Shown piece after piece: positions 1 to 64,000 of a DNA stretch of 64,000 bases (the stretch's first letter is position 1; the number at the start of each line of letters is the position of its first letter). The DNA is from Trichosphaerium sp. ATCC 40318 (taxonomy: Eukaryota; Protista; Tubulinea), in NCBI GenBank assembly GCA_038496445.1, contig JALMLS010000305.1, positions 1 through 64,000 on the forward strand. The letters run 5' to 3'. The position numbers were made by a program, and so were the translations under genes. The notes beneath the pieces were generated by a model. It was not told the DNA's origin. It saw only the letters and a program-made list of their open reading frames with translations, and searched no databases.

Positions 1-99
1 ATATAAAACGTCAGTAGGTGATGTGAAAAAAAAAGTGTAAAAGTTGTTTGACTGTTACTTACCTTAAACCACTTCCTTAATGTGATCAGTCCTATGATA

Positions 100-428
100 T
101 AGTATAGGCAATGCCTTATATATGAATTAAAATACAAGGCATATAATGCTTAAAAAAATAAGGCATAATAAAGGCATAAAGTACTTGCAATATAGGGCAT
201 TACTTGATTTTATGCAATGCCAAAAAATGCAATACAAGGCATTACCTGATTTTATGCAATGCCAAAAGATGCCCAAAAATGCCTGGTTTTAATGCCTTTT
301 TGATGAAGGCATTGCCTTTTTGTAAAAATGCCTTATTTTATTGGGCATTGCCAAATGCAAATGCCTTGATTTTGCCATCTAATGCCAAATGTTAGGAATA
401 TGCATCATTTTTTAAGGCAAAAACACTG
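100..428. repeat. Block of GGCAT/ATGCC motifs in both orientations (e.g. AAGGCATTGCCTT); resembles DNA-transposon subterminal repeats
   Basis: Dense GGCAT/ATGCC copies, plus a near-duplicated ~40-nt unit (GGCATTACYTGATTTTATGCAATGCCAAAA at ~197 and ~238). The ORF at 204..395 is a repeat artefact. Confidence 0.75.
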
Positions 429-1113
429 TAATTACGAACCTGAGTTTGAAATTGCGCTTGTTTAATGCTCTCCGGCAAGTGTAACACAACTAATAATTTT
501 CATCACTCGTACAAACCTAAACGAGCGTTTAGTGATGTTTACACATTGTAGAATTCTTTTAGTGGAATAGCGTACCTTTACCTGTAAGAATGCCGTAAGT
601 ATAAGGTTAAGAGAGAAAGTTATACCTTAAATCAAATACGTCTAAACAGGTCTGAAGTACGTAACTAGGTATTTAACAGTATTGTATCTAAATTTTCATT
701 AGCGTTTCTCTTAAATAATACAGCACAAAGCAAAAGAAAAGGTACGTGTAAGGTTACGTAGCGTATGTGTAGTGAGTATTTTTGTGTGATGCAAAAAACC
801 TCCAATTGGAGGTTTTTTGTCATTTTTTCACCAGAGCATATTGTCGCAATGCGCTTTTTGCGCGTAATAAGCGCCATTGCGAGGGTTTACAGAAAAAAGA
901 TTCAAAAATTATTTTTGTTTTTTTGAATTGCTCTGATAAGTACCCAAACAACCATTTTCATTAAAAAACTTCATATAAGCCATTCGTGTTTTGGCGGCTA
1001 ACTGTTTTTGAGATTATTTTTTTTTTTTTGGTTTTTTCTTCCGTTGCCGCTCATTTTTGAATTTTCTTTATTTAGTACTTAACTATACCGTTGTAGGTTT
1101 CGACGCTTAGCTC

Positions 1114-4030
1114 ATGTCCATCGTACGAAACACATCCAAGCGGTACACAGTGAGTTTTTTTGTTGGTGCTAAAATGAGGTGTAGAAAGCGAGTTTCAAGA
1201 TCCAACTCCCCCAAAACACGATCGAAAAAACCACGCATACAAGATCTAAAGGTAACGTGTCAAGTAGATGATATAAACTCCAAGGTACGGTGACATGTTT
1301 TATTATAAACGTCAAAATCTTAATTATTTTCTTCAGACAGCAAATGCAAAGAACCGCGATCAATTTACAATACAAAGAGACAAGATTAAAAATGCTATCA
1401 TTAATCTCAAAAGTTTATTAGAAGTTACAGTGGCAAATGGAGGCGCGAAAATATTAGAAGAGCCATGGGCAAAAAATTAAACTTAAAAGCAACGTTATTG
1501 TCCAAAACACATACAGAGTGGATAGTACAAAGTGTGTTGCCTGCAAATATAAAATCGCCAACTGCAAACACAGTAAAAAAGCTTAATCAGGTACGAGAAG
1601 TCTCTTTACATCAAGCTTTTCTTATTTTTTTCCAATACAGGTGAAACGTAAAGCTGAGAAGCACAATATATCTGGTGCTGCCTTGGTGCGTATGGCTTTG
1701 ATTGTACGAAACAAAAGGCAACAAGGTAAGCATATATTACCAATCAACAACTTATTGTTATTGTAGCTAACAAAAGGCGTTCTGTTGTTCCTTATGGCAC
1801 GTTAAAATCGAGCATTATGCCAAAAGATATAACCATGGCATTTGATTATCTCAAGTGCAACACAATGCCTACTTTAACTCATTTTCAAGAAGGTACAGAT
1901 AAAACAAATACAATGACACGATTACCCTCTAATGTATTATACAAGAGAATGAAGAAACAGCTCACGACAACATTAAAAGTGTTACTATCAAAAACACTTT
2001 TAATTCTACAAAGCTGAATATAGATTGGAGAGGATCTGTATCACAATTGTGGCTTACAACATATGTTATACCTGACGAACTGTTGTTTGTGTGTAGACAA
2101 TTTGCTGGACAATTCAAAAATGATCTCAAACACACGGTACACAAATCCATTGTCTTAACCACGTGTTTACTTTGTTAGTTTTGGTCTAAGCCCGGTGATT
2201 TGTGGGAAGCAAACATTATGAGGAGGTATAAGACCCAAAATTATGGTAAAGTTGTTTGTGTTACCCCATATTCTGGTAAGTTGCTTATTTGTTTGGTATC
2301 GTGATTAACATCAACCATAAAGATAAGTTTTGTGGCAACTCTGAGGTTAAGATACCCATTCAACTAAATGAAGCCAAGTGAAATCAATTATTGCCTATTA
2401 TAAATGCTCATCACAACATTACAACCAACACAAAAGCTTTAAATGACAGTGAAATTGCGGACATGGTCATAGAGTTAAAGGTGAGTTTATACAAAAAAAT
2501 GGTGTTTGCAATGGTTAAATGTAGTTGTTTATAGGAGTGGCTTACAGGCAAATCAAGCTTAAGAATGCATAGTGATGGAGACAAAGGCCAATTGCATAGC
2601 GGCTCTGGTATAACATGTTTTGGTTTTGCTTTGAAGGATGGTAAAAAAGAAAAACTTGATAAAACCATAATCATTCAAACAAGCACGTGCTTTATATTTA
2701 TTTTGTAGTATGGTAATATTTACTTTAGATTCTGAAAAGTTTAAGGTTAATGGCACTAACTTTGTGTGGGCCTTAAGCAACATTGACCCTCCATCAGCTG
2801 ATGTCCAAAATGATGGCGATGGATTTGGTCCAGGGGTAGTGCGACATTCTGTTGAAGTTGTGGTGCCTAAAGGAGTCCGTTACTTTTCTTTAATTGTTAG
2901 ACATTTCATTCGGACTCTGCCTGAAATAAGTGACCTTGCTATTGCAAAACAGAAGCGTTTGGTGGGGTTGTCTTCCAAAAGCTATGCTAAACACACCAAA
3001 TTGAAACACTCTCTATATGTTTGTCCACAAAACCTGCGCTATAAAGCCAACAACCACTTTCTTCTATCTTCTTCTTATAAATTACCTCAAGATGATGATA
3101 AAGAAACAATCATACACCCTGGAACTCTGTTAATTTACAATTTACCTGGGTGCGTTTATTTGTAATTGCATAGTTGATTTAATATTCTTTTCAAGCTTGT
3201 GTGAAATGGGTTTGATTGCTTCTTATCAAAGAACTTTTCAAGGACATACAGGAGTAGGATTAAAAGTGGTAGTTAAAAAAGAGTGTGTTGCCAAAGAGTA
3301 CATCAAGACTTTACTCAGTTACATTTAATGTTATTGCAGATATTTTTCAAGTGATTGGGCGGTTGTATACTCTACTGCAACAGAAATATCTCAAGATAAT
3401 GTTAGTGCGCTCATTAAAAAGTCACTGTATTTGCAACGGAATGTCGACAATGAAGATGAAGGTTGTACTTTTTTTATAACCCCCTGCACTCTATTAAAAC
3501 AACATGTTGATGTTGATTATGATTCACTGGGCTGTACGAGCTTGACATAGACTTATGTTTTGTTGACATTGTATTGTAGGCGCCCGTCAACTTGGAATTG
3601 TGTCAAGGTGGTATGTTCATGGCTTTCTTTATTATGGAAAACAGCCTGTTGTGGTTTTTAGAAAAATCAAACGGCTAGGAAATAATCTCTCTCTTCACCT
3701 CAATTGCAAGTGCTGCACACTGCGTCCATTATTCTTGAATATATTTAGTGATGTACCTTCTGACAAGAACATGTCTGATGAAGATATAATAACTAAAGAA
3801 AGTTTTCATTGGAATACAATCAAACAATTAGATGGTACGATTTTTTTTTTTGCAACTTTTTTTTCTAATGCTCCTTTTATTACAGTATTACCCACACTAG
3901 TAAATCAGTTTGCTTACACCGGAAAGCTATCCAAAGAAGACAAAAGAAAATGTGATTGTACGTTGGTTGTAAGAGTATTAAACGTCTAAATTGTTTTATA
4001 GGTTTAGATAAATTGTGTAGGAAACAATAA
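1114..4030 (+). CDS. Multi-exon hypothetical protein, transposon accessory ORF 1
   Basis: Chain of plus-strand exons bounded by GT..AG (track ORFs 1295, 1817, 2710, 3600); last exon reads CDCLDKLCRKQ*. No family recognised; start approximate. Confidence 0.55.
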
Positions 4031-4091
4031 ATAAATTTATGCTCATTAAGTGGAGTTTTTTTTCCTTAATTGTAATCAACAACAAGCAACA

Positions 4092-7000
4092 ATGGCTAAC
4101 GTGTATTGTGACGCTTGTAAGACATGGTATACATGGAGACATTATCATTACAGGCACTTAAAATCTAATAAACATACAACGGCGACCATAAAGCTAGGTA
4201 CATGTACAAAATACCTCAAATGTACTTAGTTAATTATAGGAATGGGCAAGCGGAATAGAGACTTTTCTCAAGGAAACAACAATAACATTGGCAAAGCAAA
4301 GAAACGGATTAGAACTCATGATATTAATTTGGGAGATTCAGCAAATGCCAGTGAAAGTGTCGACCATCTGCTTGCTTTTAATCTAAATACTGATTGTGAT
4401 GCCAATAGCAATGCAATAAGTCACAACAGTGACTCTGAAAGTCAAAGTAGTGTGGACAGTGGATTTAATGGCACTGGTGATGAGAGCAATGAAAGCAGTG
4501 TCAGCGACGGGTTTGAGGAACCAGTTTATTTAAGAGATGACAATACAAAGCTACCTTTAACAGATCTTCCTCACTTTTTAAGTGTTGGTGGTGAGGCTAT
4601 GCGCAGTGGTGAGTTAACAGTAGCAATTAGTGTAGCATTAATTTGTTTGTTAAAGAATTCGGGCAGTTGTCTGATGAGCAATGGAAAAAAGAACAAAGGC
4701 CTCCAGATTTTGAGCCAAGTGATGACTTTAACTCTGCCTCTCCTCAACAAAAGCTTGGTTATTTGTTGTTTGCGCTAAAGTTGGAACACAAGCTGTCTTT
4801 GGTTTTGTGTAAAAAAATTTTAGAGCTGTTCAACACTGCCTTGGTTCTTTTTGGACTTGACGCTAATGGTACGTAACATGCCACATTGTGATTATCTCTT
4901 ATGTTGGGTTTGTTAGGCACTGTGTCTGTTTCTGTGAACACATTGTTGAAAGAAATTGCTACAAAAGTACATTTACCAGTCGTATGTGCCTTTGTCCTTG
5001 CTTATTGTTTTACATTAGTTTTTGCCTCAATTTCCACCTGAAATAATATCAGTGGACAAAAAAACCAAGTCAGACAAAGTTGTATACACGACACAAGTTC
5101 CTTTTTACTCTCCATCAGAGCATATCAAAAGAGTGTTGTATTATTTGCCCACAAGAAACAGCATCGCTGAATGTATAACTGATGGACCATCCACAATGCA
5201 CACACACTATGAAGATGGAACTACAAAAGCAGAGAAGGTGTACAAAGGTCCAGAAACTGGGACCAATGTGAAAAAAGTGTTCGCAGATGTACTTGACATT
5301 TATGAGGCAGACAAAAACAACACTATTTTACTCCCAGGTATACTATACTTTATCTTTTGATTGTTTACTCACTGTTAATAAATAGCATATATAAGCAAGG
5401 ATGATTTTACATACGATAAAAAAGACAGTTTGGGACCTTTGTATATGGTTGTTTGGAATTTGCCTAACAGTGCCAGTGCTACTGGAAAAATGTTGTTGGC
5501 TGTGCTACCAAAGTGTTTGCATGAAGAAGATCTTTTGGAACATGTTGTAAATGATTTTTTAAAGGTGTACAATGGCATGAGATGTTACATAAAAAGTGAA
5601 CAAAAGGTACGGGCCAATTTTATTGGGTTTTTTTTACAATTTAATCCAAAAAATAGTACTTCACAGTGTATTTGAGGTTGTCTAAGATATTGGGTGATTC
5701 ACCAGGCTCAAATAGATTGATATGTACAAAATCCTTCACTATTGATCAACTTATGTTACTTTTAGCAATGAGGAGTCCAACATCTCATTATCCTTGCCGA
5801 ATATGTAGAGTGCCAAAAAATGCCTTTCAATTAATTACAGAAGACAATGAGATTGTAACAGCCACAAGAAACACACTCCAAATCCTCACCATGGCACATG
5901 AACACTCATATAGTGATCATATTAAAGATTGTTTTAGCATTCACAGGCAGGTGAGCAACAACCCACAAATTTAGTTTTACTTTAGATTAACTGGTATTTT
6001 TTTTTCTTTTAGTCTCCGTTCAGTAAGCTGTTGAACCATCACTTTGACTTTTTTTTGGATTCTCCATATTGTCCATTTCATAACATCATATTGGGCATAG
6101 CTAAAAATGTGTTGGATGCGGCATTGGCTAAAATGCAAGAGCTGCAACCCAAAGAAACATTTAAAAAAACTCTAAATCGTAGAATCAAGTATGTTAGAAA
6201 ACAAAATACAGGGTTAGGAAAGTACGTACATGTTGTTGTCTTGATGTATTGATTCAAAGTCTTATTAGAATGAAGGCAGTGTGGAATAATACAGGATGTT
6301 TAGTATCTGAGAGTTGGGATGGAACAGACATGAGAACCTTTTTGAAAATGTCTGCTCTGGTTTTTCGCCACATTTTACCTGATGACCTCATGTCAATGTG
6401 GTACCTTTCTATTTCTCTTTGTGTGGCCCTTTTATTGACCAATTTAAAGGAAGCATTTATTGGCTTTTGTAGTATTGACACAAAGAGATTTTATGTCAGA
6501 ACGTCAAGTCAAAAGTGTTACGGTCAAATACAAAAACTTATTGAATGAAATAAAGCTCAGTTTACCTGGTACTGTTTGCAATTTGCTTTTTTTGTATGTG
6601 TCTGATCATTGACAACTTATTAGATCTAAATTTAGACACAACAAACTTTCACGTGCCTTACCACTATGAATACATGATTAAACGATTTGGAGTTTTTAAA
6701 CACTTTAGGTACACTTTTATGAAGTGGTTGTGATTAACTACATTATTAGCACTTATGCATGTGAATCTAAGCATGCCACCATCAAAAAATGGAAGTTGTC
6801 GTCCAAGAACCATGACAAAATAAAGTGCATGAAATGTTCCGTTTTCAACATACCAACAAAGCATAGGGACATAGTAGACAAAGAAATACCGTGGTTAATG
6901 CTATCATATATTGGCAAGTTTGATGCCCTTTGCACTTCCGTGCTACATGATCAATACAAAGATAACATTGAATTGTCAAGGAAAGTGATCACTCCTCCAT

Positions 7001-7635
7001 TTTACAAAAGACCAAAGGCACACTGGATTTTACGTAAGCAATGCAAACAAAAAAATTTACATCTCACTTTGTTGTTAGGCAACAAAAGATGTGTTAGAGA
7101 GTTATGCCACATGGAAAAATTAGCATTTGAAGCCACATTCCCTGCTGATACTAGAAGACTTATGTCAGAACCGTTTGTTTCCTATAACTCTGTAACAACG
7201 GAAAATCTGACAATGAAGCTTTCTGTCTCAAATGAAACTCTTTTTAAATCATGGAGACCGGCAAAGAGAGAAACTAAAAAAGACTGCATATATGTTAAAA
7301 CTCAAGCCATTTATCAAAGCATCACTGACAACAATCAGGTGTTTGTATTTGGAGAGTGAGCTGTTTGTAGTAGTGCAACAACTAATTTACTCATGTAATT
7401 CTAGGTACTTTACTTTAAAAAACCCAAACAGCCCATACGATGCCAACAGTGAGCTATTGACGTGCAAAACCTTCCCTTCTTGCTTTTGAAACACTAACTT
7501 TGTTGTAGCGTTGAATTTGCTGACACAATAGCATGTGTACCACTAAAAAATGTGTACAAGCTAGCGCAAGTATGTACAACCAGTGACGATGGAGAGCACC
7601 TCATTAACTACTATCACTTTGCCATCCCTTCCTAA
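4092..7635 (+). CDS. DDE transposase, CACTA/EnSpm (Transposase_21/Plavaka-like), with N-terminal C2H2 zinc finger; multi-exon
   Basis: Exon 1 MANVYCDACKTWYTWRHYHYRHLKSNKH (C-x2-C-x12-H-x5-H). Then YISKDDF...SLGPLYMVVWNLP, ILGDSPG...SHYPCRIC, DSPYCPFHNIILGIAK and STYACESKH, in the order of the D, D, (C/D)xxH and E motifs of CMC transposases. Confidence 0.8.
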
Positions 7636-7701
7636 AATACTCCGCATTCATCATTGTAGTCAATTAAATTAGTAAATTTTTAACAATTTTTTAAACTCAC
7701 C

Positions 7702-9900
7702 ATGTCTGCTGAGCCGCCATCAAAGAAGCAAATGAACGAGGAAAATTTGAAAGCACTGGTTCAGTACGCTTTTTCTTGTTATTATTTTGCCAGTTATTAA
7801 TTACAGTTTAGAAAGCTTGCACATCACGTTCGAGCCTTAGAACAGGATGTGAAGACAATAAAGCAAAATTTTGGAATGACCACAAATCAATCCAAGCCGG
7901 AGATTGCCACTACAAACGTGCGCTACCACTTGTTTTTGTATTAAAAACCACACTAATAATGCAATAGTCGGAAGTTGGTGTTATTGCTCAAAGACTTTAT
8001 TTAGAGGCCGGAGCTCTTAGTTCCAGTGCTAAAAAAAAAACATGGGAAGCATTTAAAACCACGTGGAGAACAAACCCAAAATTTGCAAAATGTGACTTGA
8101 ACTACTCTCAAGTTAACAATGACTATTTGCTAACTACAAGGACTTTTAAAGCATACGTGAGCAGGTATTTGGTAGAAATAAAATCCAAAATTCCACAAAT
8201 TTCAAAGGCTTCTGTTGGTACGTAAAGCATAAACAACTTAGCGTTTAATGTCTAACCTGTTATTAGTTGCTATTTTTAATTTAGCACTTCAAAACAAAGT
8301 GTTTCATTTTAAAATTCCTTTTACAATCACCGTGGCTTTAAAAGAAATGGTACAAGGATGGGTACGAATTTACCTTTGTTTTTTTTTATTTATTTGTGAT
8401 TTAATATTGTTCAGATTACAGAATACTACACGCTCACAATGGATGCTTTACAAAATAAGCATGGAAAATATCAACAAACTGGCCACAATTACTTTACAAC
8501 AAATGGACATTACAAACACATGTGCGGCTTTTATTTTTCACGTGTTTTTTTTCTTCTTTTTTTTTCCCTCTCATGCTTGTTGTAGCGACACATTTATTGA
8601 TGATTCAGAAGGTGATATGGATATAGCTGATATAATAAATTTATTAGAAACCACAAATTCAAGTGCCGAGGAAAGTGAACAAAGTAATAACATTGTCGAC
8701 AAACGTGTTGTGAATATGGATGCCAATACTACTGGTACGGCTGATTTCTTTGCTTTTATTCACAGTTGACACAATGTAGGTCTTGAAAAAGAGAATGAGG
8801 AAGCACCTGTAGAAAAAAAAAAGAAAGAGCAGCTATTGCTAAATGATGTAGTTTCAGTGCGAGATCTCAAGTTTAAGTTTAAAGATTTTATATGGTTGTT
8901 CACCTCAGATGGTACACCGAATGCACGTCAAATGGATGCTTATATGAATTTGGCGAAAATAGCAAGGTACAGTGTTGATTGCATTTGATGAAGCTAACGG
9001 GATTTTTTTGATAGCAAAAAAAAAGGTACATTGCATTCCTTTTTTTTTTTTGTTAACAATTCAAGATTACTACCACAAAGTCACAGTGATTGGTTTAAAG
9101 CAAGACTTACCGGCTGTTTCTTCAATGGTACATGTATTGGTAGGTATTGTGCTAAATAGCTTTAGGACGTTGAGTTGAAGAGCCATTCCGTGTTTGCCTT
9201 GATTCCTTTTTACAAGAATTCGGAAAATCATTTTATTGTTTTTGACTCAATCGCCGACATAGAAGATGACTTTTATACCTCTAACATGTACTTTTCTTTT
9301 ACTATGCTACAGTGTATTGTTTTTACTATTTTTTAGTGCTTGGTTTTCTATTGTTGCAAGCTCTGACAGCATTTACACATACTGTAAGTAGACATTGGGA
9401 GGTTCTTTTTCCTTATCTCAAATGCTTTAGGTCCAAGTGCAAATGTAGATGAAATACTTGGCTTTGAAACCAGCATCGCCAATTATAAAAAAGTTGTGCC
9501 GGCATCTATTGATTTGCCAACATGTAAGGTATTAGGAGGTTCAATTGAAAGCTGTAGAGATAGCTCAGAGATGGTGGCAAGATACGTGATAAAAGCCGCA
9601 TTGATTGAAAAAAAACAAGTGCTCTCACAAACTTTGGCAAAGTGTTAATTGTTTCATAGGATGATAAATCAATAGTTTTGACGAGGATAAAGGCAAATCA
9701 TAAGAAAACTTTGAGCAAAAAAGCTTTATTGCAACTGTTTCGGGAATTGCACTATGACTCCAAGGCTGACAAATTAGCTACGCATTTTCTCTCTTGTAAG
9801 TTTGCTTACAATTTTTTATCTAACAAAAATATTAGTTAAAAATCAAATAGGCCTTCATTCCATTGACGATGTAGCTTTGTGTGAATATTTGGAGTTTTAA
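7702..9900 (+). CDS. Multi-exon transposon accessory ORF 3; C-terminal half weakly resembles a degenerate Ulp1/C48 protease fold
   Basis: ATG 7702 (MSAEPPSKKQ); exons join to TAA at 9898-9900. Segments QMDAYMNL, ALIPFYKNSENHFIVFDS and CRDSSEMVARYV loosely echo Ulp1 motifs. Confidence 0.5.
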
Positions 9901-9919
9901 ACAATATCGTATAGGATTT

Positions 9920-10495
9920 TTGGTATTTATGGTATTTTATACTGTGTTTTGTAGTATAATAAACTGGTGTTTTTGGTTATTTATGGTATACAATACCAAG
10001 TTTCATGGTATAATATACCACTGTTTGTGGTACAAAGTACCAAGTTTTATGGTATAATATACCACTGTTTATGGTACAAAGTACCAAGTTTCATGGTATA
10101 ATATACCACTGTTTGTGGTACAAAGTACCAAGTTTCATGGCATAATATACCACTGTTTGTGGTACAAAGTACCAAGTTTTATGGTATAATATACCATTGT
10201 TTATGGTACAAGATACTAAGTTATGTAGTATATTATACTATGATTTGTGGTATAAGATACTGCTGTTTATGGTACACAATACTAAGTTATATAGTAGAAT
10301 TATACCATATAATGCATTTTTTCAGGTGAAAAAATATGGTATAAATTCGCACTTTCTACTGTATATTTATGGTATAATTTGGCTGTTTCATGGTATAAAT
10401 CCTTAGATTTATGGTATATTATACTGGAATTTGTGGTATAAAATTGGAATCAATGGTATAATTATACCACAAATTCATGGTATCTACCATAAAAA
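9920..10495. repeat. Subterminal repeat array; core 44-bp tandem unit (~5 copies, 10005-10224) made of two TGGTAY-N3-RTACCA dyads
   Basis: Unit ATGGTATAATATACCACTGTTTGTGGTACAAAGTACCAAGTTTC starts at 10005, 10049, 10093, 10137 and 10181; degenerate GGTAT/ATACC copies on both sides. Confidence 0.9.
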
Positions 10496-10749
10496 CAGCT
10501 CGAGAATTTTAGACCTGTTTACAAACGCATTAATTATTGTTCAGGCTCTCAAAACCAAATGCGATCAAATTACTTCTTTCGTTTATGAAAACACGATGTA
10601 TTTAACTTGTACGTATTATTTAGGATGTTTGTATTTTGTAATGATCAATAAATAAAATGACTTTGCATTAAATCTGAACCAAAGTATCGAATAATATTTT
10701 GTGTAATTTATAAAGTATTTTTTATTGAAATCTACAAAAAATACATTAA

Positions 10750-10950
10750 GAAATGCTATAAAGAATACATAGAGAATTTTATATAAAATACATACACAAT
10801 TCCAAAAGTAATACTCTAAGAATTCTATGAGTAATACTTATGGAATTTTATATAAATTCAATGGGAATTAAGGAAGAGTTTTTCCGTCTACTTTTCCCAT
10901 AGAAAAACAGGGTGAATTACTTAAAAATTCCCATTTCTATTTTACTACTG
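10750..10950. repeat. GAATT/AATTC-rich degenerate repeat block, probable non-autonomous transposon remnant
   Basis: Repeated GAATT, GGAATT and AATTCC in both orientations, ending ...TTTTACTACTG. Confidence 0.4.
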
Positions 10951-11413
10951 TTCAACCAACCAAATAACCATTTTTTATATTATCTTTCCTTGCTTTTTAT
11001 CTTTTACAAATAAAATCAATTAATTAAAGCATATAACTTGATTACTGTTATATATTAGCCATCAATTGAAATATTTTATATTTTTTTTCAAATACAAATA
11101 GAGAGCCTTGATACCAAGCATACCCATGTGCTTTTTTTTATATATAATATGTATTTTTATACTTTAAAACATGCATACTATTGGCATATAACATCAATAT
11201 CATGTTTAAAATACTACATGGCCACTTACAAGCCTGTAAAAGTAAAAGTTGCCAAAACTTACTTTTTTTGGAAATTCGTCCCTTATTTGGAAGTTTTTGG
11301 CAGTCATAAACGTCTAAATTTGGAAGTTTTTGGACAATTTGTCTTAATAAGAAAGTTTTTGGCATGTACAGCATGTAAACTTACTAAATTAGGCGATAAT
11401 AAGCCATAATATA

Positions 11414-11640
11414 AAACCCTAACCCTAGTTTAGGTAACCTTAACTCTAATTCACTTCTAGGGCATAACCCTAATTACTGTTAATGTTGGCTAGGGTTAGG
11501 GTTTGCATGTTTTCTTCCTATTAGGGCTAGGGTTAGGTTTACAACCCTAGCCACATTAGGCATAGTACAATTTTGTATTAGGGCTAGGGTTAGGGGCGGT
11601 TTTGAACCTACAAGCCCTAGTTAGAATCAGGGTTAGGGCT
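11414..11640. repeat. Interstitial telomere-like repeats (TTAGGG/CTAGGG and CCCTAA/CCCTAG) in mixed orientation
   Basis: AACCCTAACCCTAG at ~11415; CTAGGGTTAGGG at ~11490; TTAGGGCTAGGGTTAGG at 11521 and ~11578; CAGGGTTAGGG at ~11628. Confidence 0.85.
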
Positions 11641-11945
11641 TGTCCAAAAGTATTTTTCTACAATTAACCTGTAAGTTATTGACAGCACTGTAACCAAAAA
11701 CAGCATAACCAACAACCATTTTGCTGCACATTGCATACCAACAACTTTTTTACTTGTCTACACAGCTAGAAGTTTGTGCTCATAAAGTTTAACAAAGTTT
11801 AAGACAAGTTAATGTACAATTCCAAGCTCATCTTAGTGGTTACTTCTCAATCAAAACACTTGAAACAATAGCAGCTTATTATTTAGGTGCTTTAGTTTAG
11901 GATGTATATGATAAATGATAAATAATTATGTTTATTCTATTGAAG

Positions 11946-14900
11946 CTAACTATCATCACTACCAGAACTATCTGAAGAAAAGTCATCATCGTCATCTGCT
12001 GGCTCAAAATCTGAGTCTTCTTCTTTTTCATACATAGTCCTCCTTGATACAATACCTCTTGTTATTAATTCTACATCCCCACTCTCTGGTGTGTGGTAAC
12101 CACGGTCGCTTCCTGCTTCCACATCACGTTTGGGTGTACCAGCAGCTAATACATAACGTTAAATCATCACAAAAGAGCAAAGAATTCAAATTGTTTGCAA
12201 AGACATACACAGAACTTCAGAGTGCAACACAAATAGTTTGCGGTTTGATTTGTATGGTACAACTTGGGTGTCTGCCTGCACTTCGACTTGAAATCTCTTT
12301 GTAGGCGGCTTCAAATATTTTTGTAGGTACACATTCTTCAACTTGATTTTGCAGTTTGGAATATTATGAGGTAGATCCGCCTACATTATTTGGTTTGTTA
12401 GAAGTGCAAACTTTGAATGCAAGTATGTACCAATACACCATATTTATGTATACGAGCATAACGCCTTCTAATCCAAATATAAAATAGGACTGTTAACACC
12501 ATGCAGGTAATTACAATGGCACCATAAGGGAACTACGCAGAAGTGTCAGGAACAAAAAAGCTAATTGGTTTTTGGGTTTTTTGGGAGGCGTACACTGTTA
12601 GCTGCAAATACGCCAATGAGCGTTAGCTGATACATTATCAAACCAACAATAATTAAAGTCCAAGCTGTCAAAAATTGTGCACCACCACCTGTAAAAACGC
12701 AAAATATTAGGATCGGAACATATTGCCTTTCTTTTTTGTAGCAGAACAACATACCTTCGAATGGTTGCTTCATCGCCCACATAACATTGTATTTATCGGC
12801 CAATAATGAGAACACAAAGTACAACATGCCAAATGGTAGAATAAGTGGCGCCATTGTAGAGTACACCATAATGATGAGTAGCGTTGTAAGCGCATGAGCG
12901 TACCTGTAACAAGATCGTTAAAAAACCCAGAAAACCAAAAACACCACTTACTTTTCGGCATACTCAAAAGCGCCAGGAAACCAAATATCACGTTTTTCGC
13001 GCTTAGTCTTTGCTAGGAAATCCGTGATAACAGCGACAACTAAATCTATAGGTCTCCACAAATCAAGCGTTGGTGCAGCAATACCTAACCAAAAGTGTTT
13101 AGAGAAAGATAGCTGGGAAAAATAAGCTAACCTTCTACTATGATATAGTTTATGAAGAAGGTTGCTTGTTGAGGTAAGGACGATGCTAGTAATGTAATGA
13201 TTTGCTCAGGTCTACGTCGTATCTTCTCAATAACCTTGAGGATTGCACCAGCGATTGTTGATACCAGAAAGACATTGAATACAAGGAAAATGAAAAACTT
13301 GACCATCACGGATCTAACAAAAAGAGGTAACCATTAGCTCTGAATGATATCAAAATAAAAGGAAAAAGACAGTACGTTTCAGCTTCTGAGCGAGTAAATT
13401 GTTGTTGCATTTTTGTCAAAAAACGAAGTATAGGCACAAGGATAGCCATAAATACAATCAAAACAAGGGCAGGCAAGAAACCTAAGCAACGTTAGAGGCA
13501 ATAAATGGTCACAACTAAAAAGTGAGAGTGCCTTCTAAAAAGCCCTTAATAACTGCAGGCAGATCGGATTCTAACCACTCTAAACCACGTGTATTTGCTA
13601 GAGTCTCGAGATTTGATAATGTTTGTACAAAACCGACTGGTATTGTCCAAAAGAAGATGAGCAAGAAGCAAAGTCCGGCTACAATAAGAGATCTAAATAT
13701 TTGTGCATTTCTGGTTGTGTCCAAATGCATCCAAATGATGTCCCTAGTCGCAGGTTATTTATGGAACACAACAAAGGAAAGAATAAATAGTAGATTACTT
13801 CAGTTCTGGTGCACGGGTTACTTTCCAATCGCGATTGATTTCTGATTGAGAGCACTTTACAGCTTCTCCAATTGTCTAAATAATCAGTTACGCTTTTGGC
13901 CTGAAGAACGAAAGTCCACTTACATTTAATGTTGCGAATGCAACGCCCGTGTCTTTACAATACTTGTCCGCTTTGCCCATTTTCTTTATGAGTTTCTTGT
14001 CTGCTTTTTTTAACGCCTTGACATGGTGATCTGAAGTCATGTCAGCTTGCAAATTTTGATTACCAATATTTATAATAGTGTACCGATGGCATCTTTTCCA
14101 TCTGTAAGCTTCACAACATCTTTAACATTCTTAGCAATATCCTTTATCTTCTTTATGAGCTTAGGTCTTTCTCCGTGTTTGTTTTTAGCCCATATAGCTA
14201 AGTACTAAGCATGGTAAGGAGTAATTACTTGGCTCGTGCAGCACGCACTTTCTCGATTTCTTCGACTTCTCCTATGCGATGCTGGTGTGCATCACGCAAT
14301 TTATTAAGCTCTTGAACACGGTGGACCTCAATGACTCTATTATTGTACAGCGGGTTCAGGTAATCCATGATCTCTTGATCTGTGAAACTGGGGATATCTT
14401 TGGAACCTAAGTTCAATGGTAAGGGTTTACTTATTTATCATAGCAAGGTGGACAATAATACGTACCGAGTAGATTAGAGAATGTAGTGAGACCTTTTCCA
14501 CCAAGTGCTGCAACGTTGGAAAGACCAGTTGGAGACTTTGAACTTGCTCTATCCATTACACTTGTGCCGCGCTTTTTAGGGTAAAGAATCAGCAAGACGT
14601 GTTTAAGACAATCCAAGTGCGCACCTTTGCCACGTTTTTCATACCCTTTGCTGTAAAATCTGTCACCTTGTCCATACCTGGCAAAAGTGCGAGAGCTTTT
14701 AACGGATCAATTGGTATATCTCGTATCATGACAGTGTAATTTTCAGCGAAATGTTCCTGTCCCAAGTAATGGAATCGCTTGTGCAAGAAGTTTTCATAGA
14801 ACGCTTTTAAAACCCATAATGTCACGAAAGTGTTGTATATCACACCCACCATATGGAACCACAAGAAATTGGAGCCGTTTGGAATATTTGCCATGGTAAT

Positions 14901-17199
14901 CTCATCAATACCTTCGAAAATGAGTCAGTTGTTGATGAAGGACTTTCTTGCTTCTACTTACCTGTAACGAAGAACGCATTGTCTTCTGGTAAAGATGCGT
15001 TAGAGCCAGCGAATACTATAAATATAATTAGTTTGTTTGTTTCTTTTACCACTCATTTCTATTCTGTAGCGTACTGTTGACCATAATGAGTACTATACAG
15101 CCGTACACTGCATACAAAAATACAAGTTTGAGTGATGTTTGAAGGAATTTAATGTACACCCAGGCATCTAGCCCATGGTACTTGTAGATATCCTCATTAG
15201 AAACCTTAATCGTGGCAAATATCCATTGATACCAACCTGGTGGAGGGTGGTCTGGAAGTGGGGCACGCCTAGTCACGGTTGTTAATAATTTTAAAAAACA
15301 GCTAACGTCGTTACGCACTTTTTGTAGTACGGCTCCCAAATTGTGCAGTTAGCCTCGTAAAATTGTCTTAGGTAAGGAATCGTTTTTGAAATCACAAAGA
15401 GTCCAACAAACAGAAGAGCAAGACCAATGTTGATAAAGAAGGTTGTTACAATACCAACAACATCAGATGACACTAGCGCGCTCAAGTAAGATAAAACTAC
15501 CTCAAGACTATGTTCATACCTTCGAGCGGTGTGGCTCTAGAGTTCACAGATTGAACTCGAAAATTGTAGGTGTCCATAATGTAAGTAAAGTTATCTTCAG
15601 GATCGTCAACTATGCCAAGAGGCTGTCTGAATTCCTAGCCTTATGTTATTTCAAAAAAACACAAAAAGGTTTTTTTTGCTTTACGCTAGTACCTTGTCTC
15701 CTCCACCAACATCACCATAACCGCCACGTGTATCACCGTTTTTATCAAAAATTTGGATAACATTTTCAGTCAACAGTCTATCAGTGACATACAAAAACTG
15801 TTGGTCTTGGTTTGCGGTCAAATATACTGGAGACGTAAAAAATTCTCCAGATCCCAATGAACCAGATACATCAAGCTGTCCCACAGTTCTAATTATGGAT
15901 CCTATACAATTTTAGACCTTTGGGTGCAAACTAACCAATTTGTGCGTTTTAATGACTCATTAACAACAAATCATTCATATCAAAAATGAACGGAAGCTTT
16001 TACGCACCTGTGTTATTTGATATGTCCCAATACTGTAACCTTTGGCCACCTACGTCAACAGACACTACGAACGCTGACTCCTCTAAAAATGCAATGCCAA
16101 TTGGGTATTGCATTTGATCTGTCAAAACAGTCAAAATGGCGTAACAAAAAAAAATGGAAAAAAAAATACCACGTGCCTCTGCTAATGCCGTACTCTCCAA
16201 ACGCAAATTTAAATGATCCATCGCGCTCAAGCACCTGGATCCTGTTGTTTCCAGTATCGGATACGAACAAGTACGGTTGAGTCAAATCATTTGATGCCGC
16301 TATGCCCTGACGCATATTAAAAACGGTTTAACGAATGACAATGATCAGACGCTTTTATGGCGGTTGCTAAAACCCGAAAAGCTGCTAAATGTGCAAAAAA
16401 AGATTATAGTACCCTGGGGCTATTAAATTGTCGTGGACCACTGCCTAGCTCTCCAAACAGAGCTAATCTGGCGCCTGAGATTCATTTTAGCGAAAAAGAT
16501 CCAATACGACAGTGGAGTTTTTACACAAAGCCAAAATATAATCCAAATAAAATAATCACTGTAATAGTACCATTAATGCCAAGTGCCACGACGATGCGGT
16601 GATTAAACGTGTCACAGATATATATGGTGGACGTGGTGTTAGTGTACGTTGCTGCAATGCCAGAGGGGTGTTTAAATTCAAAGGAGCCACTACCGAGTTG
16701 TCCAAACGAGAACTTAAAACCACCTTTTGTGGTAGGTTGGTTAAAAAAAAAACAAACAAAAAAAAAAAACAGAGTTATGAGGTTTGATGACGCGTACCAG
16801 AAGTGTCAAAAACTTGTACGCGGTGATTGGTACTGTCAGTGATTGCAAGGCTGATCAAGACAGTTAATTTTGTGGTTTTTACATTAGTTTAAATGGCGCA
16901 AAACGGAAAAACGCATTGTAAAGACGTACAATGATATAGTATCGTTTGCTTCTTCGTCAAAGTCTCTGTAAAACGCGATTCCGGTGCTGCCCTCCGAAAA
17001 CGTTCCCGGTGTGTTGCCCTGCGAGCCAAAGTTTTCGTTGTGTTCGTAGTCCTGGGCTAAACGCCATTAGTGCTTTGAAATTTAACACACGAGTCTCTAC
17101 GGCGTGCTACCGCATACGCCGTGTTTAAGACTTACCTATTGCGTTGGGTAACCATAATAGCAAGCTGGCGATAAGAACAAGCCTGTACGTGCTATACAT
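11946..17199 (-). CDS. OSCA/TMEM63 (CSC1/RSN1-type) mechanosensitive channel with N-terminal signal peptide and six NHL repeats; multi-exon
   Basis: Channel motifs MANIPNGSNFLWFH, NYTVMIRDIP, FFWTIPVGFVQTLSNL, LASSLPQQATFFINYI, YSTMAPLILPFG. NHL motifs HPSGIA..IYICDTFNHRI and LFVSDTGNNRIQV. The two parts join in frame across a 47-nt GT-AG intron at 15473-15519. Confidence 0.85.
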
Positions 17200-17543
17200 T
17201 GGGTAGTGATCACGCACTTGTTGGGAACACCGTAAGTGCTTTATGTAGCCTTTCTCACAGTGCCACTATCAAAATTATAATCGAATAATTTGAAAACTAA
17301 TCGGCAAACTTAACTGGAACGGTACGAACTCCGACAAACATGTTCTGTGTTATTATAAACGTTATTGAGCATGCTAAGACGTTGGTTGGTGATGGTACAT
17401 TTTCTCGTACACTTTGCCTAATTGGTTTTATCTTGTGGGTGTATTCTTAGACTGTACGCTAAAATCATATAGGCGTATACGAGAAATACGAATAACAGAA
17501 TGATATAAAACTTAGAAAAAAAAGAACTGTACAGTGATTCAAC

Positions 17544-18363
17544 TCATAAAGTAAACAGTACAATAGCAGTGTATGCCAAAGAACTAAAATAATAGGCTAT
17601 TATCTACTGAAAAGGGTTTGATTGAGGAGAAACAGCTTCGTCGCTTGGAATTGTATTAGGTACAACTTAACTTGTCCTCAGTTTAAACTCTGCGTATGCA
17701 TCGAGTTCTACCAGTAGCGTATACAGGCGGAGACGTTGTTGGTGGAGCTGTGCTTGGCGAGGCTGTTGGCATTTCGTATGCAAAAACAAAAGATATTGTG
17801 CGTGGAGTTTGTACAAATTGTTGTTCCATTGTGAATCTTTGTTGTTTTGTAAGCTAGTGCATAAGAAAGAAAACATACGTGAATGAATTTGAAGTAAAAG
17901 AGACGTCTGTAGGTATTATGCCAGCATTTGTTGATACAAAGTAAAACCCTAGTGTAAACAATAAGTCGAGGTTATCTTTTTTTTACACTTAAAAACGTGA
18001 GCACCTGTTACAACATCTTCATCCATAGTGCATGTCATTACTTGAGGAGGGAAGCCAGCCGGTGCTCTTCCTACCTCTAGCAAATACTCAAAAGTTGTAG
18101 AGTCAATATCTACCCTGTGTATAGAAAAGCCAGAGGTATCAGTCTCATACTCGACCAGTGGATCATCCAGGTCACTCAAAACAAATCTGGCATCACGTGA
18201 AGTTCGCAGTAAATTAAAGTCATTTTGCAGCCTTATTAATTGGCATGAGCCAGCGTCTCCAATACCTACAGCCGCATTAAACTTGTGTTAGTTCGCTTTA
18301 CTATTTACCTAAAGATGCCACCGTAGCCACAAGAAAAACATAATTTACAAATAGAACCTTCAT
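17544..18363 (-). CDS. Secreted/surface hypothetical protein with Pro/Ser/Thr-rich stalk and hydrophobic C-terminus (possibly GPI-anchored)
   Basis: Signal-like MKVLFVNYVFLVATVASL; PTASPSTAPPTTSPP; ends SLAYTAIVLFTL* if a 24-nt intron (17584-17607) is removed. Confidence 0.55.
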
Positions 18364-18837
18364 CTGCTTAGAACACAACATAGTCAAGAGATGTTTACAA
18401 TGTTGGAATAGTACGTTTTATTTTCGGCCGAAACTAATTAGCGGGACAAAGACCACAAAAAATAGCCATATTTCGCATAAACAAAACTTTTTAAAGGAAA
18501 ACTAAACATGTACTACAAACTTAGCGCTAAGTTCACAAACCACCTTATAAGCGCTATAAGGACAAACTCTGTACTTTGTTGCCAACTAAAAATGCAACAG
18601 CACGATTTTTCACGATTTTGTTCCGTGAATCCATCCGAACTTGTAAAGCACACGTCACGTTTATGTTTTCATCAAGTGATTATGTAGTTCGCGTATCCAA
18701 ATGAATAGTTGGGCACAAACTTGAAAAAAGTGGTTAGAAATAACGTTTGTTTTTGTTAGCACACGTGATCGCTAAAGGTTAGCTGAAATCTTTTGCGGCA
18801 CAAAATAAACGTAGATTCGGGCTGTCCACTCATTTAT

Positions 18838-21260
18838 TTACATTGTGTACGAATCATCAACCTGCTGTTGTATATCTACCAATGGTACATCATCACGGAC
18901 AAGAGACCGAACTTTTCGGAACAAGTCATCATAAATTACGGCAGAGCAAATGTGGTGGACTTCATTGCCAGGAAGTGATTTGTTCAAGTTCTGAACATCC
19001 TCAAGTCCTTCCTTATTATCGAGCAATGCACAGCACCGAGTATGCTTTACCAAACTGGCATCCATGAGCATCTTTATAGTGTTTACTGTATCAACTGTAG
19101 AATCGTGGTAAACAAGTCTAGGTAACTCTCGTTCCTGGTGTATGTAAGTATATCACTGGTGTATTAACAGAACATTAACATACCTCGTTAAGCGGTACTT
19201 GACCTAATTCTATAATATTGAAGCCATGAGAATCCAAAAGCTTCTTTATCGTCCCTGACATGATATTTAAAACAAAAACAAAGTTACAAAAACACGAACC
19301 AAAATATCTCTTATTTGTGGTGTCGAAAACAATGTTCTTATGTCCTCTAGCATCTGCTCCATAGTATCTATACACATCAATATTTTATTGCTACCACACT
19401 ATTAAAAAAAAAGACATACTCTTTAGCCCAGCTTAGAATGGAATGTATCAAAGGTTTCTTGGCATCAATGAGGATGTCAACTTCTTTTCTAATACTCAAA
19501 AAATCCTTCAAAGTGAATCTATGACCGCCTCCCATAACCTATACCAATAAATCCATCGACCACATCCTTAAAAACGAAATACGTACGAGTGGCGCAGCAG
19601 TATCAGCCTGGAATAAAAATCAAAGTCAGCCAAAAAAAGTAATTGACAATAGTACAACTTGTAACGCACCAGTAACACGCGTATAACATCAACATCCTCA
19701 AATGCAGGAGTTTTATTTTGTCTTACCATATCTCTAATTATCCTGAAACCCTTTCCAACAACGTCAGAATTGCCGAAAGAGGAATAACTAAATGTTATCA
19801 AATACAGTACCTGGGATGCCTCTTGAAGTGAGAGATCATTTGAATGTTCCTCAGCAAGAGCAAGTGCCTACAAACTATAGTTAGCAACATCACACTGCCT
19901 CAATTCAGAATAACATACCTCTTCACCAACACTACTATCACCTTCTACGATAAGGTGCTTCTTGCCACCTATTGCACGTCAATAACCAAGCACCATAATA
20001 AAACGCACTCTTAGATTTGATAAACCATTTTGGATCAATTTTGAAACCATCCCACTACGCATAACATTAAAAAAATCTGTGAACCTATCAAGCTAGTTTT
20101 ACGTGTTCTGTGTGACCATACTCATTTCGCGGAACAGCCCAAAATACAGGTATAGTACCATCTATACGATTGTTAGCTTATCACACTTCAAAATAAAATA
20201 ATATGACTTACCACGTGATAAAAGGTTGATAGTTTTACGCCATAGTGAAGGTTCAACAACCACAGGAATAATATGTTCACCATCTCTGTCAATTGACATG
20301 AGTGTGACATCACTAGTCTCACCAGCAAAACGAATGACACGTTCCTAGGTACCACTTAACTTACCATTTCATCAAAAAGGAACTTACGGATATTGTATTC
20401 TTAAGGAACGGTTCATTACCAGTGTATAAGCTATCTGCATAACGTTGTGAAGCCTGTGTACCTTGGCTAACGAGATTGAAAATTTGCGCAATGCCTACAA
20501 GGTGTTTGTAACAATACAACTAATTACAACATACCCACAAATCCAGCTATAATACTGCGGAGAGTGAATGCCCCTTGTATCTTAAGTATATCTTTGGCAA
20601 TATTTTTTGATGTAGGCTGTAATAAAGAGAAATGAGCACACGTGCTTATCAGTAATTTTTTGGTGCAAAGCTAAAATAGTTCATGTAGCGCTACAACGTA
20701 CAGTCATGTCACGTAGAAGTACTTTAGGGTCAAGACCAATACCCTTTGCTACAATATCAGCGGGTTTAGTGCCCCAGATAATTGATGGGAACACATTCTC
20801 TAGAAACCGACTGTTAGGTTAAAATATTACTTTCAACGCTCTTACCCCACGCGTATTTGACCATGAAGGCATTTCTACCGATAACAGGGTTTGACAGCAA
20901 ATAACCCTCATACATTCCTTGTTTGAATTAGTCGGAGTAACACTTTGTAGTAGCTTTATCTAACAAGTCGTTTCGTAAACGAGCTAGTTGACAAAAAAAC
21001 GTTCTTTTTTACGAAAAAGATACAAATTGTGCGTACCGGAGCCCATGACTACTGTAGCAGCGAGGGAGATGCCCGCCATATTCGATGGATCAAGCAAGAC
21101 GTTAGAAAAAGCGGAACGCGCGATTCTGCCGTAAACTTCAAGCCCGCACTCGAAATGAAGCCACTGTAGCGACTGTTGTGATGTCTTTGGCCATTCCGTA
21201 GATTTACTATCATCACGCGTGAGTACAATAGATAAATAAAACACTGTACGGTAATGCCAT
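18838..21260 (-). CDS. Multi-exon hypothetical protein, head-to-head with PEX2
   Basis: Many short exons with canonical junctions from MALP|KSTEWPK to VDDSYTM*; no family recognised. Confidence 0.65.
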
Positions 21261-21429
21261 TCTAGTGATGCAATAAATGTACCAAACCGTAACAATTAGC
21301 GGTTTGTAATTCAAACAAATTCCTGCGTTTTGTAAATACTCAGCGCTACACCAGTCTCAAGGCGTTTGCACGCCCACACCAGCTCAGAAATCAGTACAAA
21401 CGTCATTACAGCTCACGTATTTGCATGTG

Positions 21430-22600
21430 ATGGCGGACATTAGAGAAAAATGGGTCCAACATGGCAAAGACATAGCGCCAGTACTAGAAAATCACAAACG
21501 TGAGCTAAAGGCGTCATTACAAAAGCACGGTAAATTGCCGGATACCGCATTACGCGTAAACCAGCTAGACGCTGAGGTGCTGGATCATGAACTGACAGAC
21601 ATAATGAAACTGCAATTTAGTAAAATATTTTCCTTTTTTTCGGTACGTTGAGGCTGCTGTGCTACTCATACGCCATAAAAACGCTCAAAACATATTTAGC
21701 CCGAGCTTATAGAACGAATTGAGCCAGAACTTGATGCTATCCTACAACTCATCCTATTTCGATTCAGTGTTTGGAATCTGGGCCGTACATACGGGCAGCA
21801 ACTACAGAACTTAAAACTAGGCGGAATTACATGGCTTCACAAATTTGCGTACGCCTTTATATTCATAGGTGGCAGATACATCCACAAGCGATCAGAGCCT
21901 TACATACAACGCTGGGGCGCCAAACCAAACGTACTAAAAGCCTCCAAAACATTTTATTTTTTTGACACTTCAAATGAGTCCTTACCCTGTAACTCCTTAG
22001 GGTTCGCTCAAAAAAACCTTGTGGAAGCTTATAAATTTCTTGGAGACTTTCTACGAAGTCGCCACAGTGCTCAATTTTGTACTGTTTCTCGTGTCAGCCA
22101 AGTATCCTGTAGCACTTTTTTTTTAACTTATTTAATTTTTATTCTTCCTTAACACTACGCTGATATGTAAATGTTTTGTATAGATGCTTAGGTCTACGTT
22201 TAGTTTATTTAAGATCATCTGCAGCAAGACATGTCAATTTCGAATTCATGAATAGACAACTTGTGTGGAATGCATTTGCTGAATTTATGGTATTTGTAAT
22301 GCCAATGATTAGTGTTGGTAAGTACTTCTTTTTTTTTTTGCAGTGTCTTTTACCCTAATATGCCCTGTAGAGAAAGTTAGTGCACGCCTATCACGTGCAT
22401 TTTACCTTACACGTGTTGATTCTACAATACCTGATAATGTATGTGCTGTTTGCCAAGAGAAGCCAAGCTCACCTTTTGTATCAAACTGCAATCACACTTT
22501 CTGCTACTATTGTTTAAAAGAAGCGCGTATGATAGACCCAAAATTCACTTGTCCAAAGTGCGGACAACATATTGACTCCATGTCACGATGGCGTAAATAA
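21430..22600 (+). CDS. PEX2: Peroxin-2 (Pex2/Pex12 N-terminal domain plus RING finger)
   Basis: LRVNQLDAEVLDHEL, TYGQQLQNL, FEFMNRQLVWNAFAEF, and RING CAVC...CNHTFCYYC...CPKC. Confidence 0.93.
22102..22162 (+). other. U12-type intron with apparent GT-TG termini (in PEX2)
   Basis: Donor GTATCCT; branch site TTCCTTAAC at 22145-22153. Ending the intron at TG (22161-22162) gives K-YVNVLYR-CLG, the spacing seen in PEX2 homologues. Confidence 0.7.
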
Positions 22601-22833
22601 TATTTCAAAGAACGTATCTTTGTGGTAGCGAGTATGAAAAAAAAAGAAGCAATCAAAAACTTGTACATAAAATAAAAATTGTAAGTGTCAAAAAAAAGAA
22701 TAGTAGTGTCTCGAGCGCTCGATAGATTTTGGACGTACAAGGGGCACCTCTACAGCTTCTTTCGACGTGGGTATAAGACTTGAATTTGACTTTTTTGTCT
22801 AGCAGACTTATCCAAACGCAAAGACATTTCGCA

Positions 22834-24200
22834 ATGGCCAGTAAGGGTGGTAAAGGCGCAAAACCGTCGAAGAATAAGGCTGCTTGGGATGATGGCGAGC
22901 TAGTAACAGCGTTTGACAGAGCGGTCGATAAATACATTGCAGTACATAAAGGAAGACTACGTACGATTATTTAGCGCGTATAAAAAGCTAAATTCGTTTG
23001 CAGTGGAAGAAATTAGGGCTGAAGACGAAGCAATTGAGGTACGACGCGTGTTTCTAACATAAACTGTCGCTTAAACCCGTAACTGATAAAATAGAAGAAC
23101 CAATACGAAACACCAAAAGAGCTTGCTCCTTTTACGCCTGTAGAACCTGAAGAAGAAGCTGAGGTATCCAAAGAACCAACCAAGCAATCGCAAGGTGAAA
23201 ACAGCGATGTTAAATCGGTATGTCAAAGAACCAAGAGCTATGACACTTGGAATCGTTAGTTCAGAGTTTGTGTTTGGCTGACGTCTATTGTTAGCAAAAC
23301 AAAGGACAAAACGGATCAGCGAGGAAAAAACGGAAAAAGAAGACACAACAAGCAACAAGCAACGAAGAAGCCACACGGTACAAGAAACGCCAAAAAACGT
23401 TAGTGAGAAACGCATGACAACTCTGCTCCTTCTAAAATCCAATTTCTTTCAGTTTTTTTTTTATCACGTGATTAGTATTAAATATTACAAGTGCATACCC
23501 GATGCTCTGTTTCTCGAAGTGGCGGTTGTTAATTTTAGTTGTATTAGTGTAAATATATACCTGACTTTTGTATGTAGAGATGGTGCACCTACAAACGCTG
23601 AGGAGCAACAAGATAAAACACAAGCACCAGCTCAAGAATGGCCAACACAAGCTACTTCGGGAGGTCAGTATGATTACAATACTGCTCAAGCAAGCTGGGG
23701 TGCAGGCTACAACGGTCAAGCCTACCCGCAACCACCAGCGCAAGACTATAGTCAATACTATAATCAATGGTATGGCTATTCAAATCATCCATGGGGCCAA
23801 CAACCTGGTACATGGCAACAAGGACAGCCGCATCAGCCTCCACAGTCTGCTCCAACTACCCAAGATTCTTCCGATGACGAAGAGTACAAATACACTAGCA
23901 TATCTATTTTCAACTAACCCACCTAGGCTTCCTAATGCTCCTGCACAGCACAACGCCCCACCCAGTAATCAATACATGTACCCTCCACATCCACATCATC
24001 ATCCTCATCCACCTGCTCCACATGTACGTTACTAATGATAAGCACTTCATTCTTTGATTAATAAAATATAGATGGCACCTCCTATGCCTCCTCCAATGCC
24101 CACTCAGGATCCTGCACTCAAGAACCTCTTATTGTCTTTTTACTACTCTGGATACTATGCCGGACAATATAGCGTACAAAAGGGCAATGGAACATTCTAG
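22834..24200 (+). CDS. SMN: Survival motor neuron (SMN) homologue without a recognisable Tudor domain
   Basis: Gemin2-binding motif WDDGELVTAFDRAV; poly-Pro; YG-box LKNLLLSFYYSGYYAG near the C-terminus. Confidence 0.85.
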
Positions 24201-24387
24201 TATAAAATACGTGAAAAAAAAAAAACTTGTACAAAAATAAACAATACCACACAACACTCTGATGGTACGACCCACAACCTAACGCAGCAATCAAAGTTGC
24301 TACCAATCAGTATGTAAATTTGCTGTAAAATGACGTAATAGCCAAAGACTACGCTGTGACTTTCTTCTTTTTCAGCTCCCAACAACA

Positions 24388-26282
24388 ATGCCGAGGCAAA
24401 TACAGGTCCTGGTGCCTAATAGTACGCTATGTTTGTTCGTTTATGTAGCTCCAATCTTTTTTAAAAGCACTACACCTAATTTACGTGTCAAGGTGATACT
24501 GGGTCCATGCTTGTTATCCCTACAATAGGGAACGTTGTACAGTACTTAAAAAGTTCTCCGCACGTTTTTGCATTAGGTACACGAAAAGGGCACGTGAGTA
24601 CTTATTTCTCACTACTTCTAGCCGAATTCCGAGGTGCAGAGACTACAATGTATCAATTTCGTACTCAAGACAAATACGTTGGAATTATAATGGATGAACT
24701 ATCTGAGCACGGCGTAGGCGTAGATTTTGGCGTGGTAGGTAATCGAAAAGGCCCCACTTATTTTTTTTTCCCAACTGTTGGGGTTTTTTTTTTTGTGACA
24801 TTACTCCCTTAGATATATTGCCACTATCATCTACAAAACCAAGACTTAGCGCTAGCAAAGTGACACCGCTCACTAGAAAAAAATACAAGTACCTTTAAAA
24901 ACAAAAACGCAATGCACACGTGTTGTACAACAAAGTTTGCTAATTGTATTTTTTCTGCAACAAAAAAGATTATCGGAACGTGTATCTATAGAAGAAATTT
25001 ACGAAACAGTTGACAGTCAGCTTCACTTGACCTTTGATTACTTAGCAATGACGCTTGTCGCATCGATAATAGCTGGTTAGTCAACACTCATCCAAACAAC
25101 AAAAAAAATAGAAAACTAACTAAAAAACCACAAGGTGCTGGGTTAGCAACAGACAGCTCAGTTTCTGTTGTAGCATCAATGATTGTATCACCTCTTATGG
25201 GTCCAAGTAAGATAGCCAATCATAATAATATTCTTTGCTAATTTGCTTATCCAGTAACGGCTTTAACATTCGGAACAGTCATTCAGTACGTTGTACAAGA
25301 TAATACAAATATCGTAACTGTTTATAGGAGCAAAACAATGGTTTATAAGGGTTTCAGAAATGAATTCTATGGCCTGGCACTTACATTCCTGGTTGGTTTT
25401 ATATTTGGTATTGTGCTCATTTTTACAAACGTCAAATGGCCGACATACGAAATGACATCAAGGTATGCTTTAAACAACCACCCAAAATTCCGTTCTCAAC
25501 TTCTACTATAGAGGGACTCTGAGCGGTCTATGGGGAGGTATAGTTGTCGCTATACCCAGTGGTGTTGGTGTTGCATTGGCTATTACAGGTCCTTACTCTG
25601 GCGCTCTTGTAGGTACTCATTAAAACTTGCGGATTCAACACGTTTTGTTGGTGTATATTATGGAACTAATTTTTAATCTAAAGGTATTGCTATAAGTGCT
25701 GCATTACTTCCACCAGTTGTGAACTCTGGGATGAATCTTGCATACGGATTGATGGCTTATTGGCTCGATATTGATCATGTTTCTGGTGGTCAGAAATCAA
25801 GGAGAATGGCAAAAGAATGGCTGATGATTGCAATGTATTCCTTTATTCTTTTCCTTTTGAATTGGGTTTGCATATACCTCGCTGCTTTGTTATTTTTTAA
25901 GGTATGTATCGTTGATGACATACATCAACTCTTATTTTGAGGACTTTAAGCAATTTCATTGTCACCTGTTGTCATCTGAAATGAGATATTAATTCTCTGC
26001 CTATTTTACTTTCATGTTTTACGCGTCGTATTGCACCACGTGAATATGTTCTTCTATTTTGGGCGTATTTTAGAAAGTATTGATTATTTAATTCGCGTTT
26101 AGATCAAACAAATAAGACCGGATAAGCATAGAGCACGACGAATGAAGTGGAGAGGTAAAGCAAAAAAATGTGATAAAACTGACTTTCCCTACCTAGATTT
26201 ACCTCCTGTAAGCCATCCATCAACAATATTAGTTGATCCGTTGAGTGCATCTACAGAGGATGTGGAAGGGTTATTGAACTGA
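24388..26282 (+). CDS. DUF389-family multi-pass membrane protein
   Basis: IIAGAGLATDSSVSVVASMIVSPLMGP, VAIPSGVGVAL and GIAISAALLPPVVNSG are typical DUF389 motifs. Confidence 0.85.
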
Positions 26283-27158
26283 GCTTTGTAGCAACTCGAC
26301 GACCTGTGGCTATTTTTGGTTTGCTTTTTTTTTACAGAATTGATGTAACTTTCCGCTGCTCACGCTGTACTACATGCATAAAAAAGAGAATTTTCTTACA
26401 TACTTTGGTACATTGTTGGCTTCAACCCGTTTAGAAAAATTAACTGTTAATGGAAAATACGTGAACTAAGAATAAGTTCCACAAGGCAGATCAGGTTTAT
26501 TGTCAAAACGCATCAACAGAACTGGAACGGTACTTAAAAAAATCTGAAAAATTCTTACATATCTCAGAATGATCGCCAACGAGATAGCTCGCATTGCTTC
26601 CACGGGAAAATTATTTTTTGTTCGAAAAACGTTTTTCTGTCCCGTTTTACCCACGTTTCGAAAAAGAGTACCAAAGACTTGAAAACGCCACGACTGTATC
26701 TTTCAGTTTTATTTTATCATGATGTCAACTTTTCCGGCGAATATAATCAATACTGCGCTACCGTAACCTCCAAGCGCTGTAGAACCAAAACGTCTTATTC
26801 TACTTTCATGATACACACAGAGCATCATAAATTGCGTTATCCAATATTATTTTGTGAAAAACGTTTATGATAAAGAGAAACGCAGTTAATGCGTTATTAA
26901 TCGTTGTTTTTAACATACAGACAGCGTTTGGTAGCGCGTTAACTACAATTCACGCGTTTGGGTCAAGCGAGAAATACCGTTCACTTAACAATTTCTTTAA
27001 ACGCAAAAAGTCAGTACAACGACATATCATCATCTGGCGGCATTGGTAGTAAAAGGCAAGAGTGGCACTTCGATGATAATTGGCGTTTACAGAAATTTCG
27101 TCAAATTTAACTGACGCACCGTTTATAGACAGCAACTCCACGAGAACGTTAACAAAAC

Positions 27159-27964
27159 ATGACTGCACAAGTAGAAACACCCATATATAATAACGAGAAC
27201 TTCATAGAGCTCAAAAGAGAGCTTCTAACCGTGAGAGAAAGAGATCCACAACCAGTAGACATAGGTAGCTACAACCGAGAGAAACTGTTCGATATGGACG
27301 ACCTACGCGAAACCTTCTACAACTACACCATTTCTTTCCTTAGCGAAGTGTGGCGACATGAACAAGAACTTGCCGGAGGTACGCTTAGAAAGAACTACCT
27401 ACAACACCATAGAACCCGCGGGTCAATTAAAAAGACCTTATCCAAATTATAAGGTTTTTATTTGCTCCAACTTTTTTTTTTTTTTTTTTTCGCTTTTGCC
27501 AAATATTGCAATTCGCCGATTTACTTCAAAACTAACTAAAACGCACTTAATTTACCCGGGGTAATCTTACCCCCAAGTTTTACGGAACTTTTGTTTTGGG
27601 TGAATTTTTTTTTTTGTTGGTTGTTCGTTTTTTTTACAACTTCTGTATTTAATTATCGCATTTTCTGACTGCGTCTCTAGGTCAAGAGAGAGTTATACAG
27701 ACCGTTCTGCTACAAACGCTTGGCTCTAAAGCGGCGGGATTGCAAAGTTTTTACTGCAACGCCAGCGATAGCACTTGTCGTACAAAAACGCGTTGGCAAG
27801 AGGTGGCGGAGAGTCTTTTTAAAGAATTATGGAGTACACCGACATTTGAACCGTCGACAAACAAAACTCATTTACGGGCACTCACACAATGGGTAGCTAC
27901 ACTAAGAAACGAAGATCAAGAACTAGCCAAAATCGTTGAGTATTACATCAACACTCTTCGGTAA
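27159..27964 (+). CDS. Hypothetical protein; exon junctions not fully resolved
   Basis: Protein-like ORFs 27159.. and 27740..27964 separated by a T-rich intron-like tract. Confidence 0.45.
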
Positions 27965-29960
27965 AACTGAAAGACTACGCGTCTTGCCTAACTCCCCCTT
28001 TTTACCCGCTTGTACCTACTCCCTAGGAGACCCCTTTGTTCTCCTTTTGTAAATACCCACCACTCAATTCTCGAACATAACCACGATACCTAAGAAACTC
28101 CTGAAACCTTTTGTACATAGAACCGATAATCTTATTTTGTAGACTGGCTGTAATAAAAATACTCAAAATAATCTATTTTAAAAAACAAACTGTTCGAAAA
28201 AAAAAGCATTCTACACAATTGCCCTCACTTGTTTTTCTTTCGATACTCATCCTGTTTTATTATGGGGTATCGCTATTGTGAATTATTGCCCAACCCGTAA
28301 AAACGTACGCTTATGTACTAGCGCAAAAATAGGAAAGCAGAAAGACAAAAAAACAAAATAAATCAAAAAAGAAAAACCCCAATAAATCAGGTCATGTAGC
28401 GACTACTGCGAATGTTGAATGCTCCTACACACTCACTAATATGTCTTTCTTATCACAGTTGCCGAAGCGTTGCGATCTTTTGTTCAGTAAGCGAGAAAAC
28501 GAATTAACAAAGGCGTGCAATACTGCACGCTTGTTTTATTAATATAGCAATACATAGCAAAAAAAAAAGATAACAGAGCACATTATACGTGCTCCAAGTT
28601 ATTTACCATAACGCGGAGTTTTTTTTTTCTGCTGGCACTAAACATTTCTTTCCTTTCTAACCTTCTTGGCAAATATAAGCGGCTAAGCCACCATATTCAA
28701 TAAAACCATCGTTGTCAAAATCACATTCAGTTAGAAATTCGTTCGCCTATCACAAAAATCAGTTATCACATACGAGTGTAATGTAACGTTGGAGGAAATT
28801 AAATAAATATAGCGCAGCAAGGACTTCCACAAGAGTGGTGTTTAATTTCAAGAGATAGAGGTGAAGAGCTTGTTTTTTAGCTGCGTAAAAGCCAAAAATA
28901 TATGAATAGATTTTATCAAAAACACAAAAAGTTGACAAGAATCACTAACGTGTTAGTAATCACTATTAGAGGTGGGTAGTCAACTTTTGATAGTACGCCC
29001 GTTGTACCAAAAAGGAAGATCCCACAACAACAAAAGCGTGCAACTGTTCACAAAAAATGCCCAGAAAAAAAAAATCATGTCAACGTGCTGCGTTAAACTA
29101 TTTTTCCACAGCATCGATGATCTTGCTCCGCCACGAGATTTTTTACAGTTTTAACAGTCCATTTGAAGTAAGTGCATTGTGTTGCAGTTTTTTTTTTTTT
29201 TGGCCCAAAACAGCTACAATTACGCAATTCAAAGTTCGTACCTCTTCTCTGGTCATTTTAGCGCCTCTAGTCATAAGTACGACGCGAAGATCGTCACATG
29301 AAATGAAACCATCCTTTTACTGTATAAATAACATGCGAGGCATAGTTGTGCGTACTTTGTCGTCGTCAAAGTTGAAAAAAGCATCTAATACGCAAATAAA
29401 CGAACAAACTCGCATTACGCCTACTGATTTTATTATACGCACCTTTCAGCTGTTGAACCGTAATAGCAGGCTAGTATTTTTGTTAAAGGACAGTTTATAC
29501 TGTCGTCTGTCGTTGCAATTGATATAAATTCTACGTACAGCTGCAGCCATCTTGGTTTTTCAAGTAAGTGATAAATTCTTTAAGTTTGTATTTCGTTGCA
29601 AACAACAACTTGGTTCACTTCGCAATGAGGGAATTAGTAGTTTTCTTAGGGAAGTGGCATAACATGCTGCTTTTGGAGGCGCCTATCAGTGCAACACGTG
29701 CTCATTGAAAATGCAGAACTGCCAGTCCTTTGCTAGCACGAAAAGAAATTTAGTCACGCCTAGTGCACTACGAATAAGAGGTACAGCATCTATAGTGTTG
29801 TATCTCTAGGCGCAGGAATTGTGTTGACCGAGGTAGTCGACAACAAAAATTTGGGCGCCTACTGATTAAAACACCAGTAAGCGAAAGGTAGAGAATACCA
29901 TAAGATAATAAACACGCCGCCGATGCTCCAGTAGATTCAGAATTTAAACTCTGTAATTCC

Positions 29961-31285
29961 ATGGCCGTCACAGCTGCAGATAACGTAGATGAACAGACAA
30001 AGCACCCGCTAGAAAACGAATGGACTTTCTGGTATGACAAGCGACAGCAGAGAAATCGGCGCGCACCAGGAGAAAAACAGAACTATGAAGCTAATTTGAA
30101 GACTGTTGGTATATTTGGAGCCGTATCCTTTTGTTTAAAAGCAATACAACCTGCGTAGTTGTGCAGCGTACCCAAAAGTCGCTGATCTCTCAAAAAAAAC
30201 TGTTTTTTTTCCTTAACTAGCTACTACAGGTAGAGGACTTTTGGAGGTAACCAGATCAAATTTCCGTTTCCTTTTACGCCAAACGCCAACAGAAACACAA
30301 GCGTTTTACCGTGTCAAAAAACAAAAAACAAAAAAAAACCCCTCTATAATATTCAAATCGGATTTTAGGTATTGGAACAACGTCGCAGCACCATCACAGC
30401 TCATTCCTGGATCGAACTATCACATTTTCAAAACTGGAATAAAACCAATGTGGGAAGACACTCACAATAAAGAGGTACCGTGGGTTATTGACGCCTGAAG
30501 GCAACTTCTTAGTGCTTACTTTTGATCTAAGGGAGGTAAATGGGTAATAAACCTTAAATCTCACAACAGGGAAATGTTGGACACTCTATGGCAAGAGGTG
30601 GTACGTGAACACTACAACGCACGCGTATTGGGACTTATAGCATCATAGGTTCTTGGTTTAGTTGGTGAAACGCTAGATCCAACCAATGAGATATGTGGGT
30701 ACGTCTGCACAACGCGAAAATAGCGATGGGTGTCATTTTACGCTTAAAACAAAGTAATACATCTACGGTATTCGTAAAAGAGACCTTTTTTGTTAGTCGT
30801 TTTGTTTGCGTCTACACAACGCCTTTTTACGCACGCTATTGAATTATCATTAATTTTTTATCGTTAGAGCTGTTTGCTCTATCAGGAAGAACGCTGACAG
30901 GATCGCTGTGTGGAACAGACGCGCAACGGATGATAGTTATATCGATGAGCTTGGGTACCTTTTTTTTTGTTTGTTTGCTTTTGTGCGTTAGTTATTTACC
31001 ATGGCTCTTAGCGAGCATCTTGTACGCGTAATCAAGGCTGCCGGACCACCAACAAATAAGGTCGTAATGCAGTACCAGGTTCACTCTGTACGTAGTTTTT
31101 CGTCCAAAAATTGTTGAATGCTTATTCCAAAAAAAAAAACGTTGTGTGATTTTCTATTAATTTTCTTCATGTATTAACGTTTTTTTTTTAAACTATAGGA
31201 TGCGCTGAAGTCTGGAACCAGTTATGAGAATCCAGAGAAATACAACAAAACCATCAATGGCGTCAATCACCGAGGAAAGCGTTAA
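29961..31285 (+). CDS. eIF4E: Translation initiation factor 4E family protein
   Basis: HPLENEWTFWY, VEDFW, FKTGIKPMWED, GGKW, LVGE..EICGAV..R..DRIAVW; stop TAA at 31283-31285. Confidence 0.95.
30123..30229 (+). other. U12-type GT-AG intron (in eIF4E)
   Basis: Donor GTATCCTTT; branch site TTCCTTAAC at 30209-30217; acceptor CAG at 30229. Removal gives FGA|VEDFW. Confidence 0.9.
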
Positions 31286-31670
31286 AAGTTTTATAAATAT
31301 CTATCATTAAAAAAAAAAGAGATGATTTCATTAACGCTACAAACACAAAATCCTCAAATGGCGGTAAATAAAAAAATAAGTTTATTCATTCTTAGATGTA
31401 CGTGTGCATAACTATAAGCGCTGGTTGCGTCATTTAATGCTGTTGGTGGCTTAGCGCAAGGTACCTTGTATTTTTTATGCTATTGATGAGATGAACTATC
31501 AAATTTACAGTTGTTATTTTTGAAACATGTCACATTGATGCAAACATGACGGATTGTGAACCTTCTCTACAGCTGAATGCAGCCTAGTGCGTTGTAGTAA
31601 AGCCCGTTCACAATCCGTACTTCTGCAATGGCTTTCTAGAGTGTACTATTGGTAACGGCCAAAGTTAAGT

Positions 31671-32589
31671 TTATTGAGAAGGTTCATAATTACAGCCTCT
31701 TTGGACAACTGGATGGAGTACTCTCGTGTCAATACCCTAAACACACTTTTAGAAAAGAAATACCAACCAAAACCAATAAAGTAAAACTGAACACGTGCCA
31801 AACGAATTATACGTCGCTTGATACGGTTGATCAACCTGCGAGGTGCTACAGGTCTTCTATAGAAGATCCACAATCCGGAATTGTTAAAGTCCGTCCCTAG
31901 ATACGAGTAAGCGAGTTTCAAAGTCGCATTGTGTACCTGTATTACATAGCCCAGGACGACCAGGGATAAAAGGTTGACCTCCACTCACAACAGCCCACTG
32001 ATACTGGTTTCTTCTTCTTGGACCTAACATTTGATTAGATAGCCTTGTAATCTGTACATAAATACCTAGAGCCACTACCCAGTACGGACCATAAGCTGAA
32101 GGCGGTAAAGCACATATACCAACTAAGATAGTGTGAGATTATTTCAATTTTTTTGTTTGGTGCCTTTTAGCGCAGATGGTACAGAACTATCTTCAACAAT
32201 ACCGCACAATGGTCCACCAGAAACAGGACCGTTAACCTGATATAATGGTTGGGGCTCTAATACAGATAGAAGTCCGTGTTGTGTTGTGTACCTGGTTTTC
32301 ATTTGCGTAGTTAACAACGTTTATTTCTCCTGGAGTTGTTTGGGAATATGTTGCTGTCGCGCAGTAGAAGTTCTCTATTGGTTGAAATATCGATACCATC
32401 TGTTCTTGTGCATACCTGTTAGAAAGGTTTAGTTGACACTTGTTTTAGGCGCTGTTTATGTACGCACCACGTGCCAAGGTAAGCTTCTGTTACAAAGTTC
32501 TTTACAGGTTTAACAACCTTACACTCATTTGTAAGTGCTGATACTACGAACAAAGCTGTGAAAAAGAGATATGTTTGACGTGTTGCCAT
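31671..32589 (-). CDS. Secreted lipocalin (ApoD/Blc-like), paralogue 1
   Basis: Signal peptide; NFVTEAYLGTWY (GxW motif), YGPYWVVALG, YQWAVVSGG, SGLWIFYRRP. Confidence 0.8.
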
Positions 32590-34058
32590 CTTTTGTTGTC
32601 ACACCGTATCAATAGTGGAGAAACTTTTGCTTTTAAATAGTTGTTCACTTGTGAACTAAGCCAAAAGCGGATTTTTCCACCATTTTTAAAAAGAGCTCTA
32701 AAAAAAAACATAGAAAGGTACACACGTGCCGCAGTAAAAAACTCAAAAACCTACGGAATAGACCCATAAATATGTTACAACATGACGACAAGCGGTGAAT
32801 TGATATTCCGTTTTTTCTCCAAGCTCTTAAAATAGTTTTTCAGTGAGCGCAGTTTTATGGTGGTAAAGCTATCCCATCGATACTTATCGTGTTTACAAAG
32901 CACTTGTTGAAAGTATTGCGAAGAAGTTATGATAGTAGCTGTCACTTAAAAGCGAAAATACAAAGCAAGAACAAACTTGATTCCATTCTTATTTAGTACG
33001 CAGTTTCGTTTACTTCGGTGGAAGCGAAAAATATCCAAAGAGAAACTTTAGCATGGATAGCTACATGAGCAAGAATCCAGATGTATCCAGCTATTACTTT
33101 GTGCACCGAAGTACACTAGAAAGAATTGGCTAAATCACTTCTCACCATGTATTTTTCATCTGTCTTAAGCTTATTGTACAATTCTGAAATACAGAGCACA
33201 ATCTTGCATGTTATCTATTGCACTAAAGTTAGGTAAAAGAAACGCGATGAAAGTTAAACAAGCCCTATCATTGAGAACTACTGTGTTCCTCCTAGAGTGC
33301 TCTTGCAATATTGTTCAATGTACAGCATCAGTGATTCCCAATTCCAGCTCTTATGAACGTAGACATCACACACAATTTAGAGTTATTTAACTTAATAAGC
33401 GATACAAAAAGTGAAATTCACACAGTGAAATCGGTTTAATACTACAAGCTTATTTTGTACCATACAAATGAGAATCCTTTTTTACTTAGATAGCGACAGT
33501 TCAAGGTTCCACACTAATTAAACTGTAAAATACCGCTCTTGAAAAGCACAACGTCAAAGATGAGTACATTGGTATGCTTAAAGATAACTTGGCATTAAAA
33601 AGTCCGCTACGCAGTACGTTGCAGTATTTATTCTAGATGCTAGCATAAATGATTGTGTGACACGAGCCTGCTCAAGAATCCTAACAAATAGCTAAACTGT
33701 CAACCTTTAATAAACAGAAGTTCATTAGCAAGAAAAGCCCAATTTGCCAACTTTAAACGCAGAACACGTGCGCGTTCTTGTGTAAGGTAGCAGTCTCTAT
33801 TGCATGCCTGTGATTATGGCACCGTACTAAGCTATCGCATACAGTAGAATTGTAGGATATTACCCGCTACTGGCCTGTGGTACACAACTTGTCAACAGAA
33901 ATAACAAACGCCTAAAGCGAGGCGTGGTATAAAGTAATGTGGAACGCAGTTTAGGGAAATGTGATTACTTGTTAAAAAGCGTGCCTTAATCCACAGTTTC
34001 AAGCGTGAACCATATAAAAACACCTCAGGAGTACTGTTATTACAAGACACGAGCGGAG

Positions 34059-35326
34059 ATGTTTCAAGTTGCTTTTGTCGCTCCAAAATCTCGATTAGAC
34101 GTTCTAAACGACGTCATTGATTATTTAGATAAGCATGGAAGGTACTGATATTGTCTAAAAGGCTCTGTTGTGAAAATTATTTAGAACACTCGGGTTTGGC
34201 GTTACGCGTATAGAAAAAGCATCAGTGTTGCGTGATACTTCTCTATTGTCAATTAGTGAGACTAGAAACTACGATTTAATGTTTTTACACTTACGCAATG
34301 AAATCGCTATCGCACATGAACAAGAACAATCCAAATCAAAGGAAGATGAGGTAATAGAGAATTTCTCGCTCAACACTTGTTTCAATTTCAGCGAACTACC
34401 CACTTGGATAACTGTGTTTTTGGGCTTCCCTCGCGTAGTAATTGTTTTTTCGAGTTGTGGCATTGCGTCTGGTTATAGGTTTACGCCCATTCGAAACTAA
34501 AAACAGACATTTCTTATCAACGCTTTTTTACGCCATTTTCTTAAGAGTACGTGACTAACGCATGTACTAGAACGCTAAACAAGCAATAAAACTTTTAGAA
34601 TGTGTAAAAAAGCTTGAAGACATACCAAAACCAAAAGACGCACTGCCATGGCTAGTAGATACTATACAGCTACAAACACACGTATCTTTAAGGACAACAA
34701 TGCTCGCAATGATACAAAAAATAACACAACGTGTCAACGAAAAGCACGATAACTTGATGTCACCTAAATCATTCGAGATTTCAAATGGTAATATAGATTC
34801 ACTACCAAAAGATGCACGATATCCTCTTCTTGCAAAGCCACAATCAGGTGAGAATCATCAAATTTCTGTCATCTTTAATAGGAAGGACATGTTATCTTTT
34901 ATCAACGAAAACAAGAACACAACAGTACTAACTCAAGTGTATTCCCCTCACGACTCTTATATGGTTAAACTATTCTCTATTGATGGACATGCAGTACCCG
35001 TTTATCGTACGTCAATCCCAAGATTTGCTGTTGGAGAAAGTGAAACACCTCGATTCGACTTTGTTACTTTAGACTATTGTGGGAAGGTCCTAGATAGCGA
35101 TACGGTATCAGGAGTAACTCAAATGCCTGATCACATAATAGACACTATATCGAAGGTAGCCAAGGACGTTCTTGGCGCTTGTATGTTAGAAATGGACGTC
35201 ATTTATGACGTTGTTGAGAAACGATGGGTAATTGTTGATTTAAATCACTTTCCTAGCTATAACGGCGCACCAAGGGAATGGATAAAGCAGAGAATGCTTG
35301 AATTCATCACACAGTATATTAAATAA
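34059..35326 (+). CDS. ATP-grasp inositol 1,3,4-trisphosphate 5/6-kinase (ITPK1)-like protein
   Basis: YPLLAKP, HQISVIFN, QVYSPHDSYMVKLF, RTSIP, EMDVI..WVIVDLNHFPSY; 5' exons approximate. Confidence 0.75.
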
Positions 35327-35569
35327 ACGTGTTGTATTATGATTAAGCTTCATAAGTACGTTTAAAAGAATCGAAAAATAGAAATTTCTCCTTGGAGTTA
35401 TGAACGTAAAGAGCGCCTTTTTATCAACTTTGTAGCATAATCCTACGCTATGTGAAGTGTTTTACGCTACTTTCAACTGATTTGCCGCGCATTAAGGCGT
35501 AATTAAGCCGTTTAAAATAAATTGTTCTAATTTAAGTAATAGAGACGGCAACTCTCTAGAATAGTTGCA

Positions 35570-38455
35570 ATGGGATATATGGGGTACATGCTATCTATCA
35601 TAGCATTTATAATGGTTATTATGCCTGCGACGGTTCGTTCCTTTGGTTGCGCCCCAATTGCGATCAATACTACTTGTGTATACGAAGATCCTCCCTACGC
35701 TATGCAGATATTCTTCCCAAACGCCGAACAGGAAACCTTATTACTGAATTACTCTGTATACGCCCAGGACATATCGGCAGGGTTAGCGTATAGTAGAGAG
35801 TACGATTATAAACGCCTGGCGCCAGAAAACAAAACCAACTCGAGAATTTCGTCTTTCAGCCTTTTCGCTTTTTCTAGTGGACACTCACAAGTTTTTGATA
35901 AAAATGCAAAGTGGGCCGGCCCTGACCTTCGTTTGAAGGATCCACGCACGTTTGTCTTACGTTTTTTTCTTTTCTAGGTGCGGACAGCAGATAAAAGAGC
36001 TCGTTTGTAAGCGTGTTTTCAGACCTTGTGACGGATCAATACTTCCTGCAACACCTTGTTATAGTCAATGTCAGGATACTATAACTGCATGTGGTAGCTT
36101 ATTAGACTATTTTCCGGAGAAAAAACCAGACTGCAACGAGACTGAAAACATTCTAGGCACGTGATTTGAAACGTTTTTTTTTTCTATCAATAGCTTGTTA
36201 ACGTTGTTTCTTTCAGGTTTGACATTAAGGTCATATAACGAGGAACCTTGTAATAACATGCGTGTTAAAATATTTCCAGAAGATTGTTTATACCCGTTTA
36301 CGTATAATCATAACGCTGGTGAGGATGATCCTTTGTGTACTTTACAATGTCCTCTTATTGAAAAAGAAGAGTGTGAAGTAGAATACTGGGTAAGTAATTG
36401 TAGTATGTAGACTGTTTAGGCAGTTTTTCAAGTACCATAAATGTACTGACATAGTTTGAAATTAAGCGCCGAATTTAAGTTCTAAGTGTTTCATCAATAC
36501 GCTTTTAAGTAGCATATTAAATTGTTTTCCGACTAACTTGAATTAGATCATCTACGTAACTGCACCTACTTCATTGTTTGCTGGTCTACTCACATTTATA
36601 ACATTTATGTCAAACAAGAAGAGGCACATATTCCCAGCTAATATAATTATGGTTGCCGGAGCGTAAGCACTATATTTGGAACTAATTTTTTTTTAATTGA
36701 ATCCTAGGTTTACAATTATTCTTCCATTTATGCAAACTCTATCCTTATTTGTGCCTCGATATGAAACTCTATGCGAAGACAATGCTACGTTTCGGTCTGG
36801 CTTTAATAGCAAAAATATTGTGTGTGCTATTCAAGGTACAGAAAGAAATCCCGTATTGTGTTTCATGAATCGATTTAATGTTGAAACTTATCTTAACGTT
36901 CAGGTACAGCTTTTTTTTTTGGTGTCATGGGTTCAATAGTATATTGGGCATCTGTGGGAGTATTGATAGCTCTCACAGCTTTTAACCTAAAAAGAAGATG
37001 GAGTAAAACATTTCAGTACGTCGTTTGTTAGCTCTACACTAAAATCTTAAGTTTTCCTTCAAAGTTTGTCCAAAAATTTGTGCCTCGTTTTTCTTGCCTT
37101 TGTCTACGCTTAAATTAGAAATGAATTGTCTTTTTTTAATTATAGATATTAAGTATTGCATAGGTATCTTTTCTTAGTAACACCAGGAGCCTTGGTAGTT
37201 GCTATGTATATTTATACTGTTGTTTTTTCCACATTCAGAGCGCAGCCATCTTGCATCGTCCACTGTGTTATATCTCTCTTACCTGAAGACTCAATGCATA
37301 ATATACTACCTCTATCAGTCATTACATTGTCAGTAGGACTCAACGTTCTGTGTATATCTTATATCTCATATAGACTATGCGCATCACGAGTGGTACGTGA
37401 AATGAAGTTAATATTTTCTTTTGTAAAAACCCCAACATTGTCTGCTCTTTGCTATTTATCTATCAAGTCTGATTTTCTTATTTAGAGTACTATCAATACT
37501 GATAAAAAAGAGTATGAAAGGTATGTTTACTATTATTTTAGTGCAGTATAAAGGGTGCTAGAATAATCTAAAGTATTGGTATAATTTTCTTTTTGTAGAT
37601 TCATTGCAACCCAGTTGGGCATGTGGTTCTATTTGATCAGTCCTTTATTCTCAATTGGAGTTGTTCTGGTCGCTTTAATGATGAATGTAACAACAAAGCA
37701 AGAAACGCTTGAATTCAGTATAGCGAAATGGGCAGCCTGTATCAACTCTGGCAACTCCGATTGTGGTATGCCATTAAAGGTTTTTTCTCAAAAAAAAAAG
37801 GAGCACAGCTCTTAACTATGTCAAAAATACTAATTATCGTCATAACTAGGTAGTTTTCCAACGGGATTTTCTTGTTCTCTAACCACATTGGTAACTTTGT
37901 CAAGCTCTACGACAGGATTTATTTCTTTTGTTGCTTCTTTCAGTGCGTTATTTTATTTTTCAACGTTTTTTCTCTTCTTTGCTAGCTTCAGTAGTGTATA
38001 CGAAAGTCAACAATGACCCGGTTCAAATATGCTATATATTCTATATATAGTTGTTAACCAATGGGGCTATGAAACTCTATTCTACACCGGAAATTGGCCG
38101 AGATCACTTTTTTTTCTTACTTTGAAAAAAATTGTAATGAATCCAACTCATGTTTATATTTATCTCCACATTTTTGGTTCAATGCTAATTTATTTATCAA
38201 GGCTTCCCTGATTTTGTTCCTTTACTAAGAAGGAATTTTTATATTATCACATGCCGTTATGCTTTGTGGAAGAAGATATATAAAACAAGCAAAGATTATT
38301 CTTCTGAAACTAGTACTCGTGCACCAAATAGGGTACCTCAACTATGTGGATCAACAAATTGTATAACAAGTGTACCTAAGCACACTTGTTTGAGTACTGG
38401 ATCTTTATCTTTCCATCGAGAAACACAAACTGAAACAAGAAATATAAAAGACTAA
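35570..38455 (+). CDS. Frizzled/Smoothened-like (Fsl-type) 7TM receptor with cysteine-rich domain
   Basis: Signal peptide; CRD C..LVCKRVFRPC..PCYSQC....ACG; linker CLYPF..CTLQCP; FPANII, LCEDNAT..IVCAIQG, WAACI..DC; multiple hydrophobic exons. Confidence 0.8.
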
Positions 38456-38469
38456 AAATAACTTTATGT

Positions 38470-41466
38470 CTACTGTCTGGCTACAGTGCTGTTTTGTAAT
38501 TGAATGTAACTATTAAATATTGTGATAATGTAGTCCAGGCTTACCCATTGGTAAACCACATTTGTCATTTTGTATATCTTCAATCCTAGTTCTCCATTTC
38601 GAGGTTGCCTTCATATTTGCTATGAATACATATCAAGTTTACCACAAAACACTTGTGTTTACAGGTAGTTAAGTAGCTACAAATTCCCATGATACTGGAC
38701 TTTCAGGAATAAGTTGTAATGTAAAGGAACTATAAGCGATTCAATCAATCATTTGTGATGCCAGGCGCATTGCCTTAGACATCTGTTGAGTAGGGTTCAT
38801 TTATTTTCAATTTTTGTAGATAGATTTGGAGGTTACAAAAGGCTTTGGCTAGTACTAATTGCCATTTATATCAATCTCTACAACCGATTATACCTCTATG
38901 ATATCTGTTACTAATCTTGCAAACACCAGTAAACGTAATACGCTTCATCTGCTACTACTATACACTGTTGAATTTTTATTATTTCTTATTTTACTAACAA
39001 TGATAAAAGCATATATCCTCCTCTTTACACATCGGTGTTAGATCAGCCAAACCAGGGTTTGTCATATAACAATTACCAGAATCTCTTGTTTGGGGATCAC
39101 ACTTATTATCATAAGCTAGTGTTGTATTTCTCGGGAATCCAAGTGCCAGACGCTTTGAAGCCATGACACTGTCAAAACTAATAAAGTAAAGATGTCAGTT
39201 TTCTACTTTTATTCTCGAGTACTAGCTGCGATTGGTCAAAAAGCAAGTGTACGAAGTATCATGGAAAAATAGTGCTTCATAAAGCAAAAGGGATGTTTCT
39301 CTTAGACACTATAAAAAAGGAATTTGAATGTTAAAGTTGATCAACTTTGACTCAGTTTTTGTTCGAATGCATGGTCTCTTTTTTTAGTTACCTGGATCTT
39401 GATATTCCTATGTAATAATCGCCACGCTCACACATTGCAAAGTCAATAGAAGATGCCTCTAAACTTAACCTATACGAAAAAATGAATGGATGGAGCGCAA
39501 AAGGATAGAATGTTGTACCAGCTAGCTCCAAATAATTTATCTAGCTCTTTTGGCTCAGTCAGATACATTTCCTTCCATATTGTTTTGAAGCCCCGACTAT
39601 CAAACGCTTTCCCATATAATTCAGCATTTGAAGATGCAATATACAATATGGCCTTTGTAATAAATAAGGTTTTAAGTAATGGATGAGCGACTGAATTTCG
39701 TCGAAAAAAAAAAAACTGTCTTTGAAGATTTTGAAGATACACCAGACCCAAATTTAATATTAAGGTCTAAATACTATGACAATATCTTATGGTATTATTC
39801 ACACAAGAAAAAGAAGTAGGACGATAATTGTAATAACACTGACAAAAGAAAGAAAAAAAGTGGAAAAAAAAAATCATCATTACCTTTTTAGGATTTACAA
39901 CTTTTTGGATCATCTCTGTAAGTTTCCCAACATGCGCATCTATATCGTCTTTCCCTTGTAAATAATGATCCACGCCATACAAGTGAGCGGTTACGAGTAT
40001 TTTTCTTCTTTCATACAACTGCGTTTTTTTAACAATCTTTGCAATTTTATCTACTGGCTGTATTTCGTTAGACGAAAATCTTAGTTCAAAAAAAAAGTGT
40101 CAGCTGCACTCACACATAGCTAAAACAAGGGTTTTTGCGTTTTGAAGATTTGGATAGTTCAAAAATAAATCCTTTATCACGTGACTTTAAATAATTCCAC
40201 CAAAACAAACCGAAAACAAAAACCGACAGTATTTCATTTTTGTTGTACAACGTACCTTTAGAATGTTCTCTGACCAACGCCAAATATCGGTAGCCTCAAC
40301 AAGCTCATTTTCCATTTCCTTTACTCTTCTATCACAAAAGAACCAAGGCATTGTAACCATTACACCATCATACTCCTTTAAAAAGTTGATAACATCGATC
40401 TATAATTTCATAAGAGCACTGTACAACAAATTGGAAACACCTACTGAGGACCACGTCTTCCATACTCGAGCAAATTTCTAACACATCATAAGTGAGTTAA
40501 TTATAGCATATAAGTTAATAACACGCACAACACCATAACCACCCATATGTGAATGAAAAGCTAGCGGGTGGAAATCTACAAAAAAGACTAATTAAATAAC
40601 AATTTTAGCGCTTTCCAATACCATGGATATACAGTGGCAACTGACTTTCTGTTATTATATCAACATGGCCACCTGCCGCACGTTGCATCTCATCAACATC
40701 AAAGACATCATGTATTGTAATCCAGTACTCCCTACCACCTACATGTTTGAAAAAAAGAAACAAAACTCTACATTATTGTTTTTGACATGCAAAAAGTTGT
40801 CTTTGATTTTCTTGTTTAAAACGTACCATCTGCAAGCGCTAGGTTTGTTAGGTACTTAGGAACCAAGTCAGGTAGAACTACAGTGCGCCCAGTATGTTTA
40901 CCATATAGTATGAGAAGCGTGTACATGATACGACGGTTGTTTAATCCATGATTTCCCCAAAATTCTTCTGCACGTATAAACCGGCCTTGTGGAGCGTATT
41001 CTATATTTTTCTTTTTTAGATACGACCACTCCTGTAGTGCCTAAGACATGGACATGAGTGACAAATTTGAAAAAGTTCTTACAAAACACCAAAAACAAAC
41101 AAAAAAAAAAGTGCTTACAATCTTGCTGAGATTGCCATACAATATGCTTCCGTTTAATTCATTATCTTCGTACAGCTTTACCATACGTTCGTGTAATCTC
41201 TTATAAAACTTATCCAGCTCTTCTCCTCTTAATATAACATTAAAACATAATCACGTGCGTACAGGATATATTTAGGTCCGTGGAAGGTCAATTGGTTTTA
41301 AGTTTTTGAGTGGCTGTGTTAGCGTTGGAAATGCGTACTTTGAAGCGAAGACAGTTTGCTGAGACATAATAGACAAACTAACCACGTGGACAAGAATAAC
41401 AATCATTACAATGAGTATAATAGTGACTACAGTACGTTGTCTTGACAACGTACGCATACGCTCCAT
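38470..41466 (-). CDS. Type II membrane glycosyltransferase, O-fucosyltransferase-like; multi-exon
   Basis: N-terminal signal anchor VVTIILIVMIVILVHVV; LYIAS motif; SIDFAMCERGDYYIGISRSSFDSVMASKR resembles the GT-B fucosyltransferase motif III. Confidence 0.55.
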
Positions 41467-41537
41467 CGTGGTGACGATTAAAAGGTAAAACAAGATAAAA
41501 GCCGAGATTTATTGGGCTTGAAGTCAAGGCACGCACT

Positions 41538-43570
41538 TCAACTTAAGTCACGAAGTCTCGACCATTTTGTTCTTCTTGCAGGTGATAGGGATACAAGCAT
41601 TCTTCTTGATTGTGTTGGTGATGAACCCCATGATCTCTTACGGTCTAATAGTTTCAAAGGAGCCTTGTCCTTCTCAGCCATGTGTTGTAAACGAACAGCT
41701 TCTCTTCTTGATTTCAATTCCATAGGCGAGATTCTAGGACCGTTCCACTATTTTTTTAAAACGAAAGACATTAGCTGATAGTAGCGATAGCCTAAAGTGA
41801 TGACAATATCCGTACCTGGTCTACTATATCAGTACATTCAAATAATAACCTCGAACGTCTTTTAAGGTTTCTGAGGATAGTACCATCATCTTTCCAAGAT
41901 AAAATTTCATTCTGTTTTACCGTCAACTTTATGTGTTGATTCTTTGTTTGGTACCTCAAATTTATGAAGTATGGCAAGCGCGATTTCGAATAAGACGCCA
42001 GGCCCTTCACTAAATATAACGTCCCAAATACGGAATACAGTTTCAGGCGGAAATACAGTCATATAAATTGAAAGAAACCACTTGGAAGTCAAAATCTGTA
42101 AGTTGAACCGAATTGTTTCAAAATGTTTCGAAACATTAGGCAAGTAACGTTGTATGAATGACCTCAACACGCATGTGTCAACATGAACTATATGCTGTAG
42201 TTATATATAAATGAATAAAGATCAAAAGTACATACCACCAGCCATGCCCTCCTCAAGATAGTAGCTGTTACAAAACACCTCCACTACTGAAGAAAGAGCC
42301 CAAAAGGCTTCTTCTTCATTCTTTATAATTATCATTAGTCCTCCAGCAATCATCGACAAACTATAACAGTATGCTAAACTCATTGTATGTTAGCACTAAT
42401 TTTAACAAAAAGCCGTGCCAGCACGTGGATTTTTTACGCTATGAGCAGAAAGAACTCTGGTAATTTTTTTCCCAAAATCGGGATCATTACTTGCCATGAT
42501 TGATCCAAAAATCTGTACCATGTCCTATCAAATATTATCACAACATTACCAAGTTAATATCAAGATAAAAAACCTTTTCAATTTCTTTCATGTGGTGTGG
42601 TACATCACTCTTTGCTTTTTCAACAAGTCGTTTATATTCATCAGGAAAGTATGTTATTTTTGCAAATACATCAAGGAAGCTACACCAAAACTACACGTGA
42701 TTATCATCAATTTATCAAGTGAAATAAACGTGTATATTAGTAATAGATAAAATGCAGCGTACATAACCTCTTTGATTTTGAGGAATACCTCGTCTAATAT
42801 GTTGTTGTATTGTTGTAATATCATTCAACTCCTCATTATTTTTTATCTTCAAAAAAGTATTTGTGCGTTCCTTTTCACGGTTATTACTACTCAGTTCCCA
42901 AGTTCAATGAGCCTTTTAGTACCTCCATATCTTTTAGTATCTGTTGGTATAACTTATGCCATCCTGCAACTTGATTTTTAGCCAAAGCAAATCCATAAAC
43001 ATCTGTAGGTTCAGGAACATCAGCCTTCCTTTTTGAAAGATACGGTGAAGCTATTGTTGGAAGTATCTACTATTATTATAACGCCAGAATCAAAATATAA
43101 GTATATCACTAACTCTACGTGATGCTTTAGAGCGAATAAGGTATTCCATATCTGTATCCAACATCTTGCAAAACTGGTCATCTAAACAAACCGATATTCA
43201 GTTTTTTTTTGAAAGTTCTAAGCTGTCAAGCTTTGTTGTACGTGTACTCAACTCAAACATTTCTGCTTCTGCCCTTACTAGTGGAGTAGCTTCTAAACAT
43301 AACAATAAATAAATAGTGCTTTTGCAGGCCTTGAAAAAAATCGGACAAATCACGTGTTTGCCGCTTGTTTCTTTTTTCTTTTTAGTCTTTCAACATACCA
43401 CCGTTACTAAATCTACGCAGAACTGAAGGCATACTACGCTCTGCGAGCTCCTTAGGCGTCTCTACAGGAAATTCTTTCGTACTTTCATATTAAAACTATA
43501 TTTTATACTGCTGGACTCTGTTACCTAATACTTCTGCTTTGAATATTTGCTCTAGCCTCAGCGGTTCCAT
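41538..43570 (-). CDS. TBC (Rab-GAP) domain protein with substituted catalytic residues
   Basis: RVLSAHSVKNP, EEEAFWAL, KWFLSIYMTVFPPETVFRIWDVIFSEGPGVLFEIALAIL. Finger motifs read IEKDMVQ and YCY. Confidence 0.85.
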
Positions 43571-44059
43571 TTTTGTTTAATTCAGTAATAACACTAGTTT
43601 TCAGCAACGCTTTACGAGTTTATCACGTGTATTGGGTTAATAGCATCGCCTTACTCCTAAAGTCAACAAAGGTCTGTTTTCATTTCGCATTAGTTGCTAA
43701 GGACGGCTTGGCAATTATCAAGCACTAGGCTGGGAAAAACTGAGCGACGCTAGTAAAAATAGAATGGCCGAAACAAACTCTCTGATGTTCATAAATGTAT
43801 TCGCAATAGGTCAGCTTTACGCTTATAACCTAAATAGATAACATCTCCATACACAATATATCCTAGCACAAAGCAATGTCACGTCCGAATGCGATAGTTA
43901 AATCGGAAAAAAAGGGGAAAGCATTTACGCTTAGAACGCATTATTTTAGTTGAGCACGAACATACAGGAAAACAAAGAACTCCGTATCTTGATAAGCGCG
44001 TTTATTACTCTCTGGGAATGTCACAATCTGCGTAAATGAGCGTTCAACTCGCTCATTTT

Positions 44060-44744
44060 CTATCGTTTCTTTTTTCTTGCAAACGCTACTGATACTGTTA
44101 TTGTACCTGATACTCTATCTTTCTTTCCTGGGCGAGATTGAAGCCTTAAAATAGTTGGTGGCGCATCAGCAATTGCAATCTCGAGGTGATGATCCTTCTC
44201 CCTATCATCTTTACCAATTGGTATATCTCCTGCCTTCTCCTCAAGTTTATTCATGTTTATAAACGCTTGACCCATAAAATCGTCCGTAACCAAGTCCTTA
44301 TCCCTAACACAAACAAGCCAGTAAGAAATAAACCTTTAAACTCTGAAGCGTTGTTTGCAAATTGGATTTCTCTTTTGACACGTGATCCAAAACGAAACGT
44401 ACCAAACCTCAATCTTCAGGAATTCAGAGTTATCATAGAGAGTTTCGAATTGTTCACGCCACTTTGGGTTCAAGGTTTTTTTGATGATTTTTGTAGTAAA
44501 TAACGCTTTCTTTTTAGTATCTTCTTTCGTGGATTCATCACAAGCGTATACCTTTATATAAGGATCTGATGTACCAGAACGGTCTTTTGCTACCAAATTA
44601 GAGCCATAATGAACCTCTAGGATTATATACGTTTCATCTAAGCGTTATTTACTGATTTTGCTGCAATTTCTGTAACTTTTGCGTACAATTAGTACTACGA
44701 GCACTTTTTAGCTCTACTGCAGCGTCTGTAGACTCAATAGACAT
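44060..44744 (-). CDS. Small C2-domain protein
   Basis: NLVAKDRSGTSDPYIKV, TKIIKKTLNPKWREQF, IEVW|DKDLVTDDFMG, SGTITVSV. Confidence 0.9.
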
Positions 44745-45484
44745 AGTAACGGAGAAATTCAACTTAGCACGGTTGAAACCAACACAAAGTGATTCTGAGT
44801 TATGCTCTGGCCTAAAGCGCTTGTTGACTGCTAAGAATTTTGAAGAGTTCTGCTGTTTCGCTTCGCTTAATAGTACAAATGTCAAGCGCTTAAATTCGCG
44901 TTCGAGAACGGCTAAGCGGTTACCTGTAAGACCTAGCGTACCCTTCTGATAAATACCATTACTTGCGGTACTTTGTCAGTATCACGTGTCAATACAAGAA
45001 GACGAGGTTTATTCAGTAGAAAGTTCTTAAAAAAGGTTAGCCGAACGGTAGGTTCTTAAGCGTACTCGGGAATCGTTTGGTGTTCAATGAACCGACAGGT
45101 TTTTGGAAATGTCACAAAGTCATTTCAAAAAGTATTAACCTAGTGGGTGTTTTGTTTTGCGCTAGCTACCCAGGACCAACCATAGCCGTAATAGTAGTGA
45201 TGCACTATGGATGCTGCAGCAGTATGAGTAGCACTACGGAAGTAACAGTAGGTATGGACGAGCCGAAGCTGAATCAGAGAGTCCGCGGAAGTGTAAACAG
45301 GAAAAAGAAGGAATCGACTAGTGCCTTTGCAATTGAACGCTATCATTCTCGCTAGCTACAACCATTTTGGTTGTCTGTCATAATTTTTACGCAGTGGGTA
45401 TGTCACCGGCATACGTAAGCTGGTTTTAAAACCAACGCATATTAAAAAAAGGTGAGTAACTCTTTTGTATCAGAAAAAACTTTG

Positions 45485-46303
45485 TTACAGTACATTATCT
45501 TCCCCACGAAATGGATTAAAACTACTCCCTTCGTTAACTGTTCTATCAATGACATAGCAAATATTCTCCAATGTAGTGATTTCTCTGTCGTTATCGTCTT
45601 TCGCCTCTTTCTTCTCTTGATACTCTGCCATTATCTCGGCCATAGCGCCTGCTACTTTGTCCATAGGTAGAGCAGGAAGATGAGCGAAGATATCATCGGG
45701 TTTGACTTCATCAACGTTTACTTTCTCTTGTATGACATGCTTTGTCATGCTTAGTTCATCATTGGGCTCTAGATGTTCTACGAGCTTATCCAGATACTCT
45801 AATATGCGCCAATCGTCTTTTTTTTGAAAAATAAATGTTAAAGGGGCGCCATGTTCGCCAAATGTAGTCTCGTTGAGCGCGTTATTGGGATGTGGGCAGT
45901 CTTGAAGAGAGTGGTGGAATAATGCGATGTGTGGCGTTTGTTTAAGCTGTAAGTCTTGCATTGGCGCATGTACGCGTTGTGTGTTGCGTGAGCGTATTAA
46001 ATGGTCGTTATTAGCATCGAATTCGTCGATATCGTTTAGAAGGTACAAATCTATTTCAAATCCTTCTCTCAGAAGTGTGTGAGACAAAATAACGTCTGGT
46101 TGCGCTGTTCCAGCTCCTAAGCTTAAAATTGTTAAATCCATCGCATGAGTTCCCATAGGTATGCGCGATTGAGAGTAGGAGCTAACAAAGTCCATTGCTT
46201 TTGATTTGTACAACGGGTCCTTTCCTGTCACCTCTGTGAAGTTATTTCGTATGCGTACTCTATCCAAAGCCCTGGCGGTAGGCCTAGAGCACAGGCGAAG
46301 CAT
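45485..46303 (-). CDS. Intronless protein, possible class I SAM-dependent methyltransferase fold, with a mitochondrial-type presequence
   Basis: 272-aa ORF; Arg-rich N-terminus MLRLCSRPTARALDRVR; motif-I-like TILSLGAGTA; ALFHHSL. Confidence 0.55.
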   Translation of the reverse strand: MLRLCSRPTARALDRVRIRNNFTEVTGKDPLYKSKAMDFVSSYSQSRIPMGTHAMDLTILSLGAGTAQPDVILSHTLLREGFEIDLYLLNDIDEFDANNDHLIRSRNTQRVHAPMQDLQLKQTPHIALFHHSLQDCPHPNNALNETTFGEHGAPLTFIFQKKDDWRILEYLDKLVEHLEPNDELSMTKHVIQEKVNVDEVKPDDIFAHLPALPMDKVAGAMAEIMAEYQEKKEAKDDNDREITTLENICYVIDRTVNEGSSFNPFRGEDNVL

Positions 46304-46370
46304 CTTGAACGAACAAAGGTGTCAAATTTCTTCAGGTTTTGATACGCAAAACTGGGTTACGTGAAAGTTC

Positions 46371-46470
46371 TGCCAGGGTAACCCTGATTTTCCAGGGCCT
46401 CCCTGCTGACATAAATTTCTGCCAGGGTAGCAAAATTTTGCCAGGGCTACCCTGCCAGGGTCGCCCCTGG
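46371..46470. promoter_or_regulatory. Cluster of CAGGG-N3/4-CCCTG dyads in the divergent promoter upstream of the metallothionein
   Basis: Dyads at 46374-46386, 46393-46405, 46442-46454 and 46456-46469, plus an unpaired CCAGGG at 46422. Confidence 0.6.
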
Positions 46471-46506
46471 AATTACACTCCTACACAACAACACACTAAA
46501 CAAATC

Positions 46507-46866
46507 ATGTCCTCAGACGCTTCAGTAGAAATCCAACAAAAACAGTTATCTTCTTGTGGCGATTGCAACAAGTCTTGTAAATCATGCAGCTACGATACGG
46601 ACTGCTCTGGTTGTGATAAGTGTAAAGACCACTGTACGTAAACGCGTTTGTCCTCCCTCGTCCTCCTAGGACGCTTTACGAAGCTAGTCTAATGTTCTTT
46701 TAGCGAAGGTGGAGTGTTGCTCTAAAGACGCCGACGGCAAAGTTGAATGTAGCTGTGATTGCTGTAAGAAGGTATGAAAGAGAAAAGAAAGCATTTTCAA
46801 TCAAAAACCTAACTCCTTCTGTAGTGTGTTTGCGATTCATGTGATAAAGGAAAATGCGGTTGTTAA
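46507..46866 (+). CDS. Metallothionein-like protein, 78 aa, 18 Cys; exons 46507-46633, 46704-46771, 46825-46866
   Basis: Spliced product MSSDASVEIQQKQLSSCGDCNKSCKSCSYDTDCSGCDKCKDHSKVECCSKDADGKVECSCDCCKKCVCDSCDKGKCGC*; both introns are GT-AG with CTAA branch motifs. Confidence 0.88.
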
Positions 46867-47229
46867 ATGGCCCTGGTATTAGTCCATCAGAAAACACTCT
46901 TGTACAAATCTGTAATCAATAGAATCATTTAAATTCAAACTACGCGCCTGTGTACCATCAAAATTCTTCGCCTTTTTTTTTTCTTCGCCTTGAAAATAAT
47001 GTTTTTATAAAGTGAAATGAACCCCTAAGCTCTTGTTCTGTGTGGGGTGAGGAAAAAATGTCGGAGTAAATGAATGAGTAGAACTGTTAACGTTGTTGCT
47101 ACCTACGCCCTGCTTTTTCAGTTTTTATCAAACGACAAGCCTTCTCTTCTTTTGTAATGTTTAATTTAAAACAAAGTTTCGGTCTACAAAAAAAAAGGAT
47201 TGTTCCCTCTACTCTTTATAAGAGACCGC

Positions 47230-49931
47230 TTAGTCATTTGTAGTTGGAATATTAGGACTATGTAGAGACATGTGACCTGCTTCAAAGAGCATCGCTCCAA
47301 AAGTCCATCCTAAAGAGTTACAGTCAACAAGTAAACATTTTTGAAACCATAAAAAAAACCCAACTCACCAAGATCGATGTTGTCTATCTCATCTTGTACA
47401 AGTATTTCATCATCAAGGGCGAATCCATACGCGTCTTCTAACAACGTAACGATATACGTGCCCATGAAGCAATACGTATCAATATAAGGAAAGTTACTGG
47501 TTCCATTGAACCTCTCGAAAAGCTCATCATAAGTCAAATCACAAAACTCATGTGTTGCTTCTTCAAATTGTCTGACTGTTACGTTTCCAGTAATATTAAA
47601 TTCTTCTGCTGCATAGTAGAAAGAAGCGATACCAACAAATTTACCATTATTAGGTGGTTTGTACTTGCCGTCTGAGAGAACAAAGTCAAAAAAAAAACAC
47701 ACTTCTCGTAACGGCCAAAAAAACTCGAGAAACAACAGTATGTAGACCTATTTTAACCACTACAACATGTAGATACATATGTATGCGTTGGTTTTACACA
47801 AAACAGGGCAGTAACAAGTTGAAATCAGTAAGGTTGGAGAACAAAATGAAATAAGTTTGTTTGGTTTGTTGTCAATAAAGTTGACAAAAAATTATCGTTG
47901 TAACGTACCTATGGTACAATCAGAACATGATTCATTAAGACCCAATATTGTCCTTGTTACAGCGATACAATCTGCAAAGCTGCTGTTACCAGTAAGGTTG
48001 TAGGTTCTATAATTCTGATTTAGTACAGTTTTTTGTAAATACAAGATTTCGAAGTACTGTTGGTTATAAGTCCAACTCTGTTCCATTCCTTGAGGTAAGC
48101 ATCCATCAAGGTACCGTCCACCTACAGGTGGTCTTGATACTACAGCATCGTTCTTCTTCCTTTGCGTTAAATATTAGAAATAGGAAGATTTGTAGCAAAT
48201 TAATTGAATACAAAAATAAAAGACGGTTTTCGCGTACATCCTTGCTTGATCATTACCAAAATAGAGAAATGAGTTAATATACAAATTAAATGTATTATTT
48301 CCAATGGTTACATCATATCCATCTAAACATAAATCAACAGTCAATTGTATGCGGTCAAATAAAAGCAAAAAAATTTCCAATTGGAAAAAAAGAGTCTTTC
48401 TCTCGAGTTCTATCTGAATAATCTTTGCTCGTACCTTCTTTAATGGGTGCCCCAGGATGAAAAGTAAGTTGTGTACTTGCACCTCCCAAATCCATAACTA
48501 TTAAAAAGAGTAAGCACACATCCAAGCTTCCAAAAAAGAAAAAATAAGAGCGTACCACCAACTGTCTTATTTGCGTCATGATGATGTAACGTATCAAGTA
48601 AGTAGTTTATTGTAATCCAAGAATAAAGGCCTAAGCAAATAACCAATATAAGCATTTAACAATAATTTAAAACGTTGCCAGAATTTATTTTCTTCAAATC
48701 TCATTTGGGCTTACCTTCTTTGGCTCCTGGAATAACTTCTGCCCAAGTATCATTGAACACAAAACCGCTATTGTGTAGAGTATCTCGTGCAGACGCAAGT
48801 ATATTATCTTGTGCTGCTTTATCGATCATACGCATACCTGCTGTCGCCTTTTTTCTGATGTTAGCATGTACCCCTTTGGCTAATAAAAATAGGTACCTTC
48901 AAGAATATAGGTGTAGATTCTCGTGACTCTTCAGGCACGTGTTCTTTTGCATAGTCCAAAAGAGGTTGTAAACTCTTACCGGCTTCTTTAGGATTATTCA
49001 CAAAAGAAGCAAGGGCTATGTGAGAGAGAGTACGTTAGAACCAAACAAGGAGAAGGTATTAGTTTTTTTTTGTGATGAAAATAAGATGACTAACGTGGCT
49101 TTATTTTTAAGGCAAAGGCCTTCTGTTGGACCTTGTAGTTTCTGAATATAGGTGCCTCCCATAGATGTGGAATACCTTCGTTACTTTTAAATAAGTTAGT
49201 AGAGCACAAAACGTTATGGTGGCACAAAATCAGTTGATATTTGAAGGACTTTGAATTTTCCAAAAAAACCCTAAATTATTTAACGTACTCTTCGCGTTTA
49301 GGCCACATATAAATATGTATACGCGTTCCTGAGCTTCCAGCATCCTAAAGCGTCGGTCAGTTGGTGTTTTCGCTGCTAGCGTTGAATAATTTTTAGGAAA
49401 CGAGTTACGCATGTAGTTGCGCTTAGAGTGCTTTGGTAGATTTGATTTCGGCGGTTTCGAACAAACGTTGAGAAAATGTCAACAGAAAAGTTTTCAAGCA
49501 ATTAAACGTTGCAATGTAGCTGTACCATCATTAAGCCGAAGTTGTATAACTTTGAAGCCGTTACATCAATTCTTTTGTGCAGAACAATTGCCACTGTCAC
49601 TAAAACGATGTTAAACTGTGTGAAAGGCTGCACTGAGGTGAATTAATTGTGTAGCACTGTTTTGAAAATATATCATCCGTTAATCCTTTATACGCCTTCT
49701 AGCGCGTCCTGTAGTATTTTAAAACACGTACATGTCACTGCAGCCGCCACGAATAATAATACAATAATTGTAGTTGTAGCAATCCACATAGTGGAACAAT
49801 GCTGTTTTAGAAAGCGTTAGAGCCATAAATACAACGACAGTATTTTAATAAATCGCTTGTACCTTCTCTGGTTTTTTAGGGTCCTCTTCATCGTCTAATA
49901 TAGGCTCATACGAGCCTTGGGAACTTGACAT
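47230..49931 (-). CDS. GDA1/CD39 nucleoside diphosphatase (apyrase/NTPDase) with N-terminal membrane anchor
   Basis: All five apyrase conserved regions: DAGSSGTR, ATAGMR, EG..SWITINYL, DLGGASTQ, GWTFGAML. Confidence 0.93.
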
Positions 49932-50045
49932 GAAGTGCTTGCTCGCTTTTAACGAATTCTTGAAGTGTAACGTCGTTGACTTTTTTTTACCATGACGAAC
50001 GAAAAGTACAACTTTTGAGTAAATACGGACTTACCTTTTTTGGCA

Positions 50046-53000
50046 ATGAGCACCACAGCTTTATTTGTCCTCCTTGTATCGTTGTCTTTAGTAGCTTATA
50101 CACTCTCTCAAGAGAACAATGCATATATAACTAGTGAGGGTTTGTTCAACGACTTTGAAATACGATCCATAGAAAATACATCACTCATCCTACACAGTAC
50201 GCTACAACAAAGACACCAAAATGTCGACGTTTCATTTTGACTAGTCCGCCTTTTTATGCTCATAAATGAGTTTTTATGCGTATACTAGCTATTTAAAGGC
50301 GGTAGTATTGTTTTTCGAAAACATTTGCGTACAAAAAAAAATCAGGTTTAGTGTACTAACCGAGTTTTCTTGCGTTTTTATCAAAACCTCAGTACAAAAA
50401 TTTAAATAAGGCGCATGTGGCCTTGTGTACGCGAGACCACACTAAGCCAACCTTTTAGAGAATTTTTCGCTAAGCAGTTGAATGTGCTACGGCGTAAGCC
50501 CTACATGCTTTGAATCTACAGGGTAAGTATAAGAGCTTAATATACAACTGTAGCCGTGAGAAAAAATAAATACGTTTAACTGTTTTAATGGTATGACGTT
50601 ATTGTAAAATGTGAAAATCTCCTAGCTAGGTATTTGTTGTTCATCACATATGCCTTAAAAGTGTATAAAGAGTAGTAGTGCATCGAACCTGAGCGTACAC
50701 ACTAAAATGATAGTTGTGGCTCCGCTAAAAACGTCAAGTTCAGCTCATTGATCTTTATTAGCGATATAAAACCCAGCTAAACGCTTTTCATTTGTGTATA
50801 GTGCGCTTTTTCCAAAAATGTTTACAGTTTTTTTTCTCTTTCTAACTTATGCAACATCCCAAACAGCCAAAAACGATGTATTGTATTCGCAATGTGCATG
50901 TAGTATGTGAGTATCATTTTTGGCTGTTTGGGATGTTGCATAAGTTAGTGAACAAAAATTTTTTCTAAACTGCGTTGTTTGCGACCTCACGTCAGGTATA
51001 AGTAGTACATCACTGTTTAAGAGGATTTGGCCTATTCATTTGACGGTAAAAGGTGTTGATGCTCTTAAATAAGGAATTAAAAGTTCCTTTTTTGCTGAAA
51101 AGATGACGACACATATTTTCTGTGATAATTACGCATAATGTACATATTGTGCATCTCTTTTAAGATCCTCCCCTTGAAATACAAACCTTAACCTATCATG
51201 TATGGCAGTTTCAGGAGAGTAGCTGACTGCTGTGTGGTTGACACATTTTTTACTTTTTCATCAACTGCTTAGAGAAAAATTCTCTACTTTTGACTTGATG
51301 CACAAAAAGTGCCAACTTTAGTAAACCATAACACTAAGCGTTTTGTTAAGCTTGTGAAGGACCAGGTGCTGCAAGTCTGTCTTATTTACCAGCGACACGA
51401 ACATTATTCGTTCTAACATTGGGGAGAGATATATTGCAAGTAGATCCATACACGTGTGAAGTAAAGGCATGCTTCATCATTTGCAATTTAAGTAGTTGTA
51501 TTTTTTACACTTTTACAGAGTTCTTGTCAAGTAAGCATCGTTTTTCGGGGCATTGCTGTCGACAAGGCGACACAAATATTATATGGAGTAACAAATGGCG
51601 GTTTAATAGCTCAGATTGACGCAACAGATTGCTCCTTCTCTTTTGTGAACTGGAATCAATATTTCCACTACAACTTTTCAGAATTAGTTCACGTGAGTCT
51701 TTACATAATGGACGTTTGCTAATCAGTTTGTTTTCAAAAACAGTTGAAATACTCGGAGATAAAATGTACATTATGGAAGAGAAAATAGCTATAGCTCCTT
51801 TAACGGGACCTTTATCTTGTTTTATTATTGAAACGGTTGAAATTCCCGTATTTGTTCTTGGAGGCGGTAAAACATATTTTAAATTAGTATCTCGATATTG
51901 AAGTTACTTTAGATATTACGGCAGTATCAAATAATGAAATAGTTGGAACTGGCTTTATAAGAGAGTTTACTATGGACATTGCGTCTTCTGTTACAACTGC
52001 TTTTAACTCATCGTTGCCTGCGGGAGCTATTTCTTCAATGTTCTTTGAAGGACTATTGCCACCTCCATTAAATACAACTGTGGCCCCTGTTGCGCCAGTA
52101 GTACCAACCCCACCTCCAACAATAGCACCTCAAGGTGGTGTGGTAAACGCTTTTATTACAGGAATAGACACAGGATTTGAGTATCGGTCGCTCTCAAACA
52201 CAAGTAATATCTTAGCGTGTACGATTATGTTTTCAACGATCATCCAACTAATGATACAATAGCATGTAATAATTCCAAGTATGGAGGAGATCCTGTAGCT
52301 CTAGAGTATAGTTTTGTACTTGATAGAGTGTTATACATACCGCATGATAGCAGAAAATTACTCTTAATTGATCCCTACACATGTGAGATTGTACGTCAGT
52401 ATTTTTAGACTGTCGACGCGGCAGACACAAAACGCTTCTGTATTCCTGGAACATTCTTCTTCATTTAAATCCAGTTTACTCAGATCTTCTACGCGATACG
52501 GTTAAGGCCGCTGTCCGCTTAACTGTCTTTTTAGGACAAGACATGCACGATCATTGTTCCTATGAAAGGATTGATGGTAGATAAAGAAAGTGGCAAAATA
52601 TACGCTTTAGGGGATAAAGCTTCACTGTTTGTTTATGAGATAAATGTAGAAAATTGTAAAGTGAGAACAGTTTGTGCTGCTTCTAGATCTTCAAGACTTA
52701 GTGGTACGTCTTTTGTGAAACAAACCAAGAAGATATACTTTCAACAAAAATATAATCTAAAACTTGACAGGAGTGATTGTCAATGGTACTCTGTACCATA
52801 GTTCTTGGAAAGATACATTGGAAGTTATGCCAGTTCTTCTACTTGGGTCTTGTCAAGTAGCACAGTCAATTGCAACAGTTAGGTGTCAAATTATTGGTAT
52901 GTTACAAACACAACCATTGTACTAATTCAATTCATTCAGGAATGACAGCAATATCAGCAAATACTTTAATTGGTTCGTGCCATAATGACAAATATGTATC

Positions 53001-53301
53001 TATTGATATTGATACTGGCGTTGTAAATGAGGTGACACCTATTCTTCAAAATAACGGGACCGAAGCACTATCTTCAATTAATTTTATTCCTCCACCAGTG
53101 GCACCAACAACAAACACTCCAACTAATGCAAGTCCATCAACCGCAGCTCCAACATATACACTTACTATTGAACCCACATCAAGCAATACATCAGAACCTA
53201 CTGCACCAACGAATGCTAGTATAAAAAGTGCAAGCAATAGTATTGTTATGACTTTTTCGTCACTATTCTTCACTGTTTTGTTGCTCTTGGCACTAAAGTA
53301 A
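50046..53301 (+). CDS. Secreted/GPI-type surface protein with two tandem homologous beta-rich domains and Pro/Thr linkers
   Basis: Signal peptide; duplicated motifs NAYIT..FEIRSIENTSLIL / NAFIT..FEYRSLSNTSNIL and VDPYTCEV / IDPYTCEI; hydrophobic tail SSLFFTVLLLLALK*. First intron about 1.15 kb. Confidence 0.7.
50842..50948. repeat. Intronic inverted repeat: 36-bp arms (35/36 complementary) with 35-nt loop; pre-miRNA-like hairpin or MITE
   Basis: CTAACTTATGCAACATCCCAAACAGCCAAAAACGAT (50842-50877) vs ATCATTTTTGGCTGTTTGGGATGTTGCATAAGTTAG (50913-50948). Confidence 0.9.
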
Positions 53302-53719
53302 CGTAAAAAATGACCAGAAAAAAACAATAAAACAAATACCTTAGTTTTACGTCTGAAACTTCTTTCTTTCTCAATTTTTTCTTATGCTGGAAGGGAAAAG
53401 TCATAGCTCTCTTGTTGGGACGATTAGTACTCCAATGTTACTGGAGAATAGAAGATACAATAAAACGGTTTCTCTCAACTAACCAGAGAACAGCTTGAGA
53501 CATACCTTCAGCCTGGAAAAATTGTTGCTATCCACGCTTGATAGTTTGTATATACCATGTAAAACGTGTTAAATACAATAATAATTTTAAACGGTTGTCA
53601 AATGAAATTCGGTTAACCTACTTGCAGCGTTCCAAAGCCTCTGTATCTATTATTGGAGCGGTAGTAAACACAATAAAGTATTTAGCGTTGACAATCAAGT
53701 GTTTTGGTGCCTTTTACAG

Positions 53720-54009
53720 ACTCAATGATGAAGAGTGATGTGTACATCCGTAAGGACTTGTATGCTAACATTGTCCTCTCTGGAGGTTGCACAATGATTC
53801 ATGGTATTGAAGATCGTATGCATACGGAAACGATAGATCACGCTGCTCCAGGATACAATATAAGAGTAGTAGCTATGCCAGAGAGAAAACATGCCGCTTG
53901 GATTGGCGGTTCCATTCTTGTTTCTCTTTCTAATTTTCAGGAGAAGTGTATTACCAAACAAGATTACGATGAATATGGGCCATCTATTGTACACAAAAAG
54001 TGCTTGTAA
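53720..54009 (+). pseudogene. Divergent actin C-terminal fragment (about the last 95 residues); truncated gene or pseudogene
   Basis: [46 protein letters not shown] align to the actin C-terminus. Only ~420 bp separate it from the previous gene's stop, too little for the missing ~280 codons. Confidence 0.7.
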
Positions 54010-54306
54010 CGAGTATGCAGAAAAAAAAACCTGCTACCATCACGTGAATGTAAACTGCTTTCCATCTTTAAGTTCTTTTCGAAACTTGTCTCTGACTTGT
54101 TCGCCAACCGCTGTTTGTAAAGTTTCACGTGTTATTACTTATAAGTCATATCCGTACAGGATCTTTAATTTCTAATTTAACACTAACCCTAGGCATAAGT
54201 GTAAGCCCGAGAGTCTCTGATCATAGCTAAGTTTGTTGCTAAGGCAGATAGCTGTTTTACTTAAGCGTACAATAGTATTCCTACAACACCATTTGCAGAT
54301 AAAGCG

Positions 54307-55641
54307 ATGCTACGTTCTTCAAAGTATGTCTTCTGCCTACGTCTTAGGCTGTTTATCGCTCAATTAAGCAGAAACCCGTTTTATTGCACTGATACTATTC
54401 ATAGGCCGTTGGTATTGCTTTGGCTACCGACAGAAATTATATTTTGTATACTGGCGTTATTAGACAAGAAATGCCGTTTATCAGCAACGTTTGTTTGTAA
54501 ACTGTTCTCTACAATCATTTTAAAGCACTTGGGGTATTTAACAGTGAACGTCAAGTCAAGAGAAAGTCTGTTCAAACTACATGAAAGTCCTCTTTTAAAA
54601 AATACACAAGTGATTATTGATGGTTTTACAATGACTGAAGATGACTTTAAAAATCTATCTGGTGTTCATCACCTTGAAATAAACATAATTATGTCATTAT
54701 CAAATGCAATGCTAGAACATATTTCAGGTATACATCATCTGAAAGTGCACTTATCAAAAAGTGACTGTAGTTTCAAATCACTTCATGGTATTCATACACT
54801 AATTACAGCAGGGTATTTTACAGATACATGGCTTCAAGAAATTGGTAGCATCCATACAATCAATATTTCAGGGACAAATATAACAGATAAAGGACTTGCG
54901 GCACTCTCTGGAGTTCATACTATTAACTTATCTAATTGTGACAATATCACTGACAAAGGTGTCATTGCCATTTCAGGTAATGTACACAAGATACAGCTGA
55001 ATAGATGTGATATTACAGATAAAAGCGTAAAAGTACTAACAAATGCAAGTTTCATATCTTGTTATGGCTGCAAAAAAATTACAGATGAAGGAGTAAAGTA
55101 TCTGTTAACAAAAAATCAAACAACTCACAAAATTAAAAAAATTGTACTAGATGACTGCACTCTAATATCAAACAACGTCTTGAAACTTTTGGCTGGTATA
55201 CCTTGTATAGAGGTTTGTAATTGTATACAACTAAAAGATGATACTTTATCATGTTTGGCAGGTGTACAGCATATTGATTTGAATGGTTGTACTTCAGTAA
55301 CAAATGACGGGATAAAACAATTGGCAGGTGTAAAAGTGATTGATATTTCTTATCTTGACTGTGTTGATGATAGTACTTTAAAGGCACTTGCTGGAGTACA
55401 TACAATCATGCTTGATGGTACACATATGACAGATGAAGGTTTAGGATACTTAGTGGGTGTCAAATTCATAAGCCTTCATTATTGTGAAAAGATAACAGAC
55501 AAAGGAGTGAGCAGTCTTATTGGTGCTAAGACAACTGGTCTACAACACTGCTCTCAAATCACAAAGACGATGATTAACTATCTAGGATGCAACATATTTA
55601 ACACAAACTTTTGGCCTGTTTTTGACCACACTTGCAGATGA
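54307..55641 (+). CDS. F-box/leucine-rich repeat protein
   Basis: F-box LLWLPTEIIFCILALLD..SATFVCKLF; ~21-22-aa repeats such as VHTINLSNCDNITDKGVIAISG; a short 5' intron is possible. Confidence 0.9.
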   Translation: MLRSSKYVFCLRLRLFIAQLSRNPFYCTDTIHRPLVLLWLPTEIIFCILALLDKKCRLSATFVCKLFSTIILKHLGYLTVNVKSRESLFKLHESPLLKNTQVIIDGFTMTEDDFKNLSGVHHLEINIIMSLSNAMLEHISGIHHLKVHLSKSDCSFKSLHGIHTLITAGYFTDTWLQEIGSIHTINISGTNITDKGLAALSGVHTINLSNCDNITDKGVIAISGNVHKIQLNRCDITDKSVKVLTNASFISCYGCKKITDEGVKYLLTKNQTTHKIKKIVLDDCTLISNNVLKLLAGIPCIEVCNCIQLKDDTLSCLAGVQHIDLNGCTSVTNDGIKQLAGVKVIDISYLDCVDDSTLKALAGVHTIMLDGTHMTDEGLGYLVGVKFISLHYCEKITDKGVSSLIGAKTTGLQHCSQITKTMINYLGCNIFNTNFWPVFDHTCR

Positions 55642-56128
55642 AGGCACGATAAGGTTAGACATTTGTGTATGGATAATATGGTACACCTGACTTTTTTCTC
55701 AGCCTCTAGGAGGACGTAGATCAAAATAGGGATTTATGGTTTTGTAGAAGAAGAACGTGATAGTGTTCTTCCAATATGGAATAACATGAATAAAATGTTG
55801 AATTAACAAGGTGCAACATCTTTTTTACAAGGAAAATCACATTAAATTACTCACCAAAATTCATTAAAGAGAATGTTAAACGTGATTTTTTTTTCTGTAC
55901 GAGAGAGAGATCTTCACCCAACCAACTTCTTCTTCTTCAAAAATCTGTTATGTTATTCATGATGAAGACTAAAAAAAACAATTCAAAAGAGGAAAAAAAT
56001 AGGAAAAAAAACCCCAAAAGCGCCTCCAACCAAAGTTGCCAATGGCTGTCTGTCGACAAGGAACTTTTTTTTTTCAAGTTAAAATGTATTGAAGCTTTGA
56101 GAAGACATTTATTGACAATGAAGCACAA

Positions 56129-58427
56129 TTATTCTTCCGTAGAAGTAGCCTCTTTTGGACTGGTTCTTCGTAATACGTAAGGTACAATTGCATGTCTTAA
56201 CTTTGGCACAAAGAAAATCACAAGAAGACCAACAACCATCTAAGAGTTGTAAACGGGTTGATTACAACAAGCAAAATACTGACATACCAACACAATAAGA
56301 CCAAATACAACACCTAATATCATACCAACATTCACCTTTTCAGGCCTGCTACCGCAACTATCAGGTCTTGATGCAATGACAAATATGCTTCAGCAAAAAC
56401 AAAGTTAGTTAGATCACTACTCAAAAAGAGGGTTAAACGTACGATGAAAGTGTCCTATCAAGCCTGGCTATTACACACTCTTTTGGTTGAACCAGTGTAA
56501 TATTACCGGTTATGGTGCCTGTGTTACTTCTCATTACTTCTATGCGCATATCACCAATTGCTGTATCAGCATAATTAAAGAAATCAATGATGAATGTTGT
56601 ATCTGGTGGTATCACAATATATCCTACAGTTAATAAATTAAAACAATATCTAACTACATTGATATGTCACCTTCAACTTCAAGAAAGCCTCCTGGTGTAA
56701 TTGTAGCTGTACCAGAGTGGATGAAGTCCCCGTCTAATGTTAAAGGACTAGATAGCACTATTTGGTTTGGCAGAGTTCCAGTTGTAGGTGTGGTTGTTGG
56801 AGAAACAGAGGGCTCTACTGTATTTTCATAAGAAAACAGATTTGTAGTTAACAAATACATTACCACAATACGCTTCATTGTCACATGTGACTTGTAAATT
56901 TCGTTAGATGCTTTTAATAATGACTTTTGAACATTACCAGTTGTGTTGCACTTTTCAAAGAATGTATTTAAATAGCAGTCGCCAAGTCCACATGTGAAAT
57001 TATTTGGCATGCCAGTACAGGAAAATACAGTACCTGTGATTTCTAAAAGTGGGATTAAATCTATGTAAAGGTGTTGTGGATACCATCAAGATGCCCGTTA
57101 GACAATTTTGTGTTCCTACAAAGGAGGTAAATATTGTGCAAAGGAATTCTGATTCTCTCACCGAATTGTAACGTTGGCACTAGCCCCACGCAGCGGAATA
57201 CCACTTAGAATTGCTGAATTATTTGTTCTAAATAAGTATTGTAAAAAGGTACTGAGCAGGCAATAATACGTACACACAAGTATTATTCTCAAACACACAA
57301 GAGTCTATAACTAACTGATCAGATGCAAACACATATTCTATTTTAAGGATAGTTATTACTGATTACTGTAAGTGATAGTACGTTTGCATGTGTTCTCATA
57401 AGGTGAGCTCACTTTGTTTCTCACAAAAGTACTGTCTGTCATTTCTGTTTCACCTGCGTTTGCGTTCACAATCGCAAGATTAAACACATCAATGTCCTCA
57501 ATCATACAAGATTTAATAACAGCCTAATCAGAATGAGATTAAAAATGCAAACACTTAAGTACTCTTTCAGCTTTTCCAGTATGAATGATAGTACCTATAC
57601 TTGCCATTACTAAAAATCAAAGCATAGTTACTCTTTGGTACAAGGTGTAATACATTGTGTCCAGTTGAAAGTAATCCGAGAAAATACACAGTTTTCCAAA
57701 TGTATTACATCACTTGAAATGGACAACGCAAAAGCAGATGGCAAAACCCCTAAAGGAATATATTCAAGAACAATATCTCTAAATGTCACATCTTTAAAAG
57801 TCACATTCACGCTATTGAACAGTTGTAAGCAATGCTCTCAATAATCTTTTGTGGGTAGATGTACCAGCCTAAAGAGGACCAGGCTACACCACGTCCAGTG
57901 AATGTCATGTTTCTAAGTGAAATATATAAGCGTTGCTTTAAGTTCTTTTGTTGACTTGTACATACGTGATGGTAACATTTCCAAAGTAACGGACTTGTGA
58001 ATAACAATCTCGAATCGTAAATCCTGATAATGAGATACTAATATTGTTTCCAGCGTATAAAGAATGCTGTGTATCACACGTGACATTTACATTGTACAAA
58101 CCTAGAACAATAAATAACAAACGATGAAAGTACATACAGCTTACCATAAATGTCAACACTTTTCGTGATGTAGCTAGGTATCCACTTTGTAAGGTTACCA
58201 AAAAACAAGTTTGTTGAGTTGAGAATAAGCGTTGTGGGTTCTTCTTGTAGATAGCAACTAAGACTATTGCCACAAACGTGTTCACTTGAAGTTACGACTA
58301 CAACATAAAATTACATGCGACCGTCACGTTATTATTGGTGATAACTAATATTCGTACTTGTGGTACCGCTAGTGGAGGCCACGATAGAGAAAATCAACAA
58401 CAAAGCGCGGAAATCAAACAAATACAT
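56129..58427 (-). CDS. Type I membrane surface protein with probable beta-helix (pectin-lyase-like) ectodomain
   Basis: Signal MYLFDFRALLLIFSIVAS; repeated strands (LRNMTFTG, FKDVTFRD, LENCVFSR); Cys-rich and PT segments; TM GMILGVVFGLIVL..LLVIFFV; short tail. Confidence 0.65.
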
Positions 58428-59648
58428 TTCTTATGAAACAGGATAACTCCACGTAATACGAAAAATCCTAGTTATGTAATGTTGAATCAGACGTTACGTG
58501 CTGTCACGTGATGTTTGAGAAAAACAGTTTGAAAAAAAATGACATCCCAAAGCATTTGTGATTTGCTTATTTGCTTGTTACTATTATTGTAGTGACAACA
58601 ATTAAAAGCTTGGTAATTACAATGCGTATTTGGTATCTTAATGTTGGTGTTTCTTGTGCACTGTAACAAACAACTTTAACCCCCCCGTATACAGGCGCAC
58701 TAGTGTGTTACACGGTATGTATGAATATTAGCTCCATTTACCTTCGTAAATCCTTTTAACAGCGAAACGAAGTTTGTATTGTGAAAGAAAAAACAATCAA
58801 CAACATCAACAGATATACAGTATTGTGAGGCGATCAGTAGCCATCCGTCTTTTCACATAAAAACAACAGCCTAGACACATTTGATGTACTTCCAAGGCAC
58901 TGAACAACGACCATTTGACAATGTGGTATGATTTCGTATACAACCATTTCACAAAGAGTTGTATTTTCGGGTTTTTTTCTGTTGAGTGGCTGACAAGCGT
59001 GTATTAGCTTCGCAGGTCACAAACAGGTCAGTGCATTTCTATCCGCTGGACGGATTCTCTTGACCACACGAGCGAAGTGTTAAACACTCGGGTATTTATT
59101 GTAGTGTCTTTGAGACAGAGATTAGACACTAGTTTTGTAAAGTGTCATTACTACATTCAGTAACTCAGATCTATCACCAACTCTTCCATATCCTGTAAAG
59201 GTTCATAGCAGATTAGTCACTATAAAGCAAGTCAGGATATTAAGTAAATCCACATGGTTAATGCCAACAAGTGTTCTATGAGGATACCTAACGGGTAAGT
59301 CAAAAAGCAATACACGCCCTAATATCCAGGATTAAAAGCAAGTAAAAAGTAATAGTATTTGTAAAGCCTGAGCATACCGAACGCTCTTGGTCAAAACAAA
59401 CTTTATTGGAAGCAATATTGCAAAGTTGATTTACAGTAAGCTTAAGTTTACAAGGCACTCAGTTTATCAGATCTAACAGATCCTGACCTTGTGTTGCGTC
59501 AAAACGTTTCACTAAGCCGTAGTTGTTGTAGTTGATTTATCACTAAGCACTGACCAAGAACAACACCTGTACAGCCGTGAGATCTAGTCTAAAAAGAAAA
59601 GCTTTAAATTACTAATAGGGGCGTTCAGGGAGTTGTCAAAGTGTTATT

Positions 59649-60608
59649 TTATTCGAAGCCTAATGCAGTTTTATACATGCAACCATCTTGTACTATAGGG
59701 TTGAGAACACTTGTATCAATACCCTATAAAGTCAATATTTTAGATACTTGCTGTACTTAAAGAAAATTAAAATAAGCGTACAAGTCCTTCAATTATGCCT
59801 TTTACTTTGGTAATGAGTGCAGCTGGTGCTTTTGGTTCACGGTAGAATATCCATAAACCGCTATCGTTAATACCATCACCTTGACTGATGTTTAGTTTGA
59901 GAACTATTGTTGTTCGCCGCACCGGTTTTACATAATCCATTTGATGTGTTGATGGATGGTTGACCACCAACAACAACAGCCCATTGGTACACAAAATCTT
60001 CAATAGGGCCTGTAGCTACTACCCAGTATGGTCCGTAGAAGAATTCAGGTAACCAACAAGGTCCAACTATAGACGATAATAAGTAAAAGTAGAGTGGATC
60101 ATGTGCATGAAATAAAAACTTTCGAAATAAAGATCTGCGTACCAGAAAGTTTCGAAGATAGCTCTTTGTCTACAACAGCGCACAAGTGAGCCTCGTGGGT
60201 GCCTTTGTTTACCTGTACATTTATTAGACGCAATGGTTTTTCTGTTTTTCGGGAAAGAAGGAAAGAGATCGTACACCGCCTTGATTAGCATAGTTGTAAA
60301 CTTTAACATTTCCAACACCTTCCCCTAAGGAATAATTTGTTGATACGCAATAGATTTCATCCGCAGGCAAATATTCGATAACCATTTGCTCTTGGGCATA
60401 CCTAGCAGTCACGTGTTAGCTTTTAAAAAAGTACTAAATGAAGAAATAACTGCAAGACCAAGGAAGGCATAGAAACGCACCATTTGCCAAGGTAAGCGTC
60501 TAGCGTGAAGTTTGCTACCGGAGTAACAGTTTTACATTCGTAAGCATGTGCCACGCTTAAAAATAGTGCAGTTACAATAAAAAGAGAGCAAAGAAGGGAA
60601 GACGACAT
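59649..60608 (-). CDS. Secreted lipocalin (ApoD/Blc-like), paralogue 2
   Basis: Signal peptide; NFTLDAYLGKWYAQEQM, YGPYWVVATG, YQWAVVVGGQP, SGLWIFYREP. Confidence 0.8.
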
Positions 60609-61149
60609 GTTTCTTTCGTGTTTATCCGGTGTAATGAACACGGAGAAATACAGAAAAGGAGCCTTAAACCTCAACTGACATATAAAGTCGAAACAAAGAT
60701 TTACCGATGATGTGGCTGAGATATTTAACTATAAAATAGATGAGGTCTATTACAATTAGACTAACCGCAATAATGTTACAGCCGGCAATAGAACAGTGCT
60801 TGCCAGCATCGTTGATATAGAGCGTTGATGGCCAAGTGCGGAAAATTATTGGTTAGGCACAAGAATATTCCAAAAGTGTTTCGACGGACAAATTAACACG
60901 TGTCGCCTAATTTATACTTTTTTTCTCGCTTTGGTTACTTTCAAATTCACTGTTGTTCAAAACAAGAAATAATACGAATTTTGGGCTTTTATTCAAGAAC
61001 AAGAGGGGTTTGGGGCGATTTTTTGTGTTTTGAATAGCAGACTTGATACCAAAAAAACCAAAACTGCAATTAATCGCAGCATTGCACCCAAAAAAACTGG
61101 TCACGTGATAGATCAGGAAAAGTATTGAACGAAATTAAACATAAATAAT

Positions 61150-63742
61150 TTACCAATCAATCTTGAGAGGATAGTCGCCTGTGAAACAAGCGCTACAGTG
61201 TCCAGTAGACTCTAAAGAACAACTGTTATGCCAAAAAAAACTGAAGAAAGAAAAACAATGTAGTACCTGATGTTTCGAGGCCTTCACGGACAGCCTTTAG
61301 CATACCGTCATGAGATAAGTAACCAAGAGAATCAGCGCCAATATGTTTAGCTATTTCATCGATTGTTTTGGTGTGAGCGATGAGTTCCTTAAAGATTATT
61401 CAGCGAACACAAAAAGTAAACGTGACTAATGGTTTCATGTCCATACCTCCTTCTCTGAGATAGCAATACCCATGAAACATGGGTTTGTTACTGGAGGACT
61501 TGAAATACGAACATGTACTGATTTTGCACCTGCTGAACGTAATAACCGACATAGTTTGTTCAAGGTGTTTCCTAAAGTTAAACATCAAAAAAAAAATCCA
61601 AAAACCACAAAACTTCGCAGTACCTCTCACAATTGAGTCATCGATGACAATAATATCTCTTCCCTTTAGATTAGATACTAGTGGATTGTATTTAAGAGAT
61701 ATAGCATTCTTACGAAGCTCTTGACCAGGCTATAAAATAACAAACGTTACTTATAATTTTTTTTTGTATTGTACGCTTACTTGAATAAATGTACGACCAA
61801 TGTATCTGTTTTTACATAAACCTTCGTTGTACATGATACCTGTTTTTGCTGCATATCCGATAGCAGCTGGAATTGACGAATCAGGAACGCCCATAACCAT
61901 CTAAAGAAAGAGTAAGATGCTAAAGTCATCTTTTACAATTTCATAGAAAATAAAATATTGTTTGATTCATAAGGGCGTACCGATACTCCTTTTGGTGGTG
62001 GATGTTCAATAGCGAGCTGTATACCAAGTCTTTGTCTTACTGTATGTACAAGCTGATTTTCTAGAATTGAATCTGGTCGTGAAAAATAAACATATTCAAA
62101 AATGCAGAATGCTGTTTTCTTTGCAGGCTCTCTTCCAACAAATGACTTCAATCCTAATAAAAACAATCTCTTAGCATGCAAAAATAAAATGAATACCACA
62201 GGCAACAGCCTCAAAACAAAAGCAGCTACATGACACAAGAGAGCTTCGCATCGCGAAATGGTTTTTTGATTCTTTGAAAAGTTCAAATTGAATGCAAGTC
62301 TTTTGTCATTGAGCGTACCTGAGCTGTCTATTTTGAGTATTTCTCCTGGCCTGACCTCTCTTACATACTCAGCGCCTACAGTTTGAATAGCACAAGACTC
62401 TGAAGCAACAATGTAGCCTGCATCTTCAGGTAGACGCCCAATACATAGCGGTCTTAGACCATACATATCACGGGCTGCGTATACGGCATCTTTAGTCAGA
62501 ACAACGAGTGCGTAGGCACCTGGAGGTTGTGTTACTGTTTTAAATGTCTCGCAGGGCATGCACTACGGACCATCTGACTCATGCATCAAGGCAGAGATAC
62601 GTGATACCCAGTCAGGACCGTCCTTCTCTTTGTCTGGGATTGGTAAAGCCAACAGTTGCGCCATGACCTCAGAATCCGAGTTACGGAACATACCTAAGTA
62701 GAGGTTAATTAATACATACATAAGAACAAGATTTAAAGTAGTAACAGTCGAGGTTTTGCTACGTAAGAAACAAGGGAAAAAATTTTCTTTGAATGTTTTT
62801 CCGATACTCTTATCCCGCTATGACGTACCAACACCTCTGTTTAGTAGCTTTTTCCTTAGTACATCTCCTTTTGTCAACTATAGTATAGTTATAAGCGTTT
62901 TAAAGCGAAAAATACGCAAATCAAACAAACTGATGTGACATTTCTTATTTATGGATTAAGAATTTTCCATTGACGTACTTGGCCATTATGAGCTACACCA
63001 ATACGTCCCCAGTTTGTTTCGATCAAAAAAGGTTGACAATTTTCAAGGTTAGAAGCACCGAAAGTTGAATATCTCACGTGTCCAATTGCGTGGTTACCAA
63101 GCAAGTTCTTCATCTTATCTTCTGTAAATACCTTGATACAGAGCGTGAGTTTAAATAGGGAAAGGTTGTAGGCCAATATTATGGTTTGAATCGAAATGAT
63201 AGCGAAAATACGTTTTGGCGTAGCAAAAGGGTTTTTTGAGTTGGGTGGAGCGTAGTTTAGGTATTTAAAACGAGTTTACGTAAAAAGAAGCCCGAGAAAC
63301 AAAAAAGGGGCGAGATCTCGAATAAAATAATACGAAGAGTGGAATTGCCGGTTGCTTGTGTTTTATGGCCACAAACAAGAGTTTGTCGGGCAATTCTTTG
63401 GTATTACTCGATTTTTCTTTAAAAAGTGCTTGAACGCTTTTTTACGCGTTATACCTGTGATACAAGTCCCATTCCGCGTTCGTAAAACATTTCGTCATGG
63501 TGTTGTGACGCAATGCCGGCACTTTCTTGTCCTCTATGCTGTAACGCATAGAGAGCGAAAAAGGTAAGCCTAGCAGCATCTGTATTGTTCGTGTACACTC
63601 TACAAAATAAAACGTGTTAAAAACTTCTGATTATCGTTGCTAGCCCTTTTGAGCATTACCCGAAAACGCCACACTCATCTTGCGGTTTGTCTTCGTCTGT
63701 ATAGTTGATAGTTGGCTTTCTATGTATTTTTACAGACATCAT
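61150..63742 (-). CDS. PPAT: Amidophosphoribosyltransferase (glutamine PRPP amidotransferase)
   Basis: Propeptide then ECGVFG; GHVRYST; AHNG; RDMYGLRPL; [13 protein letters not shown]; VPDS; IDDSIVRG; [10 protein letters not shown]. Confidence 0.95.
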
Positions 63743-64000
63743 GGAATGCTGGAGTGCTTTTATGGCTTCTCAGAGAAGGAGAGAGGTAAAAAAGTCGCCA
63801 TGTCTGTTTTGGCGGTCACATTCTTTCTCATACATTTTCGGAAAAAACCGCGCAGTAGCCACTACGTAAACAGTTCAATTCGTACGGCATACGCAATGAT
63901 GGTACCTAAGGAGCTTAAATAGCGCTCCATCACAGTGAAGAAAGGTCTTTTCTGTCAAAACGGACTAGGGTGATACCGCGTAAGGGACTGAAATTCGCCA

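What the first reader, a model, noticed from the sequence alone, without database searches (positions are those of the whole stretch)
11946..17199. Six-bladed NHL beta-propeller ectodomain fused in frame to an OSCA/TMEM63 mechanosensitive channel
Seen: on the minus strand, a signal peptide (MYSTYRLVLIASLLLWLPNAIA, ATG 17199) is followed by six NHL repeats (e.g. FKHPSGIAA..IYICDTFNHRI; LFVSDTGNNRIQV; EFRQPLGIVDD..TYIMDTYNFRVQ). The last NHL exon ends ...TPLE at a phase-1 GTATG donor (15519). The TAG acceptor at 15473 continues in frame into VSSDVVGIVTTFFINIGLALLFV, the first TM helix of the OSCA channel. The channel has no in-frame ATG or promoter space of its own. Established: six NHL repeats close one propeller, and OSCA/TMEM63 channels normally have only a few extracellular residues before TM0 and are gated by membrane tension. 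Inference: the signal peptide places the propeller outside the cell or in a lumen, suggesting a tethered or ligand/adhesion-gated OSCA. I do not know of this architecture having been described.
Basis: partly seen in the sequence, partly recalled or inferred. Interest (0 to 1): 0.9.

Follow-up and report, generated by a model that had tools for sequence, protein, structure and literature searches.

The report
OSCA channel with extracellular NHL propeller
A marine amoeba makes one spliced mRNA for a stretch/osmotic-stress channel of the OSCA/TMEM63 family that carries a signal peptide and a six-bladed NHL beta-propeller on its outer end. I found this domain combination in no paper or protein library, and it could allow a test of whether such channels can be gated from outside the membrane.

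Summary
A 27-exon minus-strand gene (ATG 17199, stop 11946-11948, 1210 aa) encodes four parts in order:
- a signal peptide
- six NHL blades
- an 8-residue linker
- a complete OSCA/TMEM63 module starting at TM0

The 47-nt junction intron (15519..15473) is spliced out in transcript contigs of three RNA libraries. One 3702-nt contig matches my 26-intron model to the base and starts with a template-switch oligo at 17286. It is therefore one mRNA from its cDNA 5' end to within 38 nt of the stop.

A diverged relative on a metagenome contig (L001) has the same signal peptide, six blades and in-frame junction (ATPLE-G-SSDVV). It shares 53% identity in the propeller and 66% in TM0-TM1.

An exhaustive HMMER search of 1.84 billion representative proteins found no full-length relative. 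Four literature searches found no NHL-OSCA/TMEM63 report. A direct query by domain architecture was not possible with these tools.

The scan noted a second NHL-OSCA gene elsewhere in this genome (s1-372645); I did not test it.

Shown: the gene, its mRNA, its conservation, and family membership of both halves. Inferred: extracellular or luminal position of the propeller. Untested: any gating role.

Verdict: a real, expressed, conserved new variant of a known channel family.

The parts
17200..17286 (-). 5' UTR (87 nt, no upstream ATG); cDNA 5' end at 17286
   Evidence: The X3 contig continues beyond 17286 into the reverse complement of a SMART template-switch oligo plus GGGG (table 7). Sequence read.
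17136..17199 (-). Exon 1: start codon and signal peptide (MYSTYRLVLIASLLLWLPNAIA, predicted cut after A-I-A)
   Evidence: L001 has an exon 1 of identical length (64 nt) encoding MVFRSYLSGAFLLLLLPFAVVG.
15520..17056 (-). Exons 2-9 with introns 2-8: six NHL blades (residues about 29-341, 35 kDa, pI 4.5)
   Evidence: Weak per-exon Pfam NHL hits. Exon 4 against the PDB: Thin E 2.6e-24, TRIM71 E 6.8e-18, NHLRC2, TRIM2/3, Brat. Blade list and pI. Splice joints in RNA contigs.
16119..16176 (-). Intron 6, a GC-AG intron (AG|GCACGT...GACAG)
   Evidence: Only a GC donor keeps the frame. The joint 16118->16177 with ends CT..GC is seen in X1-X4.
15473..15519 (-). Intron 9, the junction intron: 47 nt, GT-AG, phase 1, joining the last NHL blade to TM0
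   Evidence: The joint 15472->15520 (skips 47, CT..AC on the + strand) is in contigs of X1, X3 and X4. Same position and phase in L001 (2978..3039, GC-AG).
15319..15472 (-). Exon 10: linker end plus TM0 of the OSCA module (SSDVVGIVTTFFINIGLALLFVGLFVISK...)
   Evidence: RSN1_TM profile positions 2-36. Aligns with TM0 of canonical OSCAs. 66% identical to L001, same exon length of 154 nt.
11946..15268 (-). Exons 11-27: TM1-TM2, the roughly 250-aa cytosolic domain, TM3-TM10 and an acidic C-tail; stop codon at 11946-11948
   Evidence: RSN1_TM 46-153 and RSN1_7TM 1-245, collinear. OSCA profile match to residues 348-1115, E 7e-180. PDB hits to OSCA3.1/ERD4, OSCA1.1/1.2 and TMEM63. Joints.
13482..13531 (-). 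Intron 19, second GC-AG intron (AG|GCACTC...GCTTAG)
   Evidence: A joint skipping 50 nt at 13480->13531 (position free within 3 bases) is in X1-X4.

Best explanation
This is one gene for one membrane protein of 1210 residues.

Architecture:
- A cleavable signal peptide sends the N-terminus across the membrane.
- A 35-kDa, acidic, probably N-glycosylated six-bladed NHL beta-propeller follows.
- Only about 8 residues (SRATPLEV) separate the propeller from TM0 of a complete OSCA/TMEM63-type channel module (11 TM helices plus the cytosolic domain).
- The N-terminus of OSCA/TMEM63 proteins is extracellular or luminal, so the propeller must sit directly on the outer mouth of the channel.

Shown: the gene structure, the single spliced mRNA, the family membership of both halves, and conservation of the fusion in a second species.

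Inferred, about 85%: the propeller lies outside the cell or in the lumen of an organelle.

Inferred, about 40%: the propeller binds an extracellular partner, such as the amoeba's own cell coat, a prey or substrate surface, or a soluble ligand. Through the short rigid link to TM0, or by capping the pore mouth as the small N-terminal domain of hTMEM63A does, it would modulate or drive gating. That would add tether or ligand control to a channel family otherwise gated by membrane tension.
For: Gene model:
- 27 exons and 26 introns of 44-106 nt form one ORF.
- The 15472->15520 joint and 14 other listed joints match the model in X1, X3 and X4; 10 more joints were not displayed.
- The X3 contig length of 3702 equals 87 nt of 5'UTR, 3595 nt of spliced CDS and a 20-nt template-switch oligo.
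- There is no in-frame Met for a separate channel before residue 455.

Family membership:
- OSCA: collinear RSN1_TM and RSN1_7TM hits; profile match to residues 348-1115 at E 7e-180; PDB hits to OSCA and TMEM63 structures.
- NHL: exon 4 hits solved six-bladed NHL propellers down to E 2.6e-24; six blades listed.

Conservation:
- L001 has a signal peptide, six blades and an in-frame phase-1 junction.
- Five of its first ten exons have lengths identical to the window's.
- Identity is 53% in the propeller and 66% in TM0-TM1.

Topology:
- AxA and VxG signal-peptide cleavage motifs are present.
- The sequons at N59 and N110 are conserved in L001.
- K/R-rich sequence follows TM0.
- In hTMEM63A an N-terminal soluble domain extending from M0 shields the extracellular pore mouth (PMC10319725).
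Against: - No functional data exist: channel activity, subcellular location, glycosylation and any ligand are all untested.
- The RNA evidence comes from assembled contigs, not raw reads, so isoform proportions and rare intron retention cannot be judged.
- No structure model could be made, because the spliced protein has no reference.
- OSCA/TMEM63 proteins also act in endomembranes, so the propeller may face a lumen rather than the outside.
- The propeller might serve only sorting, assembly or anchoring, without touching gating.
Confidence: 0.85

Rival explanations
1. Two neighbouring genes, a secreted NHL protein and an OSCA channel, are joined only in read-through or chimeric transcripts or by assembler artefact. 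The real products would be separate.
For: Contigs across two genes do not by themselves prove a single transcript (caveat printed). Retaining the intron would give a secreted NHL protein ending EGMNIVLR*.
Against: - The junction intron is precisely removed in three libraries from two studies.
- The contig length fits one mRNA from its cDNA 5' end.
- The channel part has no start codon before TM1.
- Only 47 nt separate the two parts, leaving no room for a promoter.
- A relative with 53-66% protein identity keeps the same phase-1 junction and the ATPLE/SSDVV flanks.
Confidence: 0.03
2. The fusion is real, but the propeller does not gate the channel. It would anchor or sort the channel, for example to the cell coat, to a membrane domain or to an organelle, or protect its outer face. 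Gating would remain purely by membrane tension.
For: - OSCA/TMEM63 channels are gated by membrane tension without accessory domains, and a 2026 review (PMC13494684) describes their architecture as conserved.
- The propeller evolves faster than the channel: 53% against 66% identity.
Against: The linker is only about 8 residues, so the propeller cannot be far from the pore mouth. Even the small N-terminal domain of hTMEM63A contacts the M1-M2 and M3-M4 linkers and was proposed to lower conductance.
Confidence: 0.3
3. The membrane module works mainly as a lipid scramblase or has another non-channel role, as has been reported for some members of the TMEM16/OSCA/TMC superfamily. The propeller would then be its extracellular or luminal sensor.
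For: Superfamily precedent, from my own knowledge and not tested here. An Anoctamin Pfam hit appears on a related OSCA.
Against: The sequence matches the channel-type OSCA/TMEM63 families end to end. No evidence specific to scrambling was found.
Confidence: 0.08
4. The precursor is cleaved in the linker, releasing a soluble NHL protein and leaving an ordinary OSCA channel.
For: None directly. This is only a general possibility for type-I-like ectodomains.
Against: The 8-residue linker (SRATPLEV in the window, SEATPLEG in L001) has no dibasic or other recognisable processing site. Conservation of the exact junction suggests a structural link.
Confidence: 0.04

Closest known systems
OSCA/TMEM63 mechanosensitive cation channels (Arabidopsis OSCA1.1/1.2, OSCA3.1/ERD4; human TMEM63A/B/C)
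   Same: The whole membrane and cytosolic module is shared: RSN1_TM, the cytosolic domain and RSN1_7TM, collinear from TM0 to TM10. Solved OSCA3.1, OSCA1.x and TMEM63 structures are the best PDB matches.
   Different: Canonical members start within about 10-30 residues of TM0 (RSN1_TM begins at residue 9, 15 or 28 in P0012, P0034 and P0014). This protein has a signal peptide and a 320-residue propeller before TM0. It groups with neither the plant nor the animal branch: the best PDB hit differs from exon to exon.
N-terminal soluble domain of human TMEM63A
   Same: It is an extracellular segment extending from M0 that sits over the outer pore mouth (PMC10319725). This is the same attachment point as the propeller.
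   Different: In TMEM63A it is a short segment with no recognised fold family. Here it is a complete six-bladed NHL propeller with its own signal peptide.
Six-bladed NHL propellers (Drosophila Thin/TRIM32, TRIM71, TRIM2/3, Brat, NHLRC2)
   Same: The repeat signature and blade number match. One blade matches several blades of these structures, with E down to 2.6e-24.
   Different: Those are cytosolic RNA- or protein-binding domains at the C-terminus of soluble proteins. This one is secretory-pathway, acidic (pI 4.5), N-terminal and fused to a channel. Extracellular NHL propellers such as those of teneurins and the PAL enzyme are known to me from memory only and were not compared here.
Monosiga brevicollis OSCA-like protein MONBRDRAFT_22418 (P0008)
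   Same: It is an OSCA-family protein with a signal-peptide-like start and a 192-residue extension before TM0. N-terminal ectodomains on this scaffold therefore occur elsewhere.
   Different: Its extension is Cys-rich, matches no Pfam family and is not NHL.
Tethered mechanotransduction channels of the same superfamily (TMC1/2 complex of hair cells)
   Same: This is a functional analogy only: a TMEM16/OSCA/TMC-superfamily pore coupled to an extracellular structure (my own knowledge).
   Different: In TMC complexes the extracellular link is supplied by separate proteins. Here a candidate binding domain is part of the channel polypeptide, and coupling is unproven.

Membership tests
OSCA/TMEM63 (CSC1/RSN1) channel family | N-terminal three-helix module (Pfam RSN1_TM, TM0-TM2) | tested here: met
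   Exons 10, 11 and 13 hit profile positions 2-36, 46-104 (E 2.4e-14) and 120-153, in order.
OSCA/TMEM63 (CSC1/RSN1) channel family | Cytosolic domain between TM2 and TM3 (Pfam PHM7_cyt) | tested here: inconclusive
   No Pfam PHM7_cyt hit on single exons. However, a profile of 13 full-length OSCAs aligns straight through residues 510-760 in one domain, and the YTVMIRDIP and TGVAFATLN motifs align with homologues.
OSCA/TMEM63 (CSC1/RSN1) channel family | Pore-forming 7TM region (Pfam RSN1_7TM) | tested here: met
   Exons 19-23 hit profile positions 1-57, 56-89, 91-149 (E 3.6e-19), 155-195 and 198-245, in order. Hydropathy shows the remaining helices.
OSCA/TMEM63 (CSC1/RSN1) channel family | Mechanically or osmotically activated cation conductance | not testable with these tools
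   Needs electrophysiology.
NHL-repeat six-bladed beta-propeller | NHL repeat signature in sequence | tested here: met
   Per-exon Pfam NHL hits are each below the 20-bit cut-off (17.1, 15.6 and 12.5 bits) because introns split the blades. Exon 4 alone hits solved NHL propellers at E 2.6e-24 to 1e-5.
NHL-repeat six-bladed beta-propeller | Six consecutive blades able to close one propeller | tested here: met
   Six repeats of 50-57 residues with the G..G..F..P.GI...D..N.R[IV]Q motif cover residues 29-341. The same six are in L001. Ring closure itself was not modelled.
NHL-repeat six-bladed beta-propeller | Propeller fold in three dimensions | not tested
Secretory or type-I-like ectodomain topology | Cleavable signal peptide and luminal or extracellular marks | tested here: inconclusive
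   Both species have a hydrophobic N-terminus with a small-x-small cleavage motif. Two N-x-S/T sequons are conserved in position, and basic residues follow TM0. No dedicated signal-peptide predictor or experiment was available.

The most novel reading that the evidence does not exclude
This would be the first natural OSCA/TMEM63-superfamily channel with a built-in extracellular receptor domain. The propeller would bind the amoeba's cell coat, a substrate or a ligand. Through its 8-residue link to TM0 it would gate the pore by force-from-tether or by ligand binding, rather than by bilayer tension alone.
Probability: 0.3. Interest if true: 0.8.

Novelty: new variant of a known kind. Interest (0 to 1): 0.6.

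Why it matters
OSCA/TMEM63 channels are regarded as pure membrane-tension sensors with a strongly conserved architecture (review PMC13494684). How extracellular structures might couple to this superfamily is studied mainly in the multi-protein TMC complex.

A natural single-chain fusion of a binding-type propeller to TM0, held on the pore mouth by a very short linker, gives a simple two-construct experiment: full-length against propeller-deleted protein. This asks whether the outer face and TM0 can transmit gating force or ligand signals in this fold.

It also points to how a coated marine amoeba may sense contact or osmotic and mechanical load. If the propeller turns out to be only an anchor, the finding remains a documented new domain combination in a little-studied lineage.

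Tried and rejected
Searches that found nothing:
- Two scans of JGI metagenome contigs with alignments of exon 10 and exon 23 found no relative.
- Two scans of IMG/VR viral contigs, prompted by the many giant-virus-derived genes reported for this amoeba, found none.
- The search for homologous proteins with an OSCA-plus-window-exon alignment returned only 4 hits, none with NHL. With an exon 11 alignment it returned none. The word index is weak for this query, so these blanks say little.
- An ESM Atlas feature search with exon 13 gave only ordinary OSCA-type clusters, none with NHL.
- A tblastn search of the model against the rest of the window found no second copy here.

Relatives checked for extra domains:
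- P0002 sits just after a PI3K gene on its contig, with no room for a propeller.
- Capsaspora P0034 starts canonically.
- P0003 and P0005 are not on record as genes.

Alternative splice choices rejected: GT donors near 16176 and 13531 break the frame or create a stop. GC donors are required, and RNA confirms them.

Rejected: a catalytic, PAL-type role for the propeller. This rests only on the scarcity of His residues and was not formally tested.

Left out: AlphaFold modelling, a full-protein Pfam scan and a whole-length database search.
Full report
**Observation.** I read 11700-17500 on the minus strand and translated all three frames. From these I assembled a gene model from explicit donor and acceptor contexts.
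- The model has 27 exons and 26 introns of 44-106 nt (median 58).
- It runs from ATG 17199 to a stop at 11946-11948 and encodes 1210 residues.
- Every coordinate in the finding holds. The signal peptide starts at 17199. The last NHL exon ends ...ATPLE plus one base at 15520. The intron is 15519..15473 (47 nt, GT-AG, phase 1). Exon 10 continues (V)SSDVVGIVTTFFINIGLALLFV.
- Retaining the intron would end the protein at ...TPLEGMNIVLR*.
- Two introns need GC donors (16176..16119 and 13531..13482).

**Family identity of the two halves.**
- Translated exon by exon, Pfam RSN1_TM matches exons 10, 11 and 13 at profile positions 2-36, 46-104 and 120-153.
- RSN1_7TM matches exons 19-23 at positions 1-57, 56-89, 91-149, 155-195 and 198-245. 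The order is strictly collinear.
It aligns to residues 348-1115 of the model as a single domain (E 7e-180). Residues 1-347 lie outside it.
- Solved structures matched by single exons are OSCA3.1/ERD4, OSCA1.1/1.2 and TMEM63 proteins.
- On the other side, NHL Pfam hits per exon are individually below threshold, because introns cut the blades.
- Even so, the 50-residue exon 4 alone matches six-bladed NHL propellers in the PDB: Thin at E 2.6e-24, TRIM71 at 6.8e-18, and also NHLRC2, TRIM2/3 and Brat.
- Six blades of 50-57 residues cover residues 29-341.

**One mRNA.** Four public runs hold the locus. I laid them on 11700-17500.
- Transcript contigs of X1 (3490 nt), X3 (3702 nt) and X4 show the joint 15472->15520, skipping exactly 47 nt with GT..AG ends on the minus strand.
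- Fourteen other listed joints equal my introns, including both GC-AG introns. Ten more joints were not displayed.
- The X3 contig runs past 17286 into the reverse complement of a SMART template-switch oligo plus GGGG. This marks a cDNA 5' end 87 nt upstream of the ATG.
- The spliced length from 17286 to 11984 is 3682 nt. Adding 20 nt of oligo gives 3702, exactly the contig length. This validates all 26 introns.
- X1 dates from 2015, and X3 and X4 from 2023, so two separate studies agree.
- The channel part has no in-frame Met until residue 455, inside TM1. Only 47 nt separate it from the NHL exon.
- Caveat: these are assembled contigs, so minor isoforms cannot be excluded.

**Conservation.** An exhaustive HMMER search with the 95-residue exon 13 against 1.84 billion representative proteins gave one close relative. 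It is a 79-residue fragment at 65% identity (P0001).
- Its contig, L001 (14 kb, from an ENA metagenome assembly, GC 46% against 37% here), carries the whole gene.
- I rebuilt its first 11 exons from the sequence. They encode a signal peptide (MVFRSYLSGAFLLLLLPFAVVG), six NHL blades, then ...EATPLE-G-SSDVVSVVTTFF... across a phase-1 GC-AG intron (2978..3039).
- Exons 1, 2, 3, 5 and 10 have exactly the same lengths as in the window. One intron has moved.
- Identity is 53% over the propeller and 66% over TM0-TM1.
- Two N-glycosylation sequons (N59 and N110 in the window) are conserved in position.
- Both propellers are acidic, with pI 4.5 and 4.2.
- The fusion therefore predates the split of two clearly diverged species, and both halves are under constraint.

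**Topology and likely mechanism.** The propeller most likely faces the outside or an organelle lumen, on four grounds:
- both species have a signal peptide with a small-x-small cleavage motif
- two sequons are conserved in position
- K/R-rich sequence follows TM0

Only about 8 residues link the last blade to TM0, so the propeller must sit on the outer mouth of the channel. My best reading is a tension-sensitive OSCA-type channel whose outer face is occupied by a binding-type propeller. That propeller may cap the pore or transmit pull from an extracellular partner to TM0. The fusion itself is shown. The orientation is a strong inference. The gating role is a hypothesis, at about 40%. An anchoring or sorting role without gating is the main rival.

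**What is known.**
- Four full-text searches returned no paper on such a fusion. The term sets were TMEM63+NHL, OSCA+TMEM63+domain architecture+propeller, OSCA+NHL repeat, and RSN1_7TM+NHL.
- A 2026 review stresses that the family's architecture is remarkably conserved (PMC13494684).
- Other top hits of the HMMER search are ordinary OSCAs, such as the Capsaspora protein, whose RSN1_TM starts at residue 15.
- The one exception is a Monosiga brevicollis protein with an unrelated 192-residue Cys-rich extension before TM0.
- JGI metagenomes and IMG/VR gave nothing.
- I could not run a true domain-architecture query, so novelty is 'not found', not 'proven absent'.

**Organism.**
- Earlier follow-up notes of this scan name the genome as the marine amoeba Trichosphaerium.
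- The window's GC (37.0%) fits the published draft genome, as do the short, dense introns. That genome has GC 37.69%, a mean intron of 75 bp and a mean exon of 154 bp (PMC10521059).
- The paper's single-cell transcriptomes would explain the SMART oligo in the 2023 runs.
- I treat the name as probable, not verified.
- The scan also noted a second NHL-OSCA gene on another piece of this genome (s1-372645). I could not inspect it.

**Limits.** I therefore left out structure prediction, a whole-protein Pfam scan and whole-length database searches.

Noticed in passing
window 16119-16176 and 13482-13531 (minus strand); L001 2978-3039: GC-AG introns with the donor context AG|GCAC occur 2 times in 26 in this gene. 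One also sits at the junction intron of the L001 ortholog. Both window cases are confirmed by RNA joints. GC donors may be unusually frequent in this lineage.
   Followed up: partly
window 14505 (minus strand, inside exon 14): An X4 contig ends at 14505 in the same SMART template-switch oligo. This is either a truncated cDNA or an internal 5' end. It lies far downstream of TM0-TM2 and so does not mark a start for a separate channel.
   Followed up: no
window 12285-16223: The RNA contigs of X1, X3 and X4 share about ten substitutions relative to the window, for example 12285 G>A, 12303 A>G and 13608 G>A. The cause may be a strain or allele difference, or transcripts of a near-identical second copy.
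   Followed up: no
L001 2826-2899 versus window 15635-15692: One intron in the sixth NHL blade differs in position between the two species. It falls after GGGDK in the window and after PLGIAAG in L001. The other nine compared introns are at the same sites.
   Followed up: partly
P0008 residues 1-192 (Monosiga brevicollis MONBRDRAFT_22418): This choanoflagellate OSCA-family protein has a signal-peptide-like start and a Cys-rich 192-residue extension before TM0 with no Pfam match. It is a second, independent case of an N-terminal ectodomain on this scaffold.
   Followed up: partly
window 54307-55641 (+), 34700-35326 (+), 61933-62559 (-): Long ORFs elsewhere in the window include a 444-aa F-box plus LRR protein, an exon of an inositol-trisphosphate 5/6-kinase-like gene, and an exon with a glutamine amidotransferase (GATase_7) match.
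   Followed up: no
L001 11221-11400 (minus strand): A short called ORF downstream of the L001 ortholog carries a weak thrombospondin type 3 repeat hit.
   Followed up: no
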